From contig JBKHIT010000019.1 of NCBI GenBank assembly GCA_046538485.1, positions 16,114-80,113 of the forward strand: a stretch of 64,000 nt of DNA, read 5' to 3'. The DNA is from Candidatus Brocadiia bacterium. GTDB lineage: Bacteria; Planctomycetota; Brocadiia; SM23-32. The notes beneath the pieces are model-generated. The model did not search any database and had not been told where the DNA came from. It worked only from the letters and a program-made list of their open reading frames with translations. Of this stretch, positions 1 through 64,000 are shown piece after piece (positions within the stretch are counted from its first letter, which is position 1; every line of letters begins with the position of its first letter). The position numbers were made by a program, and so were the translations under genes.

Positions 1-62
1 AGGAGATAATGCAGCCGTCCGTATTGTTTGTGGTCGTAGTTTTGCATCAGGAAACTAAAAAA

Positions 63-647
63 TCAGTCTTCGGCTGCCCGAAGGACGGCCTGACTGACGG
101 CTTCGGCAAGAATTGTATTACCGCGGTCATTCATATGAACGCCGTCTTCCGATAGAAGCGGCGATCTTCCGCTTGCCTGAACAACATTGTAGAGGTCATT
201 TACGCGGACGCCGTGGCTTTCAACGACTTTTAACGCTGCCTGGTTATAGCGAATGACGTCTTGCTGGTGGCGCTCGAAAGATTTTACACGCTGGTGGCGC
301 TGATCGATGACGGGAGTGGTGGTTGCCCATATAAAAATGCCAGCGAAATCCTCGGTTAAAATATCGATGATTCCGTGAACATTGTGCACATATTCTTCGA
401 GGGGCACCTGGTAATCATTATCGACGATTCGCAGGTCATGCAGGCCACAATTAACGTGCGCGACGTCGGGATCTTTTTTTACCACCCACTCACGGATATT
501 ATTCAGTACTCGACGACTATCACCACCGTTTTCCTCAGGCCCGAGTATGTTGATCTGCCCTTCCAGCTCGGAAGCCACGAGTGGCTGATAAGCCATCCGG
601 ATAGAATCACCGACGAGAACCGCTTTTTTAAGGGATGGAGGGGCCAT
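63..647 (-). CDS. SGNH/GDSL-family hydrolase
   Basis: GDSI block I, NCGLHD block III and DGVH (DxxH) block V motifs; 194 aa. Confidence 0.9.
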   Translation of the reverse strand: MAPPSLKKAVLVGDSIRMAYQPLVASELEGQINILGPEENGGDSRRVLNNIREWVVKKDPDVAHVNCGLHDLRIVDNDYQVPLEEYVHNVHGIIDILTEDFAGIFIWATTTPVIDQRHQRVKSFERHQQDVIRYNQAALKVVESHGVRVNDLYNVVQASGRSPLLSEDGVHMNDRGNTILAEAVSQAVLRAAED

Positions 648-660
648 AAAAGTCTCGATT

Positions 661-1233
661 TCAGGTTTGAAGGAGAGGGAAATGCTCGACTGTCGTGTAC
701 ACCGGGCCTTGTTGTGTCAGGTCGCTCTTTACAAGATCAAATTTTTCAACCTCCGTGGTGCCGAATGTGAGATCGGAAAGGAGTTCGGTAAGTTCTTCGA
801 CAGGCGGGCATTTTTTCCCTCTACGGGTTCGTGCGATAGTAACATGCGGCACAAAATTGCGTTTCTCGCGTTTAATCCCCAGAGCACTCCCCAGATTGTG
901 GTCGACTTTTTCTGCGAGTTTTTGCAAATGGGCAGAGTCTTCCTGAATACATGCGAAGAGCACACGGGGGCGATCGGGTTCAGGGAACGCGGAGATCCCG
1001 TGCATTTCCATGCGGAATTGGGGGGCCTTAGCGGCCGTTTTTTGGAGAACGCGGGTTGCCTCCGGGATCGTGTTGTCTGGCACACTGCCGATGAACTTGA
1101 GAGTGAGATGCATGTTTTGTGGGGCGACCCACTTTAGCTCAGGCGCGCATTTTTTCATTGTTTCGACGGCCTGTGAAAGGTTTTGCCGAGATTGTTCACT
1201 GATGTCGATCGCGACAAAAAGGCGGACGCTCAT
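661..1233 (-). CDS. thpR: RNA 2',3'-cyclic phosphodiesterase (2'-5' RNA ligase family, 2H phosphoesterase)
   Basis: RLFVAI start, two HxT motifs (HLTL, PHVTI), GPVY C-terminus; start overlaps the metG stop. Confidence 0.92.
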   Translation of the reverse strand: MSVRLFVAIDISEQSRQNLSQAVETMKKCAPELKWVAPQNMHLTLKFIGSVPDNTIPEATRVLQKTAAKAPQFRMEMHGISAFPEPDRPRVLFACIQEDSAHLQKLAEKVDHNLGSALGIKREKRNFVPHVTIARTRRGKKCPPVEELTELLSDLTFGTTEVEKFDLVKSDLTQQGPVYTTVEHFPLLQT

Positions 1234-2915
1234 TGGTCAAGTCCTTCAAGGTTTTCGGGTATGTCAAGTTTTTCGAAAAGGATTTCGGGTTCGGCGAGCC
1301 CCCGCGACTCGGGCAATGGAGTCGTGGCTTTGTCCCATGTCAGTTCGTGCGGCGCGCAGCCCAGCATTTCATTGAGGCGGGCGGCAGCAAAAGGGAGAAA
1401 AGGTTCAACTGTTACTGTCAGCACCTTGATTGTATTCAGCAAGACATTAACGACGGTGCCGCAACGTTCCATATCCTCTTTTCGTAGAACCCAGGGCTCC
1501 TGGTGATCGAAATAACGGTTAGTTTGCTTGGCCGCCTTCATAAACTCTTCAAGAGCGGCCTTAAAACTGTATTCTTCGATTTGGTCCGCAATTGCATCCG
1601 GGAGGGCACGAATCATTTCCAGCTGTTCTGTGTCATCATCAGTAAGGTCGTCGCGTTCCGGAACGTGCCCATCGAAGTATTTGTGGGTGAAAGTCATCGT
1701 GCGATGCACAAGATTGCCAAAATTGGCCACGAGTTCTTCGTTATTGCGACTTATCAGGTCCTTGAATTGAAACGCTGTTCGCTGATCCTCAGGCGCAATC
1801 ATTGTGAGGTAATAGCGGAGGGGGTCGGGGTCATATTCGCGAAGGTAATCCTCAATCCAGACGGCAGTGCCCCGGCTAGTCGACATTTTTTGCTCTTCTT
1901 CACCGGGGAACTGGATATTCAGGAAGCAGTTAGCCGGGACTTGATGAGGCAGCTGGAAATTGCCTTCGGCCATGAGCATGGCCGGCCACATCAGCGCATG
2001 GAACACGACATTATCTTCGCCGATGAAATGTACGATACGCGTCTCCGGGTCTTCCCACCAGTCGCGGTAGTCTTCGGCGCTTCCTCCCTGTTGTTCACAC
2101 CATTCGGCAGTAAAGGAGACATAGCCAATGGGGGCGTCAAACCAGACGTAGAGGACTTTACCTTCCGCATCGGGATCGTCTTCAAGTGGAACAGGGATGC
2201 CCCAATCGAGGTCTCTGGTGATGGCGCGGTCGGGCAGACCCGATTCGAGGAGACCGCGTGTGAAATTGCGAACCATGGGGCGCCAGTCATCTTTGGAAGT
2301 CAGCCATTCTTTTAAGGGTTGTTCGAATTTGGAGAGGCGGAAGAACCAGTGGACCGTTTCGCGGACTTCCGGCTCGGCGCCGGAAATCACGCTATGCGCA
2401 TCTTTGAGAAGTATAGGGTTAATCGGTTTGCCACATGCCTCGCACTGATCTCCCCGTGCGCCAGTCGCCCCGCAGTGGTGGCATATACCTTCAACGTAGC
2501 GATCTGGCAAAAACATCTGTTCTTCAGGATCATAGAGTTGTTTTTGCGTGCGTTTTTCAAGGTAGCCATTCTCTTCGACAGTTTTGAAAAACTGCTGCGC
2601 GAAACGGGTATGTATTGGTTTGTTGGTACCACTGTAAATATCAAAGTCAATGCCGAGGCCATCGAAATCTGCTTTCTGAAGTGATCGGTAACGTTCATTG
2701 ACCTCGTGTGGTTGTTTATCTTCTTTTCGGGCGGTGAGGGCAACGGGCACACCGTAATCGTCACTTCCGCAGATGAAAGCTACTTCGTCGCCGACACTAC
2801 GGAGGTATCGAACGTAGATATCCGCCGGCAGATAACAGCCGGCAATATGCCCCACGTGCAGGCGTCCATTGGAGTAGGGCAAGGCTGCTGTGACAGTGAA
2901 ACGTCGGTCGGCCAT
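1230..2915 (-). CDS. metG: methionine--tRNA ligase (short form, no C-terminal OB domain)
   Basis: ALPYSNG..HVGH, CxxC...CxxC zinc knuckle, YVWFDAPIGY, KMSTS (KMSKS variant). Confidence 0.97.
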   Translation of the reverse strand: MADRRFTVTAALPYSNGRLHVGHIAGCYLPADIYVRYLRSVGDEVAFICGSDDYGVPVALTARKEDKQPHEVNERYRSLQKADFDGLGIDFDIYSGTNKPIHTRFAQQFFKTVEENGYLEKRTQKQLYDPEEQMFLPDRYVEGICHHCGATGARGDQCEACGKPINPILLKDAHSVISGAEPEVRETVHWFFRLSKFEQPLKEWLTSKDDWRPMVRNFTRGLLESGLPDRAITRDLDWGIPVPLEDDPDAEGKVLYVWFDAPIGYVSFTAEWCEQQGGSAEDYRDWWEDPETRIVHFIGEDNVVFHALMWPAMLMAEGNFQLPHQVPANCFLNIQFPGEEEQKMSTSRGTAVWIEDYLREYDPDPLRYYLTMIAPEDQRTAFQFKDLISRNNEELVANFGNLVHRTMTFTHKYFDGHVPERDDLTDDDTEQLEMIRALPDAIADQIEEYSFKAALEEFMKAAKQTNRYFDHQEPWVLRKEDMERCGTVVNVLLNTIKVLTVTVEPFLPFAAARLNEMLGCAPHELTWDKATTPLPESRGLAEPEILFEKLDIPENLEGLDQ

Positions 2916-2955
2916 GACTATATCCAGATTTAAGGTAAGAGAGATTGAGCCAATC

Positions 2956-3014
2956 TAAGATTCTGCCCTGACTTGACAAAAAGGGCGTCCAATTATCCGT
3001 AAAATCCGGGCTGG
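2956..3014 (+). repeat. partial copy of the dispersed ~150-bp MITE-like repeat
   Basis: taagattctgccctgacttg...ccaattatccgtaaaatccgggctgg matches 25228-25287. Confidence 0.8.
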
Positions 3015-3222
3015 AGCCCGCGAATTTAAAAAAATCAGAAACACTGAACTCAGGAATTCGTGCGGGGATAGTTTTGGCGACCTCATCCCGTCTGAACTGA
3101 TATTCAAGCCCAAACTACCATTATGAAGGTACTATAACAGGAGAAATGGATTCGGGCAACTGAGCCTGGTGGGGTCTCGTCAAGCGCAGCCCAGATAAAT
3201 TTGTGTCATTATTTGACAAATA

Positions 3223-3237
3223 TGGCACGTTTCTTGC
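3223..3237 (+). promoter_or_regulatory. sigma54 (-24/-12) promoter upstream of the GGDEF-like gene
   Basis: TGGCAC-gtttc-TTGC, exact consensus spacing; TGTCA-N5-TGACA palindrome immediately upstream at 3204-3218. Confidence 0.7.
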
Positions 3238-3407
3238 GCTATATTACTTCAGTAAAACAATGGAGTCCTCATGGACCGCAAACGATGCTTAAGGGTGTTC
3301 GGGATAAGCCCGGAGGCAAAAGGCGGTGGTTCAGAATGAAACACTGCCCGGTTCGCGGTTCCACAAATGAGTAAGATCATTGTTTTAGAATAAATTGGAG
3401 GTGCAGG

Positions 3408-4187
3408 ATGGATTGCGAAACACAAGCGGAAAGCTACGTTAATGAAATGGGGGAAGCGGCGGTTGCGCGATTGCGGCGGGTCTTCGGGCTTTCGAGTGTG
3501 CTTTGTGCACTTATAGGGTTATACCTTCTTCTAACGATGCAGCACCGAAGTGGAGCGGTCTTACGGGCATCGTTGGTTACAGTTCTGTTGTGGGGGCTTG
3601 TGGTGACTTCCTATGCCTTCTATTCGCTCTGGTTGGTTACGCAGGAAGCCAGGCAAAAATCGCAAAAAATGCATTGTGAAGATGGGGTAACAGGGCTGAG
3701 CGCAGAAACTGAATTACGGAGGAAGTTTCGGGAGCGACTGCAAATGTCGGAGAATCCCCAAACCATGGCAGCAGTGGGATATGCATGCCTCTCCGGAGTG
3801 GAGGAAATAAATAGCGATTTTGGCTATACGGCTGGCAACGTTGTTCTTCAACAGGTTTCACAGCAAATGAAAGAAGCGGCTCCTGAAGATGCGACAGTAG
3901 CCCGACTTGGAGGTGTGGAATTTGCCATGCTCGGAGAAGGGGATGCGGCGAGCCAGGTCGAAACAGTTATAAAAGATTTTGAGAACAGAGTTCGATCCTA
4001 TACCCTCGATTTGGGGGCCAGAGGAAAAATTGAGGACCTGGAAGTGCGTGTGGGAACAGCGCGATTCCCCCAAGATGGAGAGTCGCTGGACGAGCTGATC
4101 AAAGCAGCTCGTACTGAAGCGAAGCAGGTTAGTTTCGAGGAAATTACGCGGGTAGGAAATAGCTCGACCCAGATTATGAACGCGTAG
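3408..4187 (+). CDS. membrane-anchored GGDEF-domain protein, degenerate (GGVEF)
   Basis: two N-terminal TM helices; DGVTGL, INSDFGYTAGN, ARLGGVEF, LIKAA; GGAGG RBS. Confidence 0.85.
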   Translation: MDCETQAESYVNEMGEAAVARLRRVFGLSSVLCALIGLYLLLTMQHRSGAVLRASLVTVLLWGLVVTSYAFYSLWLVTQEARQKSQKMHCEDGVTGLSAETELRRKFRERLQMSENPQTMAAVGYACLSGVEEINSDFGYTAGNVVLQQVSQQMKEAAPEDATVARLGGVEFAMLGEGDAASQVETVIKDFENRVRSYTLDLGARGKIEDLEVRVGTARFPQDGESLDELIKAARTEAKQVSFEEITRVGNSSTQIMNA

Positions 4188-4223
4188 TTTCACGGCAGTC
4201 GACTGCAGGCAAGCTGGATTTTG

Positions 4224-6053
4224 TTATTTCTCCCAGGGCAATCCGGCGGTGGGCTGGTTGGTAAAACGATCAACCTCTACCTGAAGGTTCCCCCCACACC
4301 CGGCCCCCAATTCCACCACAAAATAATGGTTATCCACGGGGTGTTTTTTGCCTCTGAAATTAACGCGTATGCATTTGTTTTCGCCATAAGCGCCCATTTG
4401 GACCACGATCTTTCGTTTTTGGGTTTGGCTCAAATTGACAAGCTGGAGGCTAAATCCTTGCTTTGTAATGGAATTCACGAGAGCTCCAACATCGGGTGGC
4501 AGCCCGGGGCGGGCTTCTGTGGGATCGTAATGCCATGCTTCTGCCAGGATGGGCGTGCTTTGCCAGAGTGGGCCGATACTACCACATGTAAGGTTGATGA
4601 GGGTATGGGTTGAGACGGGCTGGAAGCGTTGTGCGCGGTCCGAGCGGCGTTCCCAGTCCTCGCTGTTGTCTCGCTTCATCTGCTCTACGCGATGGCGGAT
4701 CCTTTTGATATCAGATTCAAACATGCGCCGGGGGAATTCCGGGTTTTTCCCCAGCACGAAAAATAACCACGCATAATCATCCACGTGGTAGAAAAATCCT
4801 GTCCGGTAGCTGAACTTGTGTTTCCCGCGACGTTGAAGATCTTCTTCGATCAGTTTCATATCTTCCGGCCGGAATTGTGTCAGGAAAAGGCGTGTGAGCG
4901 ACCGGTGATAGCGACCTTTCCCATTCCAACCGTTGCTATCATAATGTGATGGAGGATATTTTTTGCCGTTTATCTCTACTTTATTTTCATAAAGCCTTCT
5001 AATCTGTTTTCGCAAGACGTCCATATATCTCATCTTTCCGGTGAGAAGGAGAGCGTTTTCAAGCGATGGTCGAATCCCGCGGAACATGCTCCACCGGCCT
5101 TCCCAGCAGTCCCACCATTTCCCATTCCAGTGTTCGCCGACATTTCCCGAAAGCCCGACGTTTGAGGGGAAAATATCGTTATTTGCTGCCGCGCGCCGGC
5201 ACCAGGCGTTAATGTAACTGAGGGCCCAGTTTTTATATTTCTTTTGCCCCGTGCAAATATAAGCATTTGTAGCTAATGTTGTGCTCAGAAGATTAACAGG
5301 AATATCGCCTTTCACGCGGGTCCAATTTTTAAGACGGGGGCGTTTTCCGATTTCCGGCCATTTGTTGCCCCAGTACTGCGGATTCATCTCAAGCAGAGCG
5401 CCGCGGCTGCCGTTCATAGCACTGCGTATAATGTCATACTGGAAATCGTAATTGTTTTCGGCCCCCTGAGGCAGAGCTTCATTGCGGTAGAAACCAGCAA
5501 AACGAACGAGACGACTGCGAAAAGCGGTGTCCTGCGGGGCGGCCAGAGTGAGCTGGTTGAAGGCCGCGTAGTGTTCGCTGTTATGTTGCCAGTCAAACGC
5601 TGTAATGAATTCTTTATAAAGAACGCCCCACTGCGGGGCATATTCAATTTCCTCGTGGGTGTACTGTTTGATGTGGCCCTCAAAAGCCATTTTAAACATC
5701 TTTAGCACGTCAGCATCGGCGCCAAGGGCATAAAGCAGGGGCCAGTTGCCGCACGTTTCCATGACGTCATCAACGCCGTCAACAATGCTCCAGCGGGGGA
5801 TGCATTTCATGTAGCCGCGTTGATCCCAGTATTTGGTGAAGAACATGCGCAGGGCGCGGGTGTTTTCTTCGAGCAATTTGCGTTCGTAAAAGGCCCAGGC
5901 CGGGGGAGACATCGGTCTTTTGATGTGAATAACAACAGCATCTTGCGGCAATGAGGTGGGAGCAGGCACGCTGTTCCCGGGAGCGGATTCTGCGCTCAGG
6001 CAATTCGTAGCGATGATAAAGAAGGCAACGAGCACCAATTCAAACTCGCGCAT
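4224..6053 (-). CDS. secreted hypothetical protein (609 aa, aromatic-rich, possibly alpha/alpha-toroid)
   Basis: long ORF with N-terminal signal peptide; no confident family. Confidence 0.75.
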   Translation of the reverse strand: MREFELVLVAFFIIATNCLSAESAPGNSVPAPTSLPQDAVVIHIKRPMSPPAWAFYERKLLEENTRALRMFFTKYWDQRGYMKCIPRWSIVDGVDDVMETCGNWPLLYALGADADVLKMFKMAFEGHIKQYTHEEIEYAPQWGVLYKEFITAFDWQHNSEHYAAFNQLTLAAPQDTAFRSRLVRFAGFYRNEALPQGAENNYDFQYDIIRSAMNGSRGALLEMNPQYWGNKWPEIGKRPRLKNWTRVKGDIPVNLLSTTLATNAYICTGQKKYKNWALSYINAWCRRAAANNDIFPSNVGLSGNVGEHWNGKWWDCWEGRWSMFRGIRPSLENALLLTGKMRYMDVLRKQIRRLYENKVEINGKKYPPSHYDSNGWNGKGRYHRSLTRLFLTQFRPEDMKLIEEDLQRRGKHKFSYRTGFFYHVDDYAWLFFVLGKNPEFPRRMFESDIKRIRHRVEQMKRDNSEDWERRSDRAQRFQPVSTHTLINLTCGSIGPLWQSTPILAEAWHYDPTEARPGLPPDVGALVNSITKQGFSLQLVNLSQTQKRKIVVQMGAYGENKCIRVNFRGKKHPVDNHYFVVELGAGCGGNLQVEVDRFTNQPTAGLPWEK

Positions 6054-6361
6054 AAGCCAGTTCTTCCTATAATCAAACCCTTAAATCTGACGGCGGTTCA
6101 GTGTAACAGAAGGGCTTTCTTTGAACAATATTAGATCTCTCCGAGGATCATTGGCCCGGGTCAGTATGCGGGTCAGTATGTGTCGTTTGGCGAATTAAAA
6201 GTGTTGCGTTGACCCGAGAAGTCGAATATGCTGGAAAGTAGAAAAACGTCGAGACGCTATGTGTTTTTTGCGGTTGACAACTGCGCTCGGCGGCGGAGAA
6301 TGAAAATTGGGTTATCCAAAAACTTCGTTTCAAGCGCTTCCTGCAGATTTGTGAGCTGAAA

Positions 6362-8017
6362 ATGAAACACGATAATTATAAAGAGAATCAGGACGGAAGA
6401 GACTGGTGTCCACTGCCCGACGATCTGATGTCGCGGCTACCGCCATGGGTTTGTTCCCCGTGGCTATTCCCGGTGGTCGGGGTTCTGGCTCTTTTCTGGT
6501 TTTTAATCCGCGTGATTCCAAAACCCACTCGTGCGCGCTATCCGTGTCAGCGGGTGGCGATGCCGGTGGCGTTTGGATTTCTCGGATGGATCGGGGGCAT
6601 GCTGGCGTCCGTGACGTCGTTCCGTCGCATGAAAGGTTTTTTGCGTAAGGGCCGGTATGTTCTGGCTGTTTTTTGTGTCGTCGGGGTCGCAGTCGGCGCA
6701 TGGTTTGCAATTGATCAAATTGCGCCGGAGCGTTTCCTTTGGGCGGATACGGTGGAACATTTTGTTCCGTCTGACAAACCGAATGATCCTATGGGTCGCG
6801 GCAGAGGGATAAATCCCGGTCGGGTGGTATGGGTGCGTGATATGGGAGCGACCAGATGGGATGGAAAGACCGGGCATTGGTGGGATGCCGAAAGCATCAA
6901 TCAGAACGTTGTTGACAAGATGGTATCGATGGGGCTGCGACGGCTCACCGGAAAGAAAGAAGACTCAACGGCGTGGGAAGCGCTTTTCCGGCATTTCAAC
7001 CGGAGCAAAAAGGGGAATGATGCGGGGTATCGGAAGGGAGAAAAAATTGCAATAAAAGTGAATTTCAACAATTCGGGGTACAGATGGAAGGGGAATGGTC
7101 TGAATACCAGCCCCCAGATGATCCTTGCATTGCTGAGACAGCTGATTGAAAAGGCAGGGATACCTGAAGATGAAATCACGGTATATGACGCATCTCGACT
7201 CATAGGAGATCCCGTATGGAAGCTTTGTCATGGTGCATTCCCGGGGGTCAGGTTTGTCGATAGAGAGGGCAAAAAGGGACGCATTAAGGCCCGCCCTGAC
7301 AGGAGCGTAGCTGTTCATTACGCTGACACATCCCTGCCCGATAGCGGTAAAACATTCTTGCCAAAGTGTGTGACGGGAGCTCGTTATTTGATAAATTTGG
7401 CGCTTTTGAAGGGGCACAGCCTGGCTGGTGTGACATTTAACGCGAAGAATCATTTTGGTTCTGTGTGGCGCGAGGCGGACAAGGACAAGTGGAATGCGGG
7501 TTGGTCTCCGGGGCATATGCATGAAACTGTTTCTGTCCACCAATACAGGGACTTTCCGCCGCGAGAATTGGGCACGTACACTCCATTGGTGGAGCTTATG
7601 GGCCACGCGCATCTCGGTGGGAAAACGCTGCTTTTCTTTATTGAGGGTCTTTATGGTGCTCCGCATCAGAGCTGCGAGCCTGAGGAGTGGGAGTCGGAGC
7701 CCTTTAACGGAAACTGGCCGGCGAGCATACTTGTTTCACAGGACCATGTGGCTATCGAGTCTGTGGGTCTTGATTTTTGCCGTTCCGAGCCGACCCTTAA
7801 GAAATACGTCCGCGGGGCGGTGGATAATTACCTTCACGAAGCGGCTGAAGCCAAAAAACCACCCTCTGGCTCTCAGTATGATCCGGAAGGAGATGAGACG
7901 GGTTTGGGTAGCCTGGGAGTCCACGAGCACTGGAACGACGTCCAGAGAAAGCAATACTCGAGGGATCTTGGGCGTGACCACGGTATAGAACTGATGCGGG
8001 TGGAAAACAAAGAGTAA
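6362..8017 (+). CDS. DUF362-domain protein
   Basis: KPTRARYPCQ N-terminal motif, GINPGRVVW, IAIKVN, LKGH..AGVT..KNHFG; exact start uncertain. Confidence 0.8.
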   Translation: MKHDNYKENQDGRDWCPLPDDLMSRLPPWVCSPWLFPVVGVLALFWFLIRVIPKPTRARYPCQRVAMPVAFGFLGWIGGMLASVTSFRRMKGFLRKGRYVLAVFCVVGVAVGAWFAIDQIAPERFLWADTVEHFVPSDKPNDPMGRGRGINPGRVVWVRDMGATRWDGKTGHWWDAESINQNVVDKMVSMGLRRLTGKKEDSTAWEALFRHFNRSKKGNDAGYRKGEKIAIKVNFNNSGYRWKGNGLNTSPQMILALLRQLIEKAGIPEDEITVYDASRLIGDPVWKLCHGAFPGVRFVDREGKKGRIKARPDRSVAVHYADTSLPDSGKTFLPKCVTGARYLINLALLKGHSLAGVTFNAKNHFGSVWREADKDKWNAGWSPGHMHETVSVHQYRDFPPRELGTYTPLVELMGHAHLGGKTLLFFIEGLYGAPHQSCEPEEWESEPFNGNWPASILVSQDHVAIESVGLDFCRSEPTLKKYVRGAVDNYLHEAAEAKKPPSGSQYDPEGDETGLGSLGVHEHWNDVQRKQYSRDLGRDHGIELMRVENKE

Positions 8018-8072
8018 CAGGCTGCGTTTGGACAAGGCCATAACCTGCCGTGTCGTCAACATTCCTGCTGTA

Positions 8073-9452
8073 TTATTGTTGTTCTGTCATCCATGCCTGG
8101 CGAATCTCGCCGGCCAGATAGAAGGAGCCGGTGATGCAGACGACATCGGTGGGCTCCGCGTCATTGAGCGCGGTGCTGAGGGCCTCAGTGGGTGATTTGA
8201 TTGCTCGGACATTTTGTATGCCGGCAACTTTTGCAGTCGACGCGAGGGTTGTGGGGGTTGCCGCCCGTGGAGAATCAAATTGTGTGGTTATTATTTGTCT
8301 GGCGACGGGGGAAATGAGGCCGAGCATAGCCGAATAAGCTTTGTCCTCGGCCGATGCGTAAATAAAATGGACAACTCGTTCCGGGAAGTGTGTATTCAGG
8401 GCGGCCAGTAAGGCTTTGATGGACTGTTTTGTGTGGGCGGCGTCGAGGATTAAGGCGGGATTGCGATCGAGCAATTCCACGCGTCCAGGCCACCGGCATT
8501 GCTCTATACCTTTTCTGATGGCGTCTGGATGCAAATCTAGTTCCTTGCGGTTGACAAGACAGTCGAGAACGCCCACGGCCGTTGCAGAATTCTCCACCTG
8601 GTGGCGTCCAAGCAAAGAACAGGTCAATTCGCGATGATTGCGGAGGGGGGTTGCTAAGGAAAATCGCCACCCGACCGGAGCTTCGGGGTCACCCTGTGTT
8701 GCGACAAGAGGCTCGGCTGAATGAATCTCAATTTGTTGACCTAATTGCCAGGCAGGGCACTTCAGTTCCCGGGCACGCGTTCTGATGGCCTCCAAAGCTT
8801 TGGGAAACGGTTGGTGCCCCACAATAACAGGAACGCCCGGTTTGAGAATTCCGGCTTTCTCAGCGGCAATCTGCCGGGGAGTTGTGCCGAGTTTATCGGT
8901 ATGGTCCATTCCGATAGGTGTAATGACACAACACCGCGGTTCGACGACATTTGTAGAATCGAGTCGACCACCAAGTCCGACTTCCATAATTGTCCAATCA
9001 GCTTGTTTCTGGCGAAAATATGAAAGTGCGAGAACCGTCAGAATCTCGAAGTATGTCGGGGAAGACTGAGGGCCATCCTTTTTCATCTGTTCGATTTCCG
9101 GACGGAGTTTCGCAAGGGTCTGACAGAAATCCCGCTCGATAATTGGTTCTCCGTCAAAACGGATACGTTCGCGGATACTGACGAGATGGGGAGATGTGTG
9201 GAATCCCGAGAGCTGCCGGCCGTTGCGGAGGCAGCTGTCAATGAATGCTCCTGTGGTTCCTTTGCCTTTTGTGCCAGCGATATGAATTACAGGCAAACCA
9301 TGATGAGGATTGCCAATGCGGTTGAGGAGGGCTTCAGTACGTGCAAGGTTAAAAGTTTTATTGGTGTACTCAACCCGCGTGGTTTGTTCATAGTTGGCAT
9401 TTTTGTCGAGATACTTTTCGGCTTGTTCTAATGACGGGAAGATGTTTGACAA
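8073..9452 (-). CDS. folC: bifunctional folylpolyglutamate synthase/dihydrofolate synthase
   Basis: HIAGTKGKGTT, TSPHL..RERI, EVGLGGRLDSTN, WPGR, LDAAH, GSFYLAG; TTG start at 9452 inferred. Confidence 0.95.
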   Translation of the reverse strand: MSNIFPSLEQAEKYLDKNANYEQTTRVEYTNKTFNLARTEALLNRIGNPHHGLPVIHIAGTKGKGTTGAFIDSCLRNGRQLSGFHTSPHLVSIRERIRFDGEPIIERDFCQTLAKLRPEIEQMKKDGPQSSPTYFEILTVLALSYFRQKQADWTIMEVGLGGRLDSTNVVEPRCCVITPIGMDHTDKLGTTPRQIAAEKAGILKPGVPVIVGHQPFPKALEAIRTRARELKCPAWQLGQQIEIHSAEPLVATQGDPEAPVGWRFSLATPLRNHRELTCSLLGRHQVENSATAVGVLDCLVNRKELDLHPDAIRKGIEQCRWPGRVELLDRNPALILDAAHTKQSIKALLAALNTHFPERVVHFIYASAEDKAYSAMLGLISPVARQIITTQFDSPRAATPTTLASTAKVAGIQNVRAIKSPTEALSTALNDAEPTDVVCITGSFYLAGEIRQAWMTEQQ

Positions 9453-9598
9453 TTTCTTATGCTTTACGGTCTGAGCTGAATTAGTGATGGTGAGACAGCA
9501 ATGGGCAGAAACCAATCCCTTCAGGGCGAGGGCGGAGAAGTTTTCAAATAATGGGAGGTGGAAAGTTACAAAAATTGTTGAACCGTTTACTGCTGTTC

Positions 9599-10429
9599 TT
9601 ACTCTTTTTCATGCTCCGCTTCAGCTTCAGGAGGTGGTGTTTCGAGAGCCCCGGTATTTTCTTTTATTATCTCGAAGATTCGCACTCCGATGCCGGTCAT
9701 TACACTTGTAAGCATCCCGCAGAGCATCATGATGAGGGCCATAGCAGAAGTTTCCATCAAAAAATCCCTCAGGCGTTTAATAGCAAAGGCAGATTTTCGC
9801 GGCGGGCCAAAGGGGTTGACTGGCCCCGAAGGCACCTTGAATAATGTGCACAAAAGGGTGAGGACAAGAACGAGAATAATAATTCCAATGAGAGAATTTC
9901 GGACTTTGTCGAGAGGTACGCCGGCCCCGAGAGACAGGCTGAACAGGAGAAGAAACAGGACATAGAGGCGGAAGTTGCCCCATTCGGCCTGAAATACGTT
10001 ACGCACAAGGCTGACTATAAGAAAACCGAGGCCTTTTATAAAGACGTGAAATCCGCCGGCGTCGAAAGAAGAGATTTCGGGTGCTTCCAGATCAAGGGAA
10101 AGCGGCGAACCGAGGGCAGCATTGGCACCCTGGAGGACTAAAGCACAGATAAAAAGCGGGGCAATTGGTACCATAAACTTCGAAACCGTTGCAAAGCCTT
10201 CCCCGGTGAAAGCCACCTCGCGTTCAGAAATATGATATATATTTGCGCGGTCGACTGTTGCGCCTGTGAGCATGGCAGTAACGGCGATTGCGAACTTTCT
10301 GATAATAACTCCCGGGGCGGCTATCCAGAGCAGGAATTTGTAACTAAAGGAACTGTGGAGCAGAGAGTGCATCATAGCTCCAATGAGCAAACAAAGACTG
10401 AGCCAGATGAACATCGCCACGAATTCCAT
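9599..10429 (-). CDS. multi-pass membrane protein resembling M50-like metalloproteases but lacking HExxH
   Basis: about 6-7 TM segments; APGVII-RKFAI-AVTAMLTGATV aligns by eye to PGV(I/V)-HELSH-xxxxLTGAKV; IAPLF motif. Confidence 0.7.
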   Translation of the reverse strand: MEFVAMFIWLSLCLLIGAMMHSLLHSSFSYKFLLWIAAPGVIIRKFAIAVTAMLTGATVDRANIYHISEREVAFTGEGFATVSKFMVPIAPLFICALVLQGANAALGSPLSLDLEAPEISSFDAGGFHVFIKGLGFLIVSLVRNVFQAEWGNFRLYVLFLLLFSLSLGAGVPLDKVRNSLIGIIILVLVLTLLCTLFKVPSGPVNPFGPPRKSAFAIKRLRDFLMETSAMALIMMLCGMLTSVMTGIGVRIFEIIKENTGALETPPPEAEAEHEKE

Positions 10430-10784
10430 GACAATATCCTTAAAAATCGCACACTGAATCCAGAAAAAGACATTCCTGAAAATTGATCATGCTACCGAGA
10501 CTAGTTTCCCACAGTCGCCCCCTTAATGTCAACAGGGAAATATTACAATCCAGCTTTTGAGTGGTGTTCTGGAGGCCCTTAAGGGTTGAAGAACTGGGCG
10601 GGCACTCCATATAATGTGGAGAAAACTGTATTGCATGCCCCGAGATGGGCCCCCGAATGCTTTGAAGAATGCAGTTTGGCTGTTTACCTGCGGCCTGTCA
10701 GTCGTTAAAATAAAGATGGCTCTTGGAAGTTTCACTTAGCCCGCGGAAAAACCGCGGCAGGTAGATGCGTTATAAGGCTAAATA

Positions 10785-13700
10785 ATGGGTAAAGAAGCTC
10801 CACAAACATTGGGACGGTGCAAATTGCAGAGGAAGCTCGGCGAAGGTGCTATGGGTGCGGTATACCTTGCGGAGCATACGACGTTGCAGATCCCCGTAGC
10901 GGTCAAGCTGCTTCCGGAACGCATGCTCAAATCCAGCGACCAAAGCGCCGAAAGATTTATGCAGGAAGCGCGCATTGCTGCCAAACTCCATCATCCCAAT
11001 ATTGTCAGGGTGTATGACTGCGGGCAGGAAAGCGGTCTTTACTATCTTGTGATGGATTATATACAGGGCGAGACAGTCGCCGACCGGCTGCTTCGCGAAG
11101 GGCGGTTCGACTGGGAAGAAGGGGTGAGAATCGTCGTTTCTGTTGCTGGCGGACTTCATTCGGCCGCAGATAAGGGAGTTATACACCGTGATATAAAGCC
11201 AGATAATATTATGCTTGATACCGAAGACGTGCCACTTATCACGGATCTCGGTGTCGCAAAACTGGCCGACGTGACCGATTCGTCCGAGACGAAGGATGAC
11301 GCAATGTTGGGCACGCCTTTTTATATGAGCCCGGAACAAGTGCGGGACGCACGGGATGCTGATGTTCGTTCTGATATCTACTCGCTGGGCGCCAGTCTTT
11401 ATCATATGGTCTGTGGCGAACCACCATTTCAGGGGGGAAGCATATATGAGGTTATGAATAAACAGTTGCGCGATCCTGTTCCTTCGCCGCGCGAAAAAGT
11501 GCCCGAAATCCCCGATACCCTGTGCGACGTACTGGCGAAGACGATGGCCAAAAGTGCTGATCACCGTTACCAGGATTACGCTGAGTTGATCGAAGACCTG
11601 GGGCATGTGCTTGCCGGCGAACCCGTTTCAGCTGAAGGGGCCGAACGTGAGTTGCAAAAAGAGGCTGTTTCGGAAGGGGAAACCCTTGAACAGCTGCGTG
11701 GCGGGGAGATAAGCGGAGAAGAGATTCCAGAGCCTGCCACCGCTGTGGCAGCACAAGTATTAGGGATGACTGGAATTATTCTGTTTGTCGGCGGCATTGT
11801 CTTTTCTTACCGGGGTGTTCTTAATATGCAAAAGTACGCGGGCTGGGGGTTTGGCGCATTGGCTCTGATATTAACGTGTGTTACTATTTTCAGGAAAATC
11901 AGGCCCAAGAGCGAAAAAATAACAGAGGAAACCGCTGACAGAAGTCGGGAAAGAAAACTGTCATTGTTGAGTATGCTTACCGAAGGACTCGGTTTTTCAA
12001 CCCCGGACTTCTATATATCGACAAAAGAAAGTGCCCGGTCTTTTTGCTCCGCACTCGGACGAAAGTGCAATATTGTGCTTTCAGAGGAGAGGTTGTTGAA
12101 GTACGAAATGACCGATATGGAGGTGACTACTCTGTTGTGTCAAAAATTGGGGGAATTCTACTATGGTCACGCCCTGCTGATGACAGTTCTTGATGGGCCC
12201 TTACGATTTTTCAACTTCGTTATGAAGCCCATTGATCGTCTGTCGATTTGGGCTGTTGATCGGGTAAGCCGTAGAGGCAGGAAATTGAGCGCGATGGCGA
12301 TAACACTGTGTTTCGTCGTGTTTGCTGCTGTCCTCGGGGTGGTGCTTTTCTTTAATACCTCATTTGGGTTTGGGGTTTTATTTCTACTTCTTGCTGGATT
12401 CCTGGCGCGCACAACGAAACGATATAGCCGGTACGCGTGCGATTCTTTTGCGGCGGCCGTACTTGCTGATACGGAACCGATAAAGTCGATCTGTGCGAAA
12501 GAAGCCATGCTGGAACCTCAGGGCTTGAAAACGATGTTGATTCGGGCAGACGTTGAATTGCCAAAAGAAGATGATGATGAAGAAATGATTCTCGAAACAG
12601 GGGAAATAATTAAATTCGCGTCTTTCTATTCTGGGAAGGAATGGCAGGCCGGGACTATTTCACGGTGGGAGGAGTTTTGGACCGGTCATGCGAAACCGGC
12701 GCTACGTATTAATATGGTTTCGGATGTCGAACCTGAACAGGCACCGACAATTCCCAAAGTGATAAATGACATTGTTCGGGAATGGGGGAGGATGCTCGGA
12801 GGAAGCAGTGAAGCACCGGCAACGATGATACCTGAGCCGGATAGAACGATGCCCTCGGTTCTGCTGGGAGGAATCGGAGGAATTCTTTTGAGCGCGGGCA
12901 CTTTTTTGCTGCTTTTGCAAGAACAACAGGTCTACCTTGCATTTGCACTCGGTATCGTTCTTGTATCACTTACGCTGGGAGTGGTGGTGGGTCGGGCGCA
13001 CCGCGAAAAAGAAAGCAGTCCACACGACCTTGTGCTTTCTGTTCTTGCTTCATTCGTAGGAGTGACCGTGCCCTATGTGCTGTTTTTCGGTTTTTTGCCG
13101 GGGCTCATGTACTCTCAGGCCATTCTTCAAGTGCCGACGGTTTTTATATTGAGCGGAGTTCTTATTTCGGCTGGTATTCGTCTGGCCTTAAGCAGACCCA
13201 AGAAACGCGTTGAAGAAGAGTTGGAAGAAGAGGCAGAAGGGGAAGCCGCAAAAAGTGAAGAAGAGTGGACGATCGAGGGTGAAGAGGCTGGGGAAGCAGC
13301 GGGCTGGTTCGATGAATTAAGCCTGGAGGAGGGCGAGGAAGAGGAAGAAGTTGGCGAAGAAGAGTTTGGTTCTGGGGAGCCCGATTTTGGCGAGAAAGAG
13401 GGCCTCGAAGGTCCGGGGGCAGAGGAGGAGATGATCGATGAAGGAGAGAAGGAAGAGATAGAAGAGGAAGAAATTGGGGAAGAAGAGTTTGATTCTGAGG
13501 AGCCCGAGTTTGGCGAGCAAGAGGGGCTTGAAGGTCCGGGGGCAGAGGAGGAGATGATCGATGAAGAAGAGAAGGAAGAGATAGAAGAGGAAGAAATTGG
13601 GGAAGAAGAGTTTCGTTCTGAGGAGCCCGAGTTTGGCGAGCAAGAGGGGCTTGAAGGTCCGGGGGCAGAGGAGGAGATGATCGATGAAGAAGAGAAGGAA

Positions 13701-14897
13701 GAGATAGAAGAGGAAGAAGTTGGAGAAGAAGAGTTTGGTTCTGAGGAGGCCCATTTTGGCGAGCAAGAGGGGCTCGAAGGTGCAGGGGCAGAGGAGGAGA
13801 TGGTCGGTGAAGAAGAGGGGGAAGAGATAGAAGAGGATGAAGAAGTCGGTGGATTTGAGGAAGAGGCTGAAGATGGCGTAGAAGGCCAGAAAGTTGCTGC
13901 TACGAAGGATGTCAAGACAGAACAAGATCAGGGAACAGAAAGCACGTCGGAAGAGGAACATTTAGCAAGACAAGAGGGTATGGAAGAGGCAGAGAGTGGA
14001 GAATATGGCGAAGCAATGAGCGGAACAACCGAGAAGGGGGAATGGGAAGGGGCAGAAACGGAAGAAACGGAAGGCGAGGAGGCCAGTGTAGATTATAAGG
14101 CGGTAGATGTAGAAGAGCGGGGAGAGACGGAGGAGCAAACGCCAGAGGATGAAGTTGGCGTTGACGAGGCTGCCCCGGGAGAAGAGGAGTGGGATATTCA
14201 GGGCGAGGAAGAGGAAACGCAAGAAGAGGCGGAGCAACCGGGAGCTGGTTCGGAGATTCAGGGTGGAGAGCACGGTGAGCCGGAAGAGACAGAGAATTTG
14301 CCGGGCCGAACTGGAGTTCGTCGGGGCGGAAGCAACAGGGGAAAGTCGGAGGAGTCCGAAGAAACTGGGGAGGCGAGGTGGGAAGCTGGAGGGACCGGGA
14401 CGGAGGGAACGCCGGAAGATTCAGAGGATCAGTATGGAGAGAGTGAGAAAGCCCAAAGAGGCTATGATTTTGAGGGTGAGGGGAAATTGACTCAACATCA
14501 GAAAACTGAACAAGAAGCGGAGAGCGGAGAGGGGACGGGGATAGAACAAGGGGAGACAGAGGGGCGAAAGTGGAGCGAGGCGGATGAGGCCGATTACGGT
14601 GAGGCGCAAGAAACTGAAACGGAAAACACACAGGCCGAGCAAGTGAGGGGGGACGATGGAGGTGGCCCTGAAACGTTCAGGCCGAGGGAATACGGGGCAG
14701 ACCAGGGTGATGCTGATATGGAGCTGGAAGGTGAGCATGCGGGGGTAGGAGACGACGAAAGCCTGGTATCTGAGAAGCTGGACGATGATTTTCAGTCAGA
14801 CGATGACGAAGCAAGCAGTGGGCAGGAAGATATTGCTGCAGAGCAAGAAGACAGCGAGGAACAGGACGAAGGGAACGAATGGGAAGGGATGTTGTAA
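10785..14897 (+). CDS. Ser/Thr protein kinase fused to a degenerate M48/HtpX-like domain, TM helices and a Glu-rich tail
   Basis: LGEGAMGAV, VAVK, HRDIKPDN, TDLG, GTPFYMSPEQ; HtpX-like segment about 11955-12715; acidic tail from about 13210. Confidence 0.92.
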   Translation: MGKEAPQTLGRCKLQRKLGEGAMGAVYLAEHTTLQIPVAVKLLPERMLKSSDQSAERFMQEARIAAKLHHPNIVRVYDCGQESGLYYLVMDYIQGETVADRLLREGRFDWEEGVRIVVSVAGGLHSAADKGVIHRDIKPDNIMLDTEDVPLITDLGVAKLADVTDSSETKDDAMLGTPFYMSPEQVRDARDADVRSDIYSLGASLYHMVCGEPPFQGGSIYEVMNKQLRDPVPSPREKVPEIPDTLCDVLAKTMAKSADHRYQDYAELIEDLGHVLAGEPVSAEGAERELQKEAVSEGETLEQLRGGEISGEEIPEPATAVAAQVLGMTGIILFVGGIVFSYRGVLNMQKYAGWGFGALALILTCVTIFRKIRPKSEKITEETADRSRERKLSLLSMLTEGLGFSTPDFYISTKESARSFCSALGRKCNIVLSEERLLKYEMTDMEVTTLLCQKLGEFYYGHALLMTVLDGPLRFFNFVMKPIDRLSIWAVDRVSRRGRKLSAMAITLCFVVFAAVLGVVLFFNTSFGFGVLFLLLAGFLARTTKRYSRYACDSFAAAVLADTEPIKSICAKEAMLEPQGLKTMLIRADVELPKEDDDEEMILETGEIIKFASFYSGKEWQAGTISRWEEFWTGHAKPALRINMVSDVEPEQAPTIPKVINDIVREWGRMLGGSSEAPATMIPEPDRTMPSVLLGGIGGILLSAGTFLLLLQEQQVYLAFALGIVLVSLTLGVVVGRAHREKESSPHDLVLSVLASFVGVTVPYVLFFGFLPGLMYSQAILQVPTVFILSGVLISAGIRLALSRPKKRVEEELEEEAEGEAAKSEEEWTIEGEEAGEAAGWFDELSLEEGEEEEEVGEEEFGSGEPDFGEKEGLEGPGAEEEMIDEGEKEEIEEEEIGEEEFDSEEPEFGEQEGLEGPGAEEEMIDEEEKEEIEEEEIGEEEFRSEEPEFGEQEGLEGPGAEEEMIDEEEKEEIEEEEVGEEEFGSEEAHFGEQEGLEGAGAEEEMVGEEEGEEIEEDEEVGGFEEEAEDGVEGQKVAATKDVKTEQDQGTESTSEEEHLARQEGMEEAESGEYGEAMSGTTEKGEWEGAETEETEGEEASVDYKAVDVEERGETEEQTPEDEVGVDEAAPGEEEWDIQGEEEETQEEAEQPGAGSEIQGGEHGEPEETENLPGRTGVRRGGSNRGKSEESEETGEARWEAGGTGTEGTPEDSEDQYGESEKAQRGYDFEGEGKLTQHQKTEQEAESGEGTGIEQGETEGRKWSEADEADYGEAQETETENTQAEQVRGDDGGGPETFRPREYGADQGDADMELEGEHAGVGDDESLVSEKLDDDFQSDDDEASSGQEDIAAEQEDSEEQDEGNEWEGML
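13338..13829 (+). repeat. intragenic tandem repeat, 4 x 123 bp (41 aa)
   Basis: units start at 13338, 13461, 13584 and 13707; consensus EEEE(I/V)GEEEFxSEEPxFGEQEGLEGPGAEEEMIDEEEKEEI. Confidence 0.95.
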
Positions 14898-14970
14898 ACG
14901 CTATTAAGCCGGGAAATAAGATTTTACAGTAAACCGAGGGCCGGATATCGCAGGTTCGTATCGCGGGTTA

Positions 14971-16404
14971 TCAGGGTTGATTGGGAGCCGGGGCCGGCGC
15001 TGTGGTGCTGGGAGGGGCAGACGGCCTCATGCTCATCATCATGAAATACGGGATGGCCATCTGGCACAGGAGCAATTCAGGAGATAACTTTGCTATTACA
15101 TCTTTGTCCTTCGTGGTTGTATTCCAGAAGGTTGTGCCCTCGCGGTATTTATCGAATATGTTGCCGACCATGCTGGCCATGCGGGGGTTGTCCAGTTGTT
15201 TGAGCATCAGTTCACGCGTGAGCTTTTCCGCGGTATCCAGGGAACCGCTGAGCGAGGACGCGGTGCCGGTATCGGGACAATGGGCGATCACGGAAATCTT
15301 CTGATTTTTCGCGGACATAGCTTCAAAACTCTCTCCCCGGATAATACTCCGCCCGATCATCAGCCAGGCTGATGCCACTTCAACTTCGGGATTATCCGGT
15401 TGGTTTTGAATGTCTTCATCCGCGTCGTTCAGAACTTCTTGCAGGAGATCCTTCTGATTTTTTGAAAGCGCTCCCGAAGCGGCCCAGGGGGAAGCACCGC
15501 TCCTGACAGTTTCAAAAGCAGGTTTGGCGTTGGGGGGAAGGGAGGCGGCTTTCCCTGATTCTATATCTTTCAGAGCCATTTCCATGTGTTCGGTTCCGTT
15601 AGTCCCTCCTACGCTGAAAACGAGAGTGTTCTTATCCACGAGGCAAATAGCGGGACCGTAACGTTTGTGATAGACGGTCTGGTTGCCGATTTGGGCTTTA
15701 TCCATATTGTTTTCACAGACTTTCTCCAGTTTCTCGGGGTCGCAGAGCCCTTTGAGCACGAAGGCTGCATAGCCCGTCTCCTGTCCTATGTTTGTGGGAA
15801 AAAGGCCGACAACCCCGTCGATTCGGAGGTTTCCCACTGTTTGAAGCGTTTTGAGAAGGGCCTTATTGGTTTCGGGAATGGCCTTTTTGGCCTGCTGGGG
15901 ATACTTTTGGAGGAGTTTGTCGAGTGTCGGCAGATTTTTCCGCATCATATCGAAATGATACTGGAGTTTTTTGCCCCGCGACTTGTTCGTCAGGACCGTA
16001 CACAAAACGAAACCGATATCTGCGGGCACGTTTTTGCTCAGTGTTTGAAGAACTTTCTTGCGATCGGGCCGGGGTAGGTCTTTTCCTTCGATGACCGCGA
16101 TCGCCTGTGCTGCAGCATCGCTGAGCGTTATATCGTCGCCCCGCGCAATTTTTTGCAGTTGAGGTATGGCTTTCTCAACCTTCATTTTTTCCAGAGCCCG
16201 AATGGCAAGTAGTTTTTTCACATACGCGTTTTCGGTATCGGGGCCGGCATCAAGCAAGTTCAGGAGATTCTCCTGGTTGGTGGTGATTTGCATTGTCTGC
16301 AATGTTTCAGTAGGTTCCAGGAAAGACGCCAGGTCACCAGGAGGTGCCCCGGTAATATTGGTGGCCAGGAGTAAAAACCACATTGGCATGATTGACATGA
16401 ACAT
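14971..16404 (-). CDS. exported hypothetical protein with N-terminal HEAT-like repeats
   Basis: hydrophobic N-terminus; LAIRALEKMKVEKAIPQL..AAAQAIAVI HEAT-like pattern; AAAGGA RBS. Confidence 0.7.
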   Translation of the reverse strand: MFMSIMPMWFLLLATNITGAPPGDLASFLEPTETLQTMQITTNQENLLNLLDAGPDTENAYVKKLLAIRALEKMKVEKAIPQLQKIARGDDITLSDAAAQAIAVIEGKDLPRPDRKKVLQTLSKNVPADIGFVLCTVLTNKSRGKKLQYHFDMMRKNLPTLDKLLQKYPQQAKKAIPETNKALLKTLQTVGNLRIDGVVGLFPTNIGQETGYAAFVLKGLCDPEKLEKVCENNMDKAQIGNQTVYHKRYGPAICLVDKNTLVFSVGGTNGTEHMEMALKDIESGKAASLPPNAKPAFETVRSGASPWAASGALSKNQKDLLQEVLNDADEDIQNQPDNPEVEVASAWLMIGRSIIRGESFEAMSAKNQKISVIAHCPDTGTASSLSGSLDTAEKLTRELMLKQLDNPRMASMVGNIFDKYREGTTFWNTTTKDKDVIAKLSPELLLCQMAIPYFMMMSMRPSAPPSTTAPAPAPNQP

Positions 16405-16610
16405 GATCGGAATCCTTTTCCGTAGAAAAGTACATTTTTAGTTTTACTGCCCGAACGGTGCTTTATGGTAGCAACAACCCCCGGGATGCGCAAACGGCAC
16501 CTGCCCCTTGTTTATCGCCCTGGGGTATCGCCGGAGACGCACGGAGAGACAAATCTGCGTCCTTTTCCGTCCGGGATACCAAAGCGCACCATGATGGAGA
16601 GGTGCCCGGG

Positions 16611-19610
16611 TTACGATTGACCGGGGAAAAGGGGCGTTTGCCAGGCGTCCTTGAGCTCCTTGAGAGGGGTATCAATGACGGGGTAACCCTCAAGCCCGGT
16701 TATTGTTAACGTTGTGTTTTCGACAAGCCGTCCGATTTCCCGGGCAGGCAGCCCACTGAAAATTTCTTCAAATTGCTCTTTGTGCTCCGGGCGTACCTCG
16801 ACCAGGAAACGGCTGTTGGATTCGCTAAACAGAAGAACATCGTCGCGCTCAACCGTTGCATCACCGCTTCGGGGTATTTCTCGTAGCGCAATCTCAAGAC
16901 CAATCTCGCCGGCGAACGCCATTTCGGCGGCAGCGACGGCGAGTCCTCCCTCAGACAGGTCGTGACAGGACCGAACGAGGCCCTGCTGGTTGGCCCGCGA
17001 TATATTCTCCATGATGGTCCGTGCGGAATCGGCGCGGACCTGTGGGACGCTTTGACCGAGGAGACCGAAGAGTTCGTAGTAATGGGATCCGCCGAGTTCG
17101 GGCCATGTTCCTCCGACCATATAGAGGGAGTTCCCTGTGTTTTTCAGGTCCATACTTATGGCGGATTTAACATCATCCATTACGCAAATCGCACTGATAA
17201 GCAAGGTTGGGGGGATGGCGATGGTTTCTTCGCCGGTATTGAATTCATTATTCAAGCTATCTTTGCCGCTGATGAATGGGACGCGGAAACCTTTAGCGAA
17301 ATCGTAACACGCCAGACAGGCCCTGACGAGCGTGCCGAGCTGCTCAGGTTTGCGGGTATTGCCCCAAGAAAAGTTGTCGAGTATTGCGGCCCGTTGCAAA
17401 TTACCACCCACTGCCACCAGATTTCTCAGGGCCTCATCAATGGCGCTGGAGGCGCTGTGGTAGGTGTCGATATCGCCGTATTTTGGGTTCATCCCGCAGG
17501 ATATTGCAACTCCTTTTGGGGAACCAAGCACGGGTGCGAGGACGACCCCATCACCGGGCCCATCATTTGCGACGCCCACGAGTGGTTTCAGAACAGTCTG
17601 CCCCTGAACCTCGTGGTCGTACTGGCGTATGATCCATTCTTTGGAGCGGACATTGGGGGCGGCAAGTATTTTTTTTAGATCTTCTGTGTATTCATCTTGA
17701 CCGTTCAAAAGTTCTTCACAGGCGGCTTTTTCCCGGTCGGAAGCAGACTTCATCGTTTCAGGCAGAAGCGGATCCGGGTATTCTTCCGGCACCCAGCGTG
17801 CCGTTTCAGTGAAACGGGGCAGCCCCTCGTGCACGAAATCCATATCCATTTCAGCGACGTTCCTGCCCTGGTATTTGACGGTGAGGGTGTCATCATCGGT
17901 GAACCGTCCGATAACGGTGGCTTCGACGTCTTCGCTCTCAAAGATGTCCAGAATTTCGTCAAGGTTTTTGGGGGGAACTGAGAGCACCATTCGTTCCTGG
18001 GCTTCGGAGATCCAGGTTTCGGTGTAGGATAGCCCCTCGTATTTGAGCGGGACGTCGGCGATTTCCGCTTCTACCCCGGTATGTTCGCCCATTTCTCCCA
18101 CCGCGCAGCTCAGTCCACCTGCACCACAATCCGTGATGCAGGAAAACAACCCACGATCGCGGGCTTTCAGGAGTGTATCGAGGACTTTTTTCTCGGTGAT
18201 GGGATTGCCGATTTGGACGGCGCCGCTTGAGATATCTTCGCTTTCGCTGGTCAGTTCGACGGATGAGAAGGTAGCGCCGTGAATCCCGTCACGCCCCGTG
18301 CGTCCGCCGACCACGAGCACATAATCGCCGGGGTTGACCTTTTTTTCGACCTGGTCAGCGGGAATTAGTCCGACATCGCCGCAGTAGACGAGGCAATTCC
18401 CGGTGTAGCGTTCGTCAAAATAGACCGCACCGTTGGCCGTCGGGATACCCATCCGGTTTCCGTAGTCGCGCACGCCGCTGACGACGCCCTTCAGAACGCG
18501 TTTGGGGTGGAGTGCTCCCGGGGGAACCTGTTCTTCGGGCATGTCGGGGGGACCAAAACAAAACACATCGGTATTCATGATCGGTTTGGCTCCAAGGCCC
18601 GTTCCCAACGGGTCACGGATAACACCGCCGATACCGGTATTAGCGCCCCCATATGGTTCAATGGCACTCGGATGGTTATGCGTTTCGACCTTGAAACAGA
18701 CAGCCTCTCCGTCGCCGAATTCTATCACCCCAGCATTATCGACGAACACGCTGAGGCACCAGGACCTGTCGAGTTCACGTGTGACGCGGGCGATTGTTTC
18801 TTTCAGAAGATTGTCAATAATGAGCCGTCCGTTTTTATCTTCATAATCCTCCCATCCACTCGGGACAGGTCCTGTGTAGGTGACGTGCCCTTTGAGTGTT
18901 TTATGCACGCAGTGTTCGCTCCAGCTCTGGGCAAGAATCTCCAGTTCAAGGTCAGTTGGATCACGACCAAGATCGGAGAAATGCTGCTGGATCGTTTTCA
19001 TCTCGTCCAGCGTCAAAGATAAGACGCCTTCCTTGCTGATACGCATTAACTCAGCGTCGTCTGCTTCGCGAAGAGGAACGGTTTTTTTATCAAATTCATA
19101 GTCGAGAGTTATGAGTGGGTATTTAACATCGGGTTCGTTGATATGGACTTCTTCGATGGTGGTGTTAGCAAGGGACTTTGTGGCAATTCGCTCAAGCTGC
19201 TGTTGAGATATATCACCGTGCAAAAAGTATTTCTGTGCTGTACGAATGGAACTAATTTTTTCGCCCAGCCCCAGATCGGCGGCGCCTTTCATGGCGCTTT
19301 GTTGAACCGGGTCCATGACGCCTTGTTTGCGGCTGATCTCAATTGTCTGAGCGTCCCGGGTTTCGGCCCAATCCCAGGTAATATCATCTCCGTTGCAAAT
19401 CCGGTACTCTTGCACGACGGGATCGAGGAAGAGCTGTTCCGAGAGCTGGCGGACTTCTTCTTCATTAAGTTTCCCGTCGACTATATAGATGTCGACAGAG
19501 TTTATCTCGATTACCGATTCTGCCCCCAGATCGCGGGCCTCGGCAAGTGCTCTGAGTCCTTCGGGGTCTTTGGCGTCAGGTTTGTGGATGACCTCAATCC
19601 GATACTGCAT
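16611..19610 (-). CDS. purL: phosphoribosylformylglycinamidine synthase subunit PurL with N-terminal PurS-like domains
   Basis: SWSEHCVHK, KVETHNHPSAIEPYGGA, DCGAGG, SEAQERM, ISGKDSLNN, HDLSEGGL; ATG at 19610. Confidence 0.96.
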   Translation of the reverse strand: MQYRIEVIHKPDAKDPEGLRALAEARDLGAESVIEINSVDIYIVDGKLNEEEVRQLSEQLFLDPVVQEYRICNGDDITWDWAETRDAQTIEISRKQGVMDPVQQSAMKGAADLGLGEKISSIRTAQKYFLHGDISQQQLERIATKSLANTTIEEVHINEPDVKYPLITLDYEFDKKTVPLREADDAELMRISKEGVLSLTLDEMKTIQQHFSDLGRDPTDLELEILAQSWSEHCVHKTLKGHVTYTGPVPSGWEDYEDKNGRLIIDNLLKETIARVTRELDRSWCLSVFVDNAGVIEFGDGEAVCFKVETHNHPSAIEPYGGANTGIGGVIRDPLGTGLGAKPIMNTDVFCFGPPDMPEEQVPPGALHPKRVLKGVVSGVRDYGNRMGIPTANGAVYFDERYTGNCLVYCGDVGLIPADQVEKKVNPGDYVLVVGGRTGRDGIHGATFSSVELTSESEDISSGAVQIGNPITEKKVLDTLLKARDRGLFSCITDCGAGGLSCAVGEMGEHTGVEAEIADVPLKYEGLSYTETWISEAQERMVLSVPPKNLDEILDIFESEDVEATVIGRFTDDDTLTVKYQGRNVAEMDMDFVHEGLPRFTETARWVPEEYPDPLLPETMKSASDREKAACEELLNGQDEYTEDLKKILAAPNVRSKEWIIRQYDHEVQGQTVLKPLVGVANDGPGDGVVLAPVLGSPKGVAISCGMNPKYGDIDTYHSASSAIDEALRNLVAVGGNLQRAAILDNFSWGNTRKPEQLGTLVRACLACYDFAKGFRVPFISGKDSLNNEFNTGEETIAIPPTLLISAICVMDDVKSAISMDLKNTGNSLYMVGGTWPELGGSHYYELFGLLGQSVPQVRADSARTIMENISRANQQGLVRSCHDLSEGGLAVAAAEMAFAGEIGLEIALREIPRSGDATVERDDVLLFSESNSRFLVEVRPEHKEQFEEIFSGLPAREIGRLVENTTLTITGLEGYPVIDTPLKELKDAWQTPLFPGQS

Positions 19611-19623
19611 TGGGGACCTCGTC

Positions 19624-20514
19624 TTACTGTGTATTTGGATTGTCTTTTTTATCCCGGCGTAGCCGTAGCATTTTATCGCGTTTTTGTTTGGATGCGTCAA
19701 AACGCTGCTCAAGTTTTTGCAGTTGACCTTGTGTTAAGAATTCATTCATTTGCCGAAGTTCATCGATAAGCGTATCAATCCCTTCGGCAATGGCATCGAC
19801 ATTTGTAGCGCATATATCACGCCAGAGCCCAGGATCACCACTGGCGATTCGAGTTGTATCAATTAGCCCGCCGCCGGCGAATTCCCCCTGTTGGGGAGTG
19901 ACGGTCTGCATAAGGGCAGCTGCGGCGATATGAGGCAGATGACTGATCCGAGCGACAAGCCTGTCATGCTCCGCCGGTTTCATATAGCTGACGCGAGCGC
20001 CGAGCTTCTCCCACATTTGTGTAATCCTCTGCCATTCCCGTGACACGGATTTCGAGGTTGGGCATATTATACAAACGCTGCTTTCGAACAAATGTTCGTC
20101 GGCATTGCCAGCGCCACGTTTTTCACTTCCGGCCATAGGATGGGTGGGAACAAAGCTTATCCCCTTGTCGGAAGGCTGAGTTTGATTTATAGCTTTAATG
20201 ACGCTTTGTTTTGTACTGGCGACTTCGGTGAGAATACTATCAGCGGGCATCGCGTCGATAATTGTCGGGGCAAGCCGAATTATGGTTGAGATAGGGGTGG
20301 CGAGGATTACAAGATCAGCTTCCTGAACGCCAGCAGCAGGATCAAGTGAAGTTTCGTCGATAGCGCCCACATCAACGGCGATATCAAGTGAACTCTGCCG
20401 TCGGCCGATCCCGATCACATGGCGTGCCAGCTCACGACGGCGAAGCGCCAGACCAATTGACCCCCCGATAAGGCCAGGCCCGACGATTGAAACAGTGTCG
20501 AAAAGTTTTTCCAA
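19624..20514 (-). CDS. tyrA: prephenate/arogenate dehydrogenase
   Basis: GPGLIGGS Rossmann motif, HPMAGSE, HD..A.ISHLPH, DTTRIA. Confidence 0.93.
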   Translation of the reverse strand: MEKLFDTVSIVGPGLIGGSIGLALRRRELARHVIGIGRRQSSLDIAVDVGAIDETSLDPAAGVQEADLVILATPISTIIRLAPTIIDAMPADSILTEVASTKQSVIKAINQTQPSDKGISFVPTHPMAGSEKRGAGNADEHLFESSVCIICPTSKSVSREWQRITQMWEKLGARVSYMKPAEHDRLVARISHLPHIAAAALMQTVTPQQGEFAGGGLIDTTRIASGDPGLWRDICATNVDAIAEGIDTLIDELRQMNEFLTQGQLQKLEQRFDASKQKRDKMLRLRRDKKDNPNTQ

Positions 20515-20566
20515 GTTTGCCTACCCAGAGACCGAGCTTTGTTGATGAGGAATCCGTGGAAAAGGT

Positions 20567-20595
20567 ATGGTAGTATGGGGACGCCGCGCTGTCAA
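20567..20595 (-). promoter_or_regulatory. sigma70-type promoter for tyrA-purL
   Basis: TTGACA-17 nt-TACCAT on the minus strand. Confidence 0.55.
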
Positions 20596-20607
20596 CATTG
20601 GTCAGGG

Positions 20608-22626
20608 TTAGCGCAGCTCGGCGTTCAGTTCTGACTCAAGGCTACAGACAATTTCATCGCGCTGTGCGTCGGCTTCCTCGCGGGTGAGAGTCCGTTCTTC
20701 GGAACGGAAAGTAACGGAAAAAGCAATGCTCTTTTTGCCCATCGGAATTTGTTCGCCACGGTACAGATCGAAGAAATCGATAGCCTCAAGGTTTTTGGTC
20801 GAATTGTCACGAATGCACCGTTCAACATCTCTCCAGAGCACCGATTCATCGATAACGATTGCGATATCGCGTTCGACAGGTGGATATTTGGGCAGGGGTG
20901 TCACGGCCGGTTGGAGACGAGCCAGTTCAGTGACCAGGTCAAAATCGATTTCCAGAAGCGCCGGACGATCGGGGAAGTCAAGTTCGTCCGCGTATTTGGA
21001 AGGCAATACCCCGGCGCAACCGAGCAACTGTCCCTCGAGTTCCAGGCGGATAGATTCCGGTTCTTCAAAAATGGCTTCTCCCGCAGGCGTTTCCCCGAGA
21101 TTGCCATCAACATGAAGGAGGTCCAGAAGATTTTTCAATACCCCTTTCAAGACAAGAAAGCCATCTTCGCGATCTGTGAGAAGGCTGAGACAGACTTTTT
21201 CTTCGGGGAGTTCCTGATCGTCCGGGAGATAAATTTTGCCGAGTTCATAAAGGTCAACATTTTCGTTCCCGTGGGCCGCATTCACCCTTTTGGCCCGAAG
21301 CATATTTGCCAGATTGGTAAGACGGAGATGCGTCTTATCGCTGCTGACGGGATTCCGCAACGCGATCGGATCGCCGTCATACCAGCACTGAGCACATTGT
21401 AGATGTGTTGGTGTGACAAGGCTGTAGGTCATAATTTCTGTAAAGCCCTGCCCGGCCAGCACGGATCTTGCCTTGCGTTCCGCGCGTTCGTGCCGTGAAA
21501 CTGGTGCAAACGCAACGGGGATTCGTGTAGTTTCCGCAACTTTGTCGTAACCGTGCAGACGCGCAACTTCCTCGATAAGGTCGATTTCCCGTGTGAGGTC
21601 TGGACGCCAGCTTGGGACCCGGACGGCAATCTCGCTGTTGGTGCAATTCAAAACCTCGAGCTCAAGTCCGCTAAAAATCGCTTCAACATCTTTGGCGGCG
21701 ACCTTAAGGCCGAGTACGTGGGCGAGTCGGGGGAGGCGGATTGTGACCTCCGGCGTCGATGTCGTATCAGCCCGAATATCCGCCATGCCCGAGACGAGTT
21801 CACCTCCGGCCAATTCGAGGATGAGCTTGGCTGCGCGGCGGGAAGCCTTCTCGACATTTTCGGGATCGACACCACGTTCAAAACGATAAGATGATTCGCT
21901 GCTTAAGCCCAGTTCTCGGGATGTTCGCCGCACATTCGGCGGGTTGAACCGTGCGCTCTCTATCAGAACGTCGACGGTTGACGCTCCGATTTCCGAATCA
22001 AGTCCCCCCATGATGCCGGCAAGCGCGACAGGATTTTCCGCGTCGGAAATAATGCACATATCGGAAGAAAGTTCACAGACCGATTCGTCGATTGTAGTGA
22101 TTTCTTCACCCTCTTCAGCCCGCCGAACGACTATCCGACGACCAGTGAGGCGCGCCATATCGAAGGCATGGAGTGGTTGGCCACTTTCAAGGAGAATGTA
22201 GTTGGTAACATCGACGATATTATTGATCGGACGGATCCCGCAGGTTTCGAGACGCTTTTTCATCCAGGGGGGGGATTCGCCGACGGTAATGCCTTCGATA
22301 ATTCTTGCCGTGTAATGGGGACACAGGTCGGGGCACTCGACGATTACGGAAGATTGATCTTCAAAACGGAGTTCAGAATCTTCTTCAACGGAAGCATCGG
22401 GATGTTGAACATGTTGACCTGTAAGTGCTGCAACTTCGCGGGCTATGCCAAGATGTGAAAGGCAGTCGGGGCGGTTGCTGGTAACCTCCACATCAAGCAT
22501 CCAATCTTTCCCGCGCGGCTCGTAAGTTTCCACGCAGAGCCCGGCGTGGCTGAGCCTGTCGGCAAGCTCATGTGCAGCGAGACCGTGGGGGCAAATATCA
22601 TTCAGCCAGTTGTAACTGATCAACAT
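20608..22626 (-). CDS. pheT: phenylalanine--tRNA ligase beta subunit (short form, no B2 OB domain)
   Basis: ISYNWL, VTSNRPDCLS, RFERGVD, DLIEEVAR, FDX-ACB C-terminus; 672 aa. Confidence 0.96.
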   Translation of the reverse strand: MLISYNWLNDICPHGLAAHELADRLSHAGLCVETYEPRGKDWMLDVEVTSNRPDCLSHLGIAREVAALTGQHVQHPDASVEEDSELRFEDQSSVIVECPDLCPHYTARIIEGITVGESPPWMKKRLETCGIRPINNIVDVTNYILLESGQPLHAFDMARLTGRRIVVRRAEEGEEITTIDESVCELSSDMCIISDAENPVALAGIMGGLDSEIGASTVDVLIESARFNPPNVRRTSRELGLSSESSYRFERGVDPENVEKASRRAAKLILELAGGELVSGMADIRADTTSTPEVTIRLPRLAHVLGLKVAAKDVEAIFSGLELEVLNCTNSEIAVRVPSWRPDLTREIDLIEEVARLHGYDKVAETTRIPVAFAPVSRHERAERKARSVLAGQGFTEIMTYSLVTPTHLQCAQCWYDGDPIALRNPVSSDKTHLRLTNLANMLRAKRVNAAHGNENVDLYELGKIYLPDDQELPEEKVCLSLLTDREDGFLVLKGVLKNLLDLLHVDGNLGETPAGEAIFEEPESIRLELEGQLLGCAGVLPSKYADELDFPDRPALLEIDFDLVTELARLQPAVTPLPKYPPVERDIAIVIDESVLWRDVERCIRDNSTKNLEAIDFFDLYRGEQIPMGKKSIAFSVTFRSEERTLTREEADAQRDEIVCSLESELNAELR

Positions 22627-22665
22627 TGTCCAGGGAATCCAGTGAAAATTGGGGCGGAAAATTGC

Positions 22666-23676
22666 TTAGAACTGATTAAGAAAACGGACATCCCCCTGGT
22701 AAAAGAGACGAATGTCATCGATACCGTATTTGGTCATGGCGATACGTTCTATGCCGACTCCAAACGCAAAACCTGTGTATTTTTCAGCATCGTATCCAAC
22801 AGCGTCGAATACGTTTGGGTCGACCATCCCGGCGCCACCGAGTTCGAGCCAACCGCTGTAGGAGCATGTGCTGCAACCGCTTCCGTGGCACGCGGGACAA
22901 GTGCAGTCAAACTCAGCACTTGGTTCCGTAAAGGGAAAATAGGAGGGGCGAAACCGCACTTCAATGTCCCCCGAGAACAGCTCCCGGGCGAAAATATGAA
23001 GAACAGCTTTTAGATCGCCAAAGTTGACACCTTCATCGACCATGAGCCCTTCGACCTGGTGGAACATTGCGCTGTGACGTGCATCTTCGGTATCGGGTCG
23101 GAAACACCGGCCGGGAGCGATGATGCGCACGGGCGGTTTCGTGTTTTCCATAACCCGAATTTGGACCGTAGAAGTTTGGCTTCTCAAAAGGATATTGTCG
23201 GAGATGTAAAACGTATCAAAAGCATCTCGTGAAGGGTGATCTGGTGGAATGTTGAGGGCTTCAAAGTTGTACCAATCGAGTTCAACTTCCGGTCCAGTAG
23301 CGGTTGTGAAACCCAGGCTGCGGAATATGTCGCCAATTTGCTCGACAGTTTGTGAGAGCGGATGGATATGTCCGACTGGGGGACGACGGCCCGGCAGGGT
23401 AGGATCGAAGGTTGCTGTTTCAGGGGTTTGTTGACCTTGACAGGACTTTTGCGCTTCTTCGACAAGCTTTTCGAGTTCTTGTTTAAGAGCGTTTGCAGCT
23501 TTCCCGGCCTCTGGACGTTCTTCAGGCGGAAGTTCAGGAATAGCCGAGAACAAATCTGGCATAATGCCCTTGCGTCCCAAATAATGAACGCGGAGTCTCT
23601 CCACGTCTTCAGGCGTGGTTGCATTTTTGAATTGCTGCCGTGCTTCAGACAGAATCTGGTCGGTCTTTTCCGTCAC
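22666..23676 (-). CDS. pheS: phenylalanine--tRNA ligase alpha subunit
   Basis: HPSRD..DTFY, FHQVEG, FPFTEPSAE, GFAFGVGIER. Confidence 0.98.
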   Translation of the reverse strand: MTEKTDQILSEARQQFKNATTPEDVERLRVHYLGRKGIMPDLFSAIPELPPEERPEAGKAANALKQELEKLVEEAQKSCQGQQTPETATFDPTLPGRRPPVGHIHPLSQTVEQIGDIFRSLGFTTATGPEVELDWYNFEALNIPPDHPSRDAFDTFYISDNILLRSQTSTVQIRVMENTKPPVRIIAPGRCFRPDTEDARHSAMFHQVEGLMVDEGVNFGDLKAVLHIFARELFSGDIEVRFRPSYFPFTEPSAEFDCTCPACHGSGCSTCSYSGWLELGGAGMVDPNVFDAVGYDAEKYTGFAFGVGIERIAMTKYGIDDIRLFYQGDVRFLNQF

Positions 23677-23731
23677 AGAAAGGGCCTCCCCGCACTAAGG
23701 TTGGATGTCGGCGTTTTGGGATCGGGCGCTT

Positions 23732-24109
23732 TCAGGTTTGTGCCACAGCAGGATCGCCTTCCATTTTGGCACGCGCAATGGAGACGATTTCATCAAACGC
23801 ACCGGGATCTGAAATAGCGAGCTCTGCGAGCATTTTACGGTTCAACTGAACATCAGCTTTTTTAAGCCCGCCGATCAAACGACTATAGTTCATATTGCGC
23901 ATGCGGGCAGCTGCGTTGATGCGAGTGATCCAGAGTCGCCGGAAATCTCGTTTTTTCTGGCGCCGATGATACCAACTGTACCTCCAGGCGCGCCGCAGCG
24001 ATTCTTTTGCCGTCCGGTACAGTTTGCTACGACCACCCCAGTATCCTCGGGCGGCCCGAAAAACCCTTTTTCTCTTACGTGCTTTTGCTGCGCCTTTTTT
24101 CGTTCTCAT
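23732..24109 (-). CDS. rplT: 50S ribosomal protein L20
   Basis: ARGYWGGRS, KKRDFRRLWITRINAA, LNRKMLAELA. Confidence 0.98.
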   Translation of the reverse strand: MRTKKGAAKARKRKRVFRAARGYWGGRSKLYRTAKESLRRAWRYSWYHRRQKKRDFRRLWITRINAAARMRNMNYSRLIGGLKKADVQLNRKMLAELAISDPGAFDEIVSIARAKMEGDPAVAQT

Positions 24110-24144
24110 TTTTTGAAACTTTCTTCATATGGGTTCGGACGGAA

Positions 24145-24342
24145 TCAGCCCGAAAAATCGTACTGTTTTTTCAGTTTTTTGACTTCACAGGGTTCAAGCT
24201 GATCCCATTTTCGCAGGCGGCGTTTGCGTTTGGAGCGTTTTTTGCCCAAAAGATGACCGCGGCCGGAGCGCGCGTGCATAATTTTTCCCGTTTTTGTGAC
24301 TTTTAACCGTTGTTTAAGACCTTTGTGTGTCTTTTCTGACAT
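24145..24342 (-). CDS. rpmI: 50S ribosomal protein L35
   Basis: KTHKG..R.KVTKTGK, HLLGKK; lies between infC and rplT. Confidence 0.96.
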   Translation of the reverse strand: MSEKTHKGLKQRLKVTKTGKIMHARSGRGHLLGKKRSKRKRRLRKWDQLEPCEVKKLKKQYDFSG

Positions 24343-24462
24343 GAACTAACACCTTAATTGGCAGTGAGTCTGATTGTTGACAGTGAAAATCGCTTATGGG
24401 GAAAACACAGATTTAAAAGTTTGCTTTGAATCCGGGGGTTATGGCGCTACGGTTTTGCCGGA

Positions 24463-24984
24463 TTATCGGGGGCACAACAACATTGTTATACGTCCAGCGC
24501 TTTCCCGAGTCGGTTCGCGTTCAATTTTGCCGACTTCCTCAAACCGGTCCGCGAAATCGTACATGTGTTCCATAGCTTGTTTCCCGTGGACCTTTTCGCG
24601 TCCGGATAGGTTCATACTGATCAATACTTTATTGTGGTTCTTAAGAAATTCGATAACGCGATCAGCTTTAAAGTTCAGATCATGTTCTTCGGTGCTGATC
24701 CCGATCCGAATTTCCTTCAACTCGCTTTTATGCTTTTTTTGTTTTTGGCGGCGTTTTTGCTGGCGGTACTTAAATTTCCCATAGTCCAAAACCTTGCAAA
24801 CAGGCGGGTCGGCATCTGCTGCAATTTCAACAAGGTCCAAACCTTCTTCTTCTGCCCGAGTTCGGGCCTCTTCAAGTGGAACAATTCCTATGTGTTCCCC
24901 ATCGCCCATCACGAGCCGAACAACATCGCCTTCAATCCTGTCGTTTACCCGATAATCGGGGGTCGAGGATTTTTGTTTAGACAA
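24463..24984 (-). CDS. infC: translation initiation factor IF-3
   Basis: RVNDRI, GLDLVEIA, PPVCKVLDYGKFKY, KEIR; TTG start 8 nt after AAAGGA. Confidence 0.96.
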   Translation of the reverse strand: MSKQKSSTPDYRVNDRIEGDVVRLVMGDGEHIGIVPLEEARTRAEEEGLDLVEIAADADPPVCKVLDYGKFKYRQQKRRQKQKKHKSELKEIRIGISTEEHDLNFKADRVIEFLKNHNKVLISMNLSGREKVHGKQAMEHMYDFADRFEEVGKIEREPTRESAGRITMLLCPR

Positions 24985-25050
24985 GTATAGGTTCCTTTAG
25001 GAATAGTAAGGGTTGCTGACAGTCCAACGGAAAGCGGCCACTGACCTTTA

Positions 25051-25079
25051 AGAATAAGCAAAATCGGCAGCGCAGTCAA
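25051..25079 (-). promoter_or_regulatory. sigma70-type promoter for the infC operon
   Basis: TTGACT-17 nt-TATTCT on the minus strand. Confidence 0.55.
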
Positions 25080-25136
25080 GCTGCCTGCGAATCTCGGCGA
25101 TGCTAAAAGGGGAAGACCCTCAGCCTGCATCTTACG

Positions 25137-25284
25137 GTTGCTCATCACTGATTTTAAGTTGTCAGATTTATGCGCCGTTTTTTTAGCCCGGATTTTCGGC
25201 TGAGAAGGGTTATGAACGGTGTTCAGTAAAGATTCTTCCCTGATTTGGTACGAATGGGTTCCAATTATCCGTAAAATCCGGGCT
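25137..25284 (+). repeat. dispersed ~150-bp MITE-like repeat, full copy
   Basis: close match to the reverse complement of 44678-44829; internal 12-bp inverted repeats agcccggatttt (25185-25196) / aaaatccgggct (25273-25284). Confidence 0.88.
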
Positions 25285-25315
25285 GGACTCTGGGATGCGT
25301 CAAGGACCGTAGAAA

Positions 25316-27391
25316 CTATTTATTGTCCTTTTCGACAGCACCCGCGAATTTGTTGTTAAGCGTCGTCAGTAGTTTTCGAGAGAGTATTTCAGCGGTTTTA
25401 ACGCGAGCCCGTTCCACGGCCTTCTCGCGCGAATCCGTGTGTGCGTCCTTACCGCATGCCTCTAATGTTGCTATAACAGAGTTGGGTGGCAATGTGCTGT
25501 CGATGACACGAAGCGTTGCAGGTACGTTGACAAAGTGCAGTTTTCCGTATGAGGTCTCACGGGTTTCCACCGTTTTGGCATCGCTCTTACCAGCACAAAT
25601 AAGAAGCATTGTTTCGGCCCCGGCCATTTTAACCGGGCGGAAGGCTTGGGCCATCTTATCGACGGACGCGTCGGCCGCAAGTTTGCCCTCACGTACCGCG
25701 GGAGGCATTGCATCAGCGTCGACAATGCTGTAACCGGCTTTTTTGAGAGTTTCCCGAATGTGAGCAGCAATATCCCTTGCAGTGTCCAAATCCTGGCTAT
25801 CTTTACTCCGAAAGAAAACGGCGATTCGAGTGTTTTCCTGTCTTCGTAGCGCTGCACGGAAAACGACCCCGGGGACCTCAATATCATTGAGGTTAACATG
25901 CGGACAATCATGAGTGAGATCCATCTCACAACGAATGGCTACGCGGGAGCGGGACGCCTGTTTGATGTCTTTAACAACGCAGGCGATTCGACCGTTCTTA
26001 TCGGTTTTGGCTGGCGCATCGAGACTGCCGGCCCCTTTCTTGAAATAAAACCGCATGGCCTGGTCCGGGACCGGAGTTTTGTTTTTACCAACGTGCAAAC
26101 TGGCAACAAGAGGTTCCTGTAGAACTTCGTGTCCTGGGTTCCATTGCCGGTCCCCGCTGACCTTTGATACTGCAAACTCTTTAACTAAAGAGTTAAGAGA
26201 TTCTTTGCAACGGGCGACATCAATTTGTTCCCATTTGTCCGGATGAAACAATGTCTCTTCACCGGTCAAAAATATGGCGGCTAGCTGATATTTGACGGCT
26301 TTTTGCAGAAGACAGAATGCCTCAAGGTGCTTTGAAAGTGCTTTTACATAATTGTCGGCTTTATAATGTGCTGCGCCTGATTTAGAGAGTTCAGTCGCAT
26401 CGGCGAGGGCTTCTTCGATCAAGCGGCTATAGGTCCTCTTTGCCGTTGAACGATCAATAATGGCGAGCGCGTAATAGGTTTTTGTAACCTCGTCATGCCA
26501 GAATTTGGGCACCGAGATGTCGGGGAGTTCACTCTCATCCCAGAGCAATTTGTCAGCCCCCTCGAGCGCGGCTACACTTCGGGAAAAAACGTTTTGGTCG
26601 ATCTTTAAAGCTATCCGGCGACGCAGCGTGCGGACGGTACCCATGAAGTGTCGATGCATTTCTGTTTTGGCAGCTTCCTTCGCTGCATCATGCGTATCAG
26701 CCAAACCTATAGCATGAAGAAAGTCTTGACGTGGAAATTCTTTGTCCTCACCGCGAACCAACCAGCTCGGAGGGCTTTCTTTTAATCCGGATTCTTCCTT
26801 TTCATGTTTTGCCGATGCCCGAGCGAGGCGTTGTCGCAATAAAGAATCGAGAAAGTGTTCCAGTTCCGCCAGGGCTTTTTCCTTTTGGCCAGTGGGAAAT
26901 GGGTTGAGACGCTCGGTGACACTCGAACTCTTTTCCCTTACGCGTCGATTAACGGTATTGACGGGCAGGCGGTACATGACGTAGATAGTTTTTTTCTTCT
27001 TGTCCTGCCATGTGTCGTGAGGCGGGACCTGGCGAAGCAAAGCATTGCCAACTTCCACGGCGACATTTTCAATGAACTGCTGTGTGGACCTCGATTGGGG
27101 ATCAATGAGTTCGTGATGATCCTCGACAAAAGCCTCGAGGGCAGCCCGGGTGTAGCCCTGGATCTTACGAAGCAACTCGGCACGAGCCTCGTTTTCGGCA
27201 TCTTGGAGTTTGGAATCCCTGTTGTGACCGGACGCGTCGGAACCAACAGCCGAAATGAATGTTTCGTCGTCCTTCACTATGTGTTTTCCTCCTGGAAGCT
27301 CTGATTCTGATTGACCGAAGTTTCTGATACTTTCGCACGCCGGCAACAGCAGTGAGAATATCGCAACCAGACAGAGCAACATTTTCCGCAT
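25316..27391 (-). CDS. lipoprotein with LPP20-like domains
   Basis: lipobox LPAC; FISAVG..AENEARAEL and PPSWL..FLHAIG..AKEAAK patterns; AAGGAGG RBS. Confidence 0.75.
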   Translation of the reverse strand: MRKMLLCLVAIFSLLLPACESIRNFGQSESELPGGKHIVKDDETFISAVGSDASGHNRDSKLQDAENEARAELLRKIQGYTRAALEAFVEDHHELIDPQSRSTQQFIENVAVEVGNALLRQVPPHDTWQDKKKKTIYVMYRLPVNTVNRRVREKSSSVTERLNPFPTGQKEKALAELEHFLDSLLRQRLARASAKHEKEESGLKESPPSWLVRGEDKEFPRQDFLHAIGLADTHDAAKEAAKTEMHRHFMGTVRTLRRRIALKIDQNVFSRSVAALEGADKLLWDESELPDISVPKFWHDEVTKTYYALAIIDRSTAKRTYSRLIEEALADATELSKSGAAHYKADNYVKALSKHLEAFCLLQKAVKYQLAAIFLTGEETLFHPDKWEQIDVARCKESLNSLVKEFAVSKVSGDRQWNPGHEVLQEPLVASLHVGKNKTPVPDQAMRFYFKKGAGSLDAPAKTDKNGRIACVVKDIKQASRSRVAIRCEMDLTHDCPHVNLNDIEVPGVVFRAALRRQENTRIAVFFRSKDSQDLDTARDIAAHIRETLKKAGYSIVDADAMPPAVREGKLAADASVDKMAQAFRPVKMAGAETMLLICAGKSDAKTVETRETSYGKLHFVNVPATLRVIDSTLPPNSVIATLEACGKDAHTDSREKAVERARVKTAEILSRKLLTTLNNKFAGAVEKDNK

Positions 27392-28185
27392 AATGGAATT
27401 CCCTCCTTTGGTCCTTTTTGCCGAGTTAGTACTTCACCACCACGCCAATATTACCTCTTACGCCGCAGGAAGGTCAAATTTTCTTGTGTCCTTGCGGCAA
27501 GAATCCGCATTATACGTCTTTGAGTGCGCCGAATGGCTTCCAATTATAGCTGCTATGTGAAGCTTGATTATTTCTCTTTTCGGATGGAATCGGTGAGTTG
27601 TTGCCTTGATATAAAATAGTCCACTGTATCTGAAAATAACATCACCGCAAATTGGCTTGACAGGAAAGGCTCAGTGAGGGATAAATTAATTAGCGTATTT
27701 CCCATAGCTAAATGGTACAAACCATTGCCAAATTGCGGAGAATATGTCTGGTAAATTTGTCTCCGGGGATTTTTCTTGTTGCGATTGTGTCGTAAAAGGA
27801 TGAAGCGGCGGACGACCTGGAAGAATCGGAAGGCAACGAGGACTGAGTGGAGTTCAGCTGTGGTATCTGTCCGGCGGCAGGTCTCACAACAGACAGCCTG
27901 CCCGGAGAAGAAACATCCACTGTTTGAGGTTTCCTGCATGCATCGGATTCATCTTAAGTGGAACAATTGTCCCGTGGCAGAGACCCCGGTTATTTTATTT
28001 ATGTCCTGACTCAAACAGACAGAATGCCACAGGGGATAGAACTGCCCTGGGATGTCAACAGTGCGTGGGACCCTTTTGTGGAACGGCCTCAGGCTTTTGC
28101 TGGGCGAGCACAACCTGATTTCAGTCGCGCCGCACAGCGAATTATGTCCGGGGCACGCGTATCGACAATTTCTGTTGAATGCTAT

Positions 28186-30069
28186 TCACAGAGGCGACAC
28201 AGTGATTTCCAGTTCCCCGGTCTTCTTCGGGGAGCGAAAAGACAGGAGAATGCGGGTGATTTGATCGCCCCACACGTTTTGAAGTCGACTGTCTTCGAGG
28301 GCAAGCTCTTCGAGTTCAAACTGAATACTGGCGAGATCAAACGAAACCAGCGCATCCCCGGATTGCGTTGAATCCGTCAATTCTGATTTTTCGAGGCGAA
28401 TTCGGCCGTCACTGGCGATCTCAGGTTGGCAGGGTGTGATTAAGCTGAAGATCAGCTCCTCTGGTTTTGCTTCCAGGTCCCATGTATCGCGAACAGAGAT
28501 ATGCTCGCCGCGCAGCAACGTTATCTCTCGATATAATGTATGGATGCCCGAATCCGTCGGCCATGCGGAAGTGATGTCCAGATGCAGCGAAGCCTCTTTT
28601 TCGGAGCAGTTATATTCAACATCGGCGGCGCAAGATTCACGGCCGGGCGACTGGCAAACTCCATTGATTGTCGGCAGATTGTGATAGCGAGACTGCATGG
28701 TCCAGATTTCGTAGCGCTCTTTGCTGAATGTTTTCCGACGGTACGTCTCCACCCCAACGTCGATCAGTACCGGAAGGCCATCGTTGAAAACGATGAAATT
28801 GCCTATATCGTTGTGATTGTGGCTTTCAGCGTTATGGCCACCTTTTGCCGCCAGGTACAATCCATCGGGCGCTCCTGCATTCGAACGGGCGGCCATAAGT
28901 TGAGTTTCAGGCAACCAGACATCACGCAGGTAAGGAGGTTCCCCTGTGGCATCCTTGAGACCGTCTGTCATGAAAATGGCGGGGAGTTTCCGCTGCACTG
29001 ACCCGGATAGCGTATTCTGGGGATATCCGGTTTTGCGAGCAAAATATCCGCCGAAATCTTTGAGCTTTGGCTCCCCGACTTTTCTGCCATATCGGATAAG
29101 ATGAGCCGGAGAAGGGCGGCAGCGAGCGGAGGCGTCGGCGAAATTAACGAACCATTGATCGTCGATGTGCACCCGGTAGATGTAACAGCCCATTTCTTTG
29201 ATCAAGGGGATATCAAAGAGATCAACCCGGCCGTCGGTTGCGGAATGGAGGAGCTCAAGACAGTCAAACAGGCTGGCACCCGCACGGTTCCAATAGCCAG
29301 GTCCCTCGTCGCATCCTCCATCTGCCGGGTAATCCTCGACGAAACAGTCGAGGCTACGGGTAATTTTCCGGACGCCCTGTATTCGTTTATCCTGATCTTT
29401 CTCGCATAGCAGCAGGGAGGCCAACCAGTTTGAATTGATCCACGGGTTCCAGTTGTTGGGATGAGCTTCTTTGGGGAATCCCATCCACCAGAAATCGTCG
29501 CGTTCCAAGCAGACATCGAGCATGCGACGTCGAACTTCGTGCAGAATCCTCTTCGGGATAAAATCCGATATCTCTGCGAGAGATGATCCAAGCAGATAAT
29601 GGACCCAGGAGAGCCGTGCGGCTGTTTCAGCGGCGAAAAGATCCACCGTGATTTCCTGGACATCCGGGAGTCCGGGACCTGCTTCTTGGAGATGGAGATG
29701 GGCGGGGAGCCCCCAAAAACTTTCTTCGCAGATGCTCCAGACAGCATTAGCCAGAGGATCCAGAAATCGGCCATCTCCCTGGGCGCACTCGGCGAAAATT
29801 AACCTGTGCAGAATCTTGCGTCTCTGTCCCAGAACCTTCTGGTACCGTGCACGGTTGCCCGTGCGATCGTAGTCGAGAAAAAGAGTTGCCGGCAGTAGCG
29901 GCCAATTTTCATCGAGCGCTTCTTCGCCTTTGTCAATCATATAAGAACGCATTTCGGAAGGAAGAGATTCCCATTTCTCGCGTTCATCCGCGGTGGGATA
30001 AGGATGCCATAAACCAAATTGCACCAGACAGTGCGGCAGGTTGCTTGCATCAACGCGCTCTTTGAGCAT
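28186..30069 (-). CDS. heparinase II/III-family protein (polysaccharide lyase-like)
   Basis: NNWNPW, DGGCDEGPGYW, VNFADA, KGGHNAESHNHNDIGNF, HNLP.ING; no signal peptide. Confidence 0.9.
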   Translation of the reverse strand: MLKERVDASNLPHCLVQFGLWHPYPTADEREKWESLPSEMRSYMIDKGEEALDENWPLLPATLFLDYDRTGNRARYQKVLGQRRKILHRLIFAECAQGDGRFLDPLANAVWSICEESFWGLPAHLHLQEAGPGLPDVQEITVDLFAAETAARLSWVHYLLGSSLAEISDFIPKRILHEVRRRMLDVCLERDDFWWMGFPKEAHPNNWNPWINSNWLASLLLCEKDQDKRIQGVRKITRSLDCFVEDYPADGGCDEGPGYWNRAGASLFDCLELLHSATDGRVDLFDIPLIKEMGCYIYRVHIDDQWFVNFADASARCRPSPAHLIRYGRKVGEPKLKDFGGYFARKTGYPQNTLSGSVQRKLPAIFMTDGLKDATGEPPYLRDVWLPETQLMAARSNAGAPDGLYLAAKGGHNAESHNHNDIGNFIVFNDGLPVLIDVGVETYRRKTFSKERYEIWTMQSRYHNLPTINGVCQSPGRESCAADVEYNCSEKEASLHLDITSAWPTDSGIHTLYREITLLRGEHISVRDTWDLEAKPEELIFSLITPCQPEIASDGRIRLEKSELTDSTQSGDALVSFDLASIQFELEELALEDSRLQNVWGDQITRILLSFRSPKKTGELEITVSPL

Positions 30070-30373
30070 GGAACGGCTCCCAGAATCAGTTTACTTCGAC
30101 CAGGCGGGTTACCATAGAGGAAATCGAGGGGCAAAACCAAGGCTTTTCCCGAATAACGTGGTCTCTCTCGCTTGATTTGCGAAAAATACGGCTTCATTCG
30201 GCGAACCGGCCGGGGCCGCTGAAAGCAATGAGAAATGGGAGGTCAGTTTTTTGCACCTGACTGGTTGCTCCGGGGAGGCCGGGCGAGAGGGATTTTATCG
30301 CCAAAGAATTGCAACTCACTATGCCTTCTGCGTATCATCGTACAGATGGTTGGTAGCTCCGTTCGATGAATGA

Positions 30374-31126
30374 ATGGATTTTTCAATGGGAAAGAAGCGA
30401 CTCGTGATTCTGGTGTTGAGCTTTATTCTGATAGTTTTAATAGGTTGCTTTCGCACGAGGCTGCGTTTTCTCGGGAAACGCTTACTGTGCATTGTCCGGG
30501 GGCGGGCGACTGTTTTGGAAAGGGTGGAGCAGTATGGGGCAGCCGGGAGGCACAGGATGCATCCGTATTTCCGCAAGTCCGGTATCGATTACCCTCCGAA
30601 AAAGATTGTGCTGATTGGATTGAAACGTGAAAAATTGCTGGAAGTCTGGGCTTCTATGGAGGATTCTCGGTATTCACTTGTGAGGACATATCCGATTCTG
30701 AGCACAAGCGGAGAGCCTGGCCCCAAACTTCAAGAAGGGGATGGGCAGATGCCGGAGGGGTTTTACCGCATTGAATCGCTCAATCCTAACAGCAGCTATC
30801 ACCTTTCTCTGAGGATTAACTATCCAAATGATTTCGACCTGCGACATGCCAGACGCGAAGGGCGGACCAATCCGGGGGGCGATATTATGATTCATGGGGG
30901 CCGGGCTTCGCTCGGTTGCCTGGCAATGGGAGACCGGGTTGCGGAAGAACTTTTTGTGCTGGCAGCAGATGTTGGGGTGAAAAACATTCGCGTTATCATG
31001 AGCCCGGTTGACTTTCGTAAGGGCGCTGAGGTGGTTTCAAGAGAAAGTATGCCTCCCTGGACCGATGAGCTGTATGCTCAGATAAAATCTGAGTTGGAAG
31101 TGTTGCAAACCGATGCCGGGAGATGA
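30374..31126 (+). CDS. L,D-transpeptidase family protein (YafK/DpaA-like)
   Basis: GPK..EGD..PEGFY, LNPNSSYHLS..NYPN, GGDIMIHGG..SLGC (HxxxxxxxxC). Confidence 0.9.
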   Translation: MDFSMGKKRLVILVLSFILIVLIGCFRTRLRFLGKRLLCIVRGRATVLERVEQYGAAGRHRMHPYFRKSGIDYPPKKIVLIGLKREKLLEVWASMEDSRYSLVRTYPILSTSGEPGPKLQEGDGQMPEGFYRIESLNPNSSYHLSLRINYPNDFDLRHARREGRTNPGGDIMIHGGRASLGCLAMGDRVAEELFVLAADVGVKNIRVIMSPVDFRKGAEVVSRESMPPWTDELYAQIKSELEVLQTDAGR

Positions 31127-31170
31127 GACGCGCAAGTTCCGCAATTCGAGGCGTACACGACCAAAACCCA

Positions 31171-31297
31171 CGGTGGGCACACCCGCTCTGATGATCAGGT
31201 GCGCGACAAAGTTGTCTTATCCCACCGATCGCAAATGTCGCCGCCGGGGGTAGACAGAGGACCACAGTTGCAGACGTAAGCGTCGGGCGACATTTGC
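31171..31297. repeat. REP-like palindromic intergenic element
   Basis: cggtggg/cccaccg (31171-31227) and gcaaatgtcgcc/ggcgacatttgc (31231-31297) inverted repeats. Confidence 0.55.
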
Positions 31298-31385
31298 ACT
31301 TTGTTGGCGAGCAGCTTCCAGGTGTCAGGTTTCAAATCCTGTACGTCATCGCAATTGCCATTGAGCCAAAACACCGGCCCTCCGT

Positions 31386-31414
31386 TTGACGGATCATTTA
31401 CTGAAATATAGCAT
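31386..31414 (+). promoter_or_regulatory. sigma70-type promoter for the sulfatase operon
   Basis: TTGACG-17 nt-TAGCAT, 42 nt upstream of the GTG start. Confidence 0.5.
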
Positions 31415-31456
31415 CATGGGCTCTGATAAGTGTGATTAATAGAAAAGGTAAAGGTT

Positions 31457-32881
31457 GTGAGTGATAAACCTGATGTCGTCTGGATTTACTGCGATGAGCT
31501 GCGAACCGACGCGCTCGGGTGCTACGGTCATCCCGAGATGGAACTTCATACTCCGAATCTCGACAGGCTTGCCGGAAGCGGCATACGTTTCGAGAACAAT
31601 TTCTGCAATTCGCCTATCTGCGTTTCTTCACGGGTTTGTGCTCTGACTGGAATGCATCCGGAACAGACCGGGGTTTATTGCAACGAAGGAGCCTGGAAAA
31701 ATTTTGAGCTTCCCCGGCCTCTGGATACTTTTCCCCAGGTGTTTTCCCGGCACGGATACCGGACGGCCAATTTTGGGAAAATCCATGTTGCCCGGCCGAT
31801 GTATCCGGGCGCCAGCCCGGGGCCCGATATTTTTCAGCATCATAATGGGGAAGGCGGAGGTATGGGGTTCTGGAAAGACCTGGGGGAGGAGGCGGTTCAA
31901 ATGATTCGCTCTCCCGGGGGGGGAATGAACGGCGGAATCTACCCTGGTGACGAACCGTATCTCCCGGAAAAAGTGACTACCAATGCCATCGATTGGATGG
32001 AAAAAGTGGAGAGTCCGTCGTTCACGCGTCTTTCTATTCTGCAACCGCATACACCTGTTTTACCCCCGGAGGAATTTGTCGAGCTGTACAAAGGACAGGA
32101 TCCCGGAATGCCGGATCCATTACCGGAAACCGTGTCGGAGTTTGAGAAACGGGTTGCCGATGTGCACGGGCTGGACCGAATGGACCCGAAAGATCTGCGA
32201 GCGGCGCGGCTCCACTATTACGCCCTTGTTGCCTGGATCGATTCGCAGATCGGGCGTGTGCTTGAGTTTCTGGAACGGGAAGGGCGGCTGACGGAGACTA
32301 TTGTTATTTTCGGGTCCGATCATGGCAATCCCCTCGGTGATACCGGTGCGTTCGAGAAACATACATTCACGCCAACTGTGCATCGGGTACCTCTGCTGAT
32401 TTCCTGGCCGGACACGTTGCCGGATGGGCAAGTGCGAGACGATATTTCTGAGAGTCTTGACTATGGGCCGACTCTGATGTCGTTGTGCGGGATTGATATC
32501 CCCGAGCAGTATGAAGGACGGGACCTCTTTTCTGATCCAGCGCCGCAGGCCATCTGTTCGACCATCGGTTTTGGCCAGCCGGACTCGAAGATGGGGCCAA
32601 ATGGGGGGTCAGGCGAATGGTTTGGCGGACGTGGTTGGCCGCGAAGAAGTTGCGTGCGAACAGCACGATGGCGGCTGGGGAAAAACATGTTGCTGGATGG
32701 TGAAAAACCATCGCCGGAAGATGAGGATATTTTTCTGGCAGATGTTCAGGAAGATCCTAAAGAAATGGTGAATTTGGCCACAGAGCCACGTTACGCAGAG
32801 GTTGTGAATGATTTGTCAAGAAAGCTCGATAAACATGCTGAAGGTTCTCTGGAAGTTCCACACCGGTGCCTTGTGCGTTGA
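31457..32881 (+). CDS. sulfatase (S1 family, Cys-type, CVSSR variant)
   Basis: KPDVVWIYCDELR, TPNLDRLA, CVSSR..LTG, GKIH, SDHG. Confidence 0.92.
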   Translation: MSDKPDVVWIYCDELRTDALGCYGHPEMELHTPNLDRLAGSGIRFENNFCNSPICVSSRVCALTGMHPEQTGVYCNEGAWKNFELPRPLDTFPQVFSRHGYRTANFGKIHVARPMYPGASPGPDIFQHHNGEGGGMGFWKDLGEEAVQMIRSPGGGMNGGIYPGDEPYLPEKVTTNAIDWMEKVESPSFTRLSILQPHTPVLPPEEFVELYKGQDPGMPDPLPETVSEFEKRVADVHGLDRMDPKDLRAARLHYYALVAWIDSQIGRVLEFLEREGRLTETIVIFGSDHGNPLGDTGAFEKHTFTPTVHRVPLLISWPDTLPDGQVRDDISESLDYGPTLMSLCGIDIPEQYEGRDLFSDPAPQAICSTIGFGQPDSKMGPNGGSGEWFGGRGWPRRSCVRTARWRLGKNMLLDGEKPSPEDEDIFLADVQEDPKEMVNLATEPRYAEVVNDLSRKLDKHAEGSLEVPHRCLVR

Positions 32882-32950
32882 AAATGTTGCAAGTTTTTCA
32901 CGCATTAATTCTGATAGCCGCGTGGCTGAAGCGCTGAAGAGAGGAAGAAA

Positions 32951-34348
32951 ATGGCTGAACGACCAAATTTCCTGATATTTATGACCGAACAGCATCGGGG
33001 CGATTGTCTCAGCGCCGATGGTCATCCAGTGCTGCTGACACCTAACATGGATAGCATCGGAATGGGTGGCGCGCGTTTTACACATGGTTATACGACCTGT
33101 CCGACATGTATCGCTGCGCGGCGGTCGTTCCTTTCCGGTCAGTACCCTTCAACACATGGCATGATTGGCTACCATGACGGGGTCGAGTGGGATGCGCCCA
33201 CGACCGTTGCGGGAGCGCTGGGAGAGGCGGGGTACCAAACGGAGTGGATTGGCCGGAGCATGCATCAGCATCCGGTCCGTAAACGGTATGGTTTCGACCA
33301 CATGGTAGCACACGCGGAGTATGAGGACTTTTTGCGACAAAACCAACCTCCGGGAAGAGCCCCGCTGGCGGAGGGGCGTTTCGGGGCCGGTCCGATGCAC
33401 AATGATTGGACCGCCCGACCGTATCATCTGGACGAATATCTTCACTCGACGAACTGGATTACGAATCAGGCGCTGACATTTCTTGATCGGCGGGATCCGT
33501 CGTCTCCGTTTTTTGCCGTCGTTTCCTATTACGCCGCTCACCCCCCGCTGACTCCTCCTGGTTTCTATATGGAACGGTACCTGCGTTCGGATATACCCGA
33601 GCCCGTGATTGGAGATTGGGCGACACCGCCGGATGAAAACTGGCATCGATCCGGCGCCGGCGGGACGCGGGTAGATCTACAGGGAGAAGAACTGCAGGCG
33701 TGCCGCGCCGGTTATTACGGTTTGATTAACCATGTGGACGACCAGATCCGGCGTATTCTCAGCCCGGTCTCCGGTGTCCAGCGAATGACGAATAACAATA
33801 CTGTGGTTATGTTTGTCAGTGATCACGGGGAGATGCTGGGTGACCACTACCATTTCCACAAACGGTTGCCGTACGAAAGCTCGGCTCATATTCCTTTTAT
33901 GATTTCAGCGCCCCGTCGGTATGGCATCGAGGAAGGGACAGTTCTGGATAACGCCGTTTCGCTTGAGGATGTCATGCCGACCGTCCTCGATCTGGCGAAT
34001 GTTGAGGCACCGGAAACGGTTGAGGGCAAAAGCCTCGTAGCGTTGATGCGGGGAGACGGCGATCTTTCCCGTTCATATCTGCATATCGAACATGCCCCCC
34101 TGTACCAATCCCTTACCGATGGCAAGGAGAAATATATCTGGTTCACACAGGATGGTCGTGACCAGTTCTTTGATCTCAAAGAAGACCCGGAAGAATGTCA
34201 TAATCTTATCGACTCACCGGATTATGCCGAACGTGTAGAGTTCTGGCGGGACCGGTTGATTGAGGAGCTGGAAGGGCGTCCTGAAGAATTTTCGGATGGG
34301 GAAAAACTGATCCCGGGACGGCCCCATAATGCTCTTATGCCATCTTAA
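32951..34348 (+). CDS. sulfatase (S1 family, Cys-type, CIAAR variant)
   Basis: RPNFLIFMTEQHR, CIAAR..LSG, AHPPLTPP, SDHGEMLGDH, FDL..DP.E. Confidence 0.93.
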   Translation: MAERPNFLIFMTEQHRGDCLSADGHPVLLTPNMDSIGMGGARFTHGYTTCPTCIAARRSFLSGQYPSTHGMIGYHDGVEWDAPTTVAGALGEAGYQTEWIGRSMHQHPVRKRYGFDHMVAHAEYEDFLRQNQPPGRAPLAEGRFGAGPMHNDWTARPYHLDEYLHSTNWITNQALTFLDRRDPSSPFFAVVSYYAAHPPLTPPGFYMERYLRSDIPEPVIGDWATPPDENWHRSGAGGTRVDLQGEELQACRAGYYGLINHVDDQIRRILSPVSGVQRMTNNNTVVMFVSDHGEMLGDHYHFHKRLPYESSAHIPFMISAPRRYGIEEGTVLDNAVSLEDVMPTVLDLANVEAPETVEGKSLVALMRGDGDLSRSYLHIEHAPLYQSLTDGKEKYIWFTQDGRDQFFDLKEDPEECHNLIDSPDYAERVEFWRDRLIEELEGRPEEFSDGEKLIPGRPHNALMPS

Positions 34349-34436
34349 TTGAGCTGTTGTGCCCATTACATAGCGATGCACTGTATACGGTGGCAAATGA
34401 AATAAAATGCGACCCAGGAGGGAAACGGATAACGCC

Positions 34437-35271
34437 ATGTCGAATCGAACGCAAGGCGGACTGGCGGCGGGTTCTGCACGTGCAGATATTACCCCCGAGC
34501 CGGGCATACAGCTGGCTGGCGATTGCGGGCGGCATCGGCCGGTGGAGGGGGTTAAGGAACCGCTTTATGCTCGGGCGCTCGTCCTTGAATCGGGAGAAAC
34601 CCGACTCTGCCTCCTTTCTCTGGATCTGCTGGGAGCGACAAATGCCTGCGCGGATGAGGTGCGAGAACGTGTGGCGGATGCGCTTGGTATTGACTCAGAA
34701 GCCGTTATGTTTCACGTCACACAAAACCACGCGGAAGGTTTTGGAAGATTTGAGATATCAAGAGGGGAAAGAACTGGCCCTGGCAAGAACGATTTTAGAT
34801 TTGCCTTTGCGGGAGGTGCCCCCGGCAGAAATTCAGGACGCGGAACGCATTCTCCGTGAGAACCCGGAACCTGTCTGGAAAAATGAAAACGCTGTGGATC
34901 GCAAGTGGGTCGATGCGGCAACCAGGATGGATCTTAGTGACCACCGGGCCGTCTGTCCCATCGCGCAATACGAGGTGCAAGTGTTCCGTCTGGCAGATAC
35001 TGCAATTGTGGCAGTGATGGGCGAGCCATTTGTGGAACTGCAACTGGGGATTAAACTGGCATCGCCGGCCTCGCAGACGTATGTGGCGCATTTTTGTAAT
35101 GGCTATGCGGGATATATCCCTACACCGGAAACCCTCGCGCGCGATGTTCATGAAAGTGGTTACGGAACGGGTCAGGAGGGGTACACGAATATAGCTTCCA
35201 AATTCGAAGCAGATGCGTTCGACCGGGTGGAGTCCGCGGCGAAGGATCTCCTCGGGGAATTATGGTGTTAG
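34437..35271 (+). pseudogene. neutral/alkaline ceramidase-like hydrolase with internal deletion and frameshift
   Basis: N-part (ADITP..LAG..EPLYARALVL..TQNH) joins out of frame at about 34731 to a C-part (QVFRL..AVMGEPF..NGYAGYIPT); the middle is absent. Confidence 0.8.
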
Positions 35272-35374
35272 CGGACTGGCAGTTCTGGATTTGCCGGTGA
35301 CATAACTTTCAAAAATGGATGTCGCGGGAATTCACATCCTGAACTCGAGCCCGCGACCCGGCTCCAGGTTGCTG

Positions 35375-35480
35375 TCAATTTTCCAGATAGACATTTTGTT
35401 CAAGCAGGACCTGACGGAGCTCGGCGTATGTCAATTCGCGAACGCCGCAGTTTGTTTTCCCGAGGCAGTTTGGCTCCCGC
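35375..35480 (-). pseudogene. C-terminal relic resembling an FAD-dependent oxidoreductase tail
   Basis: reads ..KTNCGVRELTYAELRQVLLEQNVYLEN* with no upstream body. Confidence 0.45.
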
Positions 35481-35494
35481 CCGTGGTTTCTATT

Positions 35495-35641
35495 TTACCG
35501 AACCAGTACAGCGCCAGCCCTAAGTATTAGAGCCGCAGAACTGTCCAGAATCGGGGTGAGGGCGTTGGGGTCATTGTAACACCCAGGGCGGAGACAGATG
35601 TATTCGGCCGTGACGAAAAGGATGTTCGGTCGTTCTGGCAT
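35495..35641 (-). pseudogene. N-terminal sulfatase relic (48 codons)
   Basis: GAGG RBS then MPERPNILFVTAEYICLRPGCYNDPNALTPILDS; similarity stops at about 35531; absent from the ORF track. Confidence 0.8.
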
Positions 35642-35676
35642 TAGCCGTTTCCTCTGATTTTATGTGGGTAGAAAAA

Positions 35677-37215
35677 TCAGACGATAGGTGGGTCAGCTTC
35701 TTTAAGCCACCGCGGCCAGACGTCGTTCCGGAACTGTTCCATGTCGTCTTTGTCGAGATCTGCCCAGCAGCTCAATCCGCGAGGCTCAAATGTCGGGACA
35801 CTTTCCTGCGGCAGTTGAGCGGCGAAACGCGCTTTTACGTCTTCGCAATCTGGATCGTCGGCAAGGTTTTCCCATTCGTAGGGATCTTCGCGATGATTGA
35901 ACAGTTCCTCCCCGCCGTCGTAATAGCGTGTGTACCGCCATTCTTCGTCGCGGAGGCTATAATTGCCTCGGCCCTGGACGGTGAGTTCGGGCTCTCGCAG
36001 TTCCGCTGTGTTAGCCGTGGGGTTGGCAAGCAACGGAGAGAGCGATGTGCCGTCGAGATCGGAACGCGGAGAAAGCCCACACAGATCAATAAGCGTGGGG
36101 TAGAGGTCTATCAGGCCGACGGGCCGCTCACAGACTTTATCGGCTGAATCCATTTTCCGCGGATCGACGATTATCATCGGCGTGCGGGCCGATTCCTCCC
36201 AGAGCGAGAACTTCCGCCAGCTGCGCTTTTCTCCGAGGTGCCAACCGTGGTCCGACCAGAAGACGATAATCGTGTTGTCGGCGTAGGGGCTCCGGGCCAG
36301 TTCATCCAGAACAAGTCCGACCATATCGTCGACAAACGACGCGCAGGCGTAGTAGGCCTGGATTACCCGTCGGCGCCCGCGGGGGTCGGCGGCTCGAACG
36401 TTGATGTCGTCTTGAACGCGGGCGTTGCGCCGCGCCACCCAGGGCGAATCAGCCAGATCATCGTCTTTCACCGGATGCAGTTCGAGGTCGTCCAGCGGGT
36501 AGTGCTGAAAATATTTCCGCGGGGCAATGAAGGGCAGATGCGGTCGGACGAAACCGGTGGCCAGAAAGAATGGTTTGTCGTGTTCCTGTTTCAGCACATC
36601 GACGCCGAACTGGGCCGTGACGCCGTCCATGCAATCCATCACGGGGTCGTCCGAAGGCCCGGAGACAAGTTTGACAGAGTTCGGCGGGCCTTCTCCGCCA
36701 GCTCCGCTCCAGTCGATGGAGTCCTCCATGCAGGGCGAGTGATTGTAGTCAGCTTCGCGGATCCTGCCGACATTATTGACGTCCCAGTCCCTGTCGGCGC
36801 GGGGGATCACAACGGTCGGTTCGGGGTCATCGGAAGCTTTGTTTTTCTCAACGGCTTCCTCGGTGTATGAGTGGACGCGGAGGGAATTATGGTGGATTTT
36901 GCCGGAGGAGAACGTTTTGTAACCGGCTTTCCTGAAATATTCCGGGAGTGTTACAACAGATTCAAAATCCTCCCGTCCGGCCCAGTCCTGGAAGCCATAG
37001 ATTCCGGTTCTGGTGGGATATTGTCCGCTGAGCAGGGCGGCTCGGGACGGTCCACAGGAGGGAGCGGGGCACATGGCGTTTGAAAACGTAACACCCCGTT
37101 CCGCAAGCTCATCGATGTGGGGCGTATATGCGTTCGAATCCCCGTAACAGCTGATAAACGGTCGAAGATCGTCAATAGCAATGAAAAGGATGTTTGGGCG
37201 TTGATCAGAACTCAT
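35677..37215 (-). CDS. sulfatase (iduronate-2-sulfatase-like, CGPSR)
   Basis: RPNILFIAIDDLR, CGPSR..LSG, GFVRPHLPF, WSDHGWHLGEK. Confidence 0.93.
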   Translation of the reverse strand: MSSDQRPNILFIAIDDLRPFISCYGDSNAYTPHIDELAERGVTFSNAMCPAPSCGPSRAALLSGQYPTRTGIYGFQDWAGREDFESVVTLPEYFRKAGYKTFSSGKIHHNSLRVHSYTEEAVEKNKASDDPEPTVVIPRADRDWDVNNVGRIREADYNHSPCMEDSIDWSGAGGEGPPNSVKLVSGPSDDPVMDCMDGVTAQFGVDVLKQEHDKPFFLATGFVRPHLPFIAPRKYFQHYPLDDLELHPVKDDDLADSPWVARRNARVQDDINVRAADPRGRRRVIQAYYACASFVDDMVGLVLDELARSPYADNTIIVFWSDHGWHLGEKRSWRKFSLWEESARTPMIIVDPRKMDSADKVCERPVGLIDLYPTLIDLCGLSPRSDLDGTSLSPLLANPTANTAELREPELTVQGRGNYSLRDEEWRYTRYYDGGEELFNHREDPYEWENLADDPDCEDVKARFAAQLPQESVPTFEPRGLSCWADLDKDDMEQFRNDVWPRWLKEADPPIV

Positions 37216-37695
37216 GATTTGCGTTCCTCAGGAATCTAATGCAACTTCCTACGGGCAGAAGGCTGAACACAACAGGAAAAGAATACAGCTGGTTGCCGGC
37301 AGTTCAACGACGACTGTTATCACAATTTTCCGCCGTAATCTGGCTGTCAGGATGTTCCTACCCAGATTAACGTGCAGTATAAGCCGGATGGAATAGAATT
37401 GAAATGACAGGGAATTTGCGCTGTGGGTTGGTAGCCGGACATTTCCCAGAAATCGTGCTGTCTGTCCCCATCGCACCGGGCGCGAATTACTTAATTTTCC
37501 TTCGGAACAGAATCCTGGATTCAACCATCCCGGATCCCGTCCTCTGATCTGAGATCGCTGGAGGGCCTCGTAGCTAAGCCGTTGACAGGCAAGCGGACTG
37601 GACTTCAGAACGCGGCTTATCAGCCCACAGATCTCCCGGCAAACAGCGATGTTTACGGCACCGACCGGCGCGATGTCCCGCGCGCCAACGGCGTG

Positions 37696-37851
37696 CTGTG
37701 GATTGCGGTGTGTTAAAACGGGCCGGAGGCACGTTTTACTCACCGCTGTGTCGTTCCGGAACGTGTCACACTTCATATAGCTTCTCCACAACGACAACGG
37801 AGAACGACAACCGAGAACGACACAGCGGCGAAGAATCGCCGCACTCCATAG
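37696..37851. repeat. inverted pair of REP-like palindromes (REPIN-like)
   Basis: ctRtggaKtgcgg...ccgctgtgtcgttc on + (37696-37756) and on - (37815-37851), each with an internal hairpin. Confidence 0.65.
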
Positions 37852-38055
37852 CCGGCTGGCGCCGGCGGGGTTCACACACGCGCTGATTTTTGTTGTATCC
37901 CGCGGCAGTGATCATCTTCCGCAACGCCGGGATGTTCGCGGAAATGGCAACAGGAGCAACCCGAATGCAACTGCGCGGAAGGTTTGCTCGATTCTTTCCT
38001 TTGGCTCTCGACTGAATTTCTCCGAAGCGTTGCGACCGAGGCGCGGTCGCGGTTT

Positions 38056-38490
38056 TCAGTGCTCTGGTTCATCGTCTCCGTTGGTCTTTCCCGATCGTCG
38101 GCGGATCCATTCTATCGCTGAGCCTACGATCAGGACAGCATACAGGGTGATTTCTATGGTCCCCACAGCCAGGGGCACCAGGGCGTAAGCTACCAGCAGT
38201 GCAGATATCGCGCTGAGGCCGATTACGGAACCAATGAGAATGTCCTGCAGACGCACGGCATCTTCTCGGATGGCTCTCAAGACTTCCCACGCTGCGCAGA
38301 AAACGAAGCCGATGGCCAGAGCGCATACCAGAGCTGCCCCCAGAACGACTCCCAGATTCAGCAACGATGTTCTGTCAGCGCCGGTGCCTCCAAACACCAC
38401 AAACTGGGATAGAGCCGCAAGAATGACAAAGACCACCGTGCAGGTCAGTAAGTAGGAGCGCGGTTTAATATGGAAATCTGGGTTTTTCAT
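38056..38490 (-). CDS. small membrane protein (about 4 TM)
   Basis: AAAGGGGG RBS, ATG, four hydrophobic segments. Confidence 0.65.
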   Translation of the reverse strand: MKNPDFHIKPRSYLLTCTVVFVILAALSQFVVFGGTGADRTSLLNLGVVLGAALVCALAIGFVFCAAWEVLRAIREDAVRLQDILIGSVIGLSAISALLVAYALVPLAVGTIEITLYAVLIVGSAIEWIRRRSGKTNGDDEPEH

Positions 38491-38775
38491 ATGTGCCCCC
38501 TTTGTGCTTGAGCCCGGCGCAACCTGCGGAAAGCAGACACTCTTTGCTTCAGGGGTTTTCTGCTCTTACGAGTCCGATTCCTATGAGAATTTTCCTTTGC
38601 GCCCGAAAGACGGCTCCGAAGGAGCGACACAGGCATTATCGTGGTTCATTTGCTTGGTGGACGACACCCCTCGTATCGAATCTTTCTTGGCGATTTTCGT
38701 GTGCGAAGCTCCAATTGGATGTACAATCAGAAGGAGTATAATCGCTCACATGAGACTACCACAAGGAGTATAGTG

Positions 38776-40119
38776 ATGAAAAGGACTCTGCAGATTTTGC
38801 GGATTGTGGTATTCATCGTAGCGGTCTGCGGATGCGGCCGACAGGAGAAGAAGCAGGAATCGTTAAATCCACAAATCGACAAACGCGGCTCCTATCTGAT
38901 CCTTGCGACAGAGCAGGCGCTTGCCTCGTATGAGGAAGCTATCGAGATCGCGGAATCTCTCCATCCGGAGGCCAGCCGGGCTACGTTTGATCCTGGCCGG
39001 CTGGAAAGTTCGCTGGAACTTCTGAAGCAACGAACGCCCAGGTACACGCTCATTTTCATTTTGCCGGGGGAGTTTGACGTCAATCTGGCGTGGAACTGGA
39101 TGCAACTGACCACCCGGATCGACGAGGACCCATTTGTGGATGTGCGGTGCGGATTCATTACCGGAGAAACGCCGCACGCGGCGAAATCGTTTATGTCGCG
39201 CATCCGAGATGCTGTCAGGGGAGAGATCTCTTTGCCGCCGGCTTTAGTTGATAACCTCGGCCCCAACACCGCGGCCAAGAAGACGATGTTTCGCAAACAG
39301 AACAAATCGCTTTTCCTGCCGGTTTACGCTGAACAACTTCGAGTCAGCACAATCAGTCATGGCAGACGAGGGTTCAGCAAAGAAAGACTTAGTTCGATGG
39401 CTGGGGCGGGTATCGTGCATTTCGGAGGACACGGGTACCCGGATCGGGTGGTAAATTGTCTCAACGGACCGTATGCCCGCCGGCTTGCACTGGACCCGTG
39501 CGTGATTTTCAGCGGGGCCTGCTACACGGGAGTAACTGGACGGTGGTTTGATATCAACGGACCGAAGGTGACCGAGAAGCATGTCGAATCGGATAAATGC
39601 TTTTGCCTCAGTATGTTATCGAATAACGTGCTGGCCTACCTGGCCGCTCCTCATCCCGATCACGGAATCCCGGTCTACCAGGAAATGGAACACCTCGCCC
39701 TGACTGAAGCGACTCTTGGTTATTTGATCAAGTATACACACGATGGTGTTGTGCTGGCTTCGGGCGGGCAGGTTCCGCAGTTCGTGACGCTCAAAGACGG
39801 GATGGCCCGCCCGGCGTGGACGTCCAGCGATGTTATGCTGGTGGGCACGGCATCGAGAGTGCTGTTTGGCGATCCTTCCATGCGGATAATTGATTCGTTC
39901 GCAGAGTCGCCTTTTGAGTTGAGCATTCAGAGCAATTCTGCCGAGGTCAGTTCGAGGGGCGGCGCCAAAGGTGACCCAGACGGGTCCCTGCGAAGCCGCA
40001 ACGAAGAAATGACCCGGCAGAATTGCTCCCTACGGGCCGGACGGCGGCGGCCCATCTGCGGCGTTGCAGTTCGGCGTGGACCCACTTGGGTCGAACTTCT
40101 CACTGCGCCTTGCATCTGA
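38776..40119 (+). CDS. lipoprotein with peptidase C25 (gingipain/clan CD)-like domain; 3' end probably disrupted
   Basis: AAGGAG RBS, lipobox-like VCGC, HFGGHG, FSGACYTG, LFGDP; sequence stops looking protein-like after about 39930. Confidence 0.7.
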   Translation: MKRTLQILRIVVFIVAVCGCGRQEKKQESLNPQIDKRGSYLILATEQALASYEEAIEIAESLHPEASRATFDPGRLESSLELLKQRTPRYTLIFILPGEFDVNLAWNWMQLTTRIDEDPFVDVRCGFITGETPHAAKSFMSRIRDAVRGEISLPPALVDNLGPNTAAKKTMFRKQNKSLFLPVYAEQLRVSTISHGRRGFSKERLSSMAGAGIVHFGGHGYPDRVVNCLNGPYARRLALDPCVIFSGACYTGVTGRWFDINGPKVTEKHVESDKCFCLSMLSNNVLAYLAAPHPDHGIPVYQEMEHLALTEATLGYLIKYTHDGVVLASGGQVPQFVTLKDGMARPAWTSSDVMLVGTASRVLFGDPSMRIIDSFAESPFELSIQSNSAEVSSRGGAKGDPDGSLRSRNEEMTRQNCSLRAGRRRPICGVAVRRGPTWVELLTAPCI

Positions 40120-40278
40120 ACCGCCGACGAACGGCTGAACGCACAACATCAAGTGGAACGGACCACTAGGTTGCACATGCAGATTGACGTGGGGACAGAG
40201 GGCTATATGAAATCGAAACTCCGCAAACGCAACGCGACTGTGAGGTTCAGAGTGACCTGGTGAGATGGAAGGCAAAAG

Positions 40279-40368
<90 letters not shown>

Positions 40369-40378
40369 ACTTAATCCG

Positions 40379-40406
40379 ATTATAACCATACGTCCGAGAC
40401 TGTCAA
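40379..40406 (-). promoter_or_regulatory. consensus sigma70 promoter of tRNA-Leu
   Basis: TTGACA-16 nt-TATAAT. Confidence 0.8.
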
Positions 40407-40505
40407 GCAATAGGCCGACAATTGAGATCGCTATGCTTGAAGCATAGAATGGTTCATTGAAAATCACGTTTCAAATTTGTCTTCTCACCCTGAGGGAATG
40501 TCAGT

Positions 40506-41093
40506 ATGTCAGAACAATTTACGATCGATCCCGATAGAGATGCGTTAATTCTCGTCGATGTGCAAAACGATTTTTGTCCCGGGGGGCCTTTGGCAGTCCC
40601 GGACGGGGGTGAAATTGTCGAACCGCTTAATTCGTGGCTGGACAATACCTCTGTTCTCAAAATTGCGACGCGAGACTGGCATCCGGAAAACCACTGCTCG
40701 TTTATGAATCAGGGCGGGCCCTGGCCTCCACACGGTGTCCAGAATACCGAAGGAGCCCGTCTCCATCCGGATTTGCACGAAGACCGGATCGACCAAATCG
40801 TCTCTAAAGCGACTGAGCCCGACCAGGAGGCTTACTCGGGGTTCGATGCACCTGATCTTCAAAACATTCTTCAGGACAAAGGGGTAGAGAGACTCTGGAT
40901 AGGGGGGCTGGCTACGGATTATTGTGTCCGCGCGACAGTGCTTGATGCGTGCGAGATGGCTTATGAAGTCTTCGTTATTGAGGAAGCCATCAGGGGAATA
41001 GACGTGGAGGCGGGAGATGTCGACCGGGCGCATTCGGAGATGGAAGAAGCCGGCGCGCGGTTTGTGTCAAACGATGAGGTCCTGTTCCGCTAA
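40506..41093 (+). CDS. pncA: nicotinamidase/pyrazinamidase
   Basis: VDVQNDFCPGG.LAV, TRDWHP, WPPH, EAYSGF, GLATDYCV. Confidence 0.93.
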   Translation: MSEQFTIDPDRDALILVDVQNDFCPGGPLAVPDGGEIVEPLNSWLDNTSVLKIATRDWHPENHCSFMNQGGPWPPHGVQNTEGARLHPDLHEDRIDQIVSKATEPDQEAYSGFDAPDLQNILQDKGVERLWIGGLATDYCVRATVLDACEMAYEVFVIEEAIRGIDVEAGDVDRAHSEMEEAGARFVSNDEVLFR

Positions 41094-41131
41094 ATGTGTG
41101 AGCAGGTGAGAATGGCGGGAAAGGAGATCGT

Positions 41132-41776
41132 TTGAAACTCCGACGGCGCGAAATTCCAGTTTTTATTTTTAACTGCATTTACCTTGTAATTTTCGGTGGG
41201 ATATCATTGGTTCCGCCGATCAACTACGAGTTTGTTCTATATGCTGGTGTGATCGTCGTCTTCTTCCTGTTGATTCTATTTTCACAGCGGAAAGTCGAGT
41301 TCCCCCTGTTTATTCTATGGGGATTGACTTCGTGGGGCTTTCTACACATGGGGGGTGGGCATATATCTGTGGGGGAAGGGAGGCTATACGATCTTGTACT
41401 GATCCCCATCGTAACACGAGGTGAAGATGCAATTCTGCGCTACGATCATGTTGTTCACACGATCGGTTTCGGTATGGCTACGATCGTGTGTTTCCATCTT
41501 ATCAAGGGGCGGTTGAGATCCGACAAGCGAGGCCTGGTGCTGGCGTCTCTGGTTGCGCTTATGGGCATGGGGCTGGGCGCTTTGAACGAGGTGATCGAAT
41601 TGATCGTGGTGCTCGTTGTTCCGGAAAGCGGGGTTGGGGGGTATTACAATACGACGTTCGATTTGCTTTTTAATATGATCGGTGCAATCCTTGCCGTTCT
41701 GCTCCTCCGCGTCACCGGCTATCTCGGGAGCATGACAGACGAGGCTGCAGGGGACGAATCTGCACTTGGCTCTTAA
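41132..41776 (+). CDS. DUF2238-like membrane protein
   Basis: LHMGG, YDHVVH, ALNEVIE, NT..DL..N..GA; multiple TM segments; TTG start. Confidence 0.75.
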   Translation: MKLRRREIPVFIFNCIYLVIFGGISLVPPINYEFVLYAGVIVVFFLLILFSQRKVEFPLFILWGLTSWGFLHMGGGHISVGEGRLYDLVLIPIVTRGEDAILRYDHVVHTIGFGMATIVCFHLIKGRLRSDKRGLVLASLVALMGMGLGALNEVIELIVVLVVPESGVGGYYNTTFDLLFNMIGAILAVLLLRVTGYLGSMTDEAAGDESALGS

Positions 41777-43605
41777 AAGCCGGTTGGCTGCGGTGGCCGG
41801 GTATGATTAATATCCTCGTATCGCATGCGAAGAAGTCTGCGGGTGAGGTTTCTAAGGTAACCTTTTGAACCGGTTTGCCTGTCGAGTATGTCTTTCAGGA
41901 TATCATTATGTTTGCCTTTATTGCCGTTTTTGAGGTGAAGTTTTGCCAGGCGAAGGCCGACTGCGAACCATGTTGTCTGCATCGCTGAGATGGTCTTGCG
42001 GCTTTTTGGGAGCCTTTCAAACAGTCCTTCATGCAATTTTATAGCGGCCTCGATATCTCTATCATCAAGCATGATTCGTGTGGCATTGTCCAGAAGCGGG
42101 ATCATTACGTCTTTAGCTCCTCTTCCACCGACGGCGGATTTTTTGTAGACCGAAAGGGCTTTATCGTTCCGACGGACTGATTCCAGGTACTTGCCCTCCA
42201 GAAGTCTCACACGCCCCCTGACCTCGTATTCATCCGGGAATTTCTCGGCAATATGATCATAGACCATGAGGCGGGCCTTTGTGTTCTCAGGTTCGATCGC
42301 AGTAACGAGTGTTTCAAAAGCACTTGCAACAAGTTTCGGATAGTGTCGCAGTTCCTTACAAAACTTATCAATACCCGTCATAAGTTCCGTGGTCGAAAAA
42401 TCACCAGTTTTAGCAATCTTGGTGTAAGTCTCCCATTGGGCGTTGTCATAGACACACGAACGCAGAGATTTGAACAAAGCCGCTTTGGCCTGGGGGTTAT
42501 GTTTTTCCTGATGAAGGATCTGAGCCGTGTCACACCATACGCGAGCTTTGTGGCGAGTCTCCTCTGGATATTTCAGAGCACTGAGGGCGTAGTCCAAATG
42601 GTGTTCGGATACATGTTCCCCAATCTGTGGATCAGTAAGTTTCCCCACGGCCACTTTTTCACTCGACAGGCGTCCGGTGTCGCAATCCCACTCGTAACCG
42701 CCGCCCTCCCGTTTGAGATAGCCGATCCAGGCGTGCTGCTCTCCCCGTCCAGTGGTGGCTCGGATAAATACACTGGGGATACCACATGCCTTTCCGACTT
42801 CAGAAGCAAAAATAGCAGCTTCGCGGCAGACTCCACCGTGTTTTTTGATATTGGGAAGCGTTAAAGCATGGTTGGAAATCTCTTTCTTCTTACCCTTCAA
42901 ATAAGCATCATCATCGTATTTATCCAGCCAGATGCTTTTGTATACTTCTCCCATATCGTTTTCACGGTGGTAATTTTTCAGCGCCCACATTCGTTCTTGC
43001 ATCTTGCGACTGCTATCGATGACATATTTTGAGACCTGGTGAGGCATTTTCCTGAGGTCAAAGCGCATGCGGCGAGCATACTTCGTATAGAAATTGACCG
43101 AGTCGATCATTTCCTGATCTTCATTAACGCGTGAGTCCCAGACAACCGCGTAGGCAAATGCAAGTTCCGGAAACGTTTCGACCTTCGCCATCGAATTCTT
43201 CAATAATTGTAGGATTATTTCAAAACAGCGCCCGGGATCGTCCTGAGGTTCGATAGCCATCAAAAATCGTTTGTTGAAAGACGGATTATTTAGCAGCCAT
43301 TTCGTGAGGTTATCCCGGTCTTTTTTCAGAAGGATCTCGTCCTCCATGAAGGGATAAAAATGGCAGATGTAATAATAATAATGGAGTTTTTGGAGCTTTT
43401 TGTAAGGGGGCATGTTGGGCTGTGTACAGAGGTCGATAATCGATTCTTTGAAGTGGGTTTTCCCCTCTCTCCAGCGACGTTTCTGTATGTAGTCTGCCCA
43501 ATCGGAGTCGGTTGCTGCCCGGCGGCGTGGTGCGCCGCCAAATGTCACGGACTGCGACACTAACGCGAGGATGAGCAAAGCACAATAGACGTTGATCTTT
43601 TCCAT
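41773..43605 (-). CDS. secreted protein with transglutaminase-like (Cys-His-Asp) core and TPR-like helical C-terminus
   Basis: signal peptide; GGVCREAA..GKACGIPS, HAWIGY, WDCD; GAGGAG RBS before ATG 43605. Confidence 0.75.
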   Translation of the reverse strand: MEKINVYCALLILALVSQSVTFGGAPRRRAATDSDWADYIQKRRWREGKTHFKESIIDLCTQPNMPPYKKLQKLHYYYYICHFYPFMEDEILLKKDRDNLTKWLLNNPSFNKRFLMAIEPQDDPGRCFEIILQLLKNSMAKVETFPELAFAYAVVWDSRVNEDQEMIDSVNFYTKYARRMRFDLRKMPHQVSKYVIDSSRKMQERMWALKNYHRENDMGEVYKSIWLDKYDDDAYLKGKKKEISNHALTLPNIKKHGGVCREAAIFASEVGKACGIPSVFIRATTGRGEQHAWIGYLKREGGGYEWDCDTGRLSSEKVAVGKLTDPQIGEHVSEHHLDYALSALKYPEETRHKARVWCDTAQILHQEKHNPQAKAALFKSLRSCVYDNAQWETYTKIAKTGDFSTTELMTGIDKFCKELRHYPKLVASAFETLVTAIEPENTKARLMVYDHIAEKFPDEYEVRGRVRLLEGKYLESVRRNDKALSVYKKSAVGGRGAKDVMIPLLDNATRIMLDDRDIEAAIKLHEGLFERLPKSRKTISAMQTTWFAVGLRLAKLHLKNGNKGKHNDILKDILDRQTGSKGYLRNLTRRLLRMRYEDINHTRPPQPTGF

Positions 43606-43928
43606 CGTTAAGCTCCTCTGCGTGTGTTTAACGCCCCCGTCATCCACCTACGGTACCTTTTCTTACGACATGTGTCAAGATTCCCATCGTTTTTACAGCA
43701 CCGCATATTTGGTTCCATCCTTCGCCTGTGCGGGCATATTGCCTCGAGAATCATGGATATTCTCCCTGAAAGGAGGGGGGCTGACATGAGCAAGATATAC
43801 CGAGCTGAGGTGTTTTTCAAGAAAAACATTGCACAGTGCGACGCTACCCTCAGCTGCCGTGTGTACTCAAGATATCCATCTGGTGCTTTTTAGATACAAA
43901 TACTTGGGCGCACCGATCCAGGGGGGGA

Positions 43929-44004
43929 TGGTGGAGAAGAGGGGATTCGAACCCCCGGCCTCGGCAATGCGAGTGCCGCGCTCTCCCAGCTGAGCTACTT
44001 CCCC
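43929..44004 (-). tRNA. tRNA-Ala(CGC)
   Basis: 76 nt, G3:U70 pair, CGGCA-CT CGC AT-TGCCG anticodon arm, encoded CCA. Confidence 0.96.
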
Positions 44005-44017
44005 ACCCGAGAATTGT

Positions 44018-44046
44018 ATTATAGGGGAGCCACGAATTCCGCTCAA
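44018..44046 (-). promoter_or_regulatory. sigma70 promoter of tRNA-Ala
   Basis: TTGAGC-17 nt-TATAAT. Confidence 0.65.
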
Positions 44047-44087
44047 GCGGGCCGGGGTGATAAAAACAAGGAGGACTCAGCGCAGAC

Positions 44088-44357
44088 CTATGCAACTTTG
44101 CGGCGTACAGGAACCAGTGGCTGGTATTCGGGGAGAAGAATTGGTTCAAAGACTTCTTCACCGATGATGTCAATACGGGCCTGAACGCTCAACAGGTGGC
44201 CATCAGGCGTTGTGACCATTAAGTGCGTTCTGTTGCATTTCGCGCACGAAAATATCCATGGCAGAAGCGTGGGCATTTCAGGGAATGAGTTCGCGCCGTG
44301 AACAACAGGGTGAAGGTTGCCGCCACAGTGTGTACACGGGGGAAACGGTGATATCAT
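44088..44357 (-). CDS. small zinc-ribbon-like protein
   Basis: CTHCGG ... CAKC pairs; GGAGG RBS before ATG 44357. Confidence 0.55.
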   Translation of the reverse strand: MISPFPPCTHCGGNLHPVVHGANSFPEMPTLLPWIFSCAKCNRTHLMVTTPDGHLLSVQARIDIIGEEVFEPILLPEYQPLVPVRRKVA

Positions 44358-44677
44358 GGGCTGAACCTCCATAACTGAACATGCGATTTCGAATTCAAAA
44401 ATTGCCGGAAATTGCTCACGTAATGACCCGCTGACGAATACTACCTATCCGAACTGTATCTGAAACAAATAGAATGTACTGTCTGCGGCGAGCGAAATGC
44501 AAAGAAAATGTCGGCAAATTGCGCCAAAACCGCTGAAACAGCCCAGTAATGGGGTCAGAACAGTAGCAAGAAGTCCTGAAGAGAGCTGCAAATAAGGACA
44601 AAAAAGAGCGCCCAGGCGGATATATACATGACACTGTGCTTGCCAGGGGAGCCGGAAAAACATAAGATCATTTGCTC

Positions 44678-44829
44678 TAGCCCGGAGATTTTACGGATAA
44701 ATTGAACCGACTATTGCCAAATTGCACGCGGCTTGTTTATTGAACACCGTTCATAACCCTTCTGAGCCCAAAAACCGGGCTAAAAAAACGGCGCATAAAT
44801 CTGGCAACTTAAAATCAGTGATCAGCAAC
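44678..44829 (-). repeat. dispersed ~150-bp MITE-like repeat, inverted full copy
   Basis: reverse complement aligns with 25137-25284, with a diverged central segment. Confidence 0.88.
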
Positions 44830-45036
44830 GAGGCGAACGCTACGTTGAGAAACGATTGGCTTTAACTGCTTTTTCACAAGAACGATACAGACATCTTCCG
44901 GCACAGTAGCACTGGCCGGAAATTGTGAACACTTCTTCTTGTTGTAAACCCTGACGCACGAACGGCATGCGCCGATTTATATGGCCTGCATTTGTAAGAT
45001 GCAGGCTGGACACCGGCATTTTTCTGGAGACTGAAG

Positions 45037-46281
45037 ATGAACATTGTCCCTGGTGATCGTGAAATACTCCGGGCTCTGGCCAAAAAAGTCGCCGAAATAG
45101 GGCATCAACCTGTTCAAAAAGAAAAGGCGAAAATCTGGACCCGTCATAACGATCTCGATCCCGTCCGGCCGATGGTTCTTATCTTCCCGGAAGGATCCTG
45201 GCGCGAACTGCTTCCCGAACGCGATCTGAAAACGTCAAAGGATTGCCCGTTGCGGGGGATCGAAAAAGATTTTCGACGGCGTATCTATTACTGGGAACAT
45301 ATGCAAGATGATAACGTTATCGAACCGGTGGTAGCATGCAGGGTCGTGATCGACAGCACCGGTTGGGGGCTGGCTGCTGAGCGAACCAATCCCGCTGAAG
45401 CGACGGGGGCAGGTCATTTCGAGCCTGTATTGCAAACGGAAGCGGATATCGCAAAGATCAAGCCACCCCAAATCACAGTGGATTGGGAACAAACACAACG
45501 GAAATATGAGCAGATGCAAGATCTTTTCGGCGATATCCTGACTGTGGAAATCCGAGGCCGGACACGGCTTGGAACGGCTCCCATGGACACTTATTCACAG
45601 TTGCGAGGGCTAGACCAGATGTTTCTGGATCTGGTGGATAATCCGGATTTTGTTCATAAAACGATGTCGCGACTTATGGATGGCACGGTCGGCGAAATCA
45701 GGCAACTGGAAGAACAAAACGCACTAAGCCTTAACAATCGGAACCATTACGTGGGTTCAGGTGGTGTAGGATACACAACTGAGTTGCCGCAAGAAGATTT
45801 CGACGAAGAGCATATCCGTCCGATGGATATGTGGGGGTTCGCTACCGCGCAAATTTTCTCCGAGGTCTCGCCCGGGATGCATGTAGAATTCGCGCTCAAG
45901 CACGAGGTGCGCCTGCTCGAGCTTTGTGGGCTTAACTGCTACGGATGCTGTGAGCCACTGCACAATAAACTCGACATGGTCAAATCAATCCCCAATATAC
46001 GCCGGATTTCCATCAGCCCCTGGGCCGATATCGAACAGAGCGCCGAGGAACTGGGCGCCGATTACATATTTTCCTGGAAACCAAACCCCGCGGTGCTGGC
46101 CGCCGAAAACTGGAATCCCGAGGCCGTCCGCTCAATGACAAAAGATTTCCTTGAAAAAACCCGGGGATGTGTGACCGAAATCATCATGAAGGATACTCAC
46201 ACGTGCCGTGACGAGCCCCAGCGGATGTGGGAATGGACGCGCATAACGCGCGAACTTGCTGAAGATTACGCTCTGTATTGA
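45037..46281 (+). CDS. uroporphyrinogen decarboxylase / corrinoid methyltransferase-like (URO-D fold) protein
   Basis: LRGLDQMFLDLVDNP, SEVSP, YGCCEPLH, ISISPW, FSWKPNP. Confidence 0.8.
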   Translation: MNIVPGDREILRALAKKVAEIGHQPVQKEKAKIWTRHNDLDPVRPMVLIFPEGSWRELLPERDLKTSKDCPLRGIEKDFRRRIYYWEHMQDDNVIEPVVACRVVIDSTGWGLAAERTNPAEATGAGHFEPVLQTEADIAKIKPPQITVDWEQTQRKYEQMQDLFGDILTVEIRGRTRLGTAPMDTYSQLRGLDQMFLDLVDNPDFVHKTMSRLMDGTVGEIRQLEEQNALSLNNRNHYVGSGGVGYTTELPQEDFDEEHIRPMDMWGFATAQIFSEVSPGMHVEFALKHEVRLLELCGLNCYGCCEPLHNKLDMVKSIPNIRRISISPWADIEQSAEELGADYIFSWKPNPAVLAAENWNPEAVRSMTKDFLEKTRGCVTEIIMKDTHTCRDEPQRMWEWTRITRELAEDYALY

Positions 46282-46296
46282 CAGGATTCACAGACC

Positions 46297-47640
46297 ATGC
46301 CGAACGTTCTGCTTCTGATGTCCGACGAACACAACCCGTTCTACAGCAGCGTCGCGGCCCACAACCAGGCCCGCACGCCGAACATGGAACGCCTGGCCGA
46401 GTCGGGGACGTTTTTCCGCAACGCCTATTGTCCTTCGCCGCTGTGTATGCCGAGTCGGTCGGCGTTTATGGCCGGACGGCGGGTGCATGAGGTCCAGGCC
46501 TACAGCAATTGCAATGCGCTGGTCCCCGATCACTGGGCCTCATACGGGCAAGTACTTGCGGACCAGGGCGCCCATACGGCCTATATCGGCAAGACCGATG
46601 TCTACGCTCCCGGCGAGGAACTGGGTTTTTCGGAGATGATGATGCCTGGAGACCGCGGTTATCCAGGAGATACAAACCATCGTCGCACACCGGTGAGTAT
46701 CCGGAAAGGGTCGGCGGGCCGGGCCGACGGATACGGAACGGACGAAAATGCGGGTCAGGGAGACGTGAAGTGTGTGGACCGGGCTATTCAGTGGCTCCAG
46801 AACACGGCACCGAAGCTCGACAAACCGTGGACGCTGACGGTCAACGTGACGAATCCGCATTTCGCGCACATTGCGCCCCCCGAATTCTGGGCACTCTACG
46901 ATGGGGGAGATCTACCGGACCATGGTTTCGAATGCGCGAGCGCCCGACATCCGTATGCCCGGGATCTGCAGGCCCATTTTGAGACCGAGCAGTTCTCCGA
47001 CGAGCAGATTCGCGGTCTGCGGAAGGGCTATCGCGCCTGCGTGAGTTTTGTCGATTATCAGCTGGGCCGGGTGGTCGATGCTCTGGAGGCTGAGGGTCTC
47101 AGCGAGGAAACCGATCTGATTTACGCGTCGGATCACGGCGAAATGCTGGGGAAATTCGGGATGTGGTGGAAATGCAGTCTCTACGAAGATTCCGTGCGGG
47201 TTCCATGCGTGGCGGCCGGGCCGAGTTTTGATGCCGGCGAAATTGTCGAGACGCCTGTCGATTTGCTCGATGTCCAGGCGACTCTGTTCGATTTGGTCGA
47301 TCGGGATCGACCGGACGAGTGGGTAGGGGAGCCACTGAGGGATATTCCGGCGGATGACCGACAGCGGATTGTATTTTCGGAATATCACGGCCACGGAACA
47401 CGGGCCAGCGCGTATATGATTCGCCGGGGGAAATGGAAATACATCCATTACGTCGCAGCCGCAAACCAGCTTTTCGATCTCGAACATGACCCGGATGAGC
47501 TTGAGAACCTCTGTGAAACGGAGCCCGAAGTTGCGGGTGAGCTGGAAGCGGAACTGCGATCGATCTGCTCCCCGGAGGAAGAGGACCGCCGGGGCGAAGA
47601 ACTGATCGAGCAGCAGCTGGCGGCCGTGGGCAACGGATGA
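46297..47640 (+). CDS. sulfatase (choline-sulfatase-like, CMPSR)
   Basis: NVLLLMSDEH, PLCMPSR..MAG, PHF, SDHGEMLG, SEYHG; 15 nt after the upstream stop. Confidence 0.93.
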   Translation: MPNVLLLMSDEHNPFYSSVAAHNQARTPNMERLAESGTFFRNAYCPSPLCMPSRSAFMAGRRVHEVQAYSNCNALVPDHWASYGQVLADQGAHTAYIGKTDVYAPGEELGFSEMMMPGDRGYPGDTNHRRTPVSIRKGSAGRADGYGTDENAGQGDVKCVDRAIQWLQNTAPKLDKPWTLTVNVTNPHFAHIAPPEFWALYDGGDLPDHGFECASARHPYARDLQAHFETEQFSDEQIRGLRKGYRACVSFVDYQLGRVVDALEAEGLSEETDLIYASDHGEMLGKFGMWWKCSLYEDSVRVPCVAAGPSFDAGEIVETPVDLLDVQATLFDLVDRDRPDEWVGEPLRDIPADDRQRIVFSEYHGHGTRASAYMIRRGKWKYIHYVAAANQLFDLEHDPDELENLCETEPEVAGELEAELRSICSPEEEDRRGEELIEQQLAAVGNG

Positions 47641-47724
47641 AACGGCAAAAATGGGAAGTGACACAAGGGGTAACGGGTAGTTTGTATGACTCTGGGCGTA
47701 CAGACGCAGATGACAGGGGCGGGC

Positions 47725-48317
47725 TCAGGCCGGCAAATCCCGGGAATATTTCTCCATCGCGTCCATCAGGGCTTCGGCGTTCTCCAGAGAAACACCCGGA
47801 TACATTCCATGCCTCAACATTAATCCGCCGTCGGGAGAACCTAACTTTTCGACGGCGTTGCGGATATGTTTGTCGATCTTTTGGGGGGGCCAAAACGGAC
47901 AATTTTCTGGCGGTCGATGTCGAGGTCAATGCAAACGCGACCTTTCAAATTTTCCTCCATCCAATCGATACCGTTGACGAGATCCTGGAGATTGATGACT
48001 TCAACGCCGACGTCAATGATGTCTTCACAGAGCTCGCGTATATCGCCGTCGGAATGCATGTGGATGACACATCCAGCTTCCTTCGCGGGCGCGATGAGAC
48101 GTCGGTAGGTTGGCTTGATGTATTTGCGGAACTGATCAGGACTGAGCATCGGGCCTTTTTGCATGCCGAGATCCTCAGGATATCCCACCCACTCGACCCC
48201 GGCGTCCACATAGCGCTGGACAAGACCCAGGTTAAAATGTTCAACCATCTCAATTAGTTCCAGAAGCCGCGGGTGCTCGACCATATCGAACAGCAGATTT
48301 TCACGTTCTGTCATCAT
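47725..48317 (-). pseudogene. URO-D-family protein with internal deletion and frameshift
   Basis: EDLG.Q..P.LSP, IHMHSDG, INLQDLVNG; frameshift at the G7 tract 47883-47889 restores QKIDKHIRNAVEKLGSPDGGL..YPGVSLEN..*; N-terminal half missing. Confidence 0.82.
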
Positions 48318-48406
48318 GTTTTCTTTTTCTCTCCGTCGGAGACCCCGGTAGAATTGACTGGGTTAGTCCGGAACCGGTGAATGCAGGATAAGAGTGACGT
48401 TCTGAT

Positions 48407-50761
48407 TCAGTGCTTCTCCTGGATCTCTCGAAGTTCACGACTGATTTTCAGGAATTCGTCCAGTTCCATCTCCCGCAGGAAAACCAGTCCTCGGGTAGCC
48501 CGGATGAGGGCGCTGGGGTGGTTGTGGAACCATTCCCGGCCAAGACACGTTTTCAAAGTGTGATATTGCTCGACCTGGATTTTCCGGGCCAGTTCGCAGA
48601 ACGGTCCGTCGTGTTCGTAGCTGGGGAAAGGCGCATTTTTCTGGGAGTTGAACGTATTCATGAAGGCGCTTCGCATGATCGAGAACATATTCAGAGACAC
48701 CGGAATATAGAGGTTGGCTTCGGCCGGATGGAAACGGTACCAGACGTTTCGGTACCCCCAAACCTTTATGTCATTGTTACCTCCGCCCGCGGCATATTGT
48801 TTCAGCCCTTCCGCCACGACTTGCAGCACTTTGTAGTGAGTATCAGGGCCGCTCGCTTCGGGATCCAGAGCAACGGTCACGATGTCCGGTTTCACGCGTT
48901 CGAGCGTTTCCAAAAACGGAGCAACGTCGCGATCAACGGCGGGCTGTTCTGTGAAAATATCGCCCGTATAGAATCCCAAACGCAGATGCAGAACGTTGCC
49001 GGAATTCCATCCGAAGTAACCCCACAGACATTCGGCTTCCCACTCCCGGCAACGGCCTTTCAGCTCCTGGATGTCGGGGCTATCTTTCTCGCCGGGCCGA
49101 TGCTGTTTGAAATATTCCGTCAACTCCGTCAGCTTTTCGTCGGCTTCGTCCAGTGTTTTGATGTTGTAGACGGCTGTCAGGTCTCTGAGTAACCGCCGGG
49201 CGGATCCTTCGCTCTTCATCCGGTCGGATTGAGCGGCGACGCCGTCCAGATACTGCCAGATATCCCGGTTCCTTCCGTTCGCAGCTTCAGCTGTAAAATA
49301 ATCTTCCCGCATCAGTTCACGGAACTCGGGCGTATGGATCCATTCCTGGAGTTCCGAAATACGGTGCTCCACGAAGCTGTCGGTGACGGCGGTGAAGCCG
49401 CTCGTGAGTGTTGCAAAATAGTGGATGTTGCTCGGGTCGCGGGTGTGACGGACGATGTGGGGAAGATAGCCGAGCATCAGGTCGTCGTGATGCGGTTCGG
49501 TGTGCAGGAAACGGGTATCTTTTCGGATCAGACTCCCGGCGTGCATCTTTTTGAGAAGGCTACCTCTGACGTTCCCCGCGAGTTCGGTCGGGGAGGCGGC
49601 GCGCTTTTCGAGGACCTGCCGGGCCAACCGGTCCTGTGCAAAATCCTCCGCTTCGAGATCGGCGATACGTCCGTCGTGTTCGACCGAGAGATCGATTACG
49701 GCCTTTTCAACTTCGCGGTCGGTGACCTTTTCTTTTTGGCTCAGACGGATGTAGCGGTGTTCGCGCAGATCTTTAGCGGCCCCTTCCGTCAGGTAGAACC
49801 GGGCATTATCGAGTTTATGGAGAGCGGTGGCGGGATAACGCACGTCGGGTTCGTTCTGGATGGCCTCAGCGACCATTGGGGCTTTGGTTTCACCGGCGGC
49901 AATCACGATGGCCGTGCAATCGGGATTAGCTGTGATCGTCCCAAGGCCAATCGTGATAACACGACGGTCGCGAGCCAGGGCCATGCCGCCCAGATCCGTG
50001 GCAGCGGCCGCTTGAGTTTCGTAGTTGGTAGCGGCAAGGCGTGTGGTGGAATGGTGGTCGGAACCGCGTACGTTAAAGGCGATATGACCATCCGGACCGA
50101 TCCCACCGAGAAAGAATCCAATTCCGCCCATTTCCCGGATCCGGTTCTCATAGCGTCGACACCATTCATCAACGTCGAACAGAACCTCCTGTTGCAGTTC
50201 TTCGAGCGGGGTTTCCGGCGCACGGTGGCGAAGTGAAAGGTCAACTTGAGCGCCGGGCCATACGTCTTCGAGCGTCTGATTCTTTGGTAGGCCGATCTCC
50301 CGGCAGTTTATGAGGAGGGCTCGCTCCGGATCGAGACCCAGCTGCCCGATATAAAACTCGTTCACATAGGAATAGAAACTATGCTCGTGGGACGGGTCAA
50401 TCGGGTAGAATTCATCGATCTGGACAAAACGGAGTCGACTGAGATTGGGCGGGTTAGCGGTACTGATCCCGCATTTTTCCAATTCAGTCCGAGTTCCGGC
50501 GTCCTCCCAGGTATTGAGGAGGTGGTTGACCCATTTAATGAAATACTCCGGGGTTTTCCCGGTCGGGAGACTGACAACACCTTCCGGATTGTCCAGAACC
50601 CACTCAATGAAACGGAGCGCGGTCAGCTTGCCGAGGTCCGGGAACGTTTCGACGACGATGGACGGGAGTTTTTCGGTCGGTGGGTAGACCCCTGCGAACG
50701 GGCTTTCCTGGAGGGCTTTCTGCTCGACGGGGCTGAGATTGATGTTGGAATCAGGAGTCAT
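48407..50761 (-). CDS. nagB: glucosamine-6-phosphate deaminase fused to a PIG-L/LmbE-like domain
   Basis: LPTGKTP, QIDEFYP, GGIGPDGHIAFN, ITIGLGTI; then EPHHDD and GPDTHY; ATG 50761 inferred. Confidence 0.88.
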   Translation of the reverse strand: MTPDSNINLSPVEQKALQESPFAGVYPPTEKLPSIVVETFPDLGKLTALRFIEWVLDNPEGVVSLPTGKTPEYFIKWVNHLLNTWEDAGTRTELEKCGISTANPPNLSRLRFVQIDEFYPIDPSHEHSFYSYVNEFYIGQLGLDPERALLINCREIGLPKNQTLEDVWPGAQVDLSLRHRAPETPLEELQQEVLFDVDEWCRRYENRIREMGGIGFFLGGIGPDGHIAFNVRGSDHHSTTRLAATNYETQAAAATDLGGMALARDRRVITIGLGTITANPDCTAIVIAAGETKAPMVAEAIQNEPDVRYPATALHKLDNARFYLTEGAAKDLREHRYIRLSQKEKVTDREVEKAVIDLSVEHDGRIADLEAEDFAQDRLARQVLEKRAASPTELAGNVRGSLLKKMHAGSLIRKDTRFLHTEPHHDDLMLGYLPHIVRHTRDPSNIHYFATLTSGFTAVTDSFVEHRISELQEWIHTPEFRELMREDYFTAEAANGRNRDIWQYLDGVAAQSDRMKSEGSARRLLRDLTAVYNIKTLDEADEKLTELTEYFKQHRPGEKDSPDIQELKGRCREWEAECLWGYFGWNSGNVLHLRLGFYTGDIFTEQPAVDRDVAPFLETLERVKPDIVTVALDPEASGPDTHYKVLQVVAEGLKQYAAGGGNNDIKVWGYRNVWYRFHPAEANLYIPVSLNMFSIMRSAFMNTFNSQKNAPFPSYEHDGPFCELARKIQVEQYHTLKTCLGREWFHNHPSALIRATRGLVFLREMELDEFLKISRELREIQEKH

Positions 50762-51165
50762 GTTTCGCGGGTTAAGTGAGGAAATGTGACCCGCTATTAT
50801 GGAGGACAAGGGGGTGAGGCACAAGAGGGGAATGTGCGAGAAGGAATTTGCGCTGCGTGTCTCTACGAGTTGTGGTAGTCAGGCTTTTCCCGAAAATTAC
50901 GGGGGCTGTGGTGGCTGGTTCTGGCATTCAGTTCCGAGGCTGATTCGCCGGCACAGAGCCTCAGGGCACAGAACGGCAGGCGTGCTCGACCATGGTCAGT
51001 TTTTTTGCGAAATAGCAAGCGTAGCGCGAGGCTCGCAGGCAAGGTGCCTGCTCTACTATAACGGCGCTTGCCAGCAATCCACGCCACGAGGTGTTGGCCC
51101 GTTCAGTATGACAGGCATCTGTGTGCGTTTAGCGTGCGTAACATCAGCCATCCACGCTCACATTG

Positions 51166-51268
51166 TCATTGCGAGGCGTTCCGCGCAGTGGGACGCTGCG
51201 GCAATTTGGCTGCTGGGCTGAAAAAAGGACCAGATCGCTTTGCCGATCTTACGATGCACTCGCAATGA
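51166..51268. repeat. palindromic extragenic element (TCATTGCGAG...CTCGCAATGA)
   Basis: perfect 10-bp terminal inverted repeats around GCAAT/GATCGC inner arms. Confidence 0.65.
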
Positions 51269-51523
51269 TCCCGGAGGCGGACCTGTCGTTGGTTGTTGGT
51301 CTTTGTTCTGCGATGCCTGCAGGCTTTTGTATCGCGTTCTGAACTGCAGCCTTGGGCTGAAGTCCAGTCCGCTCGCGCGAGCTGCCGAGTGGAGTTGTCC
51401 GTTTTGGGAGTACCTGAGGTGGACTATGAGCCCCAGAAGCGCAATCGGAGCTTGTCCGCGAGGTGCAGGTGTGCGTCGCCCTGTCGGCGCTATCCTTGCC
51501 GTTCTTGCTGTTGGAAACTGGGG

Positions 51524-52756
51524 CTATTTCGTGGGGTCCATCAGTCGACCCATGAACAAGATGCTGTTGGTCTTACGGTCGCGGATGAGGAACAGGAATG
51601 GGTGGTCGGCGATGAATTTTTTCGGCGGGGCCACATGCGCTGCGGTGGCGCCGACAGCGATCCCCGTGGCGGCGGCCGCTTCGGTTCCTTCCTCGTAAAC
51701 ATCAACGTAGGCTTTGTGGATAGCGGCTTGAATGTAAAGATCGCGCCGACCGTTCATCCCGCTGAAATTAGCTTTACCTTTCTGGAAAGCATTGACCATC
51801 CCCATTTTTTTGAGCGTGTCCCCGAGCATGAATTTGGTCTCCAGCTTGAATTTCGGCATCGCCACGGTGACTCTTGGGTGCCCCATACGTTTGAGCCATT
51901 TAGCCAGTTTCTTCTCAGTGAGGGATTCTTCCAGCTTCGGAAGGCCGTCGTCCTCTTTGGGAAGGAGTACCACCATCGAGAGTTCGTGTTTTGTGTAGGG
52001 CATCTCGAGGATTTTCAGGTCATCCAGCTCGCGATAACCAAAGGTTTCGGTTTGATGCATCATAGGATTCTTGACTTTTGTGCCATCCAGAAGGATAAAG
52101 GGTTCTTTTCGGGTGGCGCTTTCGTTGAACGTTTCGGCCCATCGCGCCTTGAAATAAATGGCATTTGTCAGTACCAGCCGGGTCATCCGATCAATACTGC
52201 CTCTGGGCATAAGCTTCTTGATTTTGTTCTGAGTTTCCTGGGCGACCCATTTGTTGATGCGTTTTCGAGAGGGTTCGGTGTTATTTTTGAAATCGACTTC
52301 TTTCAGGCCCGCATTGTAGTATTTTTGCGTGAGACTGAGGTATGCCTTTCTAAAATCGTAACCTTTCTGTCCCCAGAGGGCATTGGCAACGCTGAGGTTG
52401 TAGTTCCCCCGTTTCTGTCGTGCGTTGAGGTTATCGATCAGTTTTGCAAAGGCTTTATTAAGTTCCTTGCCCCGGCAGGGGAAATGGAGCACTTTCTCCA
52501 TCTGTTCGGCTGTTTCCCCGCGAGCGCCCGCATAGGCCAGAGCGAAGGCCGTTGAGACGCTGAAAGGCGAGAGGAAAAGGTTCTCACCCTCGTGGGATTT
52601 GTTCTGCCGGAGCTGTTCATAAAGCGCGACGGCAAAGGCGTTGTTGCCCTCCGGGAGATCCCCGGACGTTTTGGGCCGGGCGAAAACAGGGTTCATGCCC
52701 ATTCCAAAAACTATGACTGTCAGGCCAGTTATTACAATATTCCGTATCCTATCCAT
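51524..52756 (-). CDS. serpin (serine protease inhibitor), secreted
   Basis: NNAFA..LY, NLFLSPFS, LTNAIYFK, hinge EEGTEAAAAT, FIADHPFLF, LFMGR; AAGGAG RBS. Confidence 0.96.
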   Translation of the reverse strand: MDRIRNIVITGLTVIVFGMGMNPVFARPKTSGDLPEGNNAFAVALYEQLRQNKSHEGENLFLSPFSVSTAFALAYAGARGETAEQMEKVLHFPCRGKELNKAFAKLIDNLNARQKRGNYNLSVANALWGQKGYDFRKAYLSLTQKYYNAGLKEVDFKNNTEPSRKRINKWVAQETQNKIKKLMPRGSIDRMTRLVLTNAIYFKARWAETFNESATRKEPFILLDGTKVKNPMMHQTETFGYRELDDLKILEMPYTKHELSMVVLLPKEDDGLPKLEESLTEKKLAKWLKRMGHPRVTVAMPKFKLETKFMLGDTLKKMGMVNAFQKGKANFSGMNGRRDLYIQAAIHKAYVDVYEEGTEAAAATGIAVGATAAHVAPPKKFIADHPFLFLIRDRKTNSILFMGRLMDPTK

Positions 52757-52868
52757 CGGCCACTCCTTTCTTACGTTTCCTTGTCGTTTCTTGTTCCGCA
52801 TCAAATCCGATCCGTCAAACGTTGCCGTATTTGCGAATCAGACCACTAAGTCATATTTCACGACGACA

Positions 52869-54611
52869 TCAAGCCTCTGGGCTCATTAGTTGCCCGAGAA
52901 ACAGGATTGTTCCGGTTTTTTTGTCGCATACTGCGAAAACGAAAGGATGATCGGCCTTGAAAACAACAGGTGGTGAGGATATAGATTCTCGTTCCATGGC
53001 CACGGCTGTCGCCGCTGCCGCTTCTGTGCCTTTTTCGTTCACATCGCCGAACGCCTCATGGATTACTTTTGAGATGAACAGGTCCCTGCGTCCGGCGATA
53101 CCGGAAAAATCGGCGTTTTTCGGCGAGAAGGCATCGGTCATGCCCATTGCTTTCAGGTTTTTTTTGAGACAAATCCGGTATTTGAGTTTAAAGCGCGGTA
53201 TCTCCACGGTTACACGCCGGGCTTGCAGCTGGCGCCGCCAGATTCGTAAGGTTTGCGCGGACAGACGTTTCGTGAGCTGGTCGAGAGTTCCTTTTTTCGG
53301 CAGGAGAACCAGCATGACCAGATCGTCGCCTTTGTATGGAAGTTCAAGACACTGGATATCCCCGAATTTGCCGTACCGAAAAGATTCCGTCTGGTTCATC
53401 ATGGGGACTTGAACGGTTTTGCCTCCACTCAGGTGGAAAGGCTTTTTCTGAGTGAGGTTTTCTCCGAATTTTGACTCCCAGGTTCCGAGGAAGTAGATGG
53501 CATTTGTCAGGATCAGTCGCACGGCGGGATTCACGTCGTCTTTTTTGAGGAGGTCTTTGATTTGGTTCTTCGTTTCTTCGGCGACCCAGTCGTTTATTGT
53601 TTTACGGGCTGTCTCGGTCTGGCTTTTGAAATCGACTGTTCGGAGGCCAGCCCCGTAATTTTTTTCGACCAGCGAGACGAACTGACGCCGGAAACCGCCC
53701 CCTTTTTGCCCCCAGAGGGCGTTTGCGACGTTGACTTGATACGGTTTTTCTTTTGAACCTGCAATAAGGCGATCTGCGATTCTGCCAGATGCTGCGTGCA
53801 GTTTTTCGTCCGGAATCTGGAAACGGAGCACATTTTTCATTTCCCAGGACGTTTTCCCCCGCGCCCCGGCGTATGTCATCGTGAGGGCCGCAGAGATGCT
53901 AAATGGAGAGAAGAATATGTTGCGCTGTTTCTCGGGTTCTCCGGGAGAGAGCTGTCGGAATAGATCGAATGCGAAAGCGTTGTTCGAATCGGCGATTGCA
54001 CGAAGAGGATGCGTTGAGCGGGTTTTTGTCGATTTCTCCCGCCCGACCGTAACAGAGACTTCATTGCTTCTGATGGTGCCGCTCCAGGGCTGTCCCTCAA
54101 CCGATTTCACCATGGAGTCGGGCAGTTTTGCGAAATCCCATTTGAACCAGACCCGGTAAGTGTCGGAGGGGAGATGCGCCACCGTCCTGGCGCCACTGAC
54201 GAATTTGTAGTCTTCCGGGCGGATGGACACTTCGAACTGCGATATCTGGCCGGGATCAAGCTCTTTGATGGCCAGCTTATATGGGTGTTTGGGTGGAGGT
54301 TTGTTTCTGTCTCGTTTCGTGTGCCACTGCCGTGAACGTTTTTCCGGTTTGATTGATTCTTCCAAAACGATTTTGTATTCGAGCTGAACGGGTTTCACGA
54401 CGGGCAGAAGTTTTTTGGTTTTGGAGAGGTTCTGGAGTGTTACCGTGAATTTGAAAGGATCACCGGCGGCTACCTGCTGGGCGGCTGGCGCGGCCTGGAG
54501 CCGGAGGGGCTTTTTTGATTCTGCAACTTTATCGGCTGCGTTGATTGTTTGGAGAAAGGTGAGAACAAGGAATAGAAGAAAAAACGAGGGGAATGGTTTT
54601 TGATATTGCAT
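52869..54611 (-). CDS. serpin with an extra N-terminal beta-rich (Ig-like) domain, secreted
   Basis: signal peptide, ~160-aa extra domain, NNAFAFDLF, NIFFSPFS, hinge EKGTEAAAAT, FKADHPF. Confidence 0.95.
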   Translation of the reverse strand: MQYQKPFPSFFLLFLVLTFLQTINAADKVAESKKPLRLQAAPAAQQVAAGDPFKFTVTLQNLSKTKKLLPVVKPVQLEYKIVLEESIKPEKRSRQWHTKRDRNKPPPKHPYKLAIKELDPGQISQFEVSIRPEDYKFVSGARTVAHLPSDTYRVWFKWDFAKLPDSMVKSVEGQPWSGTIRSNEVSVTVGREKSTKTRSTHPLRAIADSNNAFAFDLFRQLSPGEPEKQRNIFFSPFSISAALTMTYAGARGKTSWEMKNVLRFQIPDEKLHAASGRIADRLIAGSKEKPYQVNVANALWGQKGGGFRRQFVSLVEKNYGAGLRTVDFKSQTETARKTINDWVAEETKNQIKDLLKKDDVNPAVRLILTNAIYFLGTWESKFGENLTQKKPFHLSGGKTVQVPMMNQTESFRYGKFGDIQCLELPYKGDDLVMLVLLPKKGTLDQLTKRLSAQTLRIWRRQLQARRVTVEIPRFKLKYRICLKKNLKAMGMTDAFSPKNADFSGIAGRRDLFISKVIHEAFGDVNEKGTEAAAATAVAMERESISSPPVVFKADHPFVFAVCDKKTGTILFLGQLMSPEA

Positions 54612-54680
54612 GATCTGTTCCTTTGTGTATCCAGATATGATTGCCAATTTTCCGTCTTAAGCTGTTTTGGCCCGGATTGC

Positions 54681-56282
54681 TCAGGCAACCGTGAAACTCA
54701 CAACGGTTTCTTCGCTCTCGGTATAGCCGATACGGGTGGCTTTGGCACGGATCGTCGTCTTCCCTTCCGGCAGTCGAATCGGATCTGTGTAGAGGTGCCA
54801 TCGGGCATCATCTCCTTCGTCGGTGGTGTACGTCATCGACGCACCCTGCGTGGCACAATGGAACTGGAGCAGGGCGGGACCGTCGAGAGAATTCTCACCG
54901 CTGGCCGGAGTGCGCCCATAATTTTCCTCGCAGATGGGGATAAGAACCGGCGATGCGGTCTGTGGCTGTTTTCCGTTGGGGTACCACTGCTCGACCATCT
55001 CAGATTCGGGAATCTCGCCCATATCACCGACATCCGAGCGCCACTGTTCCGCCGCCGCTCGAAGCCGCTGGAGTTCCGGTTCGTAATCGGGATCGTCGGC
55101 CAGATTGTTGATCTCCCACGGATCGTTTTGCGTGTCGTAAAGTTCCTCTACCGGACGAGGCTGGAACATGATATTTTCCGGCCACTCCAGTTCGTTTTCC
55201 AGATGCAGACGCCACCATTCTTCGACGATGGGGTGCCGGTTCCGGAAGGGGATCCATAGCAAGTAGGGCAGTTCAGGGCGGTGGTGGCGAATGTATTTGA
55301 AACGTTTATCGCGTGCGGCGCGAATCATATCGTAGGTTTCATCGTATCGATCCCGCGACATGAAGACGTATTCTCGGGGAGAAGCGGTCTGCTCGCCCAA
55401 AAAGGCGCGTCCCTGCATGTGAGGTGGAACATCGATACCAACCGCCGAAAGGACGGTCGGTCCAAGGTCCAGCGTGCTGATGAGGCGGTCGCTGACCGAT
55501 CCGGGCTCCAGCTCACCGGGCCAGCGGACAATCATCGGTACGTGGACGCCGCTGTCGTAGGGCCAGCGTTTACCCCGGGGCATCGGACCGTGATCGCTCC
55601 AGTGGAAGACGATGGTGTTGTCAGCAAGCCCGTCTTCCTGGAGCTGATCGAGAAGTTCGCCGAGATAACGGTCATTGTTTTCGATATGGGTGTACATCCG
55701 CGCCATGGCAAGGCGTACTTTTTCCGTGTCCGGGAAATAGGGCGGCAGGACCATATCATCGGGGTCGAAAGTCGGGTCGGGGCATTTCTCGGGCCACATC
55801 CCGCTCTCGTGGGTTTCTGTTGGGTTGAAAACGGCGAAAAAGGGTTGATCCGGGTCGGGACGATTGCACCAGTGGGCTTCGGTGCTGAGTTCATCCCACG
55901 CGGTGACAGGGGGCTCGAACTGATAGTCGGTTTTGACGTTATTGGTGCAGTAGTAACCCTCGGCGCGGAGGTATTCGCTGAAACATTTGACGTAATGCGG
56001 GACGACCGCGGAATAGGGGGTCGGCATTTCGGGCGTGGCTTCGTTGGTGTGCGCCGTGCGCATGTGATGCGTGCCGATTGAGATGGGATACATTCCGGTG
56101 ATGATAGCCGACCGGGACGGCGCGCAGACACCCGTTGTGCTGAAGGTGTTGGGCCAGCGACAACCTTCAGCCGCCAGCTGGTCCAGGTTCGGCGTCCGGG
56201 CGACGGAATCGCCATAGCAGCCGTAGAAGGGATTCGTATCTTCGAACGAGATCCAGAGGATGTTTGGTCTGTCTTTGCTCAT
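54681..56282 (-). CDS. sulfatase (CAPSR) with C-terminal Fn3-associated/chitobiase-like domain
   Basis: RPNILWISFED, VCAPSR..ITG, WSDHG, ELYD...DPWE; CATQGASMTYT..LY..PI..IRAKA.RIGY tail. Confidence 0.93.
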   Translation of the reverse strand: MSKDRPNILWISFEDTNPFYGCYGDSVARTPNLDQLAAEGCRWPNTFSTTGVCAPSRSAIITGMYPISIGTHHMRTAHTNEATPEMPTPYSAVVPHYVKCFSEYLRAEGYYCTNNVKTDYQFEPPVTAWDELSTEAHWCNRPDPDQPFFAVFNPTETHESGMWPEKCPDPTFDPDDMVLPPYFPDTEKVRLAMARMYTHIENNDRYLGELLDQLQEDGLADNTIVFHWSDHGPMPRGKRWPYDSGVHVPMIVRWPGELEPGSVSDRLISTLDLGPTVLSAVGIDVPPHMQGRAFLGEQTASPREYVFMSRDRYDETYDMIRAARDKRFKYIRHHRPELPYLLWIPFRNRHPIVEEWWRLHLENELEWPENIMFQPRPVEELYDTQNDPWEINNLADDPDYEPELQRLRAAAEQWRSDVGDMGEIPESEMVEQWYPNGKQPQTASPVLIPICEENYGRTPASGENSLDGPALLQFHCATQGASMTYTTDEGDDARWHLYTDPIRLPEGKTTIRAKATRIGYTESEETVVSFTVA

Positions 56283-56511
56283 GACTGGTCCCAGTATTTC
56301 GAAAAAGAAATCAGTGTAATTCCCGCGGATTCTGGAAAACCCATATTAATTCATTTGTGGTGCTAACCCAACTGGGGAAGTAAGTGAGAGGGGCGAAAGG
56401 GACGTAAGGGGCAGAAGGTGCCTGATAGAGGAGGGAGAAACGAGTCGCGCGGCAGGAACGCTGTTTCGGAGTTGTCTTTTAGCGAACTGGCGGCCCGCCG
56501 AGACACTTCTG

Positions 56512-59500
56512 TCAGTCCACGATCTCCATCACGAGTTCTTCGCTATTGGCCTTCAGTTCGGGCACATACATGCCGTAGAGTTTGGCCGGGAGGGCGTGGA
56601 AGACGCCGGGGATTTCGGCCCGCAGGCGGTACCGGAGCAGATGGTCGCCCTGTTCGATGGAGTTCATAAAGAAGGTGACTTTTTCGTCGCGAAGCTCCAT
56701 GTAGGTGTAGAACCCTTCCTGCCGTTTCCCGCCGCTGCGCAGGCGCAGGGGTTCACACCCGGCCGGTTTCATATCCTCGAAACAGAGGTAAGTGTAGTTG
56801 TTATCCGCGCTGACCTCCAATTCCACCTGAATTGTCTCACCGCTTTCGATCCGATCGCCATCATCGAGGGGAACGCGCTTGTAGCGGAGCCGTTTTTCCA
56901 TAATTTTTTGTCCTTCTGCTCCTTCCACCTCGACTTCATAGGGGATTTGCTGGAGTTTGAAGTAGCGGCGTTTTACTTTGAGGTGATGGCCGGCGGCCCC
57001 GATATGTTCTTCTTTGGTGAAATACCGCAGATAGCTGTTGTAGTAAAGGGCACCCGGTCCCTCTTTGGTGATTTTAAGGGTGTGTTTTCCGCCGCCGAGA
57101 GTGACGCCCTCAACCACCATTTTGTTGTCGTAGGTGAAGAAATTGTCTTTATTAATTTTCACCTTTTTCGTGACGGCGCCGTTGTCGAGGTCCAGAGTGA
57201 GCGTGTAGTCGGGCTGTCCCTCGCCGCTGGCAACGACGAAATCGCTCATAGCAGCGACGCAGAGGGTGGTGTCGCGCGTCGATCGCCAGTAGTAGCCGTT
57301 GCGGCGGTTTTCGAGGAGCCATTTGACGAGTTTGGGTGCATCATCGCTCTTTGGTTGGAGGCGGATGATGGCACGGAGGATCCAGGCATTGGTTTCGATA
57401 TCGTTGTTCCACCAATACCACCAGCCACGGTCGGGCGTGCGGAACCAGACCATCTCAGTATCTTTGTTTTCCTCCCTGTATTGCATGATGTTTTGCAGCA
57501 CAGTTTCCGCCCGCTTCGTATCGTCCAGGTTGGCGAGGGCCATTGACAGCAGGGCTTTTCCGTAGAGATTGAGTTTGTCGCGGCCTTTGTAGAGGCGGTC
57601 CAGACCGTCACCGGGTCGGTCGTCTTTCTTCCCGGGTTTGATTTTGGGCCGCATCTTTTTCTGTGAGAGCACGTAGCAGGCGAACGCGTGGCGGGCGTGC
57701 GGGCTCCACCAGTTTTTCCGCATTTCTCCCTCTTCCCACCGTTTCAGGAATTGGAGACCCCGGCGCAGCATATTCTGGTCCACTTTGACATCCGCCTTCT
57801 GCGCTTCCAGCAGGGAATAGGTGACGTAGCTGGTGAGGTAACCGCTGGAATCACCGCGTTTCCACCAGGCCCATCCGCCGTCGCCGTGTTGCATGTCGGC
57901 GATGCGCTTGAGACCTTTTTTGATGATTTTGTTCATTTTCTTGGAATTGAAGACGGGGTTCTCGGCGTAGGAACCGTATATTTTGATATTTTCTCCCTCT
58001 TCAATGCGGCGAATTTCGTCCATCCGGCCGCGAGCCTTCCTGACCTCCTCGAGGTTGATACCCATATTCTGGAGCGTTTTCAGTGTCAGAACGGCCGGAA
58101 GGAAACGGCTCATGGTCTGCTCGGTGCAGCCGTAGGGGTAGTCGAGACAGTAGGGCAGGGCGTCGAGCATAGCGCCGACCAGGCTCGGGGCATACTGGAT
58201 CTCCAGATGCGTGAGTTCCGGACGGCGTTTCTCCGGCACATCGAGGGTGATTGTGTGGGTGGCCTGTTTTTCATGCGGGCGCATGGAACCGGTCTTTGCG
58301 ACCTGTTTTGTCATTCCGTGGACGAGCACCGGGAAGGTCATCTGCATGGCATCCGACTCTTCGTCGGTGAGAGCTTTGACGGTGATTTTCGCTGTGCCCT
58401 CTTTGAGTACTTTCACGCGCCAGTCGACCCGCTTTTCGCCGTCAGCGGGGACCTCGATGGTTCGCTCGACCCTGGAACCTTCCATAATTTTCAGGAGTTT
58501 TTCGGGTACATTGAGGCTGACTCGAGCCGTTTTGTCCTCGCCCAGGTAATTATGGACGTTGGCGCTGAGGACCACTTCGTCGTATTCCAAGAAGAAGCGG
58601 GGTGCCTGAAGCCGGACGATCAGGTTTTTGGTGGTGATGGCCTGAGTGGAGGCCTGTCCGACACGTGTCTTTTGGGTCATGGCCCAGCTATTGATCTTCC
58701 AGGTGGTGAGATTCTCCGGCATGTCCACCGTGACGGACGCTTTTCCGTCCTGGCCGGTCTGCACGTCGGTGAGCCAGATGGCGGTGTCGGAGAATTGTTT
58801 ACGCACTTCAGCTTCAGCGAATTGCTGGCCGGATCCACCGCCGCCCGACCTGTCTTCGGCTTCTCCTTTTTTCCTTGCCTTCTCAATGCCAGCCGGGGCA
58901 GGGGCGGCGCTGTCGGCCGCGGCTTCCATTGCCAGAGCGCCTCCGGCCTTCTGGGTCCTTGCGCGACCCAATTTTCTCCCGGCTACGTTTCTTCCGGCGG
59001 TTTGTTTTTCGAGTTCCTGGAGTTTTGTGGGTTGCACAGTTCTCCAATCTCCCAGCCTTGTGCCCCAGATCCCATTCCATTCCGGCGGTGTGGGATGAAT
59101 ATGCTGGAACGGGCGACTGACCGACCCGACTGCGCTGAATTGCTCGAGCAGGTTCGTGCGCATCTGAAGAGTGTGGTGTCGGAGATTCCCATGGAAGAAT
59201 TTTTTGATCTCCGGCGTATACTCGGGCTGGATATACAGCACGGATTTGTCAAATGTGCTGAGACAAACCTGGGCGTTCACTGGATTATCATTCAGATCTT
59301 TCGCTTCGATGTGGATTTTTGCCTTTTCACCCGGACGATATTCTGGCTTATCGGATTCAACGTTAACTTTAACGACCTTTTTCTCGGGCGGCACGCAGAT
59401 TCGTTTCGCCTGTTGATGCACCCGTGTGCCGGCGACTGTCGTGGCTTCGAGGAAGAAGTTTGGTTCGTGTTCCTTTTTGATGGGGATTTCGAGGACCTTG

Positions 59501-62500
59501 TGGCCATCTGGCAGGTGAAGTAGATCCCAGGATACCAGGTGATTATTGTCGACTTGGTCGGCGAAAATCACGTATGAGTCTTTGTGACGGGTGTTAATCA
59601 TCAGATGGCAGGTTTCGCCGGGCCGATACGTTCGTTTGTCGGTGATGAGTTCCAGATTGTTGAATCGATACAGTTTTCCGTCAAAGTCGCGTCCGCAGAC
59701 CCATACGAGTCCGTAACCTTCAACGGAACCACCCCATTTATCGGGGGCCTGAAACTTTATTTTGAGCTGGTCGCTGCGTTCGTGACGCAGGCGGAATTTC
59801 AGGATCCCGCGTTTGTCGGTTTCGGCTTTCCAGCGTTTAAGTTCTTCTTCCTTAATTTTTGCGTTATTGGGTCCGCCGAGGACCACCCGGCTCACGGTGA
59901 CAACGCCTTCGGTCTGAACGGGTTCGTTCCCGGGGGTGCGGCACCGGACTGTGACCTGCATTTCTTCGCCGGGACGATACCAGCCTCCGTCGGCGTTCAC
60001 GTAGGCGTAGTAGGCCTGACGCGTGACTTTGACGGATCCCTCACCGGTGATGACGCGGCGGCTGGCGTCGCGCACTTCGGCTTTGATGACGTAGCGGTGG
60101 TCCAGATCGCCGTGTTGCCGCAGGGCAGGGCCGGTATCGATTTCGACATCAAGTGTGCCATCGGGTCCGATGTGTCCCTGACCCTGTTTGACGAGCTCTC
60201 GCACCGGATTGGGGCGGGAGTAACCGTAATGGTTCCACCACCAGTGAGGCGGAGCCCAGCAACCGCGCACTTTTCGCCACCAGGGGAACCATTCGTAATC
60301 GTACCAGGCGAAACCGTAGCCCGGTCCATAGAGCCAATCCCAGTATCCATGCGGATAGTTGCGATGGGTATATTCTTCTCGGAAGATGCGATATTTGACG
60401 GTCGCATCCGTAACCGGCGCGCCGAAATAGTATTCGGCTTTGATTTGCGCTTTGATTTTTTCGCCGAGTTTGGCATGTTTCGTTCCCGGTTCCACGGTAA
60501 CTTCGAATTCGGGTTTTTTGTATTCTTCGACCCGGAAATTCTGCCCGCCGACGTAGCGGCGCCCGTGGATGTAAATCCGATAGACGCCAAGTCGAGGCTC
60601 TTCTTCCAGCGTGAACTTGCCATCGTACCCGCCGTATTGATCGGTGCGACCGGACTCATTATGTATTTTGTTGCCTTTGGGGTCATAAATTGTGATGCCG
60701 ATCTGATGATTCGGCGTGTTCTGCAGCTGCCCGTTGTGCATCTGACGCATCCAGATTTTGAAATTGACCGTCTGTTCGGGACGGTAGACCGGCCGGTCGG
60801 TTATGACGTAGGCGAAACGCCCACTCCGCATGCGCGAAGGATGGTAACGATGGTAGTAGCGCATTCCCGTCCAGGCGAGCCGGTTTTCCCCGGCGCTGAC
60901 CAGAAGGTGGGCATAACTTCTGGAACGCATCTGCTGGACGCTTTGATCCGGGCCGAATTCGGTTTGCTCTTTTTTCTTGGACGTCAGGAATGTCATTCCT
61001 TCCGTGTTGGTCAAAAGCTCGTGCTGCTTCTTGTAATATTTCGTCTGGCGTTTTTGTCGTTCGCGCCATACTTCCATGACATTAACGTTCGCCTGGGGAA
61101 CCGGCTGTCCGCCTGCGGCATCAGCGATGTAATAGAGTTTTCCGTCCGAAGTCTTTTTCTCGACGATGGCAAGGTCGGTCAGGACAACGACAGCACGGCT
61201 GTCACCCAGGGTCAGGAGGTTCATCCCGCTCGTTTTGGCCGCGTCTTTTGGGGGGGGGCTGTCATAAGCGTGGACCAGATACGCACCCGCATCTTTGAGG
61301 GGGGACTGCAGGGTGGCATGCGAGTAGCGATGCGTGCCGTCATCTTTGATTTTGTCGGACCAGCGGGCGACCTCGTCCCCGAGATGGTCGGCGGCACTCT
61401 TGTAAATCCAATGATCGCTGTAGCGCCTGGCCCGACCGCGCATAAAATAGTTGTGCCAGCGCCTTAGAGACGACTGCCAGGAGCGCTTCCGGTTATCGTC
61501 GATAACGTTTTCGCGAATATGTTCGAGGAACCCTTTGAGGTCAATTTTGCGCGCGACGAACCAGACCCGGTCCGCATTCCGATACGTGACCTGGATTTCG
61601 GCCGGTTTTTCGGGGAGCTGCACACCTGTCTGGCTGAGCCGTATTTGCGTGGCTTTGATACGGTCGATTTGTCTTTGGGCGTTATCCGTCCAATTGCTCT
61701 GGGGAAATTCTTCCTTCAGCTTGTCGTATTCGGCGAGAGCGGGGACGTACTGCTGGCGTGTCTGATAATAGAGTCCGAGCCCGTATTGCGACTGGGCGGC
61801 GATGCCGCTGGCGCGATAATCGCTGGCAACAAGTCGAAGCAGTTTCATCACGTCGTAGTGTTCCGGTAACGTCACTTTCCGGATGTGCCCCCCGACAAGA
61901 GTGAGCGCTTCGCTATCTTTCAGTTCCCACGGGTTGTAATCCTTGAGTTCTTCTTGAAGGGGTCTCTTCCCGCCGGCGTAATACAACGAGCCATAGCGAT
62001 TGAGGCGATCCATGCCGAAACGGGCGCGGGCGAGCATGGCCTGTCGGTAATAACTGAGGGCGGCGTAACCGGAATTTTCGGTCTCGTCGAGCTGGCGGAT
62101 TTCGTGGAGGAGGTAGAGAATCTTCTCGTCATCGCTCAGATCCTGCCCGAAATCTTTCGGCCGGCTCGGGAAAATGGGGTTCCCCTCTTTATCGACACGG
62201 AGTCCGATTGGTCTTTTTCGGCGGAGTTGCCAATGGCTGTGGTATTCGTCGAAATCTTCTTCCCCGGCGGTCTTTGCGCGAAATTCGTCTCGCTCTCCCC
62301 AGTAGTTGTACCAGTAATACCAGCTGTTAGAATAGATTGAGAATCGGGTGACCGCTCCCGTGAGGTCGAATATGCATTCAATTCTTTCGTTGTGCCAGTT
62401 TTCCCGAACATCTTTCGGCAATGTTGCCTTTTTCCGGTCGAACTGTTTGTATAATTTCCGCGCGCGTTGCAGATGTTTGACGGAATGCTTTTTGTCATAT

Positions 62501-62928
62501 TGCCAGCTGCGGAGGCGTATTCCCTGCTTATGCTGGGCTCTGTGAAACTCCCCGCCAGCCCGCGTTCCCCAGTGGGGCACCCGGAGATAAAGGTTCCCGC
62601 AAAAACGTTCGGCGCGGGCTTCCCGGAACGTGCCTTTGGTGCTTTTGATATATTCCTCGGCGTCTTCGAGCGCTTCGTCGAAAAGCCGCAGGCGCAAATG
62701 GCAGCTGACCAATTGCCGATAGATGTGGGGCAAATCTTCCCCCGGCGCACCGGCTTCGATCGCTTTTTCGTATTCTGCGGCCGCTTCTTTGTAATTCTTC
62801 TTTTCAAAGAGGGTGTCCGCTTCCTTGATCCGTTTGCCGGGCTCGACGTTTTGGGCGGTTACGGAAAGAACGAAGAGGCAGACAATGGCAGCTGCGGCGA
62901 GTGCGAACATCCATTTACCGGCTCGCAT
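56512..62928 (-). CDS. alpha-2-macroglobulin family protein with thioester motif and N-terminal TPR-like region
   Basis: TDRPVYRP, VEEYKKPEFEV, VRKQFSDTA.W, PENLTTW, YPYGCTEQ (CTEQ at 58117-58128), DMKPAGCE, MYVPE; Sec signal; AAGGAG RBS. Confidence 0.96.
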   Translation of the reverse strand: MRAGKWMFALAAAAIVCLFVLSVTAQNVEPGKRIKEADTLFEKKNYKEAAAEYEKAIEAGAPGEDLPHIYRQLVSCHLRLRLFDEALEDAEEYIKSTKGTFREARAERFCGNLYLRVPHWGTRAGGEFHRAQHKQGIRLRSWQYDKKHSVKHLQRARKLYKQFDRKKATLPKDVRENWHNERIECIFDLTGAVTRFSIYSNSWYYWYNYWGERDEFRAKTAGEEDFDEYHSHWQLRRKRPIGLRVDKEGNPIFPSRPKDFGQDLSDDEKILYLLHEIRQLDETENSGYAALSYYRQAMLARARFGMDRLNRYGSLYYAGGKRPLQEELKDYNPWELKDSEALTLVGGHIRKVTLPEHYDVMKLLRLVASDYRASGIAAQSQYGLGLYYQTRQQYVPALAEYDKLKEEFPQSNWTDNAQRQIDRIKATQIRLSQTGVQLPEKPAEIQVTYRNADRVWFVARKIDLKGFLEHIRENVIDDNRKRSWQSSLRRWHNYFMRGRARRYSDHWIYKSAADHLGDEVARWSDKIKDDGTHRYSHATLQSPLKDAGAYLVHAYDSPPPKDAAKTSGMNLLTLGDSRAVVVLTDLAIVEKKTSDGKLYYIADAAGGQPVPQANVNVMEVWRERQKRQTKYYKKQHELLTNTEGMTFLTSKKKEQTEFGPDQSVQQMRSRSYAHLLVSAGENRLAWTGMRYYHRYHPSRMRSGRFAYVITDRPVYRPEQTVNFKIWMRQMHNGQLQNTPNHQIGITIYDPKGNKIHNESGRTDQYGGYDGKFTLEEEPRLGVYRIYIHGRRYVGGQNFRVEEYKKPEFEVTVEPGTKHAKLGEKIKAQIKAEYYFGAPVTDATVKYRIFREEYTHRNYPHGYWDWLYGPGYGFAWYDYEWFPWWRKVRGCWAPPHWWWNHYGYSRPNPVRELVKQGQGHIGPDGTLDVEIDTGPALRQHGDLDHRYVIKAEVRDASRRVITGEGSVKVTRQAYYAYVNADGGWYRPGEEMQVTVRCRTPGNEPVQTEGVVTVSRVVLGGPNNAKIKEEELKRWKAETDKRGILKFRLRHERSDQLKIKFQAPDKWGGSVEGYGLVWVCGRDFDGKLYRFNNLELITDKRTYRPGETCHLMINTRHKDSYVIFADQVDNNHLVSWDLLHLPDGHKVLEIPIKKEHEPNFFLEATTVAGTRVHQQAKRICVPPEKKVVKVNVESDKPEYRPGEKAKIHIEAKDLNDNPVNAQVCLSTFDKSVLYIQPEYTPEIKKFFHGNLRHHTLQMRTNLLEQFSAVGSVSRPFQHIHPTPPEWNGIWGTRLGDWRTVQPTKLQELEKQTAGRNVAGRKLGRARTQKAGGALAMEAAADSAAPAPAGIEKARKKGEAEDRSGGGGSGQQFAEAEVRKQFSDTAIWLTDVQTGQDGKASVTVDMPENLTTWKINSWAMTQKTRVGQASTQAITTKNLIVRLQAPRFFLEYDEVVLSANVHNYLGEDKTARVSLNVPEKLLKIMEGSRVERTIEVPADGEKRVDWRVKVLKEGTAKITVKALTDEESDAMQMTFPVLVHGMTKQVAKTGSMRPHEKQATHTITLDVPEKRRPELTHLEIQYAPSLVGAMLDALPYCLDYPYGCTEQTMSRFLPAVLTLKTLQNMGINLEEVRKARGRMDEIRRIEEGENIKIYGSYAENPVFNSKKMNKIIKKGLKRIADMQHGDGGWAWWKRGDSSGYLTSYVTYSLLEAQKADVKVDQNMLRRGLQFLKRWEEGEMRKNWWSPHARHAFACYVLSQKKMRPKIKPGKKDDRPGDGLDRLYKGRDKLNLYGKALLSMALANLDDTKRAETVLQNIMQYREENKDTEMVWFRTPDRGWWYWWNNDIETNAWILRAIIRLQPKSDDAPKLVKWLLENRRNGYYWRSTRDTTLCVAAMSDFVVASGEGQPDYTLTLDLDNGAVTKKVKINKDNFFTYDNKMVVEGVTLGGGKHTLKITKEGPGALYYNSYLRYFTKEEHIGAAGHHLKVKRRYFKLQQIPYEVEVEGAEGQKIMEKRLRYKRVPLDDGDRIESGETIQVELEVSADNNYTYLCFEDMKPAGCEPLRLRSGGKRQEGFYTYMELRDEKVTFFMNSIEQGDHLLRYRLRAEIPGVFHALPAKLYGMYVPELKANSEELVMEIVD

Positions 62929-63267
62929 TGATTCTATCTCCTTTGTTATTGCCAGAGCACCGAAGTCCAAACAGCCCGCGATTCAGACGCGCATCATTGT
63001 ATACGACGGAGACACCAGGAAAAAGTTCCATTATAATTTGGATAAATTACGGAAACGGACGTTGGGGATGACCCGGAAGGGAGCCATTTGCGCTGATTGG
63101 AGGTTTTTTTAGAGCCGGGGTTTAACGGGAAGCAGGAACACTTTACCCAAAAAACGTGTTCTCAGCGGCGCTGAGGACTGTGTTGGACCCGGCACGCCGA
63201 TTTTCCCCCCAGGAACCCCAAATGAAGGCATGCGGTAAGTATCCGGTGAACCACGTTTCCCGGGAAC

Positions 63268-63285
63268 GCGGACGTCCTCGTCCGC
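63268..63285. repeat. REP-like hairpin
   Basis: gcggacg-tcct-cgtccgc preceded by gggaac. Confidence 0.45.
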
Positions 63286-63629
63286 ATCGATGGGGTGCAG
63301 AACGCCGCACGGGCCGATGCCGCCGAGATCCCGGGGTTGCGGAAGATGTTCGCTGCCGGGGGATGCAAAAGAATCATCTCCTGTGTGAAACCCGATGGCG
63401 CGTAGCGCCATCTTTGGTGCTTCTTATGTCAAACGCAAAGTGGTTTACAGGGGGGGCTGAGAGGCGAAAGGCGCTCAGGCATTGTTTATCGGGCATCTGA
63501 GTGGTTTTAATTTCCACCCCAAAAGTGGCCCGAAATTGCGCCTCTGGCCCTCTTTGCGGCTGCGTTTGGCTCATCTCTCTCTCCTTACGGCTCGGAAATG
63601 GGTCTCTGAGGTTTCCTCGAAACAAAAAA

Positions 63630-64000
63630 TCATGCTGCCAGGTTTCCTCTCTGGCGGCGACGACGGCGGTGAAAATCCTCGTCGTATTCGCTCCGGTTGC
63701 GCCACATCGCATGCAGTATTTTCATCCACCTGCAGGCCAGGCATCTGAGCGTATGATAATGGCTTTTTCCTTCGCTACGTTTCTTCAGGTAATATGCGTG
63801 AGCCCAGCAATCGGACTTGTGTCGGGTGGAGTCCACAACAGCCCCTGAAGGAGCTTACTACGAGCCTGACGATGACTTCGAAGCCCGCAATAACTCTCCG
63901 ACCGTGCAATTCACTGAGAGGTGCTTGTAGTGGACTGCTTCGTAAGTGGTATAAATGAAAGTCGGGGCAGAACTGGAGTCGATAAGTTCCCCTGCCTCGA
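63630..64000 (-). mobile_element. IS110-family remnant (transposase C-terminal fragment plus non-coding DNA)
   Basis: WAHAYYLKKRSEGKSHYHTLRCLACRWMKILHAMWRNRSEYDE matches the IS110 C-terminal helix pattern; no transposase body seen upstream; boundaries uncertain. Confidence 0.72.

Follow-up and report, generated by a model that had tools for sequence, protein, structure and literature searches.

A Hanks-type kinase fused to an HtpX-like membrane module without its zinc site in an uncultured planctomycete, and a putative M50B-like pseudoprotease encoded beside it

An uncultured planctomycete encodes two membrane proteins of zinc-protease descent, one of which is joined to an intact kinase. Both lie in the window, the stretch of 64,000 nucleotides analysed here. 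The longer one, a fusion of 1370 amino acids (ORF call, 10785..14897, + strand), is best read as a new receptor-kinase architecture in which the kinase is joined to a dead HtpX module. The shorter one, of 276 amino acids (ORF call, 9599..10429, − strand), appears to belong to an M50B-like family of polytopic membrane proteins and to have lost catalysis. We hold with moderate confidence that these are two separate protease homologues, inactivated long ago and kept by selection, and that the dead module of the fusion senses or scaffolds for its kinase.

The two genes stand head to head and neither frame contains an internal stop. They are separated by 355 bp (10430..10784), so that the layout and the full-length frames described in an earlier note on this DNA are confirmed. 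Two sigma-70-like sequences, recognised by consensus only, lie on the + strand of the intergenic region. A folC-like Mur-ligase gene (8073..9515, − strand; Pfam Mur_ligase_M and Mur_ligase_C) follows the small gene on its strand after 83 bp, and the two are probably co-transcribed. The surroundings in the window consist of housekeeping genes, namely metG, folC, purL, tyrA-like and pheST. A contig of 539 bases from sequencing run X2 of a second study spans the 355-bp region at about 98% identity. Among the differences listed for runs X2 and X4, all four indels fall within this intergenic region. Of 226 strain differences in total, 40 are listed, a partial and selected set that carries no weight here; 24 of these are in the kinase gene, 10 synonymous and 14 non-synonymous.

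The kinase domain comprises residues 14-262 of the fusion (10824..11570, + strand) and matches Pfam PF00069 (Pkinase) with E 1.1e-47. The catalytic motifs are all present, with the G-loop at 19-26, K41, E61, HRD at 134-136, N141, DLG at 154-156 and SPE at 182-184, and among the 21 aligned fusions they are conserved in all that cover the region. By profile and by catalytic residues this is a Hanks-type kinase, in agreement with the intact motifs noted earlier. The NCBIfam model PknB_PASTA_kin matches residues 10-293 at E 6e-85 with 286 bits, the cut-off of the model being 450. Like the PknB-type receptor kinases, the fusion starts with a kinase domain, presumably cytoplasmic, and continues into a membrane region. 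Unlike them, it carries no PASTA repeats, and in place of a single TM helix with an extracellular sensor its membrane part is an eight-helix pseudoprotease module.

The HtpX/M48-fold module spans residues ~318-650 (11736..12734, + strand), as judged from the AF2 model, structural alignments and profile matches to PF01435 proteins. It opens with two TM helices, continues with a gluzincin-like domain and a second pair of TM helices, and closes with a helical subdomain. The M48 fold of the fused module is well supported. Its AF2 model has a pLDDT of 81.3, and VIA-align gives Z 10.8 with the HtpX fragment 3cqb, 10.2 with Ste24p, 9.7 with ZMPSTE24, 8.8 with BepA and 7.5 with BlaR1. Foldseek assigns probability 1.00 to ZMPSTE24 and 3cqb at E values of 0.025-0.43, and no PDB match was found at E<=0.001. 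A profile built from 20 fusions obtained 985 matches at E<=1e-3 in an exhaustive HMM search, and Peptidase_M48 (PF01435) was found in 27 of the 27 non-kinase matches scanned. Against 5.8 billion proteins, the same profile returned two PF01435 (HtpX) proteins, with E 7.2e-5 and 5.9e-4. The fusion protein itself has no PF01435 match at E<=1 and matches the NCBIfam HtpX model at E 4.2e-4 with 19.8 bits. Neither protein of the window reaches a Pfam protease model, and the protease ancestry of both comes from profiles, relatives and folds. Word-index homologue searches are nearly blind here, with two relatives for the small protein and none for the module as a single sequence; relatives were found mainly by genome searches and the exhaustive HMM search.

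The loss of the zinc site is uniform in the kinase clade. QKLGE, residues 453-457 (12141..12155, + strand), occupies the HExxH columns, which read AHELGH in active M48 relatives, and in the fused-module profile the corresponding LAQxLAG stretch aligns to AHEVSH of 3cqb with E 0.0033. HExxH is absent from all 21 aligned fusions of the host's own family and from all 29 kinase-clade representatives recovered when 1.84 billion proteins were searched exhaustively. Of the 100 other M48 relatives from this search that cover the motif region, 96 keep it. The stretch RYSRYACD, residues 546-553 (12420..12443, + strand), aligns with REREYLAD of active relatives and places R549 at what we take, from the ligands known for M48, to be the position of the third zinc ligand Glu. 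Across the kinase clade this position is mostly R, otherwise V, Q, C, L, A or D, and 5/29 members have E. The module thus shows two marks of M48, family-profile similarity and a gluzincin fold between TM hairpins, and lacks two others, HExxH and the third ligand Glu. Judged from these residues, it should be unable to work as a canonical zinc protease. The proposal of a kinase joined to an HtpX/M48-like domain with QKLGE for HExxH therefore holds on profiles, folds and motif columns, and fusions of this kind exist elsewhere, the 29 representatives without HExxH being examples.

Behind the module, residues ~688-830 (12846..13274, + strand) are modelled by AF2 as a four-helix TM bundle. Its structural matches to helical bundles (Z 7-10.6) are not diagnostic. 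The same bundle is present in active TPR-M48 relatives, where the profile match reaches about position 497. The protein ends in an acidic tail of 540 amino acids by composition (34% Glu, 7% Asp; 13275..14894, + strand). A 123-bp repeat lies within this region (13338-13842, + strand) in 4.1 copies, a number that is uncertain because no read-derived contig spans the repeat, those of the possible source run included. Relatives of the fusion are 750-1100 amino acids long, compared to 1370 in the window.

The closest fold is that of HtpX (MEROPS M48B; Vibrio parahaemolyticus, 3cqb), which superposes with the module at an rmsd of 2.5 A over 96/101 residues. HtpX shares the arrangement of a gluzincin domain between two pairs of TM helices, and its signature stretches beside the active site are kept in the module. 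Unlike HtpX, the fusion has no HExxH, an Arg at the presumed third ligand and an N-terminal Hanks kinase, together with the extra helical subdomain, the 4-TM bundle and, in the host genome, the acidic tail. The nearest active relatives are uncharacterised TPR-M48 membrane proteases, which align with the module over almost all of its ~500 residues, the C-terminal TM bundle included (profile positions ~13-497, E 1e-44 to 1e-23); five of those scanned carry TPR repeats at the N-terminus. They keep AHELGH and FEREREYLAD, whereas the kinase clade has lost both. The module would have been inherited from this TPR-M48 subfamily, with the kinase now at the N-terminus in place of the TPR repeats.

For the small protein, assignment to a protease family is less direct. 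RKFAI, residues 44-48 (10286..10300, − strand), lies in family alignments exactly over HELSH of its relatives, that is in the HExxH columns. VSKFMV, residues 82-87 (10169..10186, − strand), marks a second site in these alignments, where K84 stands in place of the Asp found in all 8 aligned HELSH relatives ('FDF' motif). The family occurs in 103/132 genomes of the host's class, and most lineages carry HELSH with a weak-to-moderate Peptidase_M50B signal. In anammox bacteria, the gene of a HELSH relative is found immediately upstream of ogt. The small protein itself has no match in Pfam or NCBIfam. Against PF13398, the scores of six out of six in-class relatives with HELSH range over 18-26 bits (E 9e-6 to 2e-3), none above the cut-off of 26 bits, and three of five outgroup relatives exceed it with 36.4, 29.9 and 26.6 bits. 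With hhalign, the small-protein family alignment matches the HELSH-relative alignment with a probability of 98.6% (E 1.2e-15), and an hhalign comparison with the host genome's own CBS-M50 protease gives 85% (E 6.3e-6). The nearest Atlas cluster is named 'Peptidase M50B-like', with a structural match of TM 0.64. A PDB sequence search with the HELSH-relative profile gave no match at E<=10.

The AF2 model of the small protein has a pLDDT of 86.9. Its similarity to site-2 proteases, all on residues ~25-190, is within noise for helical proteins (RseP Z 5.0 and 4.8, SpoIVFB Z 4.6, MjS2P Z 4.1). Foldseek against the PDB found nothing at E<=0.001, and the list consists of helical noise of the GPCR type. 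In the comparison with site-2 proteases and Peptidase_M50B (RseP, SpoIVFB, PF13398), active relatives of the small protein have HExxH on the equivalent TM helix, with a ..GxxV pattern after it, and they have PF13398 matches. Unlike these, the small protein has RKFAI on this helix, no Pfam match and no PDZ or CBS domains. Of the earlier description as an M50-like protein with RKFAI for HExxH, the motif replacement stands, and the M50 label applies weakly, at the level of the M50B-like family. The data thus weakly indicate that the small protein is a dead member of this family. All 18 aligned small proteins from the host's own family (32-53% identity) have RK[F/L]xx instead of HELSH, with R44 and K45 invariant, and the replacement of His-Glu by an invariant Arg-Lys pair suggests a new, non-proteolytic role. 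In the tree of the small-protein family, a quick tree with SH-aLRT support only, the M50B-like scaffold shows at least three losses of the site inside a single class.

That either gene is a decaying pseudogene or a mis-called ORF, as the missing catalytic motifs and the lack of any Pfam or NCBIfam match for the small protein might suggest, is hardly credible. Both frames are intact, orthologues occur in 14 or more genera, the models reach pLDDT 81 and 87, and the second-strain indels are confined to the intergenic region among the differences listed. Comparisons within genera give dN/dS of 0.28 and 0.29 for the small gene; for the M48-like module they give 0.19, 0.24 and 0.21. These values come from pairs in genera other than that of the host, since the host genome shares 46-53% identity with its nearest relatives and synonymous sites are saturated. 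They argue that both dead domains are maintained rather than recently decayed. As far as the sequences tell, motif loss is old and fixed in both proteins; HExxH is kept only in relatives of other lineages at 17-21% alignment identity, and none of the aligned members of the host's own family has it. The suggestion of retained pseudoenzymes is thereby strengthened. The host genome encodes three canonical M48 genes and one M50 protease elsewhere, which makes the dead copies extra paralogues, not replacements. We likewise consider it very improbable that the kinase is an anti-phage defence kinase of the PD-T4-6 or Mad6 kind within a defence island. The PADLOC models PD-T4-6 and mad6 match residues ~3-324 with E values down to 2.3e-84, and NCBIfam MADS6 matches at E 4.3e-48, but these matches span the generic kinase domain only. 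A defence context beyond that domain is missing: the kinase fusion family is present in 21/30 genomes, across the whole taxonomic family of the host, its neighbours here are the housekeeping genes named above, and neither the small protein nor the downstream gene has a PADLOC match. A more serious possibility, which we still regard as rather unlikely, is that the dead M48 module is a mere membrane anchor and oligomerisation scaffold, input being received from partners such as the TPR-PAS protein. The first HExxH position varies among fusions (Q/R/H/L/S/G), and such variable columns speak against a single conserved ligand site where the metal centre used to be. In addition, a TPR-PAS sensor-type gene is the commonest neighbour of the kinase. 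Against this, the whole ~500-aa module evolves under a dN/dS of about 0.2, and the fusions keep M48 stretches outside the metal site (GD behind the motif helix, FER..AD and P.AAERLN) as well as the invariant residues R546, D553, R641 and N643, for which an anchor has no need.

The earlier note also took the two genes as a divergent pair forming one signalling system, and conservation of this pairing was not borne out by comparison between genomes. Adjacency is seen in 3 of 19 genomes with both genes, while in 14 the genes lie apart and 2 allow no call. The three adjacent cases belong to three genera; the genes are divergent in the host (G000) and in G020 and tandem in G013. In G008, one contig carries both at a distance of about 540 kb. 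The neighbours that are more widely conserved differ between the two genes: folC lies downstream of the small gene in 11/12 same-family loci, and a TPR-PAS signalling gene lies beside the kinase in 11/17 kinase loci. Among 30 same-family genomes, 18 have both genes, 2 the small gene only, 3 the kinase only and 7 neither, counts that are inflated by related and incomplete genomes. The small gene occurs without the kinase in G005 (92% complete) and G027, and the kinase without the small gene in G010 (96% complete). Complex prediction for the small protein with the M48-like module scored 0.00 in both runs, which carries no weight either way. One dedicated two-gene signalling system, in which for example the small protein presents or gates a ligand for the pseudoprotease module of the kinase, would be in keeping with the adjacency in three genera, with joint presence in 18 and joint non-detection in 7 of the 30 genomes, and with the fact that both are membrane pseudoproteases whose dead forms are largely confined to the same family. 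The second-study contig also spans the junction, though its ~98% identity is at strain level and does not provide independent evidence. Given the separate locations, the solitary occurrences and the separate neighbours, we judge a dedicated system to be quite unlikely. The genes are probably not a dedicated pair and are neighbours only in a few close relatives; we propose that a lineage-specific rearrangement has brought them side by side here. Their usual co-occurrence within the family, together with adjacency in three genera and two orientations, leaves room for a functional link.

We therefore return to the reading of two separate, retained protease homologues. The long gene would encode a polytopic receptor-type Hanks Ser/Thr kinase in which everything outside the kinase makes up a complete HtpX-type (M48) membrane module. 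The two His and the Glu of HExxH are gone from this module, with mostly Arg at the third-ligand position and Glu kept in a few members. With the kinase at the N-terminus and two TM helices following, kinase and dead gluzincin domain should both face the cytoplasm, which we take to be the side of the HtpX active site. The dead module may keep its binding groove and could act as a non-cleaving sensor or scaffold that controls kinase activity. From the architecture alone, sensing or scaffolding of this kind on the cytoplasmic side of the membrane is the probable role of the module. One could go further and see the fusion as a membrane-proteostasis receptor, a reading that we consider unlikely. 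Misfolded or unassembled membrane-protein segments, or a specific peptide, would be captured uncut by the pseudoprotease at the cytoplasmic membrane face, and occupancy would be converted into Ser/Thr phosphorylation. By analogy, this would be a prokaryotic counterpart of unfolded-protein-response kinases and of iRhom-type pseudoprotease signalling, and in the lineage of G000, G013 and G020 the fusion may have gained the dead M50B-like protein as a partner.

Known systems share single aspects of this architecture. BlaR1/MecR1 (M56) uses a polytopic gluzincin of the M48/M56 kind in signalling instead of bulk proteolysis, and the fold match to the module extends over 199 residues. The zinc site of BlaR1 is active, a penicillin-binding domain outside the cell serves as its sensor, and the signal is passed on by proteolysis. 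In contrast, the site of the fusion is dead, Pfam finds no penicillin-binding sensor domain in it, and its output would be phosphorylation. Catalysis-dead protease folds are kept for regulatory or sensing roles in the eukaryotic iRhoms and Derlins. CspA and CspC of Clostridioides difficile are reported (PMC7200643) to be pseudoproteases kept for such roles. The folds and organisms of all these are unrelated to ours and none is joined to a kinase, so that they serve as analogy only.

In the open-access full-text literature, we found no paper on a fusion of a kinase with a dead HtpX module, and a practical limit for its study is that every carrier is uncultured. Many sensor modules have been described for bacterial Hanks kinases, and most of the known pseudoproteases with a regulatory role come from eukaryotes. 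A kinase with a conserved zinc-less HtpX module as its whole membrane part combines both ideas. The M50B-like scaffold, having lost its site at least three times, is a useful system for learning the function of such scaffolds once catalysis is gone. Should the dead module sense the state of membrane proteins or peptides, it would represent a new input logic for bacterial Ser/Thr signalling and a clean natural case of a protease turned receptor.

The two genes stand head to head with 355 bp between them, and both ORFs are intact, as the earlier note had described: the small gene (9599-10429, minus strand) encodes P0001 with 276 aa, and the long gene (10785-14897, plus strand) encodes P0002 with 1370 aa. 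The genes around them are housekeeping genes, in a genome of 5.19 Mb in 143 contigs that is 88% complete. One flank carries metG, a GGDEF gene, a DUF362 gene and folC. The other begins 3' of the kinase gene with a convergent 477-aa ORF (14971-16404, minus strand), which has a hydrophobic N-terminus and a weak HEAT-repeat match (E 0.004), followed by a fused purS-purL (16611-19712, minus strand; one 1033-aa ORF with PurS, FGAR-AT linker and PurL AIRS domains), a prephenate dehydrogenase gene and pheT/pheS. Long minus-strand ORFs antisense to the kinase gene (10770-11606 and 13127-14631) seem to be compositional artefacts rather than genes; their counterparts in high-GC relatives grouped in one cluster. 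DNA that is 90-99% alike to window positions 8000-15000 occurs in metagenome runs from a microbial mat (study P1) and a salt lake (study P2), and one contig of run X2 spans the junction between the small gene and the kinase gene.

P0002 carries a Hanks kinase at residues 14-262 (PF00069, E 1.1e-47). Every catalytic motif is present, which bears out the reading of an intact kinase, and the motifs are kept wherever the region is present among 21 aligned fusions. PADLOC and MADS6 matched P0002 through the generic kinase domain only. The C-terminal 540 residues form an acidic tail with 34% Glu, in which a 123-bp repeat (13338-13842, 4.1 copies, 93% matches) encodes a 41-residue Glu-rich unit. The number of copies is uncertain and may reflect an estimate by the assembler, because no metagenome contig aligned to the window spans the repeat and all of them, those of the possible source run included, break there.

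On its own, the stretch ~310-830 of P0002 matches NCBIfam HtpX only weakly (E 4.2e-4). A genome search detected this module in 21 of 30 genomes of the window's own family and nowhere else in the class; ORFs that carry it are always 750-1100 aa long with the kinase at the start. A profile built from 20 fusions matches the solved HtpX fragment 3cqb (E 0.0033), placing LAQxLAG on AHEVSH, and two PF01435 proteins in a set of 5.8 billion proteins. An exhaustive search with this profile over 1.84 billion representatives gave 985 matches at E<=1e-3, 47 of them at E<=1e-30, in three tiers: the kinase-fusion clade, proteins of 520-750 aa aligned over nearly the whole module (E 1e-44 to 1e-16), and ordinary HtpX proteins of ~300 aa. 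The middle tier matches Peptidase_M48 at E 1e-18 to 1e-30, and five of its members have N-terminal TPR repeats. The TPR-M48 subfamily P0044-P0061 (520-750 aa, several with N-terminal TPR) has the whole extended module with HExxH intact, and one copy is apparently present in a genome of the same family (G014:C109:2764-4170).

The metal site separates the fusions from these relatives. HExxH is absent in all 29 kinase-clade proteins that span the motif region and kept in 96 of 100 other M48 relatives. The stretch FEREREYLAD of active relatives corresponds to FERxSRxAAD in the fusions; the Glu within it, presumably the third zinc ligand of M48, is replaced by Arg in the window and mostly by Arg across the clade. 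The AF2 model of the module (pLDDT 81.3, pTM 0.84) resembles 3cqb (Z 10.8, rmsd 2.5 A over 96 residues), Ste24p (Z 10.2, 207 residues), ZMPSTE24 (Z 9.7, and rank one in Foldseek at probability 1.00 with a weak E value), BepA (Z 8.8) and BlaR1 (Z 7.5). From the profile, motif and structure matches we therefore conclude that the module is truly homologous to M48 and that its centre is dead, in line with the proposal of an HtpX/M48-like domain without HExxH.

Both genes are being kept rather than lost. Comparisons within other genera of the family gave dN/dS values of 0.28 and 0.29 for the small gene and of 0.19, 0.24 and 0.21 for the M48-like module. Outside the metal site, the fusions still conserve the signature stretches of M48, and in contigs from a second study at ~98% identity all four listed indels are intergenic, with none in either gene. 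These observations uphold the view of retained pseudoenzymes. Elsewhere the genome encodes three canonical M48 genes and an M50 protease. P0002 joins an intact kinase to a complete, metal-less HtpX-type module derived from TPR-M48 proteases that has long been under purifying selection.

P0001 has no Pfam or NCBIfam match at E<=1. A search with the single sequence found relatives in 41 of 61 genomes; with a profile, 103 of the 132 genomes searched across the class had a match: 20/30 in the window's family (f1), 42/47 in f5, 27/28 in f10, 9/14 in f8, 2/2 in f9, 1/1 each in f11 and f7, and 0/8 in f2, f3, f4 and f6 together. Named records with relatives are the anammox planctomycetes Candidatus Brocadia, Kuenenia, Jettenia and Scalindua, for which reason we regard the class as Brocadiia and f1 as one of its uncultured lineages, with higher GC. 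Members from f5, f8, f10 and f7 carry HELSH (one HDLSH) in the same alignment columns as the RK[F/L]xx of all f1 members, and hhalign shows clear homology between the f1 and HELSH profiles (98.6%, E 1.2e-15, 207 columns). R44 and K45 do not vary among the 18 f1 sequences compared (32-53% identity). The Asp of an 'FDF' motif, invariant in eight aligned HELSH relatives, corresponds to K84 in the window; of the f1 members in the alignment, all except one have K or R there. Outgroup ORFs from CPR bacteria and archaea have HELSH in 18 of 18 cases spanning the motif region. Three copies in f9 add three other, mutually different degenerations (KGFSY, HVLSH, ARILSQ), so the active site of this scaffold was lost repeatedly. 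A quick maximum-likelihood tree groups all 16 f1 rows as a single clade with SH-aLRT 100, and the branch leading to it is long, at 2.28 changes per site. On this tree the dead state requires at least three changes, one in f1 and two in f9.

The evidence is consistent with an M50-like ancestry of the small protein but weak. All six HELSH relatives of the class match Peptidase_M50B (E 9e-6 to 2e-3), at or just below the cut-off of 26 bits, and three of five outgroup relatives exceed it (36.4, 29.9 and 26.6 bits). The HELSH profile aligns with the CBS-domain M50 protease of the window's genome (85% probability, E 6.3e-6), HELSH on HELCH, and in a protein atlas the cluster closest to P0001 bears the name 'Peptidase M50B-like' (feature score 0.90, structural TM 0.64). 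The AF2 model of P0001 is confident (pLDDT 86.9). Over residues ~25-190 it matches RseP (Z 5.0 and 4.8), SpoIVFB (Z 4.6) and the site-2 protease of M. jannaschii (Z 4.1), but these scores lie within helical-protein noise. The claim of a dead M50-like protein thus stands as membership of an M50B-like family; a site-2 protease fold would go beyond these matches.

The earlier note had read the two genes as one candidate signalling system, and this is mostly not supported. Both genes occur in 18 of 30 f1 genomes (small gene only in 2, kinase only in 3, neither in 7), a suggestive co-occurrence that carries little weight in a set of related and often incomplete genomes. Among 19 genomes with both genes, they are adjacent in 3 and non-adjacent in 14, and in the other 2 the contig ends there; in G008 they lie ~540 kb apart on one contig. 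A kinase gene is near the small gene in 2 of 12 f1 loci with ~2-8 kb of sequence on each side, once divergent (G020) and once on the same strand 1.8 kb off (G013), and no small-family gene was found in 20 further kinase loci.

Each gene has its own conserved neighbours. The small gene is followed 3' on the same strand by folC in 11 of 12 loci, in the window after 83 bp. The counterparts in the HELSH families, from anammox and related planctomycetes, have another gene immediately downstream in the same orientation: in 18 of 21 loci (L020-L027 and L053-L062) it encodes an O6-alkylguanine-DNA alkyltransferase (PF01035), and the two genes often overlap (e.g. L024:7995-8753 and 8731-9330). This pairing of an apparently active membrane metalloprotease-like gene with a DNA-repair gene is tightly conserved. 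The commonest neighbour of the kinase, mostly head to head and in 11 of 17 loci, encodes a ~790-aa protein that combines TPR repeats and several PAS domains with a weak receiver-like region (e.g. L033:6148-8502, among loci L030-L048); related genes lie on another contig of the window's genome. This TPR-PAS protein is a likelier signalling partner of the kinase than the small protein.

HtpX has its active site facing the cytoplasm. In P0002 the kinase and the gluzincin-like domain would both be cytoplasmic, since two TM helices are predicted between them. The likeliest reading, though at less than even odds, is that the dead module retains a groove for binding and controls the kinase as a sensor or scaffold that does not cleave. 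The main rival is that the module is purely an anchor or an oligomerisation part, in which case input would reach the kinase through partners, for example the TPR-PAS protein. In the small protein, an unvarying Arg-Lys pair where metal was formerly bound and the length of the stem branch point to the gain of a new, non-proteolytic role, which may be tied to the folC operon.

In the full text of open-access papers and bioRxiv we found no description of a fusion between a Hanks kinase and an M48/HtpX-like domain. The pseudoenzyme reading of both proteins is supported, and the distinctive feature is the kinase fusion, which varies two known kinds, receptor Ser/Thr kinases and pseudoproteases.
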